A DNA stretch of 64,000 bases, taken from assembly GCF_036588685.1 (NCBI RefSeq), contig NC_086377.1, positions 12,896,001-12,960,000 of the forward strand. Reading direction: 5' to 3'. Under the pieces are notes generated by a model. It did not search any database, had not been told where the DNA came from, and was given only the letters and a program-made list of their open reading frames with translations. This document shows positions 1-64,000 of this stretch, in pieces. Position numbers and translations under genes: made by a program. The DNA comes from Mytilus trossulus (Eukaryota). The stretch's first letter is position 1. Every line of letters starts with the position of its first letter.

Positions 1-711
1 GAGTATTTAGTAATCAGTCATTCCAAGTGATTCTAAATTAGATATTCATGATAACAGTTAAGTAGTGAGGGGATACATATTCTTAAACTATTTTCAGTAC
101 AAGAAAGTGAATATTTCTTTATCTGAAGTCAAAACACACACCGTCTTTGATTTTTGAAAAGTTTTGAATGTACAGATGGTTTGCTGTATGTACTGTATGC
201 TTAATTTAAGAGAAAACATACTCAACTTGTGTTAGCCTTGTATACACATATCAAAGTAATTTTCTCTTTACCAAAATTAAAGATTTTTTATTTGATAAAT
301 AGTTATTTTATGATATAATTCATATTGTGCTTGCATTTGTAAATGATAATATTTTATTCATTTTTTTTGCAAAGTGTCCTAGAATCCTAATATTTTTTGT
401 CCTCTAATATTTAGCAAATCTAGCAAATTTTAGCAATGGCAAAAACGCCCTTTGTAGCAGTTCAACAAGTTACCCGGTAGAAATTAAACCATCAGAAAGA
501 CCAATTCTTCTGAAAAGTTTGATCAGTCAAAGATTATCAGTGACAGTCTGATAGATTTGTGAGTTTGAAACAGATTTGATGGTTTGGTGACTGACTGATG
601 ACTGCTGACCTATCTGTAAAACATTAACGCATAAGGTTAAAGTACTGTAAGAAGATAACACGTGTACTTTTAAACACATAAGAACATATTAAACAATGTG
701 TCGAGAAAGTA

Positions 712-1014
712 AATATTTGTTGATATTAATCAGATAAGTTGGATAAGAAGTATCATTCTTATATTTGTAGATTTGGATTTATTTACCTATATTATATCTA
801 ACAAAGTAATACATCACATGACTTAGGTTGTCCCTTGGCACTTACATATGCCCTTTCATAAATATGTCAATAGTCAATACAAAACAGTAAAATATGTGTT
901 GATATTTATCAGATAAGTTGGATAAGGAGTATACTTTTTTATGTTTGTAGATTTGGATTGCTTTATCTATAGTATACTTCATATCTAAAAACAAAATCAT
1001 GTATCATATGACTC
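712..1014. repeat. Degenerate direct repeat, two copies of ~115-125 bp
   Basis: gttgatatt(a/t)atcagataagttggataag...tttgtagatttggatt...atgact at ~712-825 and ~891-1014. Confidence 0.8.
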
Positions 1015-1623
1015 TTAACATTTAAAAAGGACCTTAATAAATCTACAATCGATTTTTATCGTAGCTTTTGTTTACGACAAACTATCAATTGTTTGCAGTC
1101 TATTCATTTAATCGCATGTGATACGAGAAATGAAACATAGCAAACCTTATAAGAATGTATTACGAAATTATTCTGCCAACTCAATTTTTTTGATAATCAT
1201 TCAGGCAAAAAGTTATGTCCAGCATTGAAATATTATTTACGACATATCCGTCCCTCGGTAAATAAACAACCGTGTATACAATCATAAAAATAATTTAAAA
1301 AACCCAAATAACTATACATATTGACAGTTCAAGTTTTTTTAAATATTTCAATAAAACATTGTTTATAAAAAAAATATATAGTTAATTACCTTTTTTGTTT
1401 TGTTTTATTGGCCCTTCAAAATTGTAATATAAAGGGGATATAAGAAATATTTAAAAGTTAGAACCAATTGATCAATAACAAAAAAATTCAGCGAGAACGT
1501 TCTTAACTGTTGATGTGACCGATTAAGCTGTATTACATCAGCTAACGTTTGGTGAATTTACTGTCCTTGACACTTCTACTGGATAAGGTCATCGTTAATG
1601 TACATGCACATAAATATACTTAC

Positions 1624-1695
1624 AGGTTAACAAGCTGATTACAATCTTCAAATGTGTTCTCATTGATTTCAGAAATCTGATTACTGTTTAGGTCG
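1624..1695 (-). CDS. LRR-protein gene, duplicated 72-bp LRR exon (identical to 3314-3385)
   Basis: Identical exon and splice sites at offset 1690 inside the tandem duplication. Confidence 0.75.
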
Positions 1696-2271
1696 CTCAT
1701 ATGAAAAGAAAAATGTCCTTTATATTGCCGATAAATAACGAATTTCATTAAACATTAAAAAACAAAATCCTAAACCATGTTATACCACCTGATCAATTGA
1801 AAAGGCTAAAGGTTCTACAGGGTGTAATGTTTCGATGACTTTCCAAACCCTGTGATCACATGCAAGAACTCTTTTTCTTTGCGATTGTGTCTTGCTCCTA
1901 TTTTTATATTCATCATTTATGAAGTTGTCTATCGTTTATGATACCTTAATGCAACACTACCATATTGGTACGTTAATGGAATATAGTTTGAAGACAGATA
2001 CTTCTCTAATGCTACATAACAAAAAATCAAAGTATATAATTTAAAAGACTTGCTTAAATTAGAAATATAAGTATACCATTCCGGTATTCTATCGATAAAC
2101 CAGTCATATGTGCAGCTAGTCGTGATTATATTTATGAGAAGTAGGGCATCATACGATATGCTGCATTCATTATCCATGTTACGGCAGGCATTATGCGATA
2201 TACCGCAATTGCCACCTGAGCTTAACATTATAAACTGTGAGTATTTGTATTTACAGATTGTCAGATCATAT

Positions 2272-2542
2272 CAAGTCAGGAGCCTGTAATTCAGTGGTTG
2301 TCGTTTGTTAATGTGTTACATATTTGTTTTTGTTCATTTTGTTACCTAAATAAGGCCGTTGGTTTTCTCGTTTGAATTGTTTTACATGGTCTTATCGGGG
2401 CCTTTTATAGCTGACTATGCAGTATGGGCTTTGCTAATTGATGATGGCCGTACGGTTACCTATAGTTGTTAATGTTTGTGTAATTTTGGTCTTTTGTGGA
2501 TAGTTGTCTCATTGGAAATCATACCAAATTCTCTTTTTATAT
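2272..2542. mobile_element. Abundant short interspersed repeat (unclassified, family A: ...gttgtctcattggc(a)ctcataccacatctt)
   Basis: The same motif recurs at ~6935-7090, 10870-11000, 14460-14890, 15740-15860, 18560-18695, 28200-28610, 32360-32490, 49039-49243 and 50580-50625 in both orientations. This copy marks the right edge of the first duplication copy. Confidence 0.75.
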
Positions 2543-3313
2543 TTAAAGTAGTCTGCGTTTTATTTTGAAATATACGTGTTGTTTGTTTACTATCGTCGAA
2601 TCTTGTTTATTGACCTCAAGGTATGTTTACAATACAGTCGAACTATTGAAGCACGATCTTTTGCAGATACATTGCCATCCTTTTAATGCAAGTAAAATTA
2701 ATACAATGTATCCTTTCCATCAAACAAGAGTAAGTGAGTGACACCGAAATAGAGAATTCCGATCGCAATAATTTCGACTCATTTGTAATTTTGTCGAGAT
2801 CTTTATCTATAAGAGTGATCATACAGACAAACAAATAAGTCGTTGGGTTAAACATGCATGTGATATACAACAATATTTGTTGTTAAAATGTTTTAAATAA
2901 ATATGCATACATGATAAGGACGTTCGCTCCTATAATTTACATTAACAAGTTTTTTTTTAAAGTTTTGTTGTAAATTAAAAGTACAAAAATGACCTAATTT
3001 ATAAGCCAGCAGAATGGAAGGTCTGTGTCCGTTTTATGTAGATATAATTAATTGGAATGTGGTGGGAAGTGATTTATTTCTTGACGTTTCATATGTTAAA
3101 CCTTGTCACCTTTAATGTTACGTGTTGTGCTTTATCAGTTTGCTGTTTTAGCCCCTCAAATATGGGTTTATAACATTTTCGTTTAGAAGTGTTGGCCTTT
3201 AATATCACAAAAAGGGTCATTAACTATATAATGCATATTTGGTGAATTTACTGTCCTTGACACTTCTACTGGATAAGGTCATCGTTAATGTACATACACA
3301 TAAATATACTTAC

Positions 3314-3385
3314 AGGTTAACAAGCTGATTACAATCTTCAAATGTGTTCTCATTGATTTCAGAAATCTGATTACTGTTTAGGTCG
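3314..3385 (-). CDS. LRR-protein gene, 72-bp LRR exon
   Basis: 72 bp, phase 2-2, donor GTAAGT, acceptor ttttcatatgAG. Translates (L)DLNSNQISEINENTFEDCNQLVNL, a typical 24-aa LRR. Confidence 0.85.
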
Positions 3386-4174
3386 CTCATATGAAAAGAA
3401 AAATGTCCTTTATATTGCCGATAAATAACGAATTTCATTAAACATTAAAAAACAAAATCCTAAACCATGTTATACCACCTGATCAATTGAAAAGGCTAAA
3501 GGTTCTACAGGGTGTAATGTTTCGATGACTTTCCAAACCCTGTGATCACATGCAAGAACTCTTTTTCTTTGCGATTGTGTCTTGCTCCTATTTTTATATT
3601 CATCATTTATGAAGTTGTCTATCGTTTATGATACCTAAATGCAACACTACCATATTGGTACGTTAATGGAATATAGTTTGAAGACAGATACTTCTCTAAT
3701 GCTACATAACAAAAAATCAAAGTATATAATTTAAAAGACTTGCTTAAATTAGAAATATAAGTATACCATTCCGGTATTCTATCGATAAACCAGTCATATG
3801 TGCAGCTAGTCGGGATTATATTTATGAGAAGTAGGGCATCATACGATATGCTGCATTCATTATCCATGTTACGGCAGGCATTATGCGATATACCGCAATT
3901 GCCACCTGAGTTTAACATTATAAACTGTGAGTATTTGTATTTACAGATTGTCAGATCATATAAGACGCACACTAATGAAAATGGGTATTCGTTGAGGAAT
4001 AATAAACGGATATTTGTTATCATAAAGACAAAATAAAGTAAGTTGTACACAGTTGGTTGTTCTGGAGTCGCATATGTGGCAATATTTAAACATGTTTAAC
4101 GCTGATCAACGTGTGAACATACTAATGGTAACAAACTTATGATTTTTTTCGAAATGTATTTATGTATAATAAAC

Positions 4175-4295
4175 AAACTCATCATAGATACCAGGATTAC
4201 ATTTTGTATTTACGCCAAACGCGCGTTGAGTATACACAATATAGATCAGTGATGCTCGATTTCAAAAAAGTCAAAAAGGCCAAATGACAAAGTTG
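4175..4295 (-). mobile_element. Degenerate retrozyme fragment (decayed hammerhead)
   Basis: tacgccaaacgcgcgttgag...gatcagtgatgctc resembles the reverse complement of the hammerhead at 40655-40697. A related fragment lies at ~8953-9080. Confidence 0.55.
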
Positions 4296-4451
4296 AATCT
4301 CATCCCTACTATAAACTCAAATTATTATACGGAGTGTCACTAAACGAGTGACCTAAGGTAAAGGAACATTTGCTATTTACATATGTAGAATTAGTGTACC
4401 ATAATGTTTACTATTATACTAGGTTTGAAACAAAATTCTAAATTGACTTAC

Positions 4452-4523
4452 AGATGCTGCAACATTGGCAATGCTTTACAAAACTGAACAGCAATGTCTT
4501 TTATCTGGTTGCTATTTAGATTT
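4452..4523 (-). CDS. LRR-protein gene, 72-bp LRR exon
   Basis: Exactly 72 bp between acceptor ttttgtaaaAG and donor GTAAGT, phase 2-2. Translates (I)NLNSNQIKDIAVQFCKALPMLQHL, matching LxLxxNxI. Confidence 0.85.
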
Positions 4524-5179
4524 CTTTTACAAAATAAATAAACAAGTTCAGTAAAACAATTTAACTCGTCGACAAATCTGTACTTTTCGTGTTTCGTACA
4601 ACCAATCAAACTCAATATATATGTTAATTTTACTTCTGCTTGTATTCTAAAATATTGCAGAAAATCATTATAAAGTGTTCATGTTGTTGTTGATAATTTA
4701 ACAAAATGTATATTCGTACCATATTTCGTATAAAAATCTGTTTTACAGTTTGTGTTTGACATAAATGAGTTACATTTATAAGACAATATACAATTAAATA
4801 GGGATGACTAGATTTTTATTATAACTGTATCGATAAAAACACTTATCAACGACCTTTTATTGTAGATCTTATGTGTTCGCTGATTCGGCTAGATCAATGT
4901 ATTGTTTAGATTTGTCAATTTGTAAAGCCAATGACATTTGTGTTTACAATCTTAAACCTGCTTTCATTGATGAGCATTGTTAGTTTTTTTAATGTATGTG
5001 CCTACTTCCGATTCCATTGATAAATATATAAGAATGTTAACGAACAAAATTCAATATTTTCTATCTTTTCAATCCAAGTCGGCATTGGTTATGGTAGTGC
5101 TTGTATAAATAAGGGACCAAACAGACAGGGATTTGTAAATATGTTAAATTATACAAACATAATCAAATTGTATACCTAC

Positions 5180-5367
5180 ATGTAATACGTATCGTTAGAA
5201 AGCTCTGGTATCATCCCCAAAGATCTGGAACCGCAGTCAACTTCATTGCCAGATGAATGGATAGAACAGGAACACATCGACGGGCATGATGCATTTCCTA
5301 ATCCAGTACTTATTACAACAAGTAAGACGAAAAGTTGACTGTCAATTGTCATTCTATAATGAAACAT
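5180..5367 (-). CDS. LRR-protein gene, exon 1: signal peptide + LRR N-terminal cap (LRRNT)
   Basis: Hydrophobic leader LFVLLVVISTGLGNA followed by CPSMCSC...VDCGSRSLGMIPELSNDTYY (LRRNT pattern CPxxCxC...VxC.....L..IP). Phase-2 donor AT|GTAGGT at 5180/5179. Confidence 0.85.
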
Positions 5368-6619
5368 CGTTGAAAATACATAATTTCATTAATGAACATT
5401 CGTTAACAAAATATGTAATAAAGCTAGATTTACACGACCGCAAATTAAGATGATTTTCCTTTCCCTTAAAAAAAGGTTTAGATTATTAATATATAATTCG
5501 AACATATTTCAATTGGCATACGCTACTGGTTTGACTCGATGTATGCAACTGTTTATGTTATCACATCATCAGAAAAACATAAAGGAGAAGCAGATCATAC
5601 ACATTTTCGAACGATTTTGATTATCATAGCTAGTTCAAATGTTAGACACACATACAAAGACAACTATAACTAAGCCCCAATGACTTTCAAATAGATGATT
5701 CAAATAAAAGCACTTGTAGTATATGGCTTTCCAAATGTCAAAAATCAATTAAGGGAGAACAAATCCAGATTACAAACATGTATATTTAATACGTAAATCT
5801 ACATCAATTAATTGGTATAACAACTTCAAAACTCTGATGGATTAAGTCTAGCTATATGATGCAAGGTAATAGGTTAAATGTGTGAGAGAATGCGTATCTA
5901 CCCTAACCGAATTAATTTAGGCTTTGCTGTCTTATGTCCATGTAAATATGTGAATGTGCCCCAGCTAAAGTTCCAAACAACATCGTTCTTGTGTGTTATT
6001 CACATTAAATAAAATGCTTGATCAATAAATGAGATATGGACAATTCACTTTTAAACTCAATATATACCCCAACAACACTTAATAAAGAGGATATCTTGGA
6101 CACTCGTAGTTCTGTTCTATGATTCTTTGGAATACCAACCAAAGATGTAGGACTTGATCTCCAGTCACTATGATAAAAGTACCAAACTGAGGAATATCGC
6201 ATGTGTTATTCATTCGCTTGATTATGTCTGAAGTTTGATTTTGTCATTTAATTAGGGAAATCTCGTATTTAATTTTCCCAGGACTTCAATACTTTTTTTG
6301 TGATTTTATTATTTTATTCCTTTCCTACATACATGTACGTGTCCTTTCAATCATCCAAGAAACCTCTTTCTAAATTAATAACATACTTTTATCAGCAATC
6401 AAAACAAGGCTTTAAAGTTAATGTGAAAATATCTTTTCTAAATTGGCGTGAAGTAGATGTGGATACCTAAAAAAATCCAGAGTACATAACATTTGAGTAT
6501 GTTTCAGCTTGCAAAATAGTATGACAACATTTGATGTTTCTTCACTTTACACACTACTTCCTCATTCCAAACTAATAGAGTAATTGCACTCTGAATCAAA
6601 CCGAACTTCTCATAAAATG

Positions 6620-6930
6620 ACATTCTAAAAAACTGTTTGCTACGTTGCATGACCGTTGTTTTCAACAAACGATCGACATTCCCATTGGAACCAACTGTGT
6701 TTCTCTTTTTGTGGACTTGTACCTTCCTTAATTATGAGTAATATAAGAACTTTGTAAAAAAAAATTTAACAGTATCCCCACTTAATTTAAATGTTGTTAC
6801 TTCGTCGAATGAATCTCTCCTATTACACTAAAAATAAAGCATATAAAATATACAGTTTAGTTTGCCTCATATCTTGATTTACATCTATACATTGACATTA
6901 ACGGTTGGTTGAAAACAAAAAGTTACGACA
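6620..6930 (+). pseudogene. Penelope-like element reverse-transcriptase remnant
   Basis: Degenerate FQQTIDIPIGTNCVSLFVDLYL (cf. QQxxGIPMGTNCAPLxADLFL) and ASYLDLHLYIDINGWLKTKSYD (cf. SYLDLxLExDxxGxLxTKLYDKR). Broken by stops and frameshifts. Confidence 0.75.
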
Positions 6931-9900
6931 TAATTAACAATGAGCAAAGCCAATACCGCATAGTCAGCTATTAAAGGATCGACTTGTAAATGTAAATCAA
7001 TTCAAACGAGAAAAGTAAAGACCTAACTTAAGTTCAAAATGATGAACGCTAACAAATATTGGAACATAAACATGCCATCCAATGAATTACTCACATTTTC
7101 AAACTGTATCGCAATGTTGAATTGACGGATTTTATATAATTATTTGAAACATGCAGTGTAATAACTAAAGAAATATTGCGTTGCGTTATTAAATTCAGCT
7201 AGTACATTAAAAAAAAGGTGGTTAACATCTCCAGAACAGACATGCATGTTGTTTAGAACCTATGTATTTGACGTGGTTCGGTAGATGTACATCCCGTAAT
7301 TTTGTGCTTGTGCTATGGTAATCAACATGGTCCTGTCTTTGGTTTTTCGTGTATGCTTCTTTTGTTTTCTTTGGTGACCTATCTTTTTTTTAAAGGGGTT
7401 CATGAAATTTTAACACATGATTGACTGCTATTCCCCTAAATTAGACATATTTACCTATTTGTCTGTTTGTTTCGTTCAGACATTGTTGTCAATATGATGG
7501 AAATGCATGCGACTATCATAGAAACTAGCTACATTTTTTGTATCAAACCAGTTTGAATTTACAGTTTTCCATTATCCTTGAATGTTGTTATTTATTATTT
7601 ACTTTTTGATGTTGTGTTACTTTTTTCCAATTGCTTTGTGTGCTGGTTGTCAGTGAACATATCATAGCTTTATCTTCTTCTAAAAAATAGGTTTGAAACT
7701 GTCCCTCTTTTCCACAGATATTGCACCATAATTGCATCGGTCTCTAAAAGATCCAAACTTGGGGCATGTTTTACAAAAGGTTTTTGACAGGTAACCTTTA
7801 GTTGAATTTGTTTATATGATTGTGATATTATAACTTGTATTTAAATTTCCGTAATTGATAAAGAACAACACTTTAAAATTAAGGATCAGTATTTCCATTC
7901 CAAAAAAAAAAATTAACAAAACTTTTAAAACCAAATAATTATATCTATTGAGAAAAAAGGGGAAATGTTTTAAGTAATGCATGGTTAATACATTTTTGTA
8001 TATTTGATTTACCAGTAAAACATTGACAACGGTGGTTTAAAATCCAAAACGTAATTTAAAGCACAAATTTATATTTTCATCTACATCATCGTACATTAAA
8101 CCGTCCCAAATAAACGCAATAACAAATTATAAATCAGATAAAATGTTCTGAACTTCAATTTAGCACTGGCATTAGCGGTGGCGGAATTATACAGTTTAAT
8201 AACAAATAAGTCAATGCGGTTTAATATTACTGAAGTAGACTTTAAACACAAATTACCTTGCACGTATGATTTGTATACAATATATAAAGTGTATCTTTAC
8301 AAATTATCTTAGATTACTACGTAAATGCACTGTGTACACTCAATGTTATCTCTTAAGCTTAATCACAACGTATATAATAGTTCGACACAGATCGATCATG
8401 TGGTGAAGAAAAGAATTAAATGTCCACAATCAAATGTTTCATCCTGAATAAATGAATTTGTCAATCACATATCCATACCCATTCAAAATTCAAATTAAAA
8501 TGTATATATTCGATTGTGTGCATTCTAAATGTTTGATTATAAACATTAACAATTCAATTATTTACACTGATTATTATATGTTTTTGTATGTAATAGTACA
8601 CTATCAGTGTTTTGCATATTGTTCCATTTTTCCTTTTAAGCATATTTCACTAATCACTGTTTTTCATTTATCACCGCATGTCAATGATAAGTAGATAACA
8701 GTGTATGTAACTGTAAAACGTGTATTGAACATAACTGATCTCATGTTACTGCAGCATATGCTCATTTGGAAAGCATATATCGTTTTAATGTCAAGTATTC
8801 TGTATTGCTTTTTTCGTTTTAGACTTTTCAAGTAGCATTAGGAACATCAAATCCTGTGAACAGTGAGTTTTATGTATTTGTGACAGACGGTTTTATTCAC
8901 ACACATGTTGCAAAGTTAACGAAACGTTGATTTCTTCCGAACTGTATATAAATAAACTCATCATAGATAGCAGGACTAAATTTATTATATACGCCAGCCG
9001 CGCGTTCCGTCTACAAAAGACGAGTATTGAGGTCCACAAATTTCTAAAAGTTTTGCCAAATACAGCTAAGGTAATCTCTGCTATATTACTCAGCTTATTT
9101 TGATTATAAAATGTGGATCTCTTACGTTCAAGTCTCTTTATCTTTATATTATTTTGTTGAATACAGAATATATTTTCTGTATGTATTTTCGTTGGATTAT
9201 ATTTATTTGGCAATAACCGAAATAAATAGTGTGTGTAAATATAATTTCTCTTTTGTTTGCATTGTTTCGAGTATCAAACTTGCAAGTTACGTTATCTTAT
9301 TAAAATATGTAACTGAATTTGCAATAAATTATCATTTCTTTTCATTTACAGAATATTCTCGAATATTTCACAGTCGTGATAAACACCGTTATATCAGGAA
9401 CATAAACGATACTCATATCTGTCATAATATGTATATTTAATTCCATACATATTTATCAATTTATTTTCATGAAAAAAAATCTGAATGATTAATATCAAAA
9501 TGTCGAGCATCTGCACTTGAACAATTCGTATTTTTCCGCGGTGCCATTTAAATCATAAGAAACGAAATTAACATTCTGTAATGTGTATGTGTTCAATATG
9601 TGGCGTAGTAAAGTTCCATTCGATTGAAACGGAAATCCACCCAATCTATCCGATCCGTTTCCTTTCTTCAAATAATGTTATTATTAGTCTGACAGATTGG
9701 TGACGTTACGACGAGGACTGGACTGATCGATGATCGCTGTTTGATCGCTAAAATAGTACGCTTAAGGTTGCGAATACTGTTATACTGGTACGACATAAAT
9801 GCTTTAAACTGCACATCCAATGTCTGTAGTGTAGATTTGTCTGCCTTTATACTTGTCCATGTTGTAGAAAGTGTAACTGTGGTTCTTTGTACTCTCTACG

Positions 9901-9949
9901 ACAAAACTATGATATCTAATTCACACAATCAAAATTGCCAATAATACGT

Positions 9950-12900
9950 GTTTGCCTTTTTTTTTTAGCACAGGCACCAACTAACCATAAACAAAAAGGA
10001 AAACTTGGTTTTCTTATTTGATTAAGGTTTTTCTAAGCATCAACAACTTCTGGTCAAAATTTATTTGATGACCCTTTAATAGGCCCAATATAACTAATTT
10101 CAATAACATTTATTTTCTCCACAATAGAGACTAATCTCACCCACTTTGAATCCGAATCATACAGATGTCTTACCCATGTAAGTTTTAAATTTAGCATTTT
10201 TAAACTACCCTTAAAATAATCTTGACATTAAAGATCTCGCTTGACCTTATCTGATTTATTATCCCAGATAAAAGCATACATTTTATTTGTTAAATTACGT
10301 AACATATTCTCATCTGGACTAGGGATAGATAGAAACAGATGATTTAATTTAGCTATGAACAAAGTTTTTTAAAATGGTAATATTTCCAAAGGGGGTGAGA
10401 TACTGTTTTGACCATTTCTTCAAAGTGTTGTATATATGTAGGATCTAAATCTATGGCGGGTTCCAAATCTATGGCAGATTCCTAATCTATGGCAATTGTG
10501 ACGTTACAAACGCCAAACAACTCAAATCTATGGCAGATTCCTAATCTATGGCAATTGTGACGTTACAAACGCCAAACAACTCAAATCTATGGCAGATTTT
10601 TGTTACTCCAAATCTATGGCAGATCTTGGGGAGAGGGTACCGTATAACGTCACAATTGAAAATAACGCCATATTACATCTTCGCCGCCGCTAACGATGGC
10701 GGGACCCATAGATTTGAACACCATTCAAGATGAAGATATTTCTATAAAAAAAAAATGTGCAGGTGGTTAAAAGGAAGATGTGAATTATTATCCCGAAGAT
10801 GGACCAAATGTGCTGTACTGTATTATGGAGCCGCTATTTTCAGTACCACATATTTCATAATTTTAGGATTTTTTGGGGTCTTTTTAGCTTGCTGTAATCC
10901 AAGGCTCCGTGTTGCAGGCCGTACCTTAACCTATACTGGTTTACATTTATAAATTGTATGGTGAGTTCTCTCATTGGCACTCATACCACATCTTCCTATG
11001 CCTAATAAGCAGTAGTTTACTGTCTTCGGCTGTCAAAGTAACTTAGTTTATAATGTGATATATAAAATTACCGGATACAAAGATTTGAATCGTCATCAAA
11101 CAAAAAAGATGTATTAACGATATCGCTCAAAATAAATATTATTTGAAAATTAAAACAGTTCATTTTCATTTGTTTGTTAGAGGTCTTATTAGTTGGTTTA
11201 ATGAATTGGTTAAACAGGTACCATGCACACTGACAAATCGTTATTTTTCACAGAACACATCATTTAATCCTGAAGTATGTATTAAGGCAAATGAATTTAT
11301 CATTTATGATTTTTTGTTGTTGACCATTATGGAATGTTTACTTCACAAATGTTTATAGACATGCATCCCGTTGTCGTATTTTCCCCTTGCTTAAGACAAG
11401 TCATTGTTCTAAAATGTACTGCATTGTTTTCCATTTGCACAAAACTTGCCATAGATTTGGAAACAAAATAAATCCGCCAAGGATTTTGAATAACATAAAT
11501 CCGTCATAGATTAGGAAATTACAAAACTTGCCATAGATTTGGGATGACATGACGTCACATTTACCACAGATTAGGAATCTGCCATAGATTTGGCACCCAC
11601 CATGGATTTGAGTCCTACATATATTTTCTTAAACTGACCTATAGTTTAAGTTAATCATTCTATCTAGGTCGACTGAAAACGTAATTCCAAGCAGCTTAAA
11701 TCTACTGGAGCCTCATTTCAACCCCCACTTTACACAAACTTATCCTGGCTATGTTTTTTGCTACCTATCCAAATAACACTTGGTTTTTTTCTATTTTAAT
11801 CTTAAGTCCCGAGATTTTAGAGAACACGAAGAGATGCATCGAGTGATTCTGGCGAGCCATCTAATATCAATGATGTATCATCTGCATATTGAGAAAGTAC
11901 AAATTATGTATCATCTATAGTAAAACCCTTTATCTCCTTACTTTTTCTTACCAGAATGCCTAATATTTCTACACATAGCAAGAAAATATTAGGGGATAAA
12001 GGATCTCCCTGTCTACAGCCTCTCTGTCTAGTGAAAAAGTCTGACAGACAACCAGGATATAATGGATTCACCAAAATTAAAATATCTTAATGTATCATAA
12101 ATAAATGACCAAGATATGGAATCGAATGCCTTCTCAAAATCAACCAGCAAGAGAATTCCTGGAATATTATTGTCTTTAGTAAAATGTAGAATATCATATA
12201 TTAATCGACAATTTTCGCCTATATATCTACCTGGAACAAAACCAGTTTGATCCGAACTAATAAATTTTATTCTCTCTGCTATACAGCTTGATGCCAATTT
12301 ATATTTAGAATTAAGTAGAGTAATAGGTCTCCAATTTTTAAGAAATTGTTTTGGTTTACAATCTTTTTGGACACATGTAATCACTCCCTGCCTCTGGTTG
12401 ACAGACATTTGGCCCTTCCCATATCCAAAATTTATAGACCTAAGGACAAATTTACCAATATCAATCAAAAGAAAAATTGAAAAATTCTGCAGTGTAAGCA
12501 ACAGATCCTGGACTCTTGTTATTTTTCATCCTCTTTAATGTTGCAGTTAATTCAGAAAATATAATATTTCCCTCCAATAACTGCTTTTCATCCTCGCTAA
12601 GCTTCGGTATCTCGTCATAACAATAGTCCCGTGTTAAATCAACCTTTTTCAAACAATCTTGTTTTCTATAAAGTTTTTCATAAAACACCCTTGTCTGATT
12701 TAATATTTCTTTTTGTTCTTCCACTATAACACCATTTTCTAAAGTAAGTTTTTGAATAGGGTTATTAATATAATATCTAAGTCTCTAGATTAAAAAAACT
12801 TGGTAGGGTTTTCTCCTTCTTTAATCCACTGACTTCTTGACCTAACATATTGTCCCTGAACCTTCTTTTGTCTATACATTTCAAGTTTTGCTTTTTTTCT

Positions 12901-13120
12901 GATCCATCTCTTCCAGATTTTCTACTGTTAGAGCATGTTCTTCTAATTGTTTTAATTTTGAAATAATCTCATTTTCTATTTTTATACCCGCCTTTTTTTA
13001 TAAGAGGCATATGCAATTGTTTTATCGCGTATTTCTGTGAGTAGAGTTTCGAAAAATAACTGGTCGTCAACAGTAAATTCAATTTCAGAGTTGTCAATAT
13101 TTTGTAAATTTTAATATTGT
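9950..13120 (-). mobile_element. Decayed Tx1/L1-clade LINE ORF2 (RT) fragment, interrupted by a TIR element
   Basis: Motifs DQLFFETLLTEIR, MKNNKSPG..YTAEF, KNWRPITLLN, DQTGF, DFEKAFDS, RGCRQGDPLSP and SQYADD spread across frameshifts. Confidence 0.9.
10437..11619. mobile_element. Non-autonomous TIR DNA transposon, TGT...ACA ends, TATA TSD
   Basis: Imperfect TIRs tgtaggatctaaatctatggcgggttccaaatctatggcagattcctaatct; subterminal aaatctatggc repeats. Empty site ttgTATATAttttc in copy B (~26231-26244). Confidence 0.92.
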
Positions 13121-16100
13121 TTCTTCACTAATATAGTTATACTTTTACAGTCAGTGCCTTGTGACCATTGACATAAACACATGCATCAATTGCAGGCTCA
13201 TTCTATAATTTGAATGTCAAAATAAATACAACGAAAGTACGTTATATTAAAACGTATTTAGGACATCCATGTCCTTGACGAAATTGCTATTTATGTACCT
13301 CGCATGTCATTTAAACTCCGCAAAATGATATCCATAAGTACCAATAATAAAATATAAGGTAAACATTATTATAAACTATTGATCAAATTTTACTTTTACT
13401 ACATAATGTAAGGTACTTGGTTTTTACTTTGTTGTTAAGATATACTTTGGGTGTTTCTACTTTTGTATATCAATTAGCATATTAATCTATTGCAATAAAA
13501 ATTCATAATTTCAAATAAAATTTGTAGATTTAGCTAACTAAGTCCTTATATTTGTATAAAATAACATTCGTTTATAGTGGAACATTGTTTTAACAGTGAA
13601 TTAGCTACAAATAAAATTTGCTTGCTAGTCCCTCTCTGTGATCACAAACAGATAACTCTGACTCATTTACCAATCAATCTATCATGAAGGGAAGTAAATT
13701 CATGCAATATTCATTCATAGTCTATTTCAAAAATGATAAACAGTTCTTTATATTGGTATGTAAACATTTTAAACGTTTCAAATTTATGAAATTATATTCG
13801 TACATCAATTGTTTAGATATATCAACAACAAAAACTGAAATATATTGCATTGATTCATTTTGTAAGTATTCAAAATTATATCAGAAACCTGAACATAATT
13901 ATAAAAAAATGAACCTGTTAAGGGGAGACAATTATCGTATAACTTTTTGAAATTGGCACATAATACCACGGCATGTCGCTCGTCATACAAATGGCACATC
14001 CATATAATTAATTAACTGCGCAATCGTGCTCCACCTTCAATGATGATTCTGAATTATAAATATAACCAACAGCTGTTAATCTATAGATAGTGAAGACTAA
14101 TGAAAGCTAACCCACTGTAAACATATTTTTTTGCACCTTTTTAAAACTTCCTCAGAAAAATTATCGAGCCACTTGACTTTCTTAGCTCAAAATAAACGTT
14201 TTTATAGAATATTTGAATAAAGTAGTTACAGATTATTCGCTTCTCAAAGTGTAAGACGCAATAAAAATCGTATGATTGCACAAACTTACCGAAATACGGA
14301 TTTAATTAAGTCCTAAACATTTTGACATTTCTTCGTATATTTTTATCGAAAACCGGTTTAAACAAATCACAAGTACGTGTTAATACTTTCCGTATGACTT
14401 AAAAGGCACCATCAGAAACACTGAGGGTTCGCACGTGCATCATTTTGACTTTTACAGGCAAACGTGGTATGATTGCCAATGAGACACTTGTCCACCAAAG
14501 TCAAAATAAAGTGGATGTGAGCAATTTTAAGAAACCGTTCGGCAATCAACATTGAGAAAAACCCATACTGTATGGTCAGCTTTAAAAGGCCTCGACATGA
14601 AAAATATGAAACCAATCCATTGAGAAAACTAACACCCTAAATTACGAACAACAAGTATAACAAATATAAACCAACTATATTCTACACCCTTGGTTTACTG
14701 TCTTTGTGATATTATCGTATATGCTTACTTGAACTTATTAATCTGTTGTTGGGCATGTCTAAGATGCATGTGTAAAGCCCTGTATAGCCTTATGCAAGCC
14801 GTACTATGACCTATAATGATTTACTTTTACAAATAGTTTGATTGAGAGTTGTCTCATTGACATTCATACCACATCTTTTTATATCTATTTACACATTTTT
14901 TTCTGCTTGGTCCTTTTACCATAGCATGTATGTTAAGGTTTTATCAATGTTACGGAACTTTAAACAACTGTCTTGCAAGTTGAAAGATGAGCTATCTATG
15001 AAACCAGGTTGAAACTACCATTGTTTTCGGAAAATGCCTGTACAGCCTCAGAAAATATGGCAATTGTTTTTCACCTGGTCCTTAGTTTGATATCCTTTGA
15101 TTTGTCAGTTTTTATTAACACCTCCTTTTTTGCTCTCAAATTATGCTCATTATGATTTGTTGCATCGGAATCACTTATATTAGTAAGTCATATGCACAGG
15201 ACGTATGATCAATAATATACACTCTAAGATATTGATTCTTTAAACACATCTGTACCATCAACGCGAATGAGCAAGTGTGATATAGAGATTATTTTTGTAT
15301 GTATAATCGTACTGGATGTAAACATGTATGTTATTAGTTACTGTACATTTGTTGTATCGGGTTTACAAATAAAACTAATGTTAAGGTTGCTATAATTTAA
15401 GTAAAGGTGCAGTTTAAATAAATCAACGTCCCTTTTTTTTTTGTTGTGTGTGCGGTTATATTATATTATGTATGTACACTCAGTGTGTACTAACGTCTTT
15501 TTTGTGTAACTGAATAGCCGGATACCAAATCCATTGACTCGTGTAAAAGAATAACTAGAAATCGTCGACATACTTAAGCTCTTAGGATGGACGACAGCAA
15601 TCCTTTTAATTTCAGATTTTGGACATTTAATCACACATTTTATCAGGTTTGCCTTTCGGTTTTTGTTTGTATACATGCATAAGGCACTTGTTTCCCTCTT
15701 TCTTTTGATTGATTTTTTTTATTCATATGTCAGGGGGGGGTAGAAGATTGCTATGCGGTATGGAAGTACGTACGGTGACTTTTGGCTGTTAAAATCTATG
15801 TCATGCAATATCTTGTAGAAAATTGTCTCTTTGCAATAATACCGAATCTCCTTATTTGTATACTAAGCATAAACATTGGAAAACGGCTTGCGTAATTACT
15901 ATGATGTTTTTTACAGGTCAAAGGAATATGTTGGATATACTATAGGATCAAATCAAATTCAACAATTTTATAAGTCAGCTATATAGAGGTGGCACGGTAG
16001 TCTGTACATTCCGGAATTTAGGCTGCTCTTTTGTGTGCCCTACTTTCGTCAATGTATATGAACAGTGTGATCGGACAGACAATACAGTATGTACTGAACA

Positions 16101-19100
16101 TACTTTTCAACACTGAAAGAATCAGATGTATACAAAAATTATATATGAACACATACAGGTGAGTTTTTGATATTTTGTTTAAATTTAGAATTCAATGCAT
16201 GGTATAAAGTACAATCACAAAAATACTGAACCCAGAGGAAAACCCAATCGGAAAGTCCACAACTACATGACAAAATAAAATAAAAAAACACATAAAAAAC
16301 GAATGGACAAGAACTGTCATATTCTTGACCCGGTACAGGCATTTTCAAATGTAGAAAAATGTTAGATCAAACCTGGTTTTAGAGGACCAGTCTGATAGTT
16401 TAAAAAAAACAAGATTTATTTGGCTAAAGTTGGGATAGTCAGTTTATAAAAAAAAATATGAATAAATGATTGACATGGAGATGTACTAGAAAGAAACATT
16501 AGATATATATTTCAGAAAGCAAAAGAAGTCGTAAAATACCTTTGCATGACAGATTACTTCATAAAGCAATGTCAGCTAAAATATTTAACTTAGTTTAAAG
16601 CAATGAAAACGGTTAATAGTCGCTTTGAAGCATTATTCATACACAATCGTCAAATATAAAACTTTAATTTGACTGTTTTTATGAAGAAGCGTCACATTTT
16701 TTGTTTGTTTGAAGCAACTAGTAGAACTTTATAACATTAAAAATGCTCTGATCTATAGACTTTTATTAATACATTGATTGAAAGTGCATCAAAGAAAAAT
16801 TATACCGTATTTAATCAATATATAAAATTTCATTTTATAAACTACTTAAGATTGTTACGCTTCGCATGTTATGTATTGAATAGACATACTTCCTGGATGT
16901 TTGTCAAAAGACCAAATTTATAATAAAATATTTAAATTTTAAAAATCTGAACGAGAGCACACAACTTATTTTGGCAGTTATATTTAAAGAATTGTTGGAG
17001 ATTACTATGCTTTAATAACAAATCAATTATGTGTACTATCATATGTTAAGAGAAATTAAATACGCTTACTAGTCACATATTATTTAGCTAACCATAAATG
17101 TACTTCCTTCTTTTGTCTTATTCACATAAAGTTTTGATGTTGTTAAATGAAAGTCTAACAACTGGTGTGGTTATTCCAAAGAATCGTCTATAATTTTACG
17201 AATACTGATTTCCGCAAAACGCCACTTTTTTCAGGACGTAATGCGTGTAATTTTCCGTAATAAGAAACGTAATGTGGATTTGTCGATGCTCCAATTTCTG
17301 TATCTCCCGCATCTAACGTCTACACCATTAATATTAGTGCAGTTGATTCTAACAGGATAACAGTCTAATAAATCCATAAAAAATAAAAAAAAATAAAACA
17401 TTACAGTTTCTGTGAGATCTTCAACAAAATATCGGACAGTTAGCAATCTCAAGATGACTGACCCTTTCGGTGTTACTTATATAATGCATGTCAATTATCA
17501 TTTTTGATATGAGGAAGGCGTTACCTTAAGTGCCAGCTTAAGACCATGTCCTATAAATTGATTGATTGTTGGTTGCTTAACGTCCAGTGGCAAATATTTC
17601 ATGCAAACATTTTGACGGGAAGTATTATGGTATACAAATGTCCGGCTTCCGTCTGTCCGACGTAAACAAGGTAGCATATTATCCTAATGCTATGGTTGTT
17701 TTTTTCATGATTGTCAAACGATCTGTATTCTTTTTGGTGAAACTTTGGAGTAACCAAAACAGGTATGTTTGTTTTCACATTCCGCACTGTATTTCATAAA
17801 CGATTTATGATTATTGCTAAAAGCTTTACACACTCCTTTTATTTTTAGAGTTATTGAGTTTATGAAAAAAGAGGGGGTATTCACATGTTACGCCGTATCT
17901 TAAAAAATATAGAAAATTATTGCATAAACAAAATCACATACTTGTTAGTTAAATTATTCTTAAGATCTGAGCTACAATTTGGTATCATAGAAACATGTTG
18001 TTATATACAAACATCCTTTTAAGAAAGATAAAGGCATGAGTCAGGATATACTTCCCATGACTTCCTGTACCATCCCGTGTTGTTTTAAAAACATTTATTA
18101 TGTTGTTTTGTTCATAAGACGACGATCGTATTATGCGCTCGAAGTGCAGCTGTTTATTTTGTTCTTTTATTTCTTTTACACATATATTAGATAAATGACG
18201 GAATAACAGCAAATACAATGCAAATTCCAATTGATATAATTAATATTTCCGAACCAACTCTTTTAAAGAATAGTTGATATGCACTGATTTTCGAACGTGT
18301 CCATTCGATATCAGTTTAATAGAAATTTGGCAAGAATTGTACACTTGAAAAATCTAATTAACCATCAGGACCGGAAGGACACACAGATGAACGAACGTGC
18401 GATATTTTATGTACTCTGCAATGCGTCGCGCTGTGGTGAAAAAAATATATAGTTACTGTATAATTTATTATGGTATAGTTTTTCTGTCTGGACAAAAGCA
18501 TCCTTTAGCATATTAAAGATTCTCCTTCATAAGATTTCGTTTTGTTTTCTGACAAAAAAAAGAAGATGTGGTATAATCGTCAATGATACAATTCTCTACA
18601 AGAGACACACATGACACAGAAATTAACAACTATAGGTCACCGTACGGTCTTCAACAATGAGAAAAGCCCATACCGCATAGACAGCTATAAAAACTGTCAA
18701 TTTTAAAACTGTTAAGAAGCCTCTCGATTTTATTCAATTGTTATCATTGACCCGAATAAAAGTTTAATTTTATGAATGAATGTGAAATCCTAAAAAGTGA
18801 TTTTACGTGAATAGAGGAAATTAAAGGAGTATTGTAATGAAACAGCATCCACCAAACAAAACGAAAAAAAACAAACATTTAGAGGTCAACATATGGTATG
18901 AATTTATACAAACGTTAATACTGGAGTGTGTACAGTACATGTACCTGTATGTCAAGTTAATTCTAAATTGCCGAGTCTTTAATTTTAAAAGCCGTACAAA
19001 TTTTCAACAGTCCGTACTCACTTTTCTTGAGATATTTCTCACATAGACACAAACAAAGAGATGTATTTCTGATTTACAAGATTTTGTTTCCGGAAACAAT

Positions 19101-20330
19101 ATTCCCTATTTATAGGTAACTCTTTACAAGCAATATTTATACATCGGAAAAATGTCGCAGGTAATTTGCAGCGATAACGTCGAAAACGTCTGCCAACGAA
19201 GTCGTGCACTTTAGCGCTAACGTTGAGGTAACATAGGGGAAACGCAATTTTTAGGATAAATCGCGTTTATCATAGAATCCAGCAAGGTGACATATATTTT
19301 TTATTTGAGATTTGGAGAAAGTATGACAAAATGCAGTTTATGCAGAAAAATTATAAGAATGACATTTTCAGAAACACTTTATATCCATATTATTTTGATT
19401 AAAAAAATACCACTTTGAGCATCTGGTCTGCAAGGTCAAGCAAGGCTTGAATAATTGTATAGTCATTAGTGGAGGGATTTTTTTTTCTTATTGTCACTTA
19501 TCACGGCTTCAATTCGAACCCGATCTTAATAATTCACGACGAATAATATTTGCTCCAAAAATTTTATATCATTGCTAACCTTTTTTTACAAAATTGCACA
19601 AATCCCCAATTTTTAGCCTCATTTTTTTCGAAAAAAAACTCGCCAAGGCCTTCAACATATTTCAAAACTATAAAAATGACATTATATTGAAAAACTGTAT
19701 CGGATGCCCTTAATAGACCTGTAAATGATGACATACGATCTTCTATCAAACATTATACTTACACAATGACGGAGACACATATCGATATCGGTGTAAGCTA
19801 GGGAATAAAACAGTGTCCTAAGTAAACATGACTTGACTACTTTCATGAATTTCTTGAAACAAATATACTCAAATTATACTTTTCCAGTTATATAATAATG
19901 GCACACCAATTTTGTCTTCGCAAAGACGCTTTGTTTGAAGGTATAGTTAATATTTCAGACTCTTGAATCATATCTTGAAAAGATAAACTATCTTAAAATT
20001 ATCAATCTTATGATTGAGCGGTATTGTTTAGTAATGGTAACTCATGTCTAGCATATTTCAGTGATATACTTATCACAAACAGAAACAGACTGGTGTGCTA
20101 TCGGAAATGACGTTAGCAAGGGTCCGTGTTTTTCTTAAAGTTTGAACAACTAAACACATTTTCTCTCCGATACGACATTATGTTCATGAAGGTGTCAAAA
20201 ACTGTTAATTGTTTAAGTGTCCATAAACATGCATTATAAAATATCTTCATCGGGACAAATATGACTTAATTTATCCTTTCCTCGTACAAAATGTATACGT
20301 GTTAGAACATACGTCGATACACCAGCAAAT

Positions 20331-20828
20331 AGAGCATTTGCATTATTCACGTATCAGGATACGTGCACGGATCGACGTATACGTATCGAACAGATTTGCA
20401 TAAAATAATGACTTTACCCCGGTCTCAATTAAAATTTAATGCATTATAAAATATTTTCATCGGGACCAACCAGCCTTAAATTGTTCTTTCCTCATATACG
20501 TGTTATACGATACGTCGATACGGATACTCCAGCAAATACTTGATTAATGCAAATGCTCTATTACAGGACAAATGCATATGCTTCATTAGATCATGTGCAC
20601 TATTCACGCATCAGGATACTTGCCCGGATCGAGGTAAACGTTTCTAGCAGATTTGCTTAGGATAATGAGCAAGACCCGATCTCAACTGAAACTAAATTTA
20701 AATCAAATGCACAATGAACTATCTTTATCGGTATCATCTTGATTTAATTAATGATTTCTTTACATACGTGTTATACGATACGTCGATACGAATACGACAG
20801 ACCATACGTGAATAATGCAAATGCTCTC
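20331..20828. repeat. Foldback/MITE-like repeat cluster
   Basis: Perfect 24-bp inverted repeat agagcatttgcattattcacgtat (20331) / atacgtgaataatgcaaatgctct (~20805-20828), with internal ~200-250-bp repeats. About 233 bp (20331-20563) is absent in copy B. Confidence 0.7.
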
Positions 20829-21943
20829 TTGGGGACAATCAAAATAACGTATTTAACAAATTGAAGACATGTAACGTAATTGAAAGAAACAAAAGTATAC
20901 ATTTATTATAGAAATACAGATAAGTCGTAACATATACATGCCTGTGCATGTAGATTTAGAATAGTACTCACATCATACGTTGCAGCTAGTAAACTTACAG
21001 TTGTTTTTAAATGTTTGCTTCACACTTTTAATAACGGAAATGATATGACTAGTAGTCTTTTAAAATCATTTATCAATTTTATATATACACTCATCAAACA
21101 TACAACACTACTTTTGCATCTTTTCAGAAGAAAGCTTGACGTATTTTGTTTAAAGTAAAACGTATTTGAACTTGGATGATATTCAAAATGCTCTGCTCTA
21201 AGGATTTTAATAAATGAAAGGATTAAAATTCATATGAAATGTCAATATGAAAGTAAATAAAACTTATTACTTTTCACATTGTATAATATATAGACATGCT
21301 TCAAGGATCTTGATTAAAAGACACAAACACAACTTAGCATAATATTTCATTGGGACACTTTAAAACTTACTTCAAAATAATTAAATTGCATTTAATTTTC
21401 TGAAAGAAACCATATAACTCTATTTATACCTTTTTACAGTGGTATCAACATACGCCGTTAGAGGTTACTAAGCAACGAAAACACATTGCGTGTGTGTTAT
21501 ATAGTAACTTTAATTTTGGAAAAATCCACTACGATTACATTCTTCTTATCACAGGGCGCAGTTTATAGCGTTTACCATCATGGTCATTTCAAGGAAGAGA
21601 TCATACAAAAATCGACATTTTCTTGATGAGTTTATAGTATTTAAGATATATCTGTTTATTCTGTTATAAGATCGCCCTTAAGGTATCATTCTTTTACAAT
21701 AAATAAGACCCATATCGATGTTTTGTAAGTTTTGTGTGGGATAATGTTTTAGGGAAACAAGAAACTACTACCGTTATGGTTTTAAAACTAGCATACACAA
21801 ATAAAACTTGACAAAATACAGCAATTATATGAAGTGTTGATCACTTCATCAATTCCCTCTGTGTAAAGTCTTGTGATTTGATAGTGCTTTGTTTCAAATT
21901 GTGAATAAATAAATCGTCAGTATATCATTGGAGTAGGTTATGA

Positions 21944-21987
21944 GCATGTCTGATGAGTCTTGTGTAGACGAAACGCGCGTCTGGCAT
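21944..21987 (+). ncRNA. Minimal type-I hammerhead ribozyme motif (retrozyme fragment)
   Basis: CTGATGA-GTCT-TGTGT-AGAC-GAAA-CGCGCG-TC: intact catalytic core, 4-bp stem II, palindromic stem III, imperfect stem I. The paralog at ~36598-36641 has CTAATGA (core mutated). Confidence 0.75.
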
Positions 21988-22456
21988 ACTAAATTATAAT
22001 TCTTGTACCTTTGATAACTATGTATTCTTTATGACAATGCATTACACTCGACTATATGAAAACAATTAGTTTAAAGGTAATGTACTCTATGAACCTCTTA
22101 GACAGGGATGAATTACGCATGACCAAGAGAGGAAAAAAATGTCAACAATGACCAACATTGAAAGTGAAAAAAGGGCAGACAGTTGCCTTATTCCATCTAC
22201 AAAAAACAGGTGAATACTATTATTCAAACACGTTTTTTACCTCTCATATGAAATCAAACAGATATAAACAATCAAATTGCAAGAGTAAGCTATCTATTTA
22301 TATCTATGTGTATATCGACTTACATCATACGTCCTAATTATAATGTAAGCACACGTATTACTTAGAATACAGGTAAATGTTGCTCTCACTTAATTAGGCA
22401 GTGCACTGATATATATATGTATTACACGTGTTTTTAAATTATAACTTTTTTATTGC

Positions 22457-23000
22457 ATGGTGGACATAACGGCTCATTAGATGTTACGAGATCAAAAACT
22501 TAAACAATTGACAACGGCATTTGGAAACAACTGTGGTGGAAACATGGAAGTAATTTCTGGTTCAGAATTTCTAAGGGTTTACCGAAAGCGGTATCCATAT
22601 TCCTTTCTCTATCTACTCAGATGTTTCGAATCAATGAAAAGAACCGTTTAGTCTAGTAAATCAGTGTGTGTAAACGTTACCGTACCATATACCAATCTCA
22701 ATTATTTTTGTTTATCATAACTTATGAGAAAGCCTGTATGAGTTTTTTTCCAGCGAAATACAATAGAGAAATAGAAAAGGTAGATAAAGATAAAATTCGA
22801 ATTCATTAAGATTACGCAAAAAACCAGATGTATGAAATCTGCAAAGAAATAGTATTGCTTATTAATAAAGTATTTCGAAGAGATACTCTCAATAATTTTA
22901 GACATATTTTCCTTGCAGTTTTAAAAAGGCCCAGTTGTATTTGGGTACAAACCTGATATCATTTTGTCCCGAATTATTATATATTCTTACGGCGTACTAC
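22457..23000 (+). pseudogene. HSPA12: HSP70-family member 12 (HSPA12-like) pseudogene fragment
   Basis: VDITAH...KLKQLTTAFGNNCGG (cf. VDITVH..LKEL..ASGG.WGG), YPYSFLYLLRCFESMKR (cf. DYLDLFREFE.KKR) and LAVLK.PVVFGYKPDII.SRI..YSYG (cf. LAVLKGAV.FGH.P..I.SR..RYTYG). Stops, frameshifts and an internal deletion. Confidence 0.75.
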
Positions 23001-23489
23001 CTGCTTCAGATTGGAAAAAAAACAAACAACAGCGCGTTAAAAAATATTGTTCGTCCGAAGCGCTTTTCTTTGAATGTGTACTTTAAAACGAGTGAAATAT
23101 TGAATTTGAAATAGATTGACCAATCTGAAGATTAGAGAAATTTCAAAAGTTCAATTTACGAATACAGCAACATATATGCTAAACTATACTGACAATATAC
23201 CATAACTATAGATAAGCACCAAATGTGATTATCATAAACAACATGCTAAGTTGTACATTTATAATGTTTTATTGAGTGGGTTGTTGCCTTATATTGAAGA
23301 TAAATAGAGTGACACATGTATTTCTTCGTGCAATTTTAATGAAATGAGATTGTACAGGATAAACCACCCATGGAATCTTTTATCACTGTTTTATCATTCT
23401 TTCCTGTCAATTAGCTGTAAGCTTTTATGAAACAGAGAAAGAAGCTATTTGCTAATCAAAAAATGAAAATAATACATTTAAAATGTCGT

Positions 23490-23620
23490 CGGTACGAAGC
23501 GCTTTTCTAGATTTTTTTTCATCATGAACGTTGAAAGCCAAATCGTGGAAAACACATGATGTATACAAAAAGAAACAGTTGAAGAGCTATAAAACTGGAC
23601 CTACATAATTAGCCACAATC
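23490..23620 (-). mobile_element. Decayed retrozyme-like fragment of a second hammerhead family
   Basis: Minus strand reads ...TGATGA...GAAAAGCGCTTCG with palindromic stem III aagcgctt. Paralog at ~38155-38285; truncated pieces at ~23050 and ~37717. Confidence 0.45.
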
Positions 23621-24419
23621 AATTATGGTCATCTTTACTTGAAGTAATTGAAACCTTAGTTTCTAATAATTTCAAAAGTTATTCACCAAGTGTTGAAAGG
23701 TTTGTTATAAATCATTTAGATAACCAAAGTACAGACTACTGGGTTGAATTGCAGATTAAAATAATTTAAGACCGCAGGGAAGATTAATTATGTAGTTGTA
23801 TAGCATAGACCTCTATAAAAAGAGGGATAACTTTATACTGTAAATGTTTTTAAAGATGTCTCTGTAGTGCTCAGTGGTCGGATTTCCGAACTTAATTATT
23901 CTATAACTGTTTAAATTATATATCTCCATTTAACTTATGACTAATGAGTCAGTAAATTTAATCGTTCGGGGTTAGCACAAGTTTGTGTATATATGCCATG
24001 TGTTTGCTGCTTCTAATCATTATCTTTTGATTCGTAAATATTAGACCGTATACTTTTGGTGATATCTAAATTGATATGAGTACTATTTGCTTTAATCTTA
24101 GTGAACTTTGAATTAATCTGTTTGGATGATTTAGATTGCAGTACTTACTGAGCAATTTGAGGTAACTAAAAAGGCTAACTATTTTTATAGTTTAGCTCTT
24201 GTTTGAGTTATTCTGATTTCCTCTTTTTTTTTGTTTGATGCTTTGATTTTTGTCTTTTCTTTTCAATGTTGAACCACTTTGAAGCAACGTCGATTAGTCT
24301 GTATTTTTGAATGATTATAGATAGTAAGTGTTTGATGAAATGTGAATATTATAAGGATAAAGATAGGTAAAGTTTTGTTTGTGTTGAATATGAATTCACG
24401 TATTGAATATAATGTCATA

Positions 24420-24632
24420 AAAGAGGAACAAAAGATAACATTAGGACAGTCAAACTCATAGATTGAAAATAAACTGACAACGCCACGGCTGAAAATAAAA
24501 AGTCAAAGAGACAAATAATAGTACAGAAGACAAAACATAGAAAACTAAAGACTTAGCAACACGAACCCCACCAAATACTGGAGATGATCTCAGGTGCTCC
24601 AGAAGAGTTAGTAGATCCTGTTCCACGTGTTG
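24420..24632 (+). mobile_element. Interspersed repeat (unclassified); inverted copy at ~40390-40620
   Basis: gacagtcaaactcataga...aaactaaagact.agcaacacgaaccccacca...caggtgctcc occurs in reverse complement at 40400-40620. Confidence 0.75.
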
Positions 24633-25739
24633 CTAATGATATTACAATCAATAAGCATTATTAAAGCAAAACAAATGACAATATTACATTAATTGCTTCA
24701 TGAAAAATCGAAATTACATTCAACAAAATATAACTCAAAATGAACCCACATTAAGGTCAGCTTTGCCCAAGATGGATGAACATTTACAACACTAAATACA
24801 TTGCAAACGATGTTTATGATTTTCTGTTCAAGAATACTTACATGTATATTATCCAGTAAAAAGACAAATGTGCATATTGTGTGCGTAAAGCTCTTGCATA
24901 TATTTTAAGGTGATAGTTTGTAACATATAAGTGTAGGTAGTCCCCAATAAATAAGGTTTTATATCAAAATAAACCAAACAACTGTTCATGTAACAAACAA
25001 TTTCATTAGTTCAATGTATAACACAATGATATATATAGACACCGATTGTAACTGAGTTTGATATGTGACTTTATAGATATTTTTATTTCCCTACACGAAA
25101 GGAGAAACAATGCATGCCTTACGTAGTTTGAATGGCTTTACATAAGTAAAGAAATAAAGTTACTGAGAAATATTTCACAAATATTACCTTACTAAACGGT
25201 TTGTTTACAATAAATGTACTTAGGCCCTTGATATTGCAAACGACGAGTGCGATAAACATCAACATTAAAAAATTCAACATTTACAAATATAGCATGTGTA
25301 ACATTGAACGTTCGAGTATGAACGGTAAGTTTTCGATTATCAACATCCAATATTGGAACACAATGTGTTTTTTTTCAAATTTCAACACTAACACACTTCA
25401 TCACTCGATGGTAAGAGCAAAGTATGTTTGGACTTAACATCAACTGTATCATTAAACCCATTTATTATTAGTCTGACAGATTGGTGACGTTACGACGAGG
25501 ACTGGACTGATCGATGATCGCTGTTTGATCGCTAAAATAGTACGCTTAAGGTTGCGAATACTGTTATACTGGTACGACATAAATGCTTTCAACTGCACAT
25601 AAAATGTCTGTAGTGTAGATTTGTCTGCCTTTATACTTGTCCATGTTGTAGAAAGTGTAACTGTGGTTCTTTGTACTATCTACGACAAAACTATGATATG
25701 TAATTCACACAATCAAAATTGCCAATAATACGTGTTTGC

Positions 25740-27700
25740 CTCTATTTTAGCACAGGCACCAACTAACCAAAAACTAAAAGGAAAACTTGGTTTTCGAATT
25801 TGATTAAGGTTTTTTTAAGCATCAAAAACTTCTGGTCAAAATTTATTTGATGACCCTTTAATAGGCCCAATATAACTTATTTCAATAACATTTATTTTCT
25901 CCACAATAGAGACTAATCTCACCCACTTTGAATCCGAATCATGCAGACGTCTTACCCATGTAAGTTTTAGTCCCTGTATAAATGCTTTTAAATTTAGCAT
26001 TTTTAAACCACCCTTATAATAATCTTGACATTAAAGATCTCGCTTGACCTTATCTGGTTTATTAACCCAGATAAAAGCATACATTTTATTTGTTAAATTA
26101 CGTAACATATTCTCATCTGGACTAGGGATAGATAGTAACAGATGATTTAATTTAGCTATGAACAAAGTTTTGTAAAATGGTAATATTTCCAAAGGGGGTG
26201 AGATACTGTTTTGACCAATTCTTCAAAGTGTTGTATATATTTTCTTAAACTGACCTATAATTAAGTTAATCATTCTATCTAGGTCGACTGAAAACGTAAT
26301 TCCAAGCAGCTTAAATCTACTGGAGCCCCATTTCAACCCCCACTTTACACAAATATTATCCTGGCTATGTTTTTTGCTACCTATCCAAATAACACTTTTT
26401 TTTCTATTTTAATCTTAAGTCCCGAGATTTTAGAGAACACGAAGAGATGCATCGAGCGATTCTGGCGAGCCATCTAATATCAATGATGTAGCATCTGCAT
26501 ATTGAGAAAGTACAAATTCTGTATCATCTATAGTAAAACCCTTTATCTCCTTACTTTTTCTTACCAGAATGCCTAATATTTCTGCACATAGCAAGAAAAT
26601 ATAAGGGGATAAAGGATCTCCCTGTCTACAGCCTCTCTCTCTAGTGAAAAAGTCTGACAGGATATAACAGATTCACCAAAATTAAAATATCTTAATGTAT
26701 CATAAAGAAATGAACAAGATATGGAATCGAGTGCCCTCTTAAAATCAATCAGCAAGATAATTCCTGGAATATTAATGTCTTCAGTAAAATGTAGAATATC
26801 ATATATTAATCGACAATTTTCGCCTATATATCTACCTGGAACAAAACCAGTTTGATCCGAACTAATTAATTTTGACAAAACAGATTTTATTCTCTCTGCT
26901 ATACAGCTTAATGCCAATTTATATTTAGAATTAAGTAGACTATGGTTTACAATATTTTTGGACACATGTAATCACTCCCTGCCTCTGGTTGACAGACATT
27001 TGGCCCTTCCCATATCCAAAATTTAGAGACCTAAGGACAAATTTATTAATAGCAATCAAAAGAAAAATTGAAAAATTCTGCAGTGTAACCAACAGATCCT
27101 GGACTCTTGTTATTTTTCATCCTCTTTAATGTTGGAGTTAATTCAGAAAATATAATATTTCCCTCCAATAACTGCTTTTCATCCTCGCTAAGCTTCGGTA
27201 TCTCGTCATAACAATAGTCCCGTGTTAAATCAACCTTTTTCAAACAATCTTGTTTTCTATAAAGTTTTTCATAAAACACCCTTGTCTGATTTAAGATTTC
27301 TTTTTGTTCTTCCACTATAACACCATTTTCTAAAGTAAGTTTTTGAATAGTCTTATTAATATAATTTCTAAGTCTCTAGATTAAAAAAAAATGGTAGGGT
27401 TTTCTCCTTCTTCAATCCACTGACTTCTTGACCTAACATATTGTCCCTGAACCTTCTTTTGTCTATACATTTCAAGTTTTGCTTTTTTTCTGATCAATCT
27501 CTTCCACATTTTCTATTGTTAGAGCATGTTCTTCTAATTGATTTAATTTTGAAAAAATCTCATTTTCTATTTTTATACCCGCCTTTTTTTATAAGAGGCA
27601 TATGAAATTGTTTTATCGCGTATTTCTGTGAGTACAGTTTTGAAAAATAACTGGTCGTCAACAGTAAATTCAATTTCAGAGTTTGTAAATTTCAATATTG
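25740..27700 (-). mobile_element. Decayed Tx1/L1-clade LINE fragment (duplicate copy, uninterrupted)
   Basis: Same RT motifs (DQTGF, GCRQGDPLSP, SQYADA). Lacks the 1.18-kb insertion. Confidence 0.9.
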
Positions 27701-30700
27701 TTTCTTAACTAATAGAGTTATACTTTTACAGTCAGTGCCTTGGGCACGTGACTATTGACATAAACACATGCATCAATTGCAGGCTCATTCTATAATTTGA
27801 ATGTCAAAATAAATACAACGAAAATACGTTATATTAAAACGTATTTAGGACATCCATGTCCTTGACGAAATTGCTTTGTATGTACATCGCAAGTCATTTA
27901 AACTTCGCAAAATGATATCCATAAGTACCAATAATAAAATATAAGGTAAACATTATTATAAACTATTGATCAAATTTTACTTTTACTACATAATGTAAGG
28001 TACTTGGTATTTACTTTGTTGTTAAGATATACTTTGGGTGTTTCTACTTTTGTATATCAATCGTATGTGGAAGGAAGGAATGTACGGTATTGATGAAATT
28101 GGCAGATTGTACTCTGTTAAATACTTTCCGTATGACTTAAAAGGCATCATCAGAAACACTGAGGATTCGCACGTGCATCATTTTGACTTTAACAGGCAAA
28201 AGGGTATGATTGCCAATGAGACAATTGTCCACCAAAGTCAAAATAAAGTGGATGTGAACAATTTTAAGAAACCGTTCGGCAATCAACATTGATAAAAACC
28301 GATACTGTATGGTCAGCTTTAAAAGGCCTCGACATGAAAAATATGAAACCAATACATTGAGAAAACTAACACCCTAAATTACGAACAACAAGTATAACAA
28401 ATATAAAACAACTATATTCTACACCCTTGGTTTACTGTCTTTGTGATATTATCGTATATGCTTACTTGAACTTATTAATCTGTTGTCTGAGATGCATGTG
28501 TTAAGCCCTGTATAGCCTTATGAAAGCCGTACTATGACCTATAATGATTTACTTTTACAAATAGTTTGATTGAGAGTTGTCTCATTGACATTCAAAACAC
28601 ATCTTTTTTTTTTATCTATTTACACATGTTCGTCTGCTTGGTCCTTTTACCATAGCATGTATGTTAAGGTTTCATCAATGTAACGGAACTTTAAACAACT
28701 GTCTTGCAAGTTGAAAGATGAGCTATCTATGAAACCAGGTTGAAACTACCATTGTTTTCGGAAAATGCCTGTACAGCCCCAGAAAATATAGCAATTGTTT
28801 TTTCGCCTGTTCCTTAGTTTGATATCCTTTTATTTGTCAGTTTTTTTTAACATCTCCCATTTCGCTCTCAAATTATGCTCATTATGATATGTTGCATCGG
28901 AATCACTTATATTAGTAAGTCATATGCACAAGACGTATGATCAATAATATACACTCTACGATATTGATTCTTTAAACACATCTGTATCATCAACGCGAAT
29001 GTGCAAGTGTGATATAGAGATTATTTTTGTATGTATAATCATACTGGATGTAAACATGTATGTTATTAGTTACTGTACATTTGTTGTATCGGGTTTACAA
29101 ATAAAACTAATGTTAAGGTTGCTATAATTTAAGTAAAAGGTGCAGTATAAATACATCAACGTCCCTTTTTTTTGTTGTGTGTGCGGTTATATTATATTAT
29201 GTATGTACACTCAGTGTGTACTAACGTGTTGTTTGTGTAACTGATTAGCCGGATTGACTCGTGTAAAAGAATAACTAGAAATCGTCGACATACTTAAGCT
29301 CTTAGGATGGACGACAGCAATCCTTTTAATTTCAGATTTTGAACATTTAATCACACATTTTATCAGGTTTGCCTTTCGGTTTTTGTTTGTATACATGCAT
29401 AAGGCACTTGTTTCCTTCTTTCTTTTGAATGATTTTTTTATTCATATGGCAGGGGGGGTTCGAAGATTGCTATGCGGTATGGAAGTACGTACGGTGACTT
29501 TTGGCTGTTAAAATCTATGTCATTCAATATCTTGTAGAACATTGTCTCTTTGCAATAATATCGAATCTCCTTATTTGTATACTAAGCATAAACATTGGAA
29601 AACGGCTTGCGTAATTACTATGATGTTTTTTACAGGTCAAAGGAATATGTTGGATATACTATAGGATCAAATCAAATTCAACAATAAATTTATAAGTCAG
29701 CTATATAGAGGTGGCACGGTAGTCTGTACATTCCGGAATTTAGGCTGCTCCTTTGTGTGCCCTACTTTCGTCAAATGTATCTGAACAGTGTGATCGGACA
29801 CACAATACAGTATGTACTGAACATTCTTTTCAACACTGAAAGAATCAGATGTATACACAAATAATATATGAACACATACAGGTGAGTTTTTGATATTTTG
29901 TTTAAATTTTGAATTCAATGCATGGTATAAAGTACAATCACAAAAATACTGAACCCAGAGGAAAACCCAATCGGAAAGTCCACAACCACATGACAAAATC
30001 AAATAAAAAAACACATAAAAAACGAATGGACAAGAACTGTCATATTCCTGACCCGGTACAGGCATTTTCAAATGTAGAAACATGTTGGATCAAACCTGGT
30101 TTTAGAGGACCTGTCTGATAGTTTAAAAAAAAACAAGATTTTTTGGCTAAAGTTGGGATAGTCAGTTTATAAAAAAAACCATATGAATAAATGATTGACA
30201 TGGAGATGTACTAGAAAGAAACATTAGATATATATTTCAGAAAGCAAAAGAAGTCGTAAAATACCTTTGCATGACAGATTACTTCATAAAGCAATGCCAG
30301 CTAAAATATTTAAGTTAGTTTAAAGCAATGAAAACGGTTAATAGTCGCTTTGAAGCATTATTCATACACAATCGTCAAATATAAAACTTTAATTTGACTG
30401 TTTTATGAAGAAGCGTCACATTTTTTGTTTGTTGGAAGCAACTAGTAGAACTTTATAACATTAAAAATGCTCTGATCTATAGGCTTTTATTAATACATTG
30501 ATTGAAAGTTCATCAAAGAAAAATTATACCGTATTTAATCAATATATAAAATTTCATTTTATAAACTACTTAAGATTGTTACGCTTCGCATGTTATGTAT
30601 TGAATAGACATACATCCTGGATGTTTGTTAAAAGACCAAATTTATAATGAAATATTTAAATTTTAAAAATCTGAAAGAGAGCACACAACTTATTTTGGCA

Positions 30701-30945
30701 GTTATATTTAAATAATTGTTGGAGATTACTATGCTTTAATAACAAATCAATTATGTGTACTATCATATGTTAGGAGAAATTAAATACGCTTACTAGTCAC
30801 ATATTATTTAACTAACAATACATGTACTTCCTTCTTTTGTCTTATTCACATAAAGTTTTGATGATGTTAAATGAAAGTCTAACAACTGGTGTGGTTATTC
30901 CAAAGAATCGTCTATAATTTTACGAATACTGATATAGTCCCTTAA

Positions 30946-33624
30946 GGGCAGCCGATACAGTTTCAAGGGAGTTAACTCTTGGCGCGACGTTAACCGTTTG
31001 AATTTCCGCAAAACGCCACTTTTTTCAGGACGTAATGCGTGTAATTTTCCGTAATAAGAAACGTAATGTGGATTTTTCGATGCTCCAATTTCTGTATCTC
31101 CCGCATCTAACTTCTAAACCATTAATATTAGTGCAGTTAATTCTAACAAGATAACAGTCTAATAAAACCATAAAAATAAAAAAAAAATACAGTTTCTGTG
31201 AGATCTTCAACAAAATATCGGATAGTTAGCAATCTCAAGATGACTGACCCTTTTGGTGTTACTTATATAATGCATGTCAATTATCATTTTTGATATGAGG
31301 AAGGCGCTACCTTAAGTGCCAGCTTAAGACCATGTCCTATAAATTGATTGATCGTTGGTTGCTTAACGTCCAGTGGCAAATATTTCATGCAAACATTTTG
31401 ACTGGAAGTATTATGGTATACAAATGTCCGGCTTCCGTATGTCCGTCGTAAACAAGGTAGCATATTATCATAATGCTCTGGTTGTTTATTTCATGATGGT
31501 CAAACGATCTGTATTCTTTTTGGTAAAATGTTTGAGTAACCAAAACAGGGATGTTTTTTTCACATTCCGCACTGTATTTCAAAAACGATTTATGATTATT
31601 GCTAAAAGCTTTACACACATCTTTTTTTTTTTAGAGTTATTGAGTTTATAAAAAAAAGAGAGGGTATTCACATGTCACGCCGTATCTTAAAAACTATAGA
31701 AAATTATTGCATAAACAAAATCACATACTTGTTAGTTAAATTATTCTTAGGATCTGAACTACAATTTGGTATCATAGAAACACGTTGTTATATACAAACA
31801 TCCTTTTAAGCAAGATAAAGGAATGAGTCAGGATATACTTCCAATGACTTCCTGTACCATCCCGTGTTGTTTTAAAAACATTTATTATGCTGTTTTGTTC
31901 ATAAGACGACGATCGTATTATGCGCTCGAAGTGCAGCTGTTTATTTTGTTCTTTTATTTCTTTTACAAATATATTAGAGAAATGACGGAATGACAGCAAA
32001 TACATTGCAAATTCCAATTGATATATCTAATATTTCCGAACTAACTCTGTTAAAGAATAGTTGATATGCACTGATTTTCGAACGTGTCCATTCGATATCA
32101 GTTTAATAGAAATTTGGCAAGAATTGTACACTTGAAAAATCTAATGAACCATCAGGACCGGAAGGACAAACAGATGAATGAACGTGCGATATTTTATGTA
32201 CTCCGCAATGCGTCGCGCTGTGGTGAAAAAAATATATAGTTACTGTATAATTTATTATGGTATAGTTTTTTTTCTGTCTGGACAAAAGTATCTTTTAGCA
32301 TATTAAAGATTCTCCTTCATCATGTTCATAAGATTTCGTTTTGTTTTCTGACCAAAAAAAAGAAGATGTGGTATAATCGCTAATGAGACAATTCTCCACA
32401 AGAGACAAACATGACACAGAAATTAACAACTATAGGTCACCGTACGGTCTTCAACAATGAGAAAAGCCCATACCGCATAGACAGCTATGAAAACTGTCAA
32501 TTTTAAAACTGTTTAGGAGCCTCCCGATTTTATTCAATTGTTATCATTGACCCGAATACAAGTTTAATTTTATGAATGAATGTGAAATCCTAAAAAGTGA
32601 TTAAACGTGAATAGAGGAAATTAAAAGAGTATTGTAATGAAACAGCAGCCCACCAAACAAAACGAAAAAAACAAACATTTAGAGGTCAACATATGGTATG
32701 AATTTATACATACGTTAATACTGGAGTGTGTACAGTACATGTACCTGTATGTCAAGTTAATTCTAAATTGCCGAGTCTTTAATTTTAAAAGCCGTAAAAA
32801 TTTTTAACAGTCCGTAATCACTTTTCTTGAGATATTTCTCACTAAGACACAAACAAAGAGATGTATTTCTGATTTACAAGATTTTGTTTCCGAAAACAAT
32901 ATTCCCTATTTATAGGTAACTCTTTACAAGCAATATTTATACATAGGAAAAATGTCGCAGGTAATTTGCAGCGATAACGTCGAAAAAGTCTGCCAACGAC
33001 GTCGTGCACTTTAGCGCTAACGTTGAGGTTTCAAAGGGGAAACGCAATTTTTAGGATAAATCGCGTTTACCATAGAATCCAGCACGGTGACATATATTTT
33101 TTATTTGAGATTTGTAGAAAGTATGACAAAATGCAGTTTATGCAGAAAAATGATAAGAATGACATTTTCAGAAACACTTTATATCCATATTATTTTGATT
33201 AAACAAATACCACTTTCAGCATCTGGTCCGCAAGGTCAAGCAAGGCTTGAATAATTGTATAGTCATTCGTGGAGGGATTTTTTTTCCTTATTGTCACTTA
33301 TCACAGCTTCAATTCGAACCCGATCTTAATAATTCACGACGAATAATATTTGCTCCAAAAATTTTATATTCAATTCTTTATTACTTTGAGCAAATGATGC
33401 TCATCAGTACAAATATAATATATATGCAAACACAATATATCATAAATAAATACACAAAACATACATAACTAATAAATGAATATATCAGTGCTTACCTTTT
33501 TTATAAAATTGCACAAATCCCCAATTTTTAGCCTCACTTTTTTCGAAAAAAAACTCGCCAAGGCCTTCAACATATTTCAAAACTATAAAAATGACATTAT
33601 ATTGAAAAACTGTATCGGATGCCC
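30946..33624. mobile_element. Kolobok/piggyBac-type (TTAA TSD) element, ~2.7 kb
   Basis: TTAA|gggcagccgatacagtt ... aactgtatcggatgccc|TTAA. Copy A keeps only the right end (to 19709); its left TIR is deleted. Confidence 0.75.
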
Positions 33625-34770
33625 TTAATAGACCTGTAAATGATGACATACGCTCTTCTATCAAACATTATACTTACACAATGACGGAGACACATATCGA
33701 TATCGGTGTAAGCTAGGGAATAAAACAATGTCCTAAGTAAACATGACTTGACTACTTTCATGACTTTCTTGAAACAAATGTACTCAAATTATACTTTTCC
33801 AATTATATAATAATGGCACACCAATTTTGTCTTCGCAAAGACGTTTTGTTTGAAGGTATAGTTCATATTTGAGAGTCTTGAATTATATCTTGAAAAGATA
33901 AACTGTCTTAAAATTATCAATCTTATGATTGAGCGGTATTGTTTAGTAATGGTAACTCATGTCTAGCATATTTCAGTGATATACTTAACACCAACAGAAA
34001 CAGACTGGTGTGCTATCGGAAATGACGTTAGCAAGGGTCCGTGTTTTTCTTAAAGTTTGAACAACTAAACACATTTTCTCTCCGATACGACATTATGTTC
34101 ATGAAGGTGTCAAAAACTGTTAATTGTTTAAGTGTCCATAAACATGCATTATAAAATATCTTCATCGGGACAAATATGACTTAATTTATCCTTTCCTCGT
34201 ACAAAATGTATACGTGTTAGAACATACGTCGATACACCAGCAAATACAGGACAAATGCATATGCTTCATTAGATCATGTGCACTATTCACGCATCAGGAT
34301 ACTTGCCCGGATCGAGGTAAACGTTTCTAGCAGATTTGCTTAGGATAATGAGCAAGACCCGATCTCAACTGAAACTAAATTTAAATCAAATGCACAATGA
34401 ACTATCTTTATCGGTATCATCTTGATTTAATTAATGATTTCTTTACATACGTGTTATACGATACGTCGATACGAATACGACAGACCATACGTGAATAATG
34501 CAAATGCTCTCTTGGGGACAATCAAAATAACGTATTTAACAAATTGAAGACATGTAACGTAATTGAAAGAAACAAAAGTATACATTTATTATAGAAATAC
34601 AGATAAGTCGTAACATATACATGCCTGTGCATGTAGATTTAGAATAGTACTCACATTATACGTTGCAGCTAGTAAACTTACAGTTGTTTTTAAATGTTTT
34701 CCTCACACTTTTAATAACGGAAATGATATGACTAGTAGTCTTTTTAAATCATTTATCAATTTTATATATA

Positions 34771-35737
34771 TGTTCCGGACCATATGAGTATTTGGACCAT
34801 ACGCGTATGGTCATGACCATATGCGTATACTCATATGGTCCGACCATACGCGTATGGTCCGACCGTAAACGTATGGTCGGACCATATGAGTATTATACTC
34901 GTTTGGATATTAACGGGCCGGACCATATGAGTATTTGGACCATATAGGTATTTTTTCAAACATACAATAGAAATAATACGTATTAATTTTACATTTCAAA
35001 AGCTACATAAACATTAAATATTGATGCCACAGCCAGTTGATCTTAGTTTTTATCGCTAATTGTATTCGTGTATGCTTTTGTATATTTAGAATGACATTCA
35101 AACGGTACCATACATGTAGCTTTTCTGCGATTGCTTGTTTTGGCTGCGTGCACTGATATCGACTCGGACAATTCCGAAGTGTCTACGGTGTTTTTAAGAA
35201 ACTTTAGATCTCCAATATTGTAAAATTAATATCACAGATCAAATTAAATAAAGGCAGTATAGCTATTGCATGGCACTTACATGATATTTTACCGGTCTTA
35301 TAATTAAGATTAAAATAGAAGTATAGAAATAAAGAATAGAAAAAAATAAAGAAACATACAATTTTAATATTTTACTTATAAAAAATGTCTTAAAAAATAT
35401 CTTGATCTTTAAAAAATATAATGAACATTGCCGATGATATCACCTACTTTAAACAATAACATTCCTTTTACAATATGTTTTGACATCTTCTTATAATTGT
35501 ACTTACAAATAGTAAGTATAATTAACTGTGTAAACATGTTTTTTATAAGTTTTTTTTAACATATGAAAAAATTACATTTTTGTGACGTAACATCCAGTAG
35601 AGTCACACCTAATGAAGAGTTTAAAAGTATACGTGTTGATTACCCCGACCATACGCGTACGGTCCGACCATATGAGTATATACCCATATGGTCATGACCA
35701 TACGCGTATGGTCCAGACACTCATATGGTCCGGAACA
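34771..35737. mobile_element. Non-autonomous TIR DNA transposon, TGT...ACA ends, TATA TSD
   Basis: TIR tgttccggaccatatgagt / actcatatggtccggaaca; subterminal gaccatacgcgtatggtc palindromic repeats. Empty site ttttatatatacactc in copy A (~21077-21092). Confidence 0.93.
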
Positions 35738-37115
35738 TATACACTCATCAAACATACAACACTACTTTTGCATCTTTTCAGAAGAAAGCTTGACGTATTT
35801 TGTTTAAAGTAAAACGTATTTGAACTTGGATGATATTCAAAATGCTCTGCTCTAAAGGTTTTAAGAAATGAAAGGATTAAAATTCATATGAAATGTCAAT
35901 ATGAAAATAAATAAAACTTATTACTTTTCACATTGTATAATATATAGACATGCTTCAAGGATCTTGATTAAAAGACACAAACACAACTTGGCATAATATT
36001 TCATTGGAACACTTTAAAACTTACTTCAAAATAATTAAATTGCATTTAATTTTCTGAAAGAAACCATATAACTCTATTTATACCTTTTTACAGTGGTATC
36101 AACATACGCCGTTAGAGGTTACTAAGCAACGAAAACACATTGCGTGTGTGTTATATAGTAACTTTAATTTTGGAACAATCCACTACGATTACATTCTTCT
36201 TATCACAGGGCGCAGTTTATAGCGTTTACCATCATGGTCATTTCAAGGAAGAGATCATACAAAAAACGACATTTTCTTGATGAGTTTATAGTACTTAAGA
36301 TATATCTGTTTATTCTGTTATAAGATCGCCCTTTAGGTATCATACTTTAACAATAAATAAGACCCATATCGATGTTTTGTAAGTTTTGTGTGGGACAATG
36401 ATTTAGGTAAACAAGAAAATACTACCTTTATGGTTTTAAAGCTAGCATACACAAATAAAACTTGACAAAATACAGCAATTATATGAAGTGTTGATCACTT
36501 CATCAATTCCCTCTGTGTAAAGTCTTGTGATTTGATAGTGCTTTGCTTCAAATTGTGAATAAATAAATCGTCAGTATATCGTTTGAGTAGGTTATGAGCG
36601 TGTCTAATGAGTATTATGTAGACGAAACGCGCGTCTGGCGTACTAAATTATAATTCTTGTACCTTTGATAACTATGTATTCTTTATGACAATTCATTACA
36701 CTCAACTATATGAAAACATTTAGTTTAAAGGTAATGTACTCTATGAACCTCTTGGACAGGGATGAATTACGCATGACCAAGCGAGGAAAAGAATGTCAAC
36801 AATGACCAACATTGAAAGTGAAAAAAGGGCAGACAGTTGCCTTATTCCATCTACAAAAAACTATACAGATGAATACTATTATTCAAACACGTGTTTTACC
36901 TCTCATATGAAATCAAACAGACATAAACAATCAAATTGCAAGAGTAAGCTATCTATTTTTATCTATGTGTATATCGACTTACATCATACGTCCTAATTAT
37001 AATGTAAGCACACTTATTACTTAGATTACAGGTAAATGTTGCTCTCACTTGATTAGGCAGTGCACTAATATATATATGTATTACACGTGTTTTTAAATTA
37101 TAATTTTTTTATTGC

Positions 37116-37665
37116 ATGGTGGACATAACGGCTCATGAGATGTTACCAGATCAAAAACTTAAACAATTGACAACGGCATTTGGAAACAACTGTGGTGGAA
37201 ACATGGAAGTAATTTCTGGTTCAGAATTTCTAAGGGTTTACCGAAAGCGGTATCCATATTCCTTTCTCTATCTACTCAGATGTTTCGAATCAACGAAAAA
37301 AACCGTTTAGTCTAGTAAATCAGCGTGTGTAAACGTTACCAGGTTACCGTACCATATACCAATCTCAATTATTTTTGTTTATTATAACTTATGAGAAATC
37401 CTGTATGAGTTTTTTCCAGCGAAATTCAATAGAGAAATAGAAAAGGTAGATAAAGATAAAATTCGAATTCAATTAGATTACGCAAAAGACCAGATGTATG
37501 AACTCTGCAAAGAAATAGTATTGCTTATTAATAAAGTATTTCGAAGAGATTCTCTGAATAATTTTAGAAATATACTCCTTGCAGTTTTAAAAAGGCCCAG
37601 TTGATTTGGGTATTAACCTAATATCTTTTTGTCCCGAACTATTATATATTCTTACGGCGTACTAC
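37116..37665 (+). pseudogene. HSPA12: HSPA12-like pseudogene fragment (duplicate copy)
   Basis: ORF MVDITAHEMLPDQKLKQLTTAFGNNCGG...FESTKKTV plus downstream LAVLK/SRTIIYSYGV remnants. Confidence 0.75.
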
Positions 37666-39218
37666 CTGCTTCAGGTTAAAAAAAAACCCAAAAAACAGCG
37701 CGTTAAAAAATATTGTTCGTACGAAGCGCTTTTCTTTGAATGTGTACTTTAAAACGAGTGAAATATTGAATTTGAAATAGATTGACCAATCTGAAAATTA
37801 GAGAAATTTCAAAAGTTCAATTTACGAACACAGCCACCTATATGCTAAACTACACTGACAATATACAATAACTATAGATAGGCACCAAATGTGATTATCA
37901 TAAACAATATGTTTAGTTGTACATTTATAATGTTTTACTGAGTGGGTTGTTGCCTTATATTCAAGATAAATAGAGTAACATATATATTTCTTCGTGCAAT
38001 TTTAATGAAATGAGGTTGTACGGGATAAACCACCCATTGAATCTTTAATCACTGTTTTATCATTCTTCCCTGGCATTTAGCTGTAAGCTTTTATGAAACA
38101 GAGAAAGAAGCGATTTGCTAATTAAAAAATGAAAATAATACATTTAAAATGCCGTCGGTACGAAGCGCTTTTCTAGATTTTTTTTCATCATGAACGTTGA
38201 AAGCCAAATCGTGGAAAACACATGATGTATACAAACAGAAACAGTTGAAGAGCTATAAAACTGGACATACATAAATAGCCACAATCAATTAAGGTCATCT
38301 TTACTTGAAGTAATTGAAATCTAAGTTTCTCATAATTTAAGGTATTCACCAAGTGTTGAAAGGTTTGTTATAAATCATTTTAATAACGTAAGTACAGACT
38401 ACTGGGTTGAATTGCAGATTAAAATAATTTAGGACTGCAGGGAAGATTAATTATGTAGTTTTATAGCATAGACCTCTATAAAAAGAGGGATAACTTTATA
38501 CTGTAAATGTTTAACATGTCTCTGTAGTGCTCAGTGGTCAGATTTCCGAACTTAATTATTCTATAATTGTTTAAATTATATATCACCATTTAACTAATGA
38601 CTAATGAGTCAGTAAATTTAATCGTTCGGGGTTAGCACAAGTTTGTGTATATATGCCATGTGTTTGCTGCTTCTAATCATTATATTTTGATTCGTAAATA
38701 TGATACCGTATACTTTTGGTGATATCTAAATTGATATGAGTGCTATTTTCTTTAATCTTGTGAAATTTGAATTAATCTGTTTGGATGATTTAGATTGCAG
38801 TATTTACTGAGCAATTTGAGGTAACTAAAAAGGTTAACTATTTTTTTTTTTTTGTGGTTTCATTTTTTTTTTAATTCATTGTGACATTGTGAATGACGGG
38901 TGATGTATGCATAGCAGGGGATTAGCTCTTGTTTGAGTTATTCTGATTTCCTAATTTTTTTTGTTTGATGCTTTGATTGTTTCTTTTTAATATAATTACA
39001 AAATTGAAAACCAGTAAACTATTTTCACATTAATCTTAAAGAGTATTAGCAGATATTGAGACAAATAAATAACATTTGATTTTGAATGCTTCACATATTT
39101 TCAAATTAGATTTTTTTTATTTTGTCTAATATATATTGTACAGTGTCACATCTTTCGATTTTCCTGACATGGAAAGGTAGCACTTTATATATAGGCAACC
39201 AAACGCTGAATTGTAAGA

Positions 39219-39310
39219 TCAGTCTAGGTAGCCGAGTTGTCATGCAGGATGTGTTATCACGATATCCCAATCCCATGAGTTCGAATCCCTGCGAGGGAAG
39301 AAGCACATTT
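39219..39310 (+). mobile_element. tRNA-derived SINE head remnant
   Basis: A-box-like ggtagccgagttgt and B-box gagttcgaatccc. Does not fold as a full cloverleaf. Confidence 0.5.
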
Positions 39311-39316
39311 AACATT

Positions 39317-39792
39317 GGACCATTCCAGTTAATTTCTGACAGATGGAGATGGATGGGGAGATTTTTGTTCATACCTATCAGATAAAAACATGATGAAAAA
39401 CTACCTATCAGATCTATAAATTAAGACCTATCAGATGTAGAGTTTCTGTTCATATTGGGTGGATGGGCTTTCATGGGAGAAATTGACCTATCAGAAATTT
39501 TACTGCAAGGATTGTACCCACCAGCATTTTAAATCCAATACCAGGTAATGCATAATACGAAACTGTCTACATTCCAAAGCACCCCTAAGATATGAAATAG
39601 GTATTTTTTTGTAACCCCTAAGATGTAATTATATTTAATTATTTACTGTTGCAAGACCCCTCAGAAATTGTTGCGTAAAAGTGTACCTGTCAGATGAAAA
39701 GACCCAAAAGTTCACCCCTAAGATGTATAAATTTTACACTCCCCAGAAAAGACCATCCATCCCCCATTATCAGATATTAACTGGAATGGCCC
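39317..39792. mobile_element. MITE with 3-bp TSD (PIF/Harbinger-like)
   Basis: TIR gg(a/g)ccattccagttaat at both ends, ATT on both flanks, internal acctatcaga repeats. Confidence 0.8.
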
Positions 39793-39990
39793 ATTGGTGT
39801 GGTGTTATGTTGTTATATAAGTAAAATATATTCATTTATTTAAAGCAAATAAAAATACAACTAATACTATACAGTTTAATTACAAAATTGTTTAAAAATC
39901 CTGATGAAATTTCAGGATAATACAAAACGTGATATATCATGTATATTTCATATTTATTTTATTTTTGTATTACTTACTTTATTATTTTAG

Positions 39991-40144
39991 ATGGCTCCAG
40001 AAAAAGAGATTGTGTCTACCAGAGACATATGTATTAGAACAAAGCAACACAAGCGGCCAATTCTTGCTTTTATATGTGGTGTAGTCCTCACACTAGTGAT
40101 AGTTGTTCCACTCATAGTATCAAGATCTCCGTCTTCCGAAAAGG
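39991..40144 (+). CDS. Exon 1 of a type-II transmembrane protein gene
   Basis: ttattttAG acceptor directly before ATG. Basic KQHKR is followed by the TM helix PILAFICGVVLTLVIVVPLIVS. Phase-1 donor AAG G|GTAAAT. Confidence 0.75.
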
Positions 40145-40649
40145 GTAAATTATATTTGTTATCCTGTATACATTTTATTTCAAGACACATACACACAAGG
40201 ATAGTTGTCTCAATGACAATCATACAAAACTTTCTCATTTATATCAAATGTCTTATAGCTAAATGTATAGTGTTAGCGTTAATGATTATACTGTTAATGA
40301 TCCGGTTCCCGACCCCTTTAGGATTCATGAGGAGATAGATATGAGTCTTATCGAATTAGAATATTTACCGGTTTTGTAACAACATAAACAACACGACGAG
40401 TGACACATATGGAGCAAGATCTGTTTACCTTTTCAGGAGCTCACCGAGATCACCCAAAATTTTGGTGGGGTTCGTGTTGCTTAGTCTTTAGTTTTGTATT
40501 TTGTGTCTTGTGTAGTATTATTTGTCTGTTTGTCTTTTTCTGTATTAGCCATGGCGTTGTCAGTTTATGTTTTATCTATGAGTTTGACTGCCCCTCTGAC
40601 ATTTTTTGCACCTCTTTTACACTTATAACGTTGTATGTGCAAGCACTTT

Positions 40650-41060
40650 TAGTACACAAGACGCGCGTTTCGTCTACATAAGACTCATCAGTGACGCTCA
40701 TATCACTATGAAGCCAAACAATTATAAAGGTGACGAGCATTGAGGATCCAAAATTTCAAAAAGTTGTGCTAAATACGGCTAAGGTAATCTATGCCTGGGA
40801 TAAGAATATCCTTAGTTTTTTTCGAAAATTTCAAAGTTTTGTAAACAGGAACACCGAAGTGTCGACTTCTGGGATGGTGATACACTCGGGAACGAAATGT
40901 CCACCAGCAGTGGCATCGACCCAGTGTTGTAAATATTTATCAAAAGTACCAGGATTATAATTTAGACCCGCGTTTTGTCTACATAAGACTCATCGCTTAT
41001 ATCAAAATATTTATGAAGCCAAACAAGTACAAAATTGAAGTGCATTGAGGATTCAAAATT
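40650..41060 (-). mobile_element. Non-LTR retrozyme, ~1.3 tandem monomers (period ~305 bp)
   Basis: gtctacataagactcatc repeats at 40672 and 40977, each as part of a hammerhead. Downstream atgaagccaaaca...gcattgagga also repeats. Confidence 0.8.
40655..40697 (-). ncRNA. Minimal type-I hammerhead ribozyme
   Basis: Minus strand: gcgtca-CTGATGA-GTCT-TATGT-AGAC-GAAA-CGCGCG-TC-ttgtg. All core nucleotides and the GUC cleavage triplet are present. Confidence 0.8.
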
Positions 41061-42190
41061 GCCATTAACATTTGTAATTAATATAAATACCAAAAGGTAT
41101 TACTACCAAAACATCAAATATGGGTTATAAACAGGAGCAGGAAGCAATATAGTTAATTGTGCAGATATGATAAGATTGATTATCTATTTCATCCAATAGT
41201 AATCCCCCCTCCCCGAAAAATATTTGTATCAAGTAAACATTCGAGGCGTAAAATTAAAAAAGTTATTCTAAATTTTTAGGGCTTAATTTCATATATTCTT
41301 TCAGCTTTGAACCACGACATACGGAATTATTTGCAATTAGATCCATATCAAATTCCTTCATTTAGTTACCTTTGTGTTTCTAGTTTGAGAAATTCAATGA
41401 TATTTTGTCAATAACGGGTAAATAAAGGCAAGTAAGAATGAGTCTTCTCAATACTCTTATTTAAGAAATAATTCATGGAAGCCAGATATTTGTTTGAAAT
41501 TTACACATGGCCTGGGCCGTGATAATCGAATTGTATCACGAAAGTTTATTGAAAGGAGCACGTCATATCATAATCTAAAATTAAACATAATAATTGGACA
41601 AAGCACCAAAATAACACACACCAATATAAAGTACATGCCTTTCGAGAGAAAACCACCATAATATCCCGATGACGAAATTTCCCTATTTAACTTAATAGAT
41701 ATGTAACAAATAAAACACAGAATATAGACAAAGCACATCAATGAAAACGAAAGACAAGAATACAATAATCTTTAATAGAACAATAACACAATGACGGGAT
41801 GCGTAAGTACAGAACCACGTCCGATGTTACAAAGAAACACAAACAGGGTATATGAACAAAGAACATTAGCAAAAATGAAAGACACTACTTCAAAAAAATA
41901 CCATACCAATGACACAACGACAAGATGTATAAGTACAGAGTTACGCCAAATGGATATCACCTAATAGTATGGTACAGTGTACAAACATTTATAATTCAAA
42001 TGCTTTATTTTGATGTAAGAATACCTTATTTACGATGACTCATTAACGTATTACTCACATGGTATGTTTTTGGAAAGACTTTTCGTTCATCTTGTTTTGA
42101 ATAACTTTTGATGTTATATACAAAAAATGAGTTTATGATATCTGTATTTTATATTTTTACTTTTTGTATAATATAAAACGTTTATTTCAG

Positions 42191-42850
42191 ATGTCAAGAC
42201 CGATTACGCATGTTCGTTGAGATTTGACAGGAAATCAACAAATCAATTACTGTTCCTGTCTGATGATAACACAGTAATGGCTAATTCGTTCAGTGAGGAG
42301 ACTCCGAATGCTGTTATTCATCCGGAACAGTTAAACAGGTACAAAGGCACAATTGGAAATGTCTCTCAAATACAAGTAAAATATACTTGGAAATTAATTT
42401 TCGTACGAAATTTTATCGTCCTTTATGAATAACTCAAACAACTTAGTGGTCGAACTAGGAGTGACCAGTCGTAAAGAAATAGACAATCATGTTCATACCG
42501 GAAATACTGGATGGTCGTTTCTTATTCAAAATTGCTTTTCTTACATATGCCTTACAGCCAAGAGTATGATGTCGAATACAAGGGAACAACTTAAAGTAAT
42601 GAGTTTAGGGAATACAGGTGGAACAGCTGCAACAGGAAGACTGGGATTCTTTATTAATATGAACCAGAGAGAGTTTTCAGTTATTGACAAGGACACTATG
42701 AAAATATTGTACACCTTAAAAAAGGTAGAATCTGCTGACCAACTCTGTCTGGCGTTTGGGATTTATAACCCTAGGTTAGTGAAAGCAAAACTGGAAATAA
42801 TGTATTCATACGATTTCACATCTCTCCCAATAATCAATGTTATTGTTTAA
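42191..42850 (+). pseudogene. Exon 2: B30.2/PRY-SPRY-like domain, with two frameshifts near 42363-42400
   Basis: Phase-1 acceptor tttatttcAG joins exon 1 in frame (G|AT=D). LRFDRKSTNQLLFLSDDNTVM resembles the PRY motif; KIYLEINF, LVVELGV, TGWSF and RLGFFINMNQREFSVID resemble SPRY strands. The reading passes through frames 1, 3 and 2. Confidence 0.65.
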
Positions 42851-43957
42851 AGGGGCACTCGCTACGATATGTGTATATAAACATTTAAAGTATCACTTGT
42901 TTTTGTTCTATTAATAATAATAGTGAAATAGTGAAATAATAATTCGCTTTTAGCAGCCAAAATGGTTCAATTTTGGCAAATTGATTGATTGTTGATTGAT
43001 TGTTTATTCAGGACGAGAACAAGTTCGCAATACATACAATAGGGAGGTTGATACAATAGAGGCCATCAGGGATGATGGTCGGCGAAATTTGGATTGCCAC
43101 CGGAAAAAGAGGGTATGTTGGATAGGGACAGAAATTTGGCCTTGCAACAGGCCACCTACGGACCCTCAAAGAGTTGTTACAAGGGTTCTTAACGTGCATA
43201 GAGTGTGGCACTCTCTTTACACGAGGCATCGGATTTAACATTCCCCCTTCTGACCGGACGTGACTGCGAACTTGATACATCCGGCACAGCCAAACGGACG
43301 CCCACTTCAGCAAGCGTTTTACTGCCGGTAGGGAGAAGACCAAGTGACCATAGTTCTATTCCACAGTCACCCTTGGGGAGTTTTGGCAAATTAAGCTTAA
43401 AATATTGATAATGAAGTATTCACTTACAAGTTAATAAGCCGACCTCATTAAATCCGGTTCATGTGAATTTCAATTTAAACCCTTAACTAGCGATTGACAA
43501 CGCATGTTTTGTACGTCTACGATTTATTTAAAGGAAAGGAATGTCAACATTGAAAGTGAAACAAAGGTAAATCATTTGATGACTAATTCGATCAACTAAA
43601 AATCTTTCTTCTACATGTAAAAACGACGAGAAGCATACATTTTTAATCTATAAAATAAAATTAAACAGACCTATAAAAATTCACAACCACGTGTTGGCTT
43701 AATCTATTTATGTATAATCATTAGTATAATTATATTTACAACGCGTATATGGTCATTAGAGGTCAACTCGATATTTAATCAGATGGAGTCTCGACTAAAA
43801 TACACACGAAACGAAACTACACATTATTGACTCTATCCTCTGTAAACTGTTTTTTTTCGCACTTTTGATAGTTTGGATAAATGTTATACATTGTTATAAA
43901 TAAAATATGAAAATTTGAGTCAAATCGGTGACCATGAATTTGACAGCTTGTGCCCAT
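42851..43957. mobile_element. Kolobok-like non-autonomous element, TTAA TSD
   Basis: TTAA|aggggcactcgct ... agcttgtgcccat|TTAA. Contains a nested SINE. Confidence 0.75.
42980..43352 (-). mobile_element. SINE with Nin/Deu-like central domain and (CAAT)n tail
   Basis: Minus strand ...gttaaatccgatgcctcgtgt...gcacgttaagaaccc..., ending gaacttgttctcgtcctgaat and caatcaacaatcaatcaa. GC-richer than the flanks. Confidence 0.65.
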
Positions 43958-44291
43958 TTAACAAAGGAGAAGATAAACTGGAGATAAGTTATTTATACGA
44001 TTTCTTATATCTTCCAGTTAAAAAAAATGCATCAGCTTCTAAACATTTCCATCTTAAAACAGATGTTGGCCAGTATCATGAATATGAACCTTACTTCTTA
44101 TAAAATGTAAGGCAAACATATCAGCTGATACATGGTAATTTAAAAAACAATGAAAGTGCTTACATTTTCAAATGAATGAATTGCAAAACCAGACATGTCA
44201 GTACAACCAATTAAGAAAGAAAAGGTATATACCTGACAATTGACAATTACAGTATACACCAACTAGACGCCCTTGTGCAAGTAGACTAAGG

Positions 44292-44852
44292 CGAGCTAAA
44301 TTCATTTTAGCTTTAGCTTAATTCATTTAAGCATAAGCTGAATTCATTTTTGCATAAGCTGAAATCAATTTAGCATATGCTGAATTGTTTAGCTTATACA
44401 TAAATGTTGGCGCGGAATCAAGGTCATAAATATAAAAAAAAAGTGTATTTTGGCATATACTTAATGAATTTAGCTTATGCTAAAATGAATTAGGCTTATG
44501 CTAAAATGATTTAAAGCTTATGCTAAAATGAATTAAGCTTATGCTAAAATGAATTAAGCTTATGCTAAAATGAATTTAGCTTATGCTAAAATGAATTTAG
44601 CTTATGCTAAAATGAATTTAGCTTATGCTAAAATGAATTTAGCTTATGCTAAAATGAATTCAGCTTATTCTTAATTAATTATATTATCCAATCAAAATCT
44701 CGCTTTCTTAACCACTTTTATAGGACTTTATACTTTTCTCTGGTATAAAGTAATAACCACTTTTCTCAAAGTAAATATTTTTATAAATGTTTTTCTTAAT
44801 GTAAATACATATATAAATAGGGGGTACTATGGCCGTCTGCCATCCCGCTAAG
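44292..44852 (+). repeat. Element with 20-21-bp quasi-palindromic minisatellite (agcttatgctaaaatgaattt)n
   Basis: About 10 tandem units at 44465-44668, and oppositely oriented units at 44292-44395 around ggcgcggaatcaaggtcataaa. Inverted homolog at 60760-61335. Confidence 0.9.
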
Positions 44853-45386
44853 TCCATCTCTGCTACAATTAAGCTGATTTTTTTATAAAAATTTAGGTCT
44901 TGCATGTTGGAAAATTTATTTTAAATTCTTGACACGAGTTTGCTGTTTAAACAAAATTCTATGTGTAATTGTGTATACATTGTATTCGATCTATTAACCC
45001 TTAACGGTGCTATAGATACACAATGTGTACATTCGTTGCCGATTGCATAAATGAAATTTTCACTACTGTGTGGGGTGAAAAGGTCGTCGAATACAATACT
45101 GTTTTTTTATATGGTCGGGTTGTTGTCTCTTTGACACATTCCCCATTTCCATTCTCAATTATAATAGAATTTAATTAAATGAAAATTAAATTAATTTATT
45201 GAATTAACATATACATGTATTGAGACTCGACAAATCGAGTCGTCCTTTACTCTTATTATGCTAATTTGAGCATGTGACAGCCGAGTAGTCAAAGTCCGTG
45301 CAATTTAACGGTCTCTTTTACCTTGAAAACCGAACGGAGAGGACGTTAAGAAATTAAGAGAAATATTCTACATACACTATCAAGAA

Positions 45387-46507
45387 ATGCCTAGAATTGG
45401 TCGACGAAGAAATGGGAATGGGCGCGCACGAGTGCCCGTTGTTGAAGCGCAACCACCAGAGAGACGACGCGGAAGGAGAAACCGTGCAGTTGCTGCACCA
45501 AGAAATCAAGATGTGGGGGCAATTGTTGGTGAAATACAAGTACAAGCACCTCTTCCTCTACAAATCCAGGCTCCTTTGCCAATTGAAAGACAACCTGCCT
45601 TGCAAGGTCCAGCACCAGCAATGAACGTACAAGCGCCATTTGGGCAAGTTGAAATACCAGCTCCTGTGCCAATGCCTAATCAAAATGGTGAGATAAATAA
45701 TGATCCTATGCTTATACTTAATCAGTCAGAATGTGATGTTTACGTATCTCAAAATTTGAAAGAAAAAATATGGAATAGAGAATTTATAGATTTGTCATTA
45801 CTTCTTTATCAAAATTTTATTAGTCAAAGTGACAGACCTCAGAATGTTATAAGTTATGTAATGCAGCTGGTTCACTTGTAATTACATCAAACAAAAACAG
45901 CAAAGTTAAATCTATTCAAAACATTGAGTCATGGACTGATGCATTTATAAATTATATGAAAATATTTATTCAACGTTTTCCAAATTTAGCTAGTGAATTG
46001 ACCACTTATATGTCAATCGTTAGAGGTACACAAGTGTCTTTTGAGAAGATTTATTGTTATGACCAGCAATTTCGATTAAGAATGGCAAATAATCCTACAA
46101 GATCTTGGTCTTCCATTGATGGCATTTTATGGTACACCGTCATAGCTAATGGGGAACCGGAGGGTAATACAATTCAACAGACAAGTGTAGGTAATCGACC
46201 ATGCTATGATTATAATTTCAAGGGAGTTTGTAATCGTCAAAATTGTTTTTATACCCATTTATGTATGAAATGCGGAATGGCCCACCCTTTCGCTGGCTGT
46301 CAACAAGTAAATAGCTACCAGGCATATGCTCGTTCTCAAAATGCAGCCCGAGGCACATATCAAAATACAACGAGAGTTGCTAGAAATTTTGCACATAGAA
46401 GTCAAACACATTTTCAAAGAGGAGCAAATTCGAATCAAGGATTTAGACCTCGAGGAAGCAGATTCCCTGCCCTTCGAATGGCCGCACCACAAACATTTAA
46501 CAATTAA
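45387..46507 (+). pseudogene. Gag-like ORF1 (frameshift near 45858)
   Basis: Arg/Pro-rich N-terminus, KEKIWNREFIDLSLLL, IESWTDAFINY, YDQQFR and a Cys/His finger CYDYNFKGVCNRQNCFYTHLCMKCGMAHP, typical of DIRS/Ngaro ORF1. Confidence 0.85.
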
Positions 46508-46525
46508 ATTTTATATTTTTCAGAA

Positions 46526-48170
46526 TCTTTAATTAATCCGTTGGACATATGGTGTCTTGGCTTTACTCCGATCAATATCACAGAATTAAATAAAATTCTT
46601 TTCAATTACCCAAATCAACATGATGCAATGATATTATGCAAGGGATTTTCTGAAGGTTTTAGGTTAAATTATGTTGGACCCCGATGTAGGATTGAATCAA
46701 AAAATTTACATTCAGTCATCCAAAATCCTGGGGTGGCATGGGAAAAAGTCATGAGTGAAGTAAAAAATGGTTGCATAGCTGGTCCTTTTTTGACTAGACC
46801 TATATCTAATCTAAGGTGTTCGCCTATAGGTGTAATTCCTAAGAAAACGGGTGGATTTAGATTGATTACGCACTTATCTTTTCCGCCAAATTTGAGTGTA
46901 AACGACTTTATTGATGAAAAATTTACTACAGTAAAGTATTCGTCTTTTGACAATGCTATTGATATGATTAAAAGATTGGGTTCAAATGTTGAAATTGGAA
47001 AAAAGGACATTAAATCCGCCTTCAGATTGTTAAACATTTATCCAGGGGACTTCGATCTATTAGGATTTAAGCTCAATGAATATTATTTCATAGATAAATC
47101 ATTGCCTATGGGGTACTCAGAATCAAATTGCTTATTCGAAAAATTTTCAACTTTCATTTAATGGGCTGTCATGAATGAATCCAATTCAGCTAATCTTGAT
47201 CATTATTTGGATGAATTTTTATTTGCTGGTAAAAGTAATACTGAGGATTGTAAAAATCTTTTGAATAGTTTTGATAGAGTTTGTTGTCGTCTTGGAGTCC
47301 CAATTGCTCATGAAAAAAACAGAAGGCCCAACAACAAAACTTAGTTATCTAGGTTTGCTTATAGACACAGAAAAAATGCTAATGCAAATTCCGGAGGACA
47401 AAGTATTGGAGTTAAAGTCAAAAATTAAATGGGTATTGGGTAGGAAAAAGATAACTTTAAGGGACCTACAATCTTTGTGTGGGTCATTAGCTTTTTGTGC
47501 AAAAGCTCTACCTGCAGGCAGAGCATTTAGCAGACGAATTTATTTGGCAAGTAGTCATGCAAAGAAACCACATTATTATGTCAGAATTACAGAAGGCATG
47601 TATCAAGACTTATTGGTATGGGAATTGTTTTTAGACAAATTTAACGGTATTAGTTACATGCTCGACATTGATTGGACTTCAAATTCAGTTTTACAACTAT
47701 TTACTGACAGCGCTGGTGGTTCAACAAAAGGGTGTGGCTGCTATTTCCTTTTTTTTTTCCAAGGTAAATGGGCTTTTCTTAAATGGCCTGTAGAATGGTC
47801 TGGTACTGAAGTTCTCAGGGATATATCAGATTTAGAAATGATACCTATTGCACTATCTGTTTACTTGTGGGATAACCTTTTTCAAAAAAAGAAAATTTTA
47901 TTTAATTCGGATAATAATGCCGTGGTTGAAATTTTAAATAAGAAGACGTCAAAATCTATACGAATTATGAACCTTGTTAGACACATAGTATATTGGTCAT
48001 TATTAGGCAATTTTCACATTAAGGCACAGTTCATTCCTGGTTATACAAATATAATTGCAGATTGTATTTCTCGTAAAAAATTTCAGAAATTCAAAAGTCT
48101 GGCTCTAACAGCAGATACACATCCAGCTACAATTCCGGAGGAATTTTGGAACATTTTAGACCAGAAATAG
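46526..48170 (+). pseudogene. Reverse transcriptase / RNase H (pol)
   Basis: SPIGVIPKK..GFRLITHLS, KKDIKSAFR, LPMG and HYLDEF (YLDD altered); RNase H LFTDSAG, LEMIPI, SDN and IADCISR. Premature TAA at 47159-47161 and a poly-A frameshift at ~47315. Confidence 0.92.
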
Positions 48171-48910
48171 CTAAGTTATTGGACGCATCGAATTCTCAGA
48201 ATACATGGAAAACGTATAACAATGGACTGACTTCATTTGTTTCATTTAGATTAAAAGAAGGTTTAGGAAATACATGGCCGCCCAGTATTTCGCATTTAGT
48301 CAATTATGTTGCTTATTTATCAAAATTAGGATATGCCCCTGCAACGGTTAAGGTGTACTTGTCAGGTTTAAGCTATTATTTACGAATAAATGAGCTCACT
48401 GATTTGACTTCATCGTTCATTATACAAAAAATGTTGAAAGAAATGGACAAACTATATGGCGTAGTGGATAGTCGCAAACCTATAACTTTAGAAATATTAG
48501 CTCGATTAATAAACTCGTTGCAATTTGTCTGTTCTTCAGTATATGAATGTACGTTATTTAGATCCATGTTTTCATTAGCATTTTTTTAACAGTTGAACGA
48601 TTTTATCAAGTAGATATTTGCCCGGTGAGATTGTTATTAAACTTTGTTTCAATCAGACACCAAAACAATGGACCACTTTTTTTGTCATTTTAACAAAACC
48701 GGTGTAACACGATATCAGTTTTCTAGTGTACTATGCAAGACCATGAAATTTATTGATTGTAATCCAAATGAGTACAACACGCATTCATTTCGAATAGGAG
48801 CAGCTACACATTTTGCTATGAATTGTCATACTGATGAAGAAATTATGACTTTAGGTCGTTGGAAATCTGCATCCTTTAAACGTTACATAAGAATTGAGCT
48901 AACTAAATAA
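48146..48910 (+). pseudogene. Tyrosine recombinase (internally deleted)
   Basis: N-terminal NTWKTY...APATVKVYLSGLSY and RKPIT; C-terminal HSFRIGAAT...LGRWKS..FKRYIR. The first catalytic Arg box after SLAFF is missing. Confidence 0.9.
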
Positions 48911-48925
48911 CTTATAATTTCAGCT

Positions 48926-49742
48926 TGTCTTAGTAATGAAATATGGATTAGTGGTTCTTCAATAATATGCAGTGCTCGTGATCACTCGGAGAACAGACCT
49001 TCAGGTAGTAATTTAGGTCTTTTGAAAAATAATAATTGTTTTTTATATAGATTAGACCGTTGGTTTTCCCGTTTGAATGGTTTTACACTAGTAATTTTGG
49101 GGCCCTTTATAGCTTGTTGTTCGGTGTGAGCCAAGGCTCCGTGTTGAAGGCCGTACTTTAACCTATAATGGTTTAATTTTTAAATTGTTATTTGGATGGA
49201 GAGTTGTCTCATTGGCACTCACACCACATCTTCCTATATCTATTTTGCGATGGGCAGGCGAATCTGGTATGAAATGGGACGATGTTGTTGGCACATTTAA
49301 CAGCATCATTAATTTATGCAACAAAATTCCACATGCGTTGATATTGCATTGTGGTGGGAATGACATAGGAAATGTACCATGTGGTGCTCTGCTATATCAC
49401 ATTAAATTCACAATAGCAATTCTGTCTCGCATGCTCCCAAATTGTTCTCTTATATGGTCAAGCATTCTTCCAAGGCGTTCGTGGCGTTACTCAAGTGATG
49501 ACCATGCCATGGAAGTTACAAGAAAGAGAATAAATAGGGGAGTGAGATCTTATATACTCAAACATGGAGGATACGTTATCAAATATCCAGATTTTGATGA
49601 TCGTCATCCAGCGCTATATTCTGACGATGGAGTACATCTATCATTTATTGGAAATGATATTTTCTTGAATCAAATTCAGTCAGCACTAGAAACATTCATA
49701 AAGTATCCACATTGTGTTATATTTCCTCACGATCACCACTAA
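48926..49742 (+). pseudogene. SGNH/GDSL hydrolase ORF of the element, split by a repeat insertion (49039-49243)
   Basis: Block I IWISGSSI, block II WAGESGM, block III LHCGGND and block V DGVHLS. Confidence 0.88.
49039..49243. mobile_element. Family-A interspersed repeat inserted in the hydrolase ORF
   Basis: Matches the repeat at 10870-11000 (ccaaggctccgtgttg..ggccgtac..taacctata...tctcattggcactca.accacatcttccta). Confidence 0.85.
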
Positions 49743-51347
49743 TTTAAAATAAACACAGTTCATACTGATATTGGATGAAAATACATGTATTTTATGAAAT
49801 TTGGTTGTTATATAAATGTTGAATTCGCAATATCTTTTATTATTTTGATTGTTTAAATGTTGTTGAAAAGTTGATTGTAGAATTGGAGATAACCGAATTG
49901 TCATGGGTAAATTTTGTGGCGGATTATCATTCTGTACTAAAGTCCGAATGATAATTTTGGCGTAATTTACTTCATTTTATGCAGACTATGGATAGCCCAG
50001 CTGCTAATTCTGAAATATTGCTGAATGGACCGCCCTTCAGTACACCAGCTTTGGATCGCCCAGCTGTGATACAATGATTAGTTCAATCGTCATCAACATT
50101 TTATTGATTGACAAATATTTTGGTTGTGTACTGTTGTTGTAACAGTTGTTGTTGTTTTATGAATTTTGATTAAATGTTGCCATGACAATTCAATATCCAA
50201 ACCAAATCAGTGTTTGTTATTTGTTGTACTGAAATACAAATCAAGGCATCAATGGCGTCTGTTCGTCAATTCTGATAATTGGTTAATTTACAACAAGTGA
50301 TATTTTGGTCAAATGAGATATTGAATAATGTTTACATTATAATAGATGACAAGTTGAGATTGGACCAAATGATGTTTTTCAATCTTGGTCAATGATTTAG
50401 CACTATCGGAAAGACAGGTTAATTTTTATTTGCAGCACAATCCCATTACAATTTTGTAGTTTTCGAGTAGTTCTGTTTTTGATCATTCTTAACTTTTGCC
50501 AATCCTTTTAACTTGTCACAGGAGGGTTCATCCTTGATGAAAGCACTTAGTTGAAACCGCCACATTTACGTAAATATATAAAAAGAAGATGTGGTATGAT
50601 TGCCAATGAGACAACTCTCCATAACAGTATAAAAGTTTACGACGACGGACGACGGCGTCGTCGGACGCAAAGTGTAGAGAAAAAGCTCACTTGGCCCTGT
50701 GGGCCAGGTGAGCTAATAATCATATCATTGAAAGTCTTCCTATAATCAGATCTTTCACGATGTTCGACAAACGGTCTTCAAAAAGCGTTACGTGATCATT
50801 CACAATACGACATATCAATTGTGTGTAAATATTTATTTTTTACAAAGTTTATGATAATGATTACACAAAATAACTTTGATGACTAGTTGGTTCATTCAAA
50901 TGAAAGGACTGGTATTGGAGAAAGGTAGTTTTGTCATTCGAATTGTAATAAAAAAAACAAATATTTGTTAACATTTTTAATGTCATTGAAATGTCGAGGA
51001 GCAATCTGCCTTTTATAGTTTTGTACTTTTAAACCTAGATTTTCTCACATACTGTTCATAATGATGAACCAATTTGACAGGTTGTTTTATTTTGTTGTAA
51101 CTTTGTTAATGTAATTAATCAAATTAGATTAGTTATTGACCCTGGATATATCTACTCGTTAAGATTTGAATTTACGATCCGATACTGGATTTTTCACGAT
51201 CCGATCGCAATACTTGACCACCGATGGTCATCGATAGGTGTTTTTTCAATTTCATTTCTCTCAAATAAACCGAATGAAACCCATAGTATGTGTGCCAAGT
51301 AGACAAGTCGCCATCAAAGTCACAATTTGTAAAAGTAAACCATCATT

Positions 51348-52289
51348 AAGTCCAATCAAACTAAGATTTAACCTGAAACTAATTGCAACAGAAAATGTTT
51401 TAGTTCTAATCTAATCTATAGCATTATGCCCTTTACATACACAGAAAAAAATCCCATTAAATCTTACTTGAGGAAAACTCAAAATCAGCAGTGTTTATTT
51501 TGTATGGAAATTAACATTGAAAGGGGAGATAACTCTTACAAAAAATAGTATTTTTTGGTCAGTTTTTTGTTGTTTTTCTTGAAATTTATGTAAAGTATAC
51601 ATGTAATACTTTGGTGGGGTTATAAGTTTATATTTGACTAAATTATATAATCTACTGCTCATGAAATGTACAAAACCAAAGTGTCATGGGTAGTTTTATT
51701 TTTTTTCGTGCATTTTTCATTAAAGAAATTGCAAATTTGAAGCTTTGTAACTATTTTGAAAAAATAATGTGACAATTTGGTATTGTTTATATCTGTAAAT
51801 TATATTTTTTCAGCTACTTACTCATCTAAAGAAACTTTAAACTACAAAAAGAAGAATACATGCTTAATTATTTTTATTAAATTTGAGATTCTTTACCTTT
51901 ACATGTTGAAAAAATGGTCAACTAATGAATTACGAAATCTTGATTATAGCTTGATAAAATAATATGAAAACACCTTTAGAGTTGTTTGTTATACTCTAAA
52001 GACAGCTGAAAAATAAAGAATCGATACATTCTGATAAATAGAAGCGATAAAGTTATAATTTTGTATAAATTTTTATTGATATTTCTGCTTTTTTTGCAAG
52101 AGTTATCTCCCTTTTCAATGAAAATCTCCATAGGAAGTTTAAATGGTGATTTTTTAGTCTTCAAGTTAGATTTTATGGGACTTTTTTCTGTGTATATTTG
52201 TGGTATAATGCTAAAGACTAAAGCTTAAAAATCTTCTGTTGCAATTACTTTCGGGTTAGGACAAATTTATGCTAGATTGACTGGACTAT
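51348..52289. mobile_element. Non-autonomous element with ~200-bp imperfect TIRs (Academ-like TAG..CTA ends)
   Basis: Left agtccaatcaa...taattgcaacagaa...atacacagaaaaaa.tccca...gggagataactctt mirrors the right end ...ttgactggacta. A solo right end recurs at 60601-60750. Confidence 0.75.
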
Positions 52290-52547
52290 ATATGGCTAGA
52301 TAACTTTTCAGAAATTATGTCCAAATTGGCCTTTTTGATTCACTGAACTGATCATCATAATTCAAAAATCAAATTAACGAAACAAAATCTTCTATAGATT
52401 CTGTATTTTATTTATTGATCTAACTGATATAAAACAACTACTAAGAATAAAAACCCATGCTTTGTAGTGTACTACCGGGACAAAAAAAAATGATTTTTTA
52501 AAAATAAAAAAATATGTGTGGACTTGAACTGCGTTTTTGTTAACTTA

Positions 52548-55500
52548 AGCTGGAGTCACACATTCACGATTTTTACTGCCGTCCTTGACAAATAGGCGAG
52601 TGTAATATTTGAAAAAGACGTCTAGTTAAGGACTTTAATGCACCCACCTAACACACGGCTAATTTCTTTTTTAAATGAAAGAATATTGATTTAACTTTGT
52701 TTTTTGCCCGGTCGTCACAAAATTGTACGGTGCAGTTTTTGTAAAATTGACGTTTATTTCAGAAATTAGTTGAAAATTATAAAATTACGACATATTTTTC
52801 AAGCAAAAGATATTAGTAGTATCTCATCTTTTAGACAGAATAATTAAGTGAATTAGATTCTTAAAATAATGAAAAACAATACTTACAACTGTAAGTCCGC
52901 ATGCTTTTGCATTCCTTCTAAATATTTGACATTTTGTACGAAAATTTTCATAATCCTGATCTTTTCGGATCTACAATTATTTTTTTATTAAATGCTTTTG
53001 CAAACTATCCGTTTTAGAACACACCTAATTACTCAACAGTTATCGTTTTTTCATTCAAGATCAAAACTTTATCTCAACATTTCTTAAAATCACGAATTTC
53101 TGTAATTTTATGATGTTTGGTAAAATCACTATAATAGTTTCCGGAATCCCTTATCTATTTCGTTATCGTTTTATTACTGAATATATTAGTCGATTTCCGT
53201 GTACTTAATAGTGCTATTAGAGTACGATAAATCATATTTAAACGGTTCTATTTCTATCTTTAAGTTCAGTGTAGCTTAAATAAATATAAAATCGTCCAAA
53301 TTTAAGATCAAATCAAAGTAAAACATAGTTTTTGAATTCTGAAGAATTCACGCCTTTCTAAATAAGGAATCGTATCGGAAAATTGTCGAAAATCTTCCGA
53401 GTCGTGTCAAATTTTCAAAGTCCAGTTCACAATCAAACCCTTCCTATGCTAAACAGCAAAAACTATCCATTGATTGACACAGATGCATAGTCTGTCATGC
53501 ATTTACTACATAGAAACTATGTAGTTTAACACTTAAGAATGAAGATACAGTTGTATTGCCGCAGTGGGAAAACGAAAAGATGAAGTTTACAGAAGACTGG
53601 TCGATGAATATGAAAAAAAAGAAAAACATCCAATTTGAAAATACAAAAATCATAAGAGTTGCTATAAATATTTCAAAAGTAAGCTTTGTCTGTACAAAGA
53701 CTTTGTACTTCTTGACCAATTTTACCGACCAATCTCTTTTCATATATCAACGAGGGCAGTAGATCTACAACTCATTCTGATTTTTCTGTGTATATTTTGC
53801 AAATATATAAAGCCTATAAGCAAGTAACACAACTTCATAAGGTATCTTCTGAGGAGCAAACTCAAGTTGTATTGAGTGCTACTACATATATCTCCTACAA
53901 TGATCTGAATAACTCATCATAATTTTACTATTAAATCTTTATACCTTCGAGCTTGTATCGCTAAATATTTGCTACAAAATTTGAAATCAGAAAGTAAGGA
54001 GCTATTTTAAACTGAGCATAAAACAGCTTTTACTAACATTTCGACGAGCCTGTACAAAAGGAAGTATTCTGGTTAACAACTTTACTGACTACTTGATCAG
54101 TTAACCGGGCTTAATTTCTGCTCGATGATCGCCGCCGAGAAAACTACATAACATATTATCAGCTTCAACAAAAAACTAAAAAATGTTAATTTATAGTTAT
54201 ATGTATACAGCCTCAACAAGACCAAGGTAAATCCATTATCGTATACAGTATCTCTATAATGTTGTCTTATGTCGTAATGACGGAAAATTACCCGTATGAC
54301 TGTGATATATAGTCTGTCAATTTAAAAGATCTGAGCAGTGACTGCGAAACTGGTTGCAAGCACTTTATGCAGCTACTAGTATTTTACAGAAGCAGGTATA
54401 GGGTACAGTTGTAATTCAATCAGATGAATATCCATTATCTAAAACATTTCACTGGACTCTTCACTTGAAATTATGCCACCTGCTTTAAAAATATTTCTGT
54501 ATTGTCTTTTGGATGATGGCGCATCTGCGACAGCCAATAAAGCGTACAATATTCCTATTGACAAAGTTCTTAGATATATGGCTTTAGTAGAGTGTATATT
54601 ATCTATAAATATTGTTTACTCTATTTCATTTATGTTTATCATTACAAATGCACCGTATTGATGGACACACCTTTGATAACTATTAAACAAGTTTGACTGA
54701 TCAGGAGATTAGAAAAAAATTAAAATGGGTCATACATTCTACATGGCATTATTTTTCTTCTGGGGGTCAAATTTTATCCAAGACAATGTCGACCTAACAA
54801 CAAAAAACAATAAGTTCTCCGTATGAATTTGGTTGGCTAAACTTCTTGAATATATTTCGAAGCTAAGTATGACGTCCATTATCATTTCAAACTAGTACAT
54901 TTCTGTTTAGGGGCCAGCTGAAGAACGCCTCCAGGTTTTGGAGTTTCTTGCTGCATTGATGACCCATTTGGTGGTCTTCGTTGTCTGCTTTTTGAACGGG
55001 TTGGTGACTAATTGACATATCCCTTATGTCTATTCCCAATTTTTAATTCAATCTGTATATATTAGATCTTAATATGTCCGCTTTGAGCAAAACCTCTGCT
55101 GTACTGATATGTACCCATGACAAGGAAGTTGTCTTTGTATGGATATGTTGACCGATATTAAAGAATGATGAGAGTACAAGTTAAAGTGAAGCTATAATAT
55201 TCCGATATCGCATTATTCCGACACCTAAATGGTCAAACATCCCATTGGTCCGACGTTTCGATCATTAAGGTTATACGCTAACGAGATTTTAACATAAGAA
55301 AGCCAAATAAAAGGTTCATTATTAGGATAACCTTAAAAGTTTCCTCCCTTTTGAAGCGGTGAAACAAGATATAAAACAGTTATTCTTAGTGCCAAAGTAG
55401 CCGAACGTCATCACTAGCGTAATTTAAAAAAAGTACAAACTACTTTGTCAAGTCTCGCTACATTGAATATCTGTTGGTGACCTTCTGCTGTTGTTTTTTG

Positions 55501-57381
55501 CTATGGTCGGGTTGTTGTCTCTTTGACACATTGCCAATTTCCATTCTCAATTTTATTTGATTACTTAGTTATCTCAAAATACACGGCGGCCGACTAAAGT
55601 AAAATCAAACACAATTTGACGTACAATGAGTGATTATATTTTCCTTGTGGTGGTTTATATTAAAATTGTCAATTTGTTGATATAAATATACTAGTAGCAC
55701 TTTACTCATTTTAGTAATGTAAGTTAGTACTCTTGATCATATCTGATTTAGTGATGTAAATTGATTGCGGTAGGATCCAGACTCAACATATTGCACTACA
55801 CAATAATAAAAAAAATTGTTGAAGCAGTTGGCAGGCTTTCAAACTAATAGGAGACCATACGCGTACGCTTTCTCAATTTTATTGTACAGCTCATCATGGG
55901 ACTTTTCTAAACAATTAAAAATACGTCATATGTTATATTTTCCCCTTGCTTCTTATATTTTATTTCGAAATATTTATATCAAATTTAAATATATTTGTAA
56001 ATACGTGAAATCAAATGATTTGAAGGTATTATAAGATTTAGATAATGCAAGGGCGACTATAGATACATGTTTGTGACTTAATGATTGATTTTCAAAGACT
56101 CCGAGAGAAAACGTTACGTAAAATGCGTTACCGTTAAAATCAACCAAAATGAATTAATACTATGATAGAAATATATTTTCCCAACAGTAATACAGCATTT
56201 CTATAAAATTGTTTCGTTTTTGCATTTGTATTGAATCGATTTTTCAACTGGAAGTATCCGAGAATTGAAATTGCACCCATGACCTTTGACCTCGATTTAA
56301 AAAAAAATGCACCATACTTTCTTTTGACGACCGGGATATTTAGAAGTTACACACTCTTAGCTTTCCAGTGATATATAATTTTGCCGTGTGTTAGATAGGT
56401 GCATTTAAAATGTAAATTTGGCTATCATATCACTCGCCTAAAGACCATTCCCGATTAAAATTTGTTAAAAGTCTCATCAAGATCCTGTGAATCGTGGATG
56501 GAAATTCAAACTTTAATTAAAATTTGTCAAACAAATAATTTAATCACGACAACAATCAGATATTGTCCAGGAAGCGCCGATATTCCAAGCGAATCTATCC
56601 CGATAATCCCGTTCTCAATCCGCTTCTAGTCCAATTTGTATCTTTCGCCAGGTAAATTTCGACCGAGCCTGTTACGACTGCGTCCCGATTTTACCGAATG
56701 TAATCCGACAGAGATCAGACAGTGACTAGACAGTGAACCGACGCTGACGGAAGTTATCCGTTCGAAAATTGTCAGCATAATCGGGATCAGTAGGTAATGT
56801 CGGAACGTTATCCTATCACGGTCCGCTCTATCGTATTGCAAACGGCTTTGTCTGGTCTCAGTCGTATAGTAATTTGTAATTGTCGGGACTCTGACGTGGG
56901 TATTATTGACGAATTTCGTATTAATAACGGGACTGTTCCGGAACGGTTTCGGCAAAAACGGTTCGCAATCGACAAGATATGGATGCAATCTGGACTCAAT
57001 CGGCAGAAAAAAACAATGAAAAATTTCTCCAGACTATTCCCGTTCCACAGGACACCGTTCAGAACACACAGAACATTGTTAGGATTGTGATCCGATACAG
57101 CAGAATTTGTCACGACATAGGCACGATTGTAATCCGACTAAACTAAATCGGCTAAGTTTCCCCGAATGTTACGGGACGCACCTAACTGTCGGGGTGCTTC
57201 GCCGAACTATTCGGTTCCTTCCCGACCCGTAGGAATCTGTTGCGAACTTACACGACTGCGTTCAGACAATGATAGGACATTCCAGATAATTGAGGATAGT
57301 AATCCGACTTTTTCACTTTTCGTTTCGTATCGCTGTCTGATCTCAAACGGGAGCAATAATCGGCAATGTGTGAACCCCGCA
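52548..57381. mobile_element. Harbinger-like MITE (~1 kb) split by a nested Academ-like insertion
   Basis: TTA|agctggagtcacacattcacgatt ... aatcggcaatgtgtgaaccccgca|TTA. Host parts are 52548-52592 and 56441-57381. Confidence 0.7.
52593..56440 (+). mobile_element. Academ-like DNA transposon, internally deleted, with transposase remnant (~53500-54660)
   Basis: TIR taggcgagtg...aatgcacc.a.ctaacacacggc at both ends. Decayed coding motifs AAVGKRKDEVYRRL, HKSCYK, IFCKY..YKQVTQLHKVSS, RACIAKYL, QGKSIIVYS, LYAATSIL and PPALKIFLYCLLDD. Confidence 0.7.
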
Positions 57382-58289
57382 TTAAGCAGAACTTATTATT
57401 GTGGACTTTAACGGTACCGCAAAGGTGTCATGAAAACCACTTAATGTTCCAAAACAGTTCTCTTGACAGTTACTGAAAGATTTAAAGAGAGGTTAGAAGT
57501 GATCTCTACTGTATACTGTTTAAGCATATTTCATTCGTTCACAATAAAAACATGTCATCAGAATGTTTTTGGATGTTTCGAAAAAAATATGTTTAGTGTT
57601 TGCGTTTCTCGAATGACAATATAATGATTGGTTCCCGGCTATATCTATGCGACTCCAGGGACGCTCCAGAAGGTCTTCCTTTTTTTTAAACAAAATGAAT
57701 GTCCCAGTGGACTCAACTAAATATATATTGTAGAAGAATCTTAAAATGAAAATAAATCTGTCGTCGAATATTGCAGATTTTTTTTTAATATTGGATGACA
57801 TGAATGAAGTTGCCGATGATTATTAGAAAATAAGACACGTCAGTTCCAACTCTGAAGTTCGCTTGTCATGGTCAGATTTTTGGAATCCTCTGGTTTTATC
57901 CATTTGAATGCCTTAACAAAGAATTGCACATTGACCCCGAATTTTCTTTTTATAAATCTCTTACATGTATAATGATAAGCCCTTTGTAACAATTTTATTA
58001 AATATGATTTTTTTTAATAGTTTTTGAAAACTTAAACTTGTCAACGATAAATTAATGAAAAGCCAAGAGAGTGCTTATATATCTCGAAAACAGGCACATT
58101 GACCTATACATGTTTTTTGGCTCTTTTGATTCTTTTAATAATCCCCTATTATTATAATCTAGTGTTTTAAAAAGTTAAATATTTTGAAACTGAAAAGCGA
58201 CCTCTCTTAAAGTAGCATATTTTCAGATATATCTATAAACCTAAAAGTTTCATAAGATTCAAACTTACTTAACAGATTTTTAACAGTTA

Positions 58290-58760
58290 GTGGTAGGCAT
58301 GTTAGACTCTTTCGACCTAAACTCGGACTTGTGGTGAAAACAAACCATTAGTTGTTCAACATGGGCCGTTTGGCCCATTAGACATTTGACCATTACCTAT
58401 ATAATGCACCTAGAATGTAAAAAAGTATTGACGAAGGGAAATTTTGACACTCTTTGAAAAAAATTGGGGTAGGCATGTTTTACCATTTAGACCCAAGTTC
58501 GGACCTTTTGAAGACAATCATAAAATATCTATCTTTGGAGTTATGGTGAAGACAAACCATGAATTGTCCCACATTGGCCTTTATGCCCATTAAACCATTA
58601 TAGACCATTACCTATCATTTGTACCTAGTAGGTAAACAGGATTTACCATATTGAATTTTTGTAAGATTTTTAAAAATTAGGGGTAGGCAAGTTAGACCTT
58701 GCAAACCTATGGTGAGGACAAATCATGAGTTGTACCACCTGGGCCTTTTAGACCATTGAA
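58290..58760 (+). repeat. Divergent tandem repeat, ~2.5 units of ~175-215 bp
   Basis: Units start ggtaggca(t/a)gtt at ~58292, 58468 and 58682, each with tggtga..acaaa.cat and gaccattacctat. Confidence 0.75.
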
Positions 58761-59109
58761 ACTGTACTCTGTGTTTTGCATTTGGTGTTATTATACAATA
58801 AGTGTAATAACAAAATCAATTGTAGGAAGAAATCGCTCTGTTCATGACATTTTTTCTTTCTGCTTTCCTAATCCAATTTTGCTTAACCAGTCGGACTGAA
58901 CCATTTGATTTTTTTCGGGAATAATCTTAAACTATACAATAATTTGTCGATTTTTGTCTTGTATATGATATGGAGATGAAGGTGAACTTTAAAGAAACTG
59001 TGCTAGTCCTAACTTTTATTTTTATTGCAAATTTCCGATGGTCAAAAACCTTTGGATCGCATCTTTTCAAAAACCTGAATTGTAGAATACAAGGCTATTG
59101 CGTTTCTTG

Positions 59110-59255
59110 TAAAATTGCGAATTGAAATGGGGAATGTGTCAAGAAGACAACAACCCGACCACAGAACAGACAACAGCAGAAGGTCACCAATATGTCTTCA
59201 ATGCAGCGAGATATTCCCGCACCCAGATGCGTCCTTCAGACTGTTTTTGACTAAA
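59110..59255 (+). mobile_element. Interspersed repeat family B (aaaattgagaatggaaatggggaatgtgtcaaagagacaacaacccgacc)
   Basis: Reverse-complement copies at ~45110-45160, ~54865-55045 and ~55455-55555. Confidence 0.75.
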
Positions 59256-60759
59256 TATGTTGGTTATGTAGTGATTGATACTTGGGTCTTAGAGAACAAG
59301 ATTTATTTCAGTCTAAGTGTAATATTATGTTTTAAAAAGCCTTTGGACACACTTTCAGTAAGTGTACTTATTCTTATTTCGATGCTTTGTGTCTATAGCT
59401 ATTATCTAAAAATAATGTTAGTGGTTTCGTACCGATCTTTTAAGTAAATCTATTGTTACTAGTAATTGATTTTACAGTTTCTTCTTATGTTATACTGTTA
59501 CACCACTGTCCAAGTTCAAGGATGGGTTGAACGCTCACATGCATGTTTAACTCTATTTGCATGCATATTTAATTTGTATGTGTCTGTCCCAAGTTAGAAG
59601 CCTTTAGTTCCGTAGTTGTCGATGGTTCATGTCTGTCGACTGATTTTTTATTTTTTGTAAAATAAAATATAGCCAACCATACGGTATGGTTTTTTTTGTC
59701 ATTATTGAAGGCTGTATGGTTGCCTTTAATTGCTAACAACTTTATAGTCTAGAAATGCCAGGAAGCTCACAATATCTTATATGACATATGGTTTGTTTTA
59801 ATGTTTTTTTCATGTTGAAGGTAAAGTGTAAGCTCTAAGTAGGAAATCCAGTCACTGTCTAATGTCTCGTTTACACGTACAAAAATGTACATTTAATTGA
59901 ATTTGACTCGATTTATCCCCCCTTTCTATATCGGTAAAAAAGGGAAGACATAAATTGAAAACAACACACTTCGATCTAAAACTACAAATGTAATTGAGCT
60001 GAAAATTTACTTGGCCTCACATGCACTTTTATTAAGGTATCACTTATCAGTTTTATTTTTTCTGAGAAAAGTGTCTGTGCTTGACCTTTTCTTAAGTACT
60101 ACAACATTGTGCACAGTTTTTAAACAAATCAATTGATCGTGAAGGGCCGAGAAGTAGATTTTGTTATTCTCTCATGCACTGCTTGCTTGGATGCATTTAT
60201 TCTCCTCGAGTGATTTTGCGACTAAGGCAGCAACCATTTGATTTTAGGAGGGTGGGGTGGTAAAGGGGGTTATGGATTTTTCCGGACAAAATTTATTTTA
60301 ACAATTTATTTTTTTGGCGACAAGTCGAAAGCAATTTTGAGAGAGGTTGAAACAAACAAATATTTTTCTCATCTTAAAACATATTTTTCTTCCAAAAGCT
60401 GGAATCAAATCAAACTTATTAAAAAGATACATAGCTCCCCCTCCACTGCATGACCCCTCCAGGATTGGCAAAAGTTAAGAACGATAAAAAAACCAAACTA
60501 CTCGAAAACTACAAATGGGATTGTGCTGTAAATAGAAATTGACCTGTCTTACCAATAGTGCTAACTCATTGGCCAAGATTGAAATACATCATTTGTTCCA
60601 TTGGTGATTTTTTAGTCTTCCTCAAGTTAGATTTTATGGGACTTTTTTCTGTGTATATTTGGGGTATAATGCTAAAGATTCCAACTTTAAAATCTTCTGT
60701 TGCAATTACTTTCGGGTTAGGGTCAAATTTATGCTAGATTGACTGGACTAAATCTCAAT

Positions 60760-61335
60760 TTGGCGGGATGGCAGATGGGCCATAGTCCCTCCTTTTTATA
60801 TACGCATTTACATTAAGAAAAAACATTTATTAATTTGAGGAAAGTATTTATTTATTTATACCACATCAAAGTATAAAAGTAAATTAGAAAGCGAGATTTT
60901 GATTGGATAAAACAATTAATAAAGCGTAAGCTGAATTCATTTTTAGCATAAGCTAAAATATCAATTTAGCATAAGCTAAAATATCATTTTAGCATAAGCT
61001 AAAATCATTTTAGCAAAAGCTAAAATCATTTTAGCATAAGCTAAAATCATTTTAGCATAAGCTAAATTCATTTTAGCATAAGCTAAATTCATTAAGCATT
61101 TGATAAAATAAACTTTTATTTTAATATTTATGACCTTGATTCCGCGCCAACATTTATGTATAAGCTAAACAATTCAGCATATGCTAAATTGATTTTAGCA
61201 TAAGGTAAAATGAATTATGCTTATGCTAAAATCTAAAATCATTTTAGCATATGCTAAAATATAATATAGCATATGCTAAAATGATTTCAGCATATGCTTA
61301 ATTCGATGTTTATGACCCTAATTCCGCGTCATACC
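60760..61335 (-). repeat. Inverted homolog of the 44292-44852 minisatellite element
   Basis: The reverse complement matches across the minisatellite, the tttatgaccttgattccgcgcc core and the unique tail ending ccatcccgc. Confidence 0.9.
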
Positions 61336-61526
61336 TTTCTGTTGATAATTTGTGTATTTATTATACATGTATGCAACAAAAGAAAAGGCAATATCCGCTA
61401 CATTTTATGATTTTCGCATTCAAGCTTTTTATTGGATGACCATTTGAAAAAAAAAAACAGAGATTTAATGAACATTTTTAAAATATTTGGATTAAATGCC
61501 GATTACTTCATACGGCACAGTATATA

Positions 61527-63448
61527 TGTAACACACCCAAACGTGGCCTTCCCCCCAAACGTGTCCGATTCTCCCAAACGTGTCTTGTATCCCTAAACGT
61601 GTTCGAAATGTACAATATTCCCAAAACGTGTCCGATTTCATAGCCCCAAAACGTGTCCGATAATAGTTTTTCGCCCAAACGTGTCCAATATTTAGCGCAA
61701 GAACGTCTAACAAAGTTTTCATGTATTAGCTTTAGTTAATTACATGTAGGTTTTTAATGAATATCATAATTCCAAAATTTAATCTGTAATTGTTAATTAA
61801 CTGTTGACTGAAAGTGCTTATTGTTCAGTTGCAAGTATGTCATACTCATATTTATCCGAATATTGCATGGCGGTCGTTAAAGTCATAAGAAACGAGTGAC
61901 CGGTGACAATAATATTCTTACAATTCTTGAACTAATGCATACAAACATAATAAACTTAGTCTTCTGTGCACGAATTTATTATTTTTTTCGTGTAAATTCC
62001 GTATAATCGTCATTTGTTTTTTCAATCGGTCAGTGTTGTTGTGAAAATATGGCAGGTAATTAAAGTTTGTGTTTTGAAGCCGGAGTTTAACGATGGTCAC
62101 CTGTTTGTCAACAATCGACAAAAAATAAACAAAAAAGCATGGAAGAGAGCACGTGTTTAACATGTAAATTCAGATAATAGTTTATTTTAAGGACATCCAT
62201 GCGTATTGTGATCACCGGATTTTTACGAGATGGGTCACACTGAGGTCACTTTGCATACGGAAAATATGTCGGGGGAATAGCTTGCTGGAAGGAAGCATTT
62301 AAATTAAAGTAAACTTCTTCTAAATATGAATAAATTAAAGAATTTTCTTCAGAAAAAAAGTATCTGTACATACGTTTTATAATGAAAACTATCCATTAAG
62401 TTATAAAAAGCATATGCATTATTTATTTTTTTTTAGGTTTCTTATGACTTTAAGCAACATTTTTTTAAAACTTGTGTTAATAGTTCTCGATCTGAATTTG
62501 TGTGTATTTTAAAAACTCATCAAATCATAAATTGCTTATCCGTTTTTTTCATAAATTTTAGGTTTCTAGCATCACTAAAGACACACGACACACGATCAAG
62601 AGAGAAAACGTCCAGTGCAAAATACTATATGCATTGGTTTTATAGATTATAGATAACTTTCTAGACTGTTGATAGCGTATTGTCCAGTTGCAAGTACTCT
62701 AGGCATATTTAGAGAGATATAGTTTTACGTTTGCTGTATAAATTAACTTTAGACTGTTGATGGCGTATTTCCAGTTGCAAGTATTTCATGCATATTTCGA
62801 GAGAAGATACAGGTTTTAATAATTCTACTGTTTTATACTGTTTAAATTAACTTTAGACTGTTGATTGTGTATTGTCTAGTTGCCAGTATTTCATGCATGT
62901 TAAGAGAGAACGTAGGTTACACGTTTTTAATTTTTTACATTTTTACTGTATAAACTTTAGACGGTTGATTGTCCAGTTGCCGGTGTCTCACGATATTAAG
63001 AGAGAACATACAAATTTCAATAATGTGCAGAGAAAGGGACACTTTGACCCGTTAACTATACAGTTTACATACACATTTTTGCTTACAATTTACATACGAC
63101 ATATCAGATATAACGCCCCCACTTTTACCCAGTTTTAATTTTTAAAAATTGACGTACCTTATCTATATTTTTAATGAAATGGTTAAATTAGTATACGTTA
63201 ATGAAATAGCAATAACCAAAAACAGCTTGATATGAATACTTTTTTAGATTGGACACGTTTGGGGGTAAGTTGAGGAATGGACACGTTTGGGGGTTAGTTG
63301 AGGAATAGACACGTTTGGGCGTTAATACAAATCACACGCTTTGGCGATGATTTTAACTAAACATGTTTTGCAGTTCAGTGACGTTAATGTGAACACGTTT
63401 GGGGGAATCGGACATGTTTTGGGGAAGGACACGTTTCTGAGTGTTGCA
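61527..63448. mobile_element. Non-autonomous TIR DNA transposon, TGT...(G/A)CA ends, TATA flanks
   Basis: Imperfect TIR tgtaacacacccaaacgtggccttcccc / ggggaaggacacgtttctgagtgttgca; many subterminal ccaaacgtgtc motifs at both ends; TATA on both sides. Confidence 0.85.
62655..63010 (+). repeat. Four ~90-105-bp tandem repeats inside the 61527-63448 element
   Basis: tagactgttgat..(c)gtatt.tccagttgc.agta...gcat...agaga at ~62661, 62749, 62853 and 62956. Confidence 0.8.
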
Positions 63449-64000
63449 TATACACCAGATTTTTGTAACAAAAAACATGCATGGAAAAAAAGTCACCACA
63501 GGTTTATTAGTCATTCAACTTCATCTGATTCTCGGTTCAGTTTTACACACACCGCTAGACAAAGAAAGTTTCTTCTTAGATTTGTGTTGCTCTTATAATT
63601 TACGATATGGCTAATTTAAGACAGGTGTAAATCAGTGTTTAAAAAAACGAACGAACGCGTGGCTGTAGCTAAGCTTTTTTTTGTTATTGATTCAAGATAT
63701 TTCGCTGATTTAAGCAAACTTGCAATTTTTACCTTTTATAACTTAATTTGTAAGGTGATAAATACAACACACTTAATGAATTTGAAGCGTCTTATTGGAT
63801 TAGAACTGTATGGATGTGGAACTGTTTAAAGGATGTAAAGTATGCAAACTAGATATTATCGTATTTTAGATAGCTAACAATGTCAGGGAAACAATTTGAA
63901 AGGACTTAATATACTAGGATTTGAAAGAGTAAATCAATTGTTGTTCTTTGATTATATTTTCATGATTGAACAACAACATCATTAGACCTCCCTTTCTAGT

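Follow-up and report, generated by a model that had tools for sequence, protein, structure and literature searches.

The locus described here raises the question of how a retrotransposon translates genes that have no start codon of their own. The window, a stretch of 64,000 nucleotides from Mytilus trossulus (NC_086377.1, positions 12,896,001 to 12,960,000, forward strand), contains a Ngaro (tyrosine-recombinase) retrotransposon of a young Mytilus family, in a decayed copy. Described Ngaro and DIRS-order elements have Gag-like, RT/RNase H and tyrosine recombinase (YR) ORFs that overlap or abut, split direct repeats arranged A1...B1-A2-B2 and, in some Ngaro elements, an extra SGNH hydrolase ORF behind YR, according to the accessible parts of the literature (Goodwin & Poulter 2004; Poulter & Butler 2015; PMC9210276, PMC7192593); the Mytilus element shares this ORF set. 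The translation of these abutting or overlapping, often start-less ORFs in DIRS-order and Ngaro elements has been an open question since their first description, and the searchable Ngaro/DIRS papers, in the portions available, leave the mode of ORF expression open and merely state the overlap. A first-pass annotation of the window had proposed that a single splice donor in gag is joined to three in-phase acceptors, one before each downstream ORF; all the letters and coordinates it gives agree with the window.

The element starts at about 45161 and comprises the following parts.

45161-45359, + strand: repeat A1 (5′ split direct repeat), 97% identical to L010:696-897
45387-46507, + strand: gag ORF, 373 aa where open, frameshifted in the window
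46524-48170, + strand: pol (RT + RNase H-like), open over 549 codons between stops in L009, disrupted in the window
48087-48910, + strand: tyrosine recombinase ORF, shifted by -1 against the pol frame and overlapping the end of pol (48077-48170)
48924-49742, + strand: SGNH/GDSL-type hydrolase ORF, 209 codons where open, interrupted in the window
~49040-49243, + strand: insertion of ~200 bp, MITE/SINE-like, present in the window copy only, with a 3-nt overlap at the joint
49743-50147, + strand: 3′ untranslated part, homologous to L010 as far as the end of that locus
~49958, + strand: start of repeat B1, within the 3′ untranslated part

The gene content is that of a Ngaro element. The pol ORF has 466 relatives at E<=1e-10, most of them assigned to PF00078 (precomputed), and a weak RVT_3 match in its RNase H part. 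A tyrosine recombinase with 320 relatives takes the place of a DDE integrase; its Phage_integrase and SAM-like N-terminal domain matches score near or at the Pfam cut-offs. No methyltransferase domain or further domain was found, and behind YR lies the hydrolase, whose Lipase_GDSL_2 match is below the cut-off and in whose ORF the GSS, GGND and DGVH blocks are readable. The gag ORF has 3867 relatives at E<=0.001 and no Pfam family was found for it. Contigs from three runs give the block order B-A-B (joints 897 to 6007 and 6190 to 696), which fits Ngaro split repeats; block A is present once in the window copy and no second copy was found, the studied loci ending before A2.

The family has at least 30 copies with a mutual identity of 92-98%. 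Compared with L009, the reference copy in which all four ORFs are open, gag in the window copy has lost 1 nt after 45858 and is frameshifted, pol has a nonsense codon at 47159-47161 and an additional nucleotide at 47313, and YR has a 148-bp deletion at 48585 and an additional nucleotide at 48677. Because the window copy is broken, the splicing scheme was judged on less decayed members of the family. The insertion at 49040-49243 is not an intron; every other copy lacks it. An inverted partial copy of the insertion (38 nt) lies at 50585-50622. It was also observed that gag and pol share one frame with a single TAA between them, and that YR and hydrolase do likewise, on which the first-pass annotation is silent.

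The downstream ORFs had been said to lack an ATG at the start of their homology. In L009 the first Met is codon 41 in pol, 116 in YR and 53 in the hydrolase, and since these positions fall within or behind conserved sequence, the statement holds. The hexamer TTTCAG occurs exactly three times in the ~5 kb of the + strand of the element, each time 10-16 nt past the stop that opens pol, YR or hydrolase and each time in phase 1. By a rough estimate, the odds of all three being so placed by chance are <1e-5, and those of the third given the first two ~0.005; the placement is more than chance. The sites that matter for splicing are the following.

45387-45687, + strand: leader exon (Arg/Pro-rich), from gag codon 1 to the first base of codon 101
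45688-45693, + strand: donor D1, G/GTGAGA, phase 1
46191-46196, + strand: donor D2, GTAG/GTAATC, phase 1, cut 46190/46191
46518-46523, + strand: TTTCAG, acceptor before pol, phase 1, cut after 46523
48081-48086, + strand: TTTCAG, proposed YR acceptor, phase 1, cut after 48086
48159-48164, + strand: gaccAG, YR acceptor of the first-pass annotation, unsupported
48918-48923, + strand: TTTCAG, acceptor before the hydrolase, phase 1, cut after 48923, in use

Donor D1 was read correctly from the start: AATG/GTGAGA is cut after 45687, 301 nt from the ATG at 45387, which places it in phase 1 after codon 100. According to a rough matrix, it is the second-best donor-like GT among 281 in the element and the best in the coding region. 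Its GT is conserved in all 21 aligned copies, and the splice sites in general are retained in nearly all of these, which at 92-98% identity is a weak argument alone. Two different GT..AG contig joints begin at D1, which is thus a 5′ splice site within gag, behind the gag AUG, and in use in RNA. Because the relatives of gag align only from about residue 100 on, the leader is the variable part of the protein and D1 lies at the border between this variable leader and the conserved core.

All three acceptors named at first are in phase 1 for the ORF behind them, as checked on the window; that of the hydrolase reads aatttCAG/CT, is cut after 48923 and lies 13 nt past the YR TAA (48908-48910). The predicted in-frame junction from D1 to 48924 is matched exactly by a contig joint and by RefSeq models. 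A transcriptome-like contig (X13) has a GT..AG joint from L010 1808 to 5178 (5178 +1 = window 48923), with a depth of 11.9 for the spliced form vs 1-2.6 for the unspliced form just past D1. The run type of the three contig sets (X1, X5, X13) was guessed ('RNA?'), their joints have just 29-30 letters on the short side, and one raw RNA run yielded only 11 reads. Independently, ...PMPNQN/ACLSNEIW is found in at least nine RefSeq proteins, from seven M. trossulus loci (XP_063410046, XP_063426545, XP_063420774, XP_063417812, XP_063406085, XP_063431107, XP_063435516) and two M. edulis loci (XP_071170813, XP_071129598). The leader and hydrolase exons of these models lie 3.4 kb apart in one locus with 100% identity, and no contiguous leader-hydrolase DNA copy was found among 128 scored places in this genome. 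The gag leader is thus spliced at D1 to the hydrolase ORF at 48923/48924, in frame.

The proposal of a single donor stood as far as the use of D1 is concerned, but the real picture also has a second donor, a 5′ exon and intron (see below) and a cryptic acceptor. Donor D2 is kept in 19 of 20 copies, and isoforms X1 and X2 of LOC134693232 read ...QQTSV/ACLSNE, that is, D2 joined to the hydrolase acceptor, a junction present in RefSeq gene models only and absent from the contigs. The cryptic acceptor, tttAG/AT (L010 2197), occurs in one subfamily only and gives a product of leader, D and stop; in contig set X1 the joint from D1 to this AG has 49 spliced vs 51 unspliced, at an upstream depth of 107.

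For pol, the acceptor reads tttttCAG/AA, is cut after 46523 and lies 16 nt past the gag TAA (46505-46507). The junction from D1 to 46524 appears exactly in one M. galloprovincialis model whose evidence type is not given (VDI28363.1, ...PMPNRN/ESLINPLDIW), but no joint from D1 to the pol acceptor is present in the three contig sets. In RefSeq, the pol model XP_063426544 begins at Met41, without the leader, and neither leader-pol nor leader-YR models of the Mytilus family studied were found in RefSeq. The relatives of pol keep a DIW.LG.TPI...YP block upstream of Met41, and many of them apparently carry a Met directly in front of the DIW motif. Splicing of D1 to the pol acceptor at 46523/46524 is a plausible prediction.

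The YR acceptor had been placed at 48164 (accAG/AA, phase 1, with a TAG 5 nt upstream), letters that are as described. The use of this site finds no model or contig with the junction, and 48086/48087 fits better. The TTTCAG at the latter position lies 10 nt past the TAA at 48074-48076, with which the YR frame opens, and 78 nt upstream of the site first named, and serves as acceptor in three M. galloprovincialis models (VDI62701, P0163 and VDI69343), with donors other than D1. Moreover, in another Mytilus family the YR exon of a RefSeq leader-YR model matches the YR ORF at codons 2-3, which is the position of 48086. A joint from D1 to a YR acceptor is absent from the same three contig sets; judged from these positions, we infer that D1 would be joined to YR at 48086/48087, not at 48164.

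RefSeq models of other Ngaro families have basic leaders of 57-105 aa before YR or pol: leader-YR models in Argopecten irradians (two loci), M. edulis and M. galloprovincialis, and a leader-pol model in Pecten maximus. The M. galloprovincialis models that use the pol and YR acceptors named above are possibly ab initio, chaining ORFs through in-frame GT-AG pairs. No similarity is detectable among the leaders of different Ngaro families, and the foreign leaders are only putative Gag N-termini.

On balance, we lean towards the view that the downstream genes are expressed in the manner of retroviruses, by alternative splicing of the full-length RNA. The unspliced RNA would encode Gag and serve as template for new copies, so that the introns would stay in the genome. 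In the spliced RNAs, the phase-1 donor after gag codon 100 would join to the TTTCAG acceptors behind the ORF-opening stops, fusing the Gag AUG and a 100-residue Arg/Pro-rich leader in frame to proteins without a start codon of their own. Gag codons 1-100 are spliced in frame onto the hydrolase ORF, and probably onto pol and YR as well. One third of this retrovirus-like leader-fusion scheme, the hydrolase leg, is seen in public data, and the inferred two thirds come down to two exact junctions, 45687 to 46524 and 45687 to 48087. Any function of the shared leader, be it in nuclear import, in RNA binding or in co-assembly, would be speculative.

A mixed strategy is a possible but clearly less probable alternative. 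Here only the hydrolase, as an accessory last gene, would come from a spliced subgenomic RNA, and pol and YR would be translated from the unspliced RNA: pol by reading through the gag TAA, which is in frame, by non-AUG initiation at the TTG that precedes DIW, or by a start at Met41, and YR fused to Pol through a -1 shift or transcriptional slippage at an A6 run (48075-48080). It would account for the common frame of gag and pol across one TAA, which readthrough needs and splicing does not, and for the A6 run, which lies exactly where the -1 overlap of pol and YR begins. It also agrees with the junctions seen in contigs and RefSeq, which are those of the hydrolase only, with the leaderless RefSeq pol model, and with the overlapping ORFs that, in the accessible text of PMC9210276, are the rule in this element order. 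The signals themselves do not fit. The stop contexts are TAA-A and TAA-C, and in the pol frame T AAA AAA departs from the canonical heptamer X XXY YYZ. With an A behind it, a TAA is poorly suited to readthrough. Behind either stop and the A-run no stimulatory RNA structure was found, the folds being no better than those of shuffles (z = -1.1, +1.2 and +0.2). Furthermore, the mixed strategy leaves unexplained the phase-1 TTTCAG 16 and 10 nt past the stops that open pol and YR, and the leader-YR and leader-pol models of related families speak against it.

It is improbable that the junctions are mere noise, produced by the host spliceosome on cryptic sites or by assembly and annotation artefacts of multi-mapping reads, with no role in expression. 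The one-subfamily cryptic acceptor, which takes half of the X1 depth for a product that ends one residue past the leader, is what such noise would look like, the short sides of the contig joints allow for artefacts, and Gnomon models of repeats can be unreliable. However, contigs and, in two species, many RefSeq loci gave the same junction independently. The fusion keeps the phase exactly and rescues a hydrolase ORF whose first Met falls behind the catalytic GSS block, the spliced form is dominant past the donor in X13, and the pattern of three TTTCAG speaks against noise as well. The scheme exactly as first written, with YR spliced at 48164/48165, is very unlikely: CAG/AA is in phase 1 and adjoins the YR residues that are the first to be strongly conserved (E-I..LL.AS), but it is not a TTTCAG, the rival TAG 5 nt upstream would give leader, DQK and stop, models and contigs leave it unused, and the RefSeq YR exons of relatives start ~25-30 residues further upstream.

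The preferred reading, alternative splicing from the gag leader, may be complemented by an intron upstream of gag.

45384-45385, + strand: junction of an absent 5′ segment of ~560-577 bp, carried by most copies immediately upstream of the gag ATG

Where present, the segment is bordered by caag/ATAAGT...TTTATAC/aaATG, and the borders are those of a U2-type AT-AC intron, caag/ATAAGTAT ... tttgtttatAC/aaATG, in 17 of 17 long copies, with an uncertainty of 1 nt in the cut. Four copies, that of the window among them, lack the segment, with sharp and identical borders. The segment-less copies are not one clade (AU p = 0.001), the only indirect support for RNA without this segment; no RNA joint lacking exactly this segment occurs among the contigs, which read through it. 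Spliced and reintegrated LINE-1 RNAs (SpIREs) leave intron-less genomic copies, according to the available part of PMC5860796, and the four Mytilus copies without the sharply bordered segment resemble them. Unlike SpIREs as described there, the Mytilus segment has AT..AC and not GT..AG borders and no RNA junction was seen for it.

Tentatively, bivalve and perhaps all Ngaro elements could be 'complex' retroelements, in which one Gag-leader exon is spliced onto Pol, YR and hydrolase as a shared Arg-rich module and an AT-AC intron lies in the 5′ UTR. If so, the shared N-terminal module would direct four proteins to one RNA or particle, or carry them into the nucleus, and the rare intron would add a further layer. 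Leader splicing, if true, would explain how Ngaro genes without start codons are translated. In practice, automatic annotation of mussel and scallop genomes presents Ngaro copies as 'uncharacterized protein' or 'xerD homolog' models with several isoforms, and such gene models should be treated as transposon products.

As a precedent, the first-pass annotation had cited as established that DIRS-1 uses splicing to bypass ORF1. Splicing in the DIRS-1 paper is that of an artificial marker intron throughout, and no description of natural splicing of DIRS-1, DIRS or Ngaro elements was found in the searchable literature, so that this precedent is unsupported. If the whole scheme is true, a retrovirus-like strategy arose in a retroelement lineage that uses a recombinase and not an integrase. 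Avian sarcoma/leukosis virus has one 5′ splice site inside gag, past the AUG, and alternative 3′ sites before downstream genes; its env mRNA uses the gag AUG and first codons in frame, while the unspliced RNA is both gag mRNA and genome. The gag-internal donor and the several acceptors are alike in its env and src mRNAs and in the Mytilus scheme, as is, for env, the reuse of the gag AUG. However, the virus donates 6 gag codons and the Mytilus Ngaro element 100, which form a distinct Arg/Pro-rich module. In addition, the virus makes Pol by frameshifting and not by splicing, and the Mytilus element differs from it in having a tyrosine recombinase, split direct repeats and no env. In foamy virus, for Pol, and in copia and Ty1/Copia, for gag subgenomic RNAs, the protein ratio is set by splicing and not by a Gag-Pol fusion; these systems have no common N-terminal leader on several enzymes and belong to another element class. 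For protein P4 of rice tungro bacilliform virus, splicing of the pregenomic RNA fuses a short 5′-leader ORF in frame to a distal ORF (Futterer et al. 1994; PMC5902531). As far as the accessible text of PMC5902531 goes, the likeness is that this distal ORF has no usable start of its own, and the difference is that a plant pararetrovirus with a single acceptor donates a tiny uORF, whereas the Mytilus element donates the N-terminal part of its capsid-like protein.

The window carries one copy of the retrotransposon under study:

45161 to ~50150, + strand: Ngaro-type tyrosine-recombinase retrotransposon copy with gag, pol (RT and RNase H-like part), YR (tyrosine recombinase) and an SGNH/GDSL-type hydrolase

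A search of the genome assembly (G000, 1.30 Gb) revealed at least 30 copies of this Ngaro family, with 92-98% identity. This Ngaro layout is already known, split direct repeats and the hydrolase ORF included (PMC9210276, PMC7192593). In L009, a copy with all four ORFs open, gag (373 codons) is followed by a single TAA and then by pol (549 codons stop-to-stop) without a change of frame, while YR lies in the -1 frame, overlaps the end of pol and is followed, after another single TAA, by the hydrolase in the YR frame (209 codons). In this copy, pol has its first Met at codon 41, YR at codon 116 and the hydrolase at codon 53. Met41 of pol is located downstream of the DIW.LG.TPI...YP block, conserved in more than 100 relatives, Met53 of the hydrolase is downstream of the GSS block and Met116 of YR falls within the N-terminal SAM-like domain. 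Because these first Mets lie in or behind conserved parts, pol, YR and the hydrolase each need a start from elsewhere. Many of the "M" starts of contig-derived proteins are probably TTG codons called as starts and are no proof of own start codons; for example, the MEPF of short protein calls reads ILEPF in longer ones. Alignments of Gag with its relatives (3867 at E ≤ 0.001) begin at about residue 100, which places the gag donor (45687/45688) at the border between the fast-evolving, Arg/Pro-rich leader (codons 1-100) and the conserved core. The first-pass annotation had proposed that this donor is spliced in phase to separate acceptors of pol, YR and the hydrolase, fusing the leader to each enzyme. 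Its letters, positions and phases are all correct on the window, and its observation is confirmed.

The junction between leader and hydrolase is very probably real. RNA evidence was obtained from three Logan contig sets (X1, X5 and X13) and one raw RNA run (X24), mapped on L010:690-6190 (a full-length copy, + strand); that the contig sets derive from RNA is a guess, their totals of 51-226 million letters suiting transcriptomes better than a 1.3-Gb genome. Two GT..AG joints in the contigs begin exactly at the gag donor (L010 1809/1810, window 45687/45688). In X13, the donor is joined to L010 5178 (window 48923), i.e., the hydrolase acceptor, and the contig with the leader and the hydrolase joint has a depth of 11.9, the unspliced sequence directly past the donor one of 1-2.6. 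In X1, the donor is joined to a cryptic acceptor, tttAG/AT, at L010 2197 (L010:2190-2200 corresponds to window 46068-46078), removing 388 nt and leading to a product made of the leader, D and a stop. Cryptic splice (depth 49) and unspliced sequence (51) together account for the depth of 107 upstream of the donor, the cryptic form making up about half. The cryptic AG exists only in a subfamily in which AGA replaces CGA; the window copy reads CG at this position. The contigs of X1, X5 and X13, which prove presence and not absence, showed no joint to the pol acceptor (46523/46524) or to either YR acceptor considered (48086/48087 and 48164/48165), and the raw run X24 yielded just 11 reads, with no junction among them.

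Gene models carry the same hydrolase joint. A leader word search and a listing of cluster members yielded nine RefSeq proteins, from seven M. trossulus loci and two of M. edulis, which read ...PMPNQN/ACLSNEIWIIGSS, the predicted leader-hydrolase junction. RefSeq M. trossulus proteins map to loci of the assembly at 100% identity, and XP_063410046, searched back on the genome, corresponds to two exons at the L010 locus, separated by 3.4 kb. The RefSeq isoforms X1 and X2 of LOC134693232 read ...QQTSV/ACLSNE, using a second phase-1 gag donor (GTAG/GTAATC, window 46190/46191) and the same hydrolase acceptor. Leader and hydrolase exons were side by side in DNA at 0 of 128 scored genome places; therefore no DNA of this assembly could have been the template of the joined form, which is in frame in the X13 contig and the nine proteins as predicted, and the form must arise by splicing of the RNA. 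Retrotransposed DNA copies of spliced RNA were likewise sought: none carries the hydrolase joint among the 128 scored places, and none with a joint from the gag donor to the pol acceptor or to 48086/48087 was evident among the genome search matches to the family. A 75-bp deletion in copy L004, ending at the hydrolase acceptor, was considered as a splice trace and rejected as an ordinary deletion with CTT microhomology and no GT.

Another route of expression that must be considered is readthrough, from gag into pol and from YR into the hydrolase, with a -1 shift between pol and YR. Gag and pol indeed share one frame across one TAA, as do YR and the hydrolase, and an A6 run (window 48075-48080) stands where the pol/YR overlap begins. 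However, splicing demonstrably reaches the hydrolase even though it shares the frame of the preceding YR, so a common frame does not speak for readthrough in this element. Furthermore, TAA followed by A makes a tight stop, and in the pol frame the A-run does not form a canonical heptamer. Folding against shuffled sequence revealed no RNA structure behind the two stops and the A-run, none of the three sites giving a better fold than the shuffles. The A6 run varies from 5 to 8 A between copies, which could reflect homopolymer noise or a slippage site.

As for splicing from the gag donor to the other two enzymes, a comparison of the pol acceptor with the proven acceptor of the hydrolase led to a shared motif, TTTCAG. 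The + strand of the element has exactly three such sites in the window copy, in L009 and in L010:

46523, + strand: TTTCAG, phase 1, 16 nt past the gag TAA
48086, + strand: TTTCAG, phase 1, 10 nt past the TAA opening the YR frame
48923, + strand: TTTCAG, phase 1, 13 nt past the YR TAA

A splice to 48087 would yield the leader followed by E-IQKSGSNSRY...GILEHFRPEIAKLL. The acceptor at 48086 is used in three M. galloprovincialis models (VDI62701, P0163 and VDI69343), from three different donors in pol. Another Mytilus Ngaro family has a RefSeq model with a leader before YR (XP_076073692 / XP_071146702); its YR exon runs from residue 58, and residue 59 aligns to codons 2-3 of the YR ORF, adjoining 48086 and not 48164. 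The first-pass annotation had placed the YR acceptor at 48164; nothing supports that position, which we regard as very improbable, and both the models and the TTTCAG pattern point to 48086. A YR leg at 48086 is itself a tentative assignment, to which we give slightly less than an even chance. Peptide conservation upstream of 48164 was tried as a test between the two acceptors and is not decisive, because the same DNA encodes the conserved C-terminus of pol (..IP.EFW.LL..) in another frame.

The predicted pol junction, ...PMPNRN/ESLINPLDIW, is present in one M. galloprovincialis model (VDI28363.1), as the first-pass annotation would have it, a model that may come from transcripts or from an ab initio predictor. 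The contigs have no such joint and the RefSeq pol model XP_063426544 starts at Met41. Splicing of the leader to pol would be plausible, and we lean slightly towards it.

Upstream of these sites, a segment of ~560-577 bp directly before the gag ATG (L010:924-1500) is present in most copies and missing from the window copy at 45384/45385, as well as from L002, L003 and L004, which occupy two other sites in the genome. The four short copies have identical borders, caag/ATAAGT...TTTATAC/aaATG, which we take to look like those of a U2-type AT-AC intron (Wu & Krainer 1997). In a tree built without the columns of the 5' segment, the four short copies do not form one clade (lnL difference 33.7, AU p = 0.001), hence the segment was lost more than once or the copies recombined. 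The segment is a candidate for a U2-type AT-AC intron that the RNA lost before it was reverse-transcribed; no RNA joint across it was found in contigs X1, X5 and X13 or in run X24. Some RefSeq models start with MRRD/RIGRRR rather than MPRIGRRR, the MRRD start being a small 5' exon inside the segment (L010:1203-1219), whose ATG exists in one subfamily only (L009-L011, L015-L021). The donor of this exon, cag/GTAGGT, is the best-scoring one of the element, and its acceptor, cctAG/AATTGG (L010 1510/1511), is located just inside gag.

Decay of the window copy was judged copy against copy, by comparison with L009. Its gag is frameshifted by a 1-nt deletion after 45858, a nonsense codon lies at 47159-47161, one nucleotide is added at both 47313 and 48677, and 148 bp are deleted at 48585. 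In addition, the hydrolase ORF contains a private MITE/SINE-like insertion of ~200 bp (~49040-49243), absent from all other copies. An apparent in-phase intron within this ORF (GT 49005, AG 49257) was rejected, being this insertion, which no other copy has. A 38-nt inverted match (95%) to the insertion at 50585-50622, 1.35 kb downstream, probably represents a further copy of this small repeat. The second A repeat (A2) is missing from 50150-50900, hence also the usual B1-A2-B2 end, and the copy is truncated or rearranged past ~50150. At 44288-44703, a few hundred bases before the element begins, a 21-bp unit (AGCTTATGCTAAAATGAATTT) is repeated in an array of two blocks in opposite orientation, with arms of 93 nt that are 88% complementary. 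Elsewhere in the assembly, three family copies lie within 30 kb on one strand (C4:14888639-14917381); because two of them, L002 and L003, are 99% alike, the cluster seems to stem from a local segmental duplication and not from separate insertions.

In RefSeq models of other families, basic leaders of 57-105 residues also precede Ngaro enzymes, as in XP_076075986 of M. galloprovincialis, in the leader-pol model XP_033745490 of Pecten maximus and at two loci of Argopecten irradians, where leader-YR reaches 399 aa and the bare ORF seen on contigs 306 aa. Leaders of different families gave only compositional BLASTP matches (E 0.06-0.25 in a tiny database), which lend no support to a homology of the foreign leaders with Gag N-termini. 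A profile-free Gag search yielded 3867 relatives, and no additional leader fusion was seen among the best 150 of them. The assembly contains many other Ngaro families, with pol 39-61% identical and the pol, YR and hydrolase frames open, several of these elements existing in identical copies and so being very young. In these families, too, the hydrolase and YR frames begin just a few codons ahead of the start of homology.

Taken as a whole, the proposed splicing scheme was right in kind and is proven for one of three acceptors, that of the hydrolase; the position of its YR acceptor and the precedent cited for it did not hold. Splicing in DIRS-1 had been called established, and the accessible literature gives no such precedent: neither for DIRS-1 nor for Ngaro was natural splicing found described there, the splicing in the DIRS-1 paper being that of an inserted marker intron. 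Among the closest precedents are the avian retroviruses, in which a donor after gag codon 6 serves the env and src acceptors. Another is the pararetroviral RTBV, in which splicing fuses a leader uORF to ORF IV (PMC5902531).
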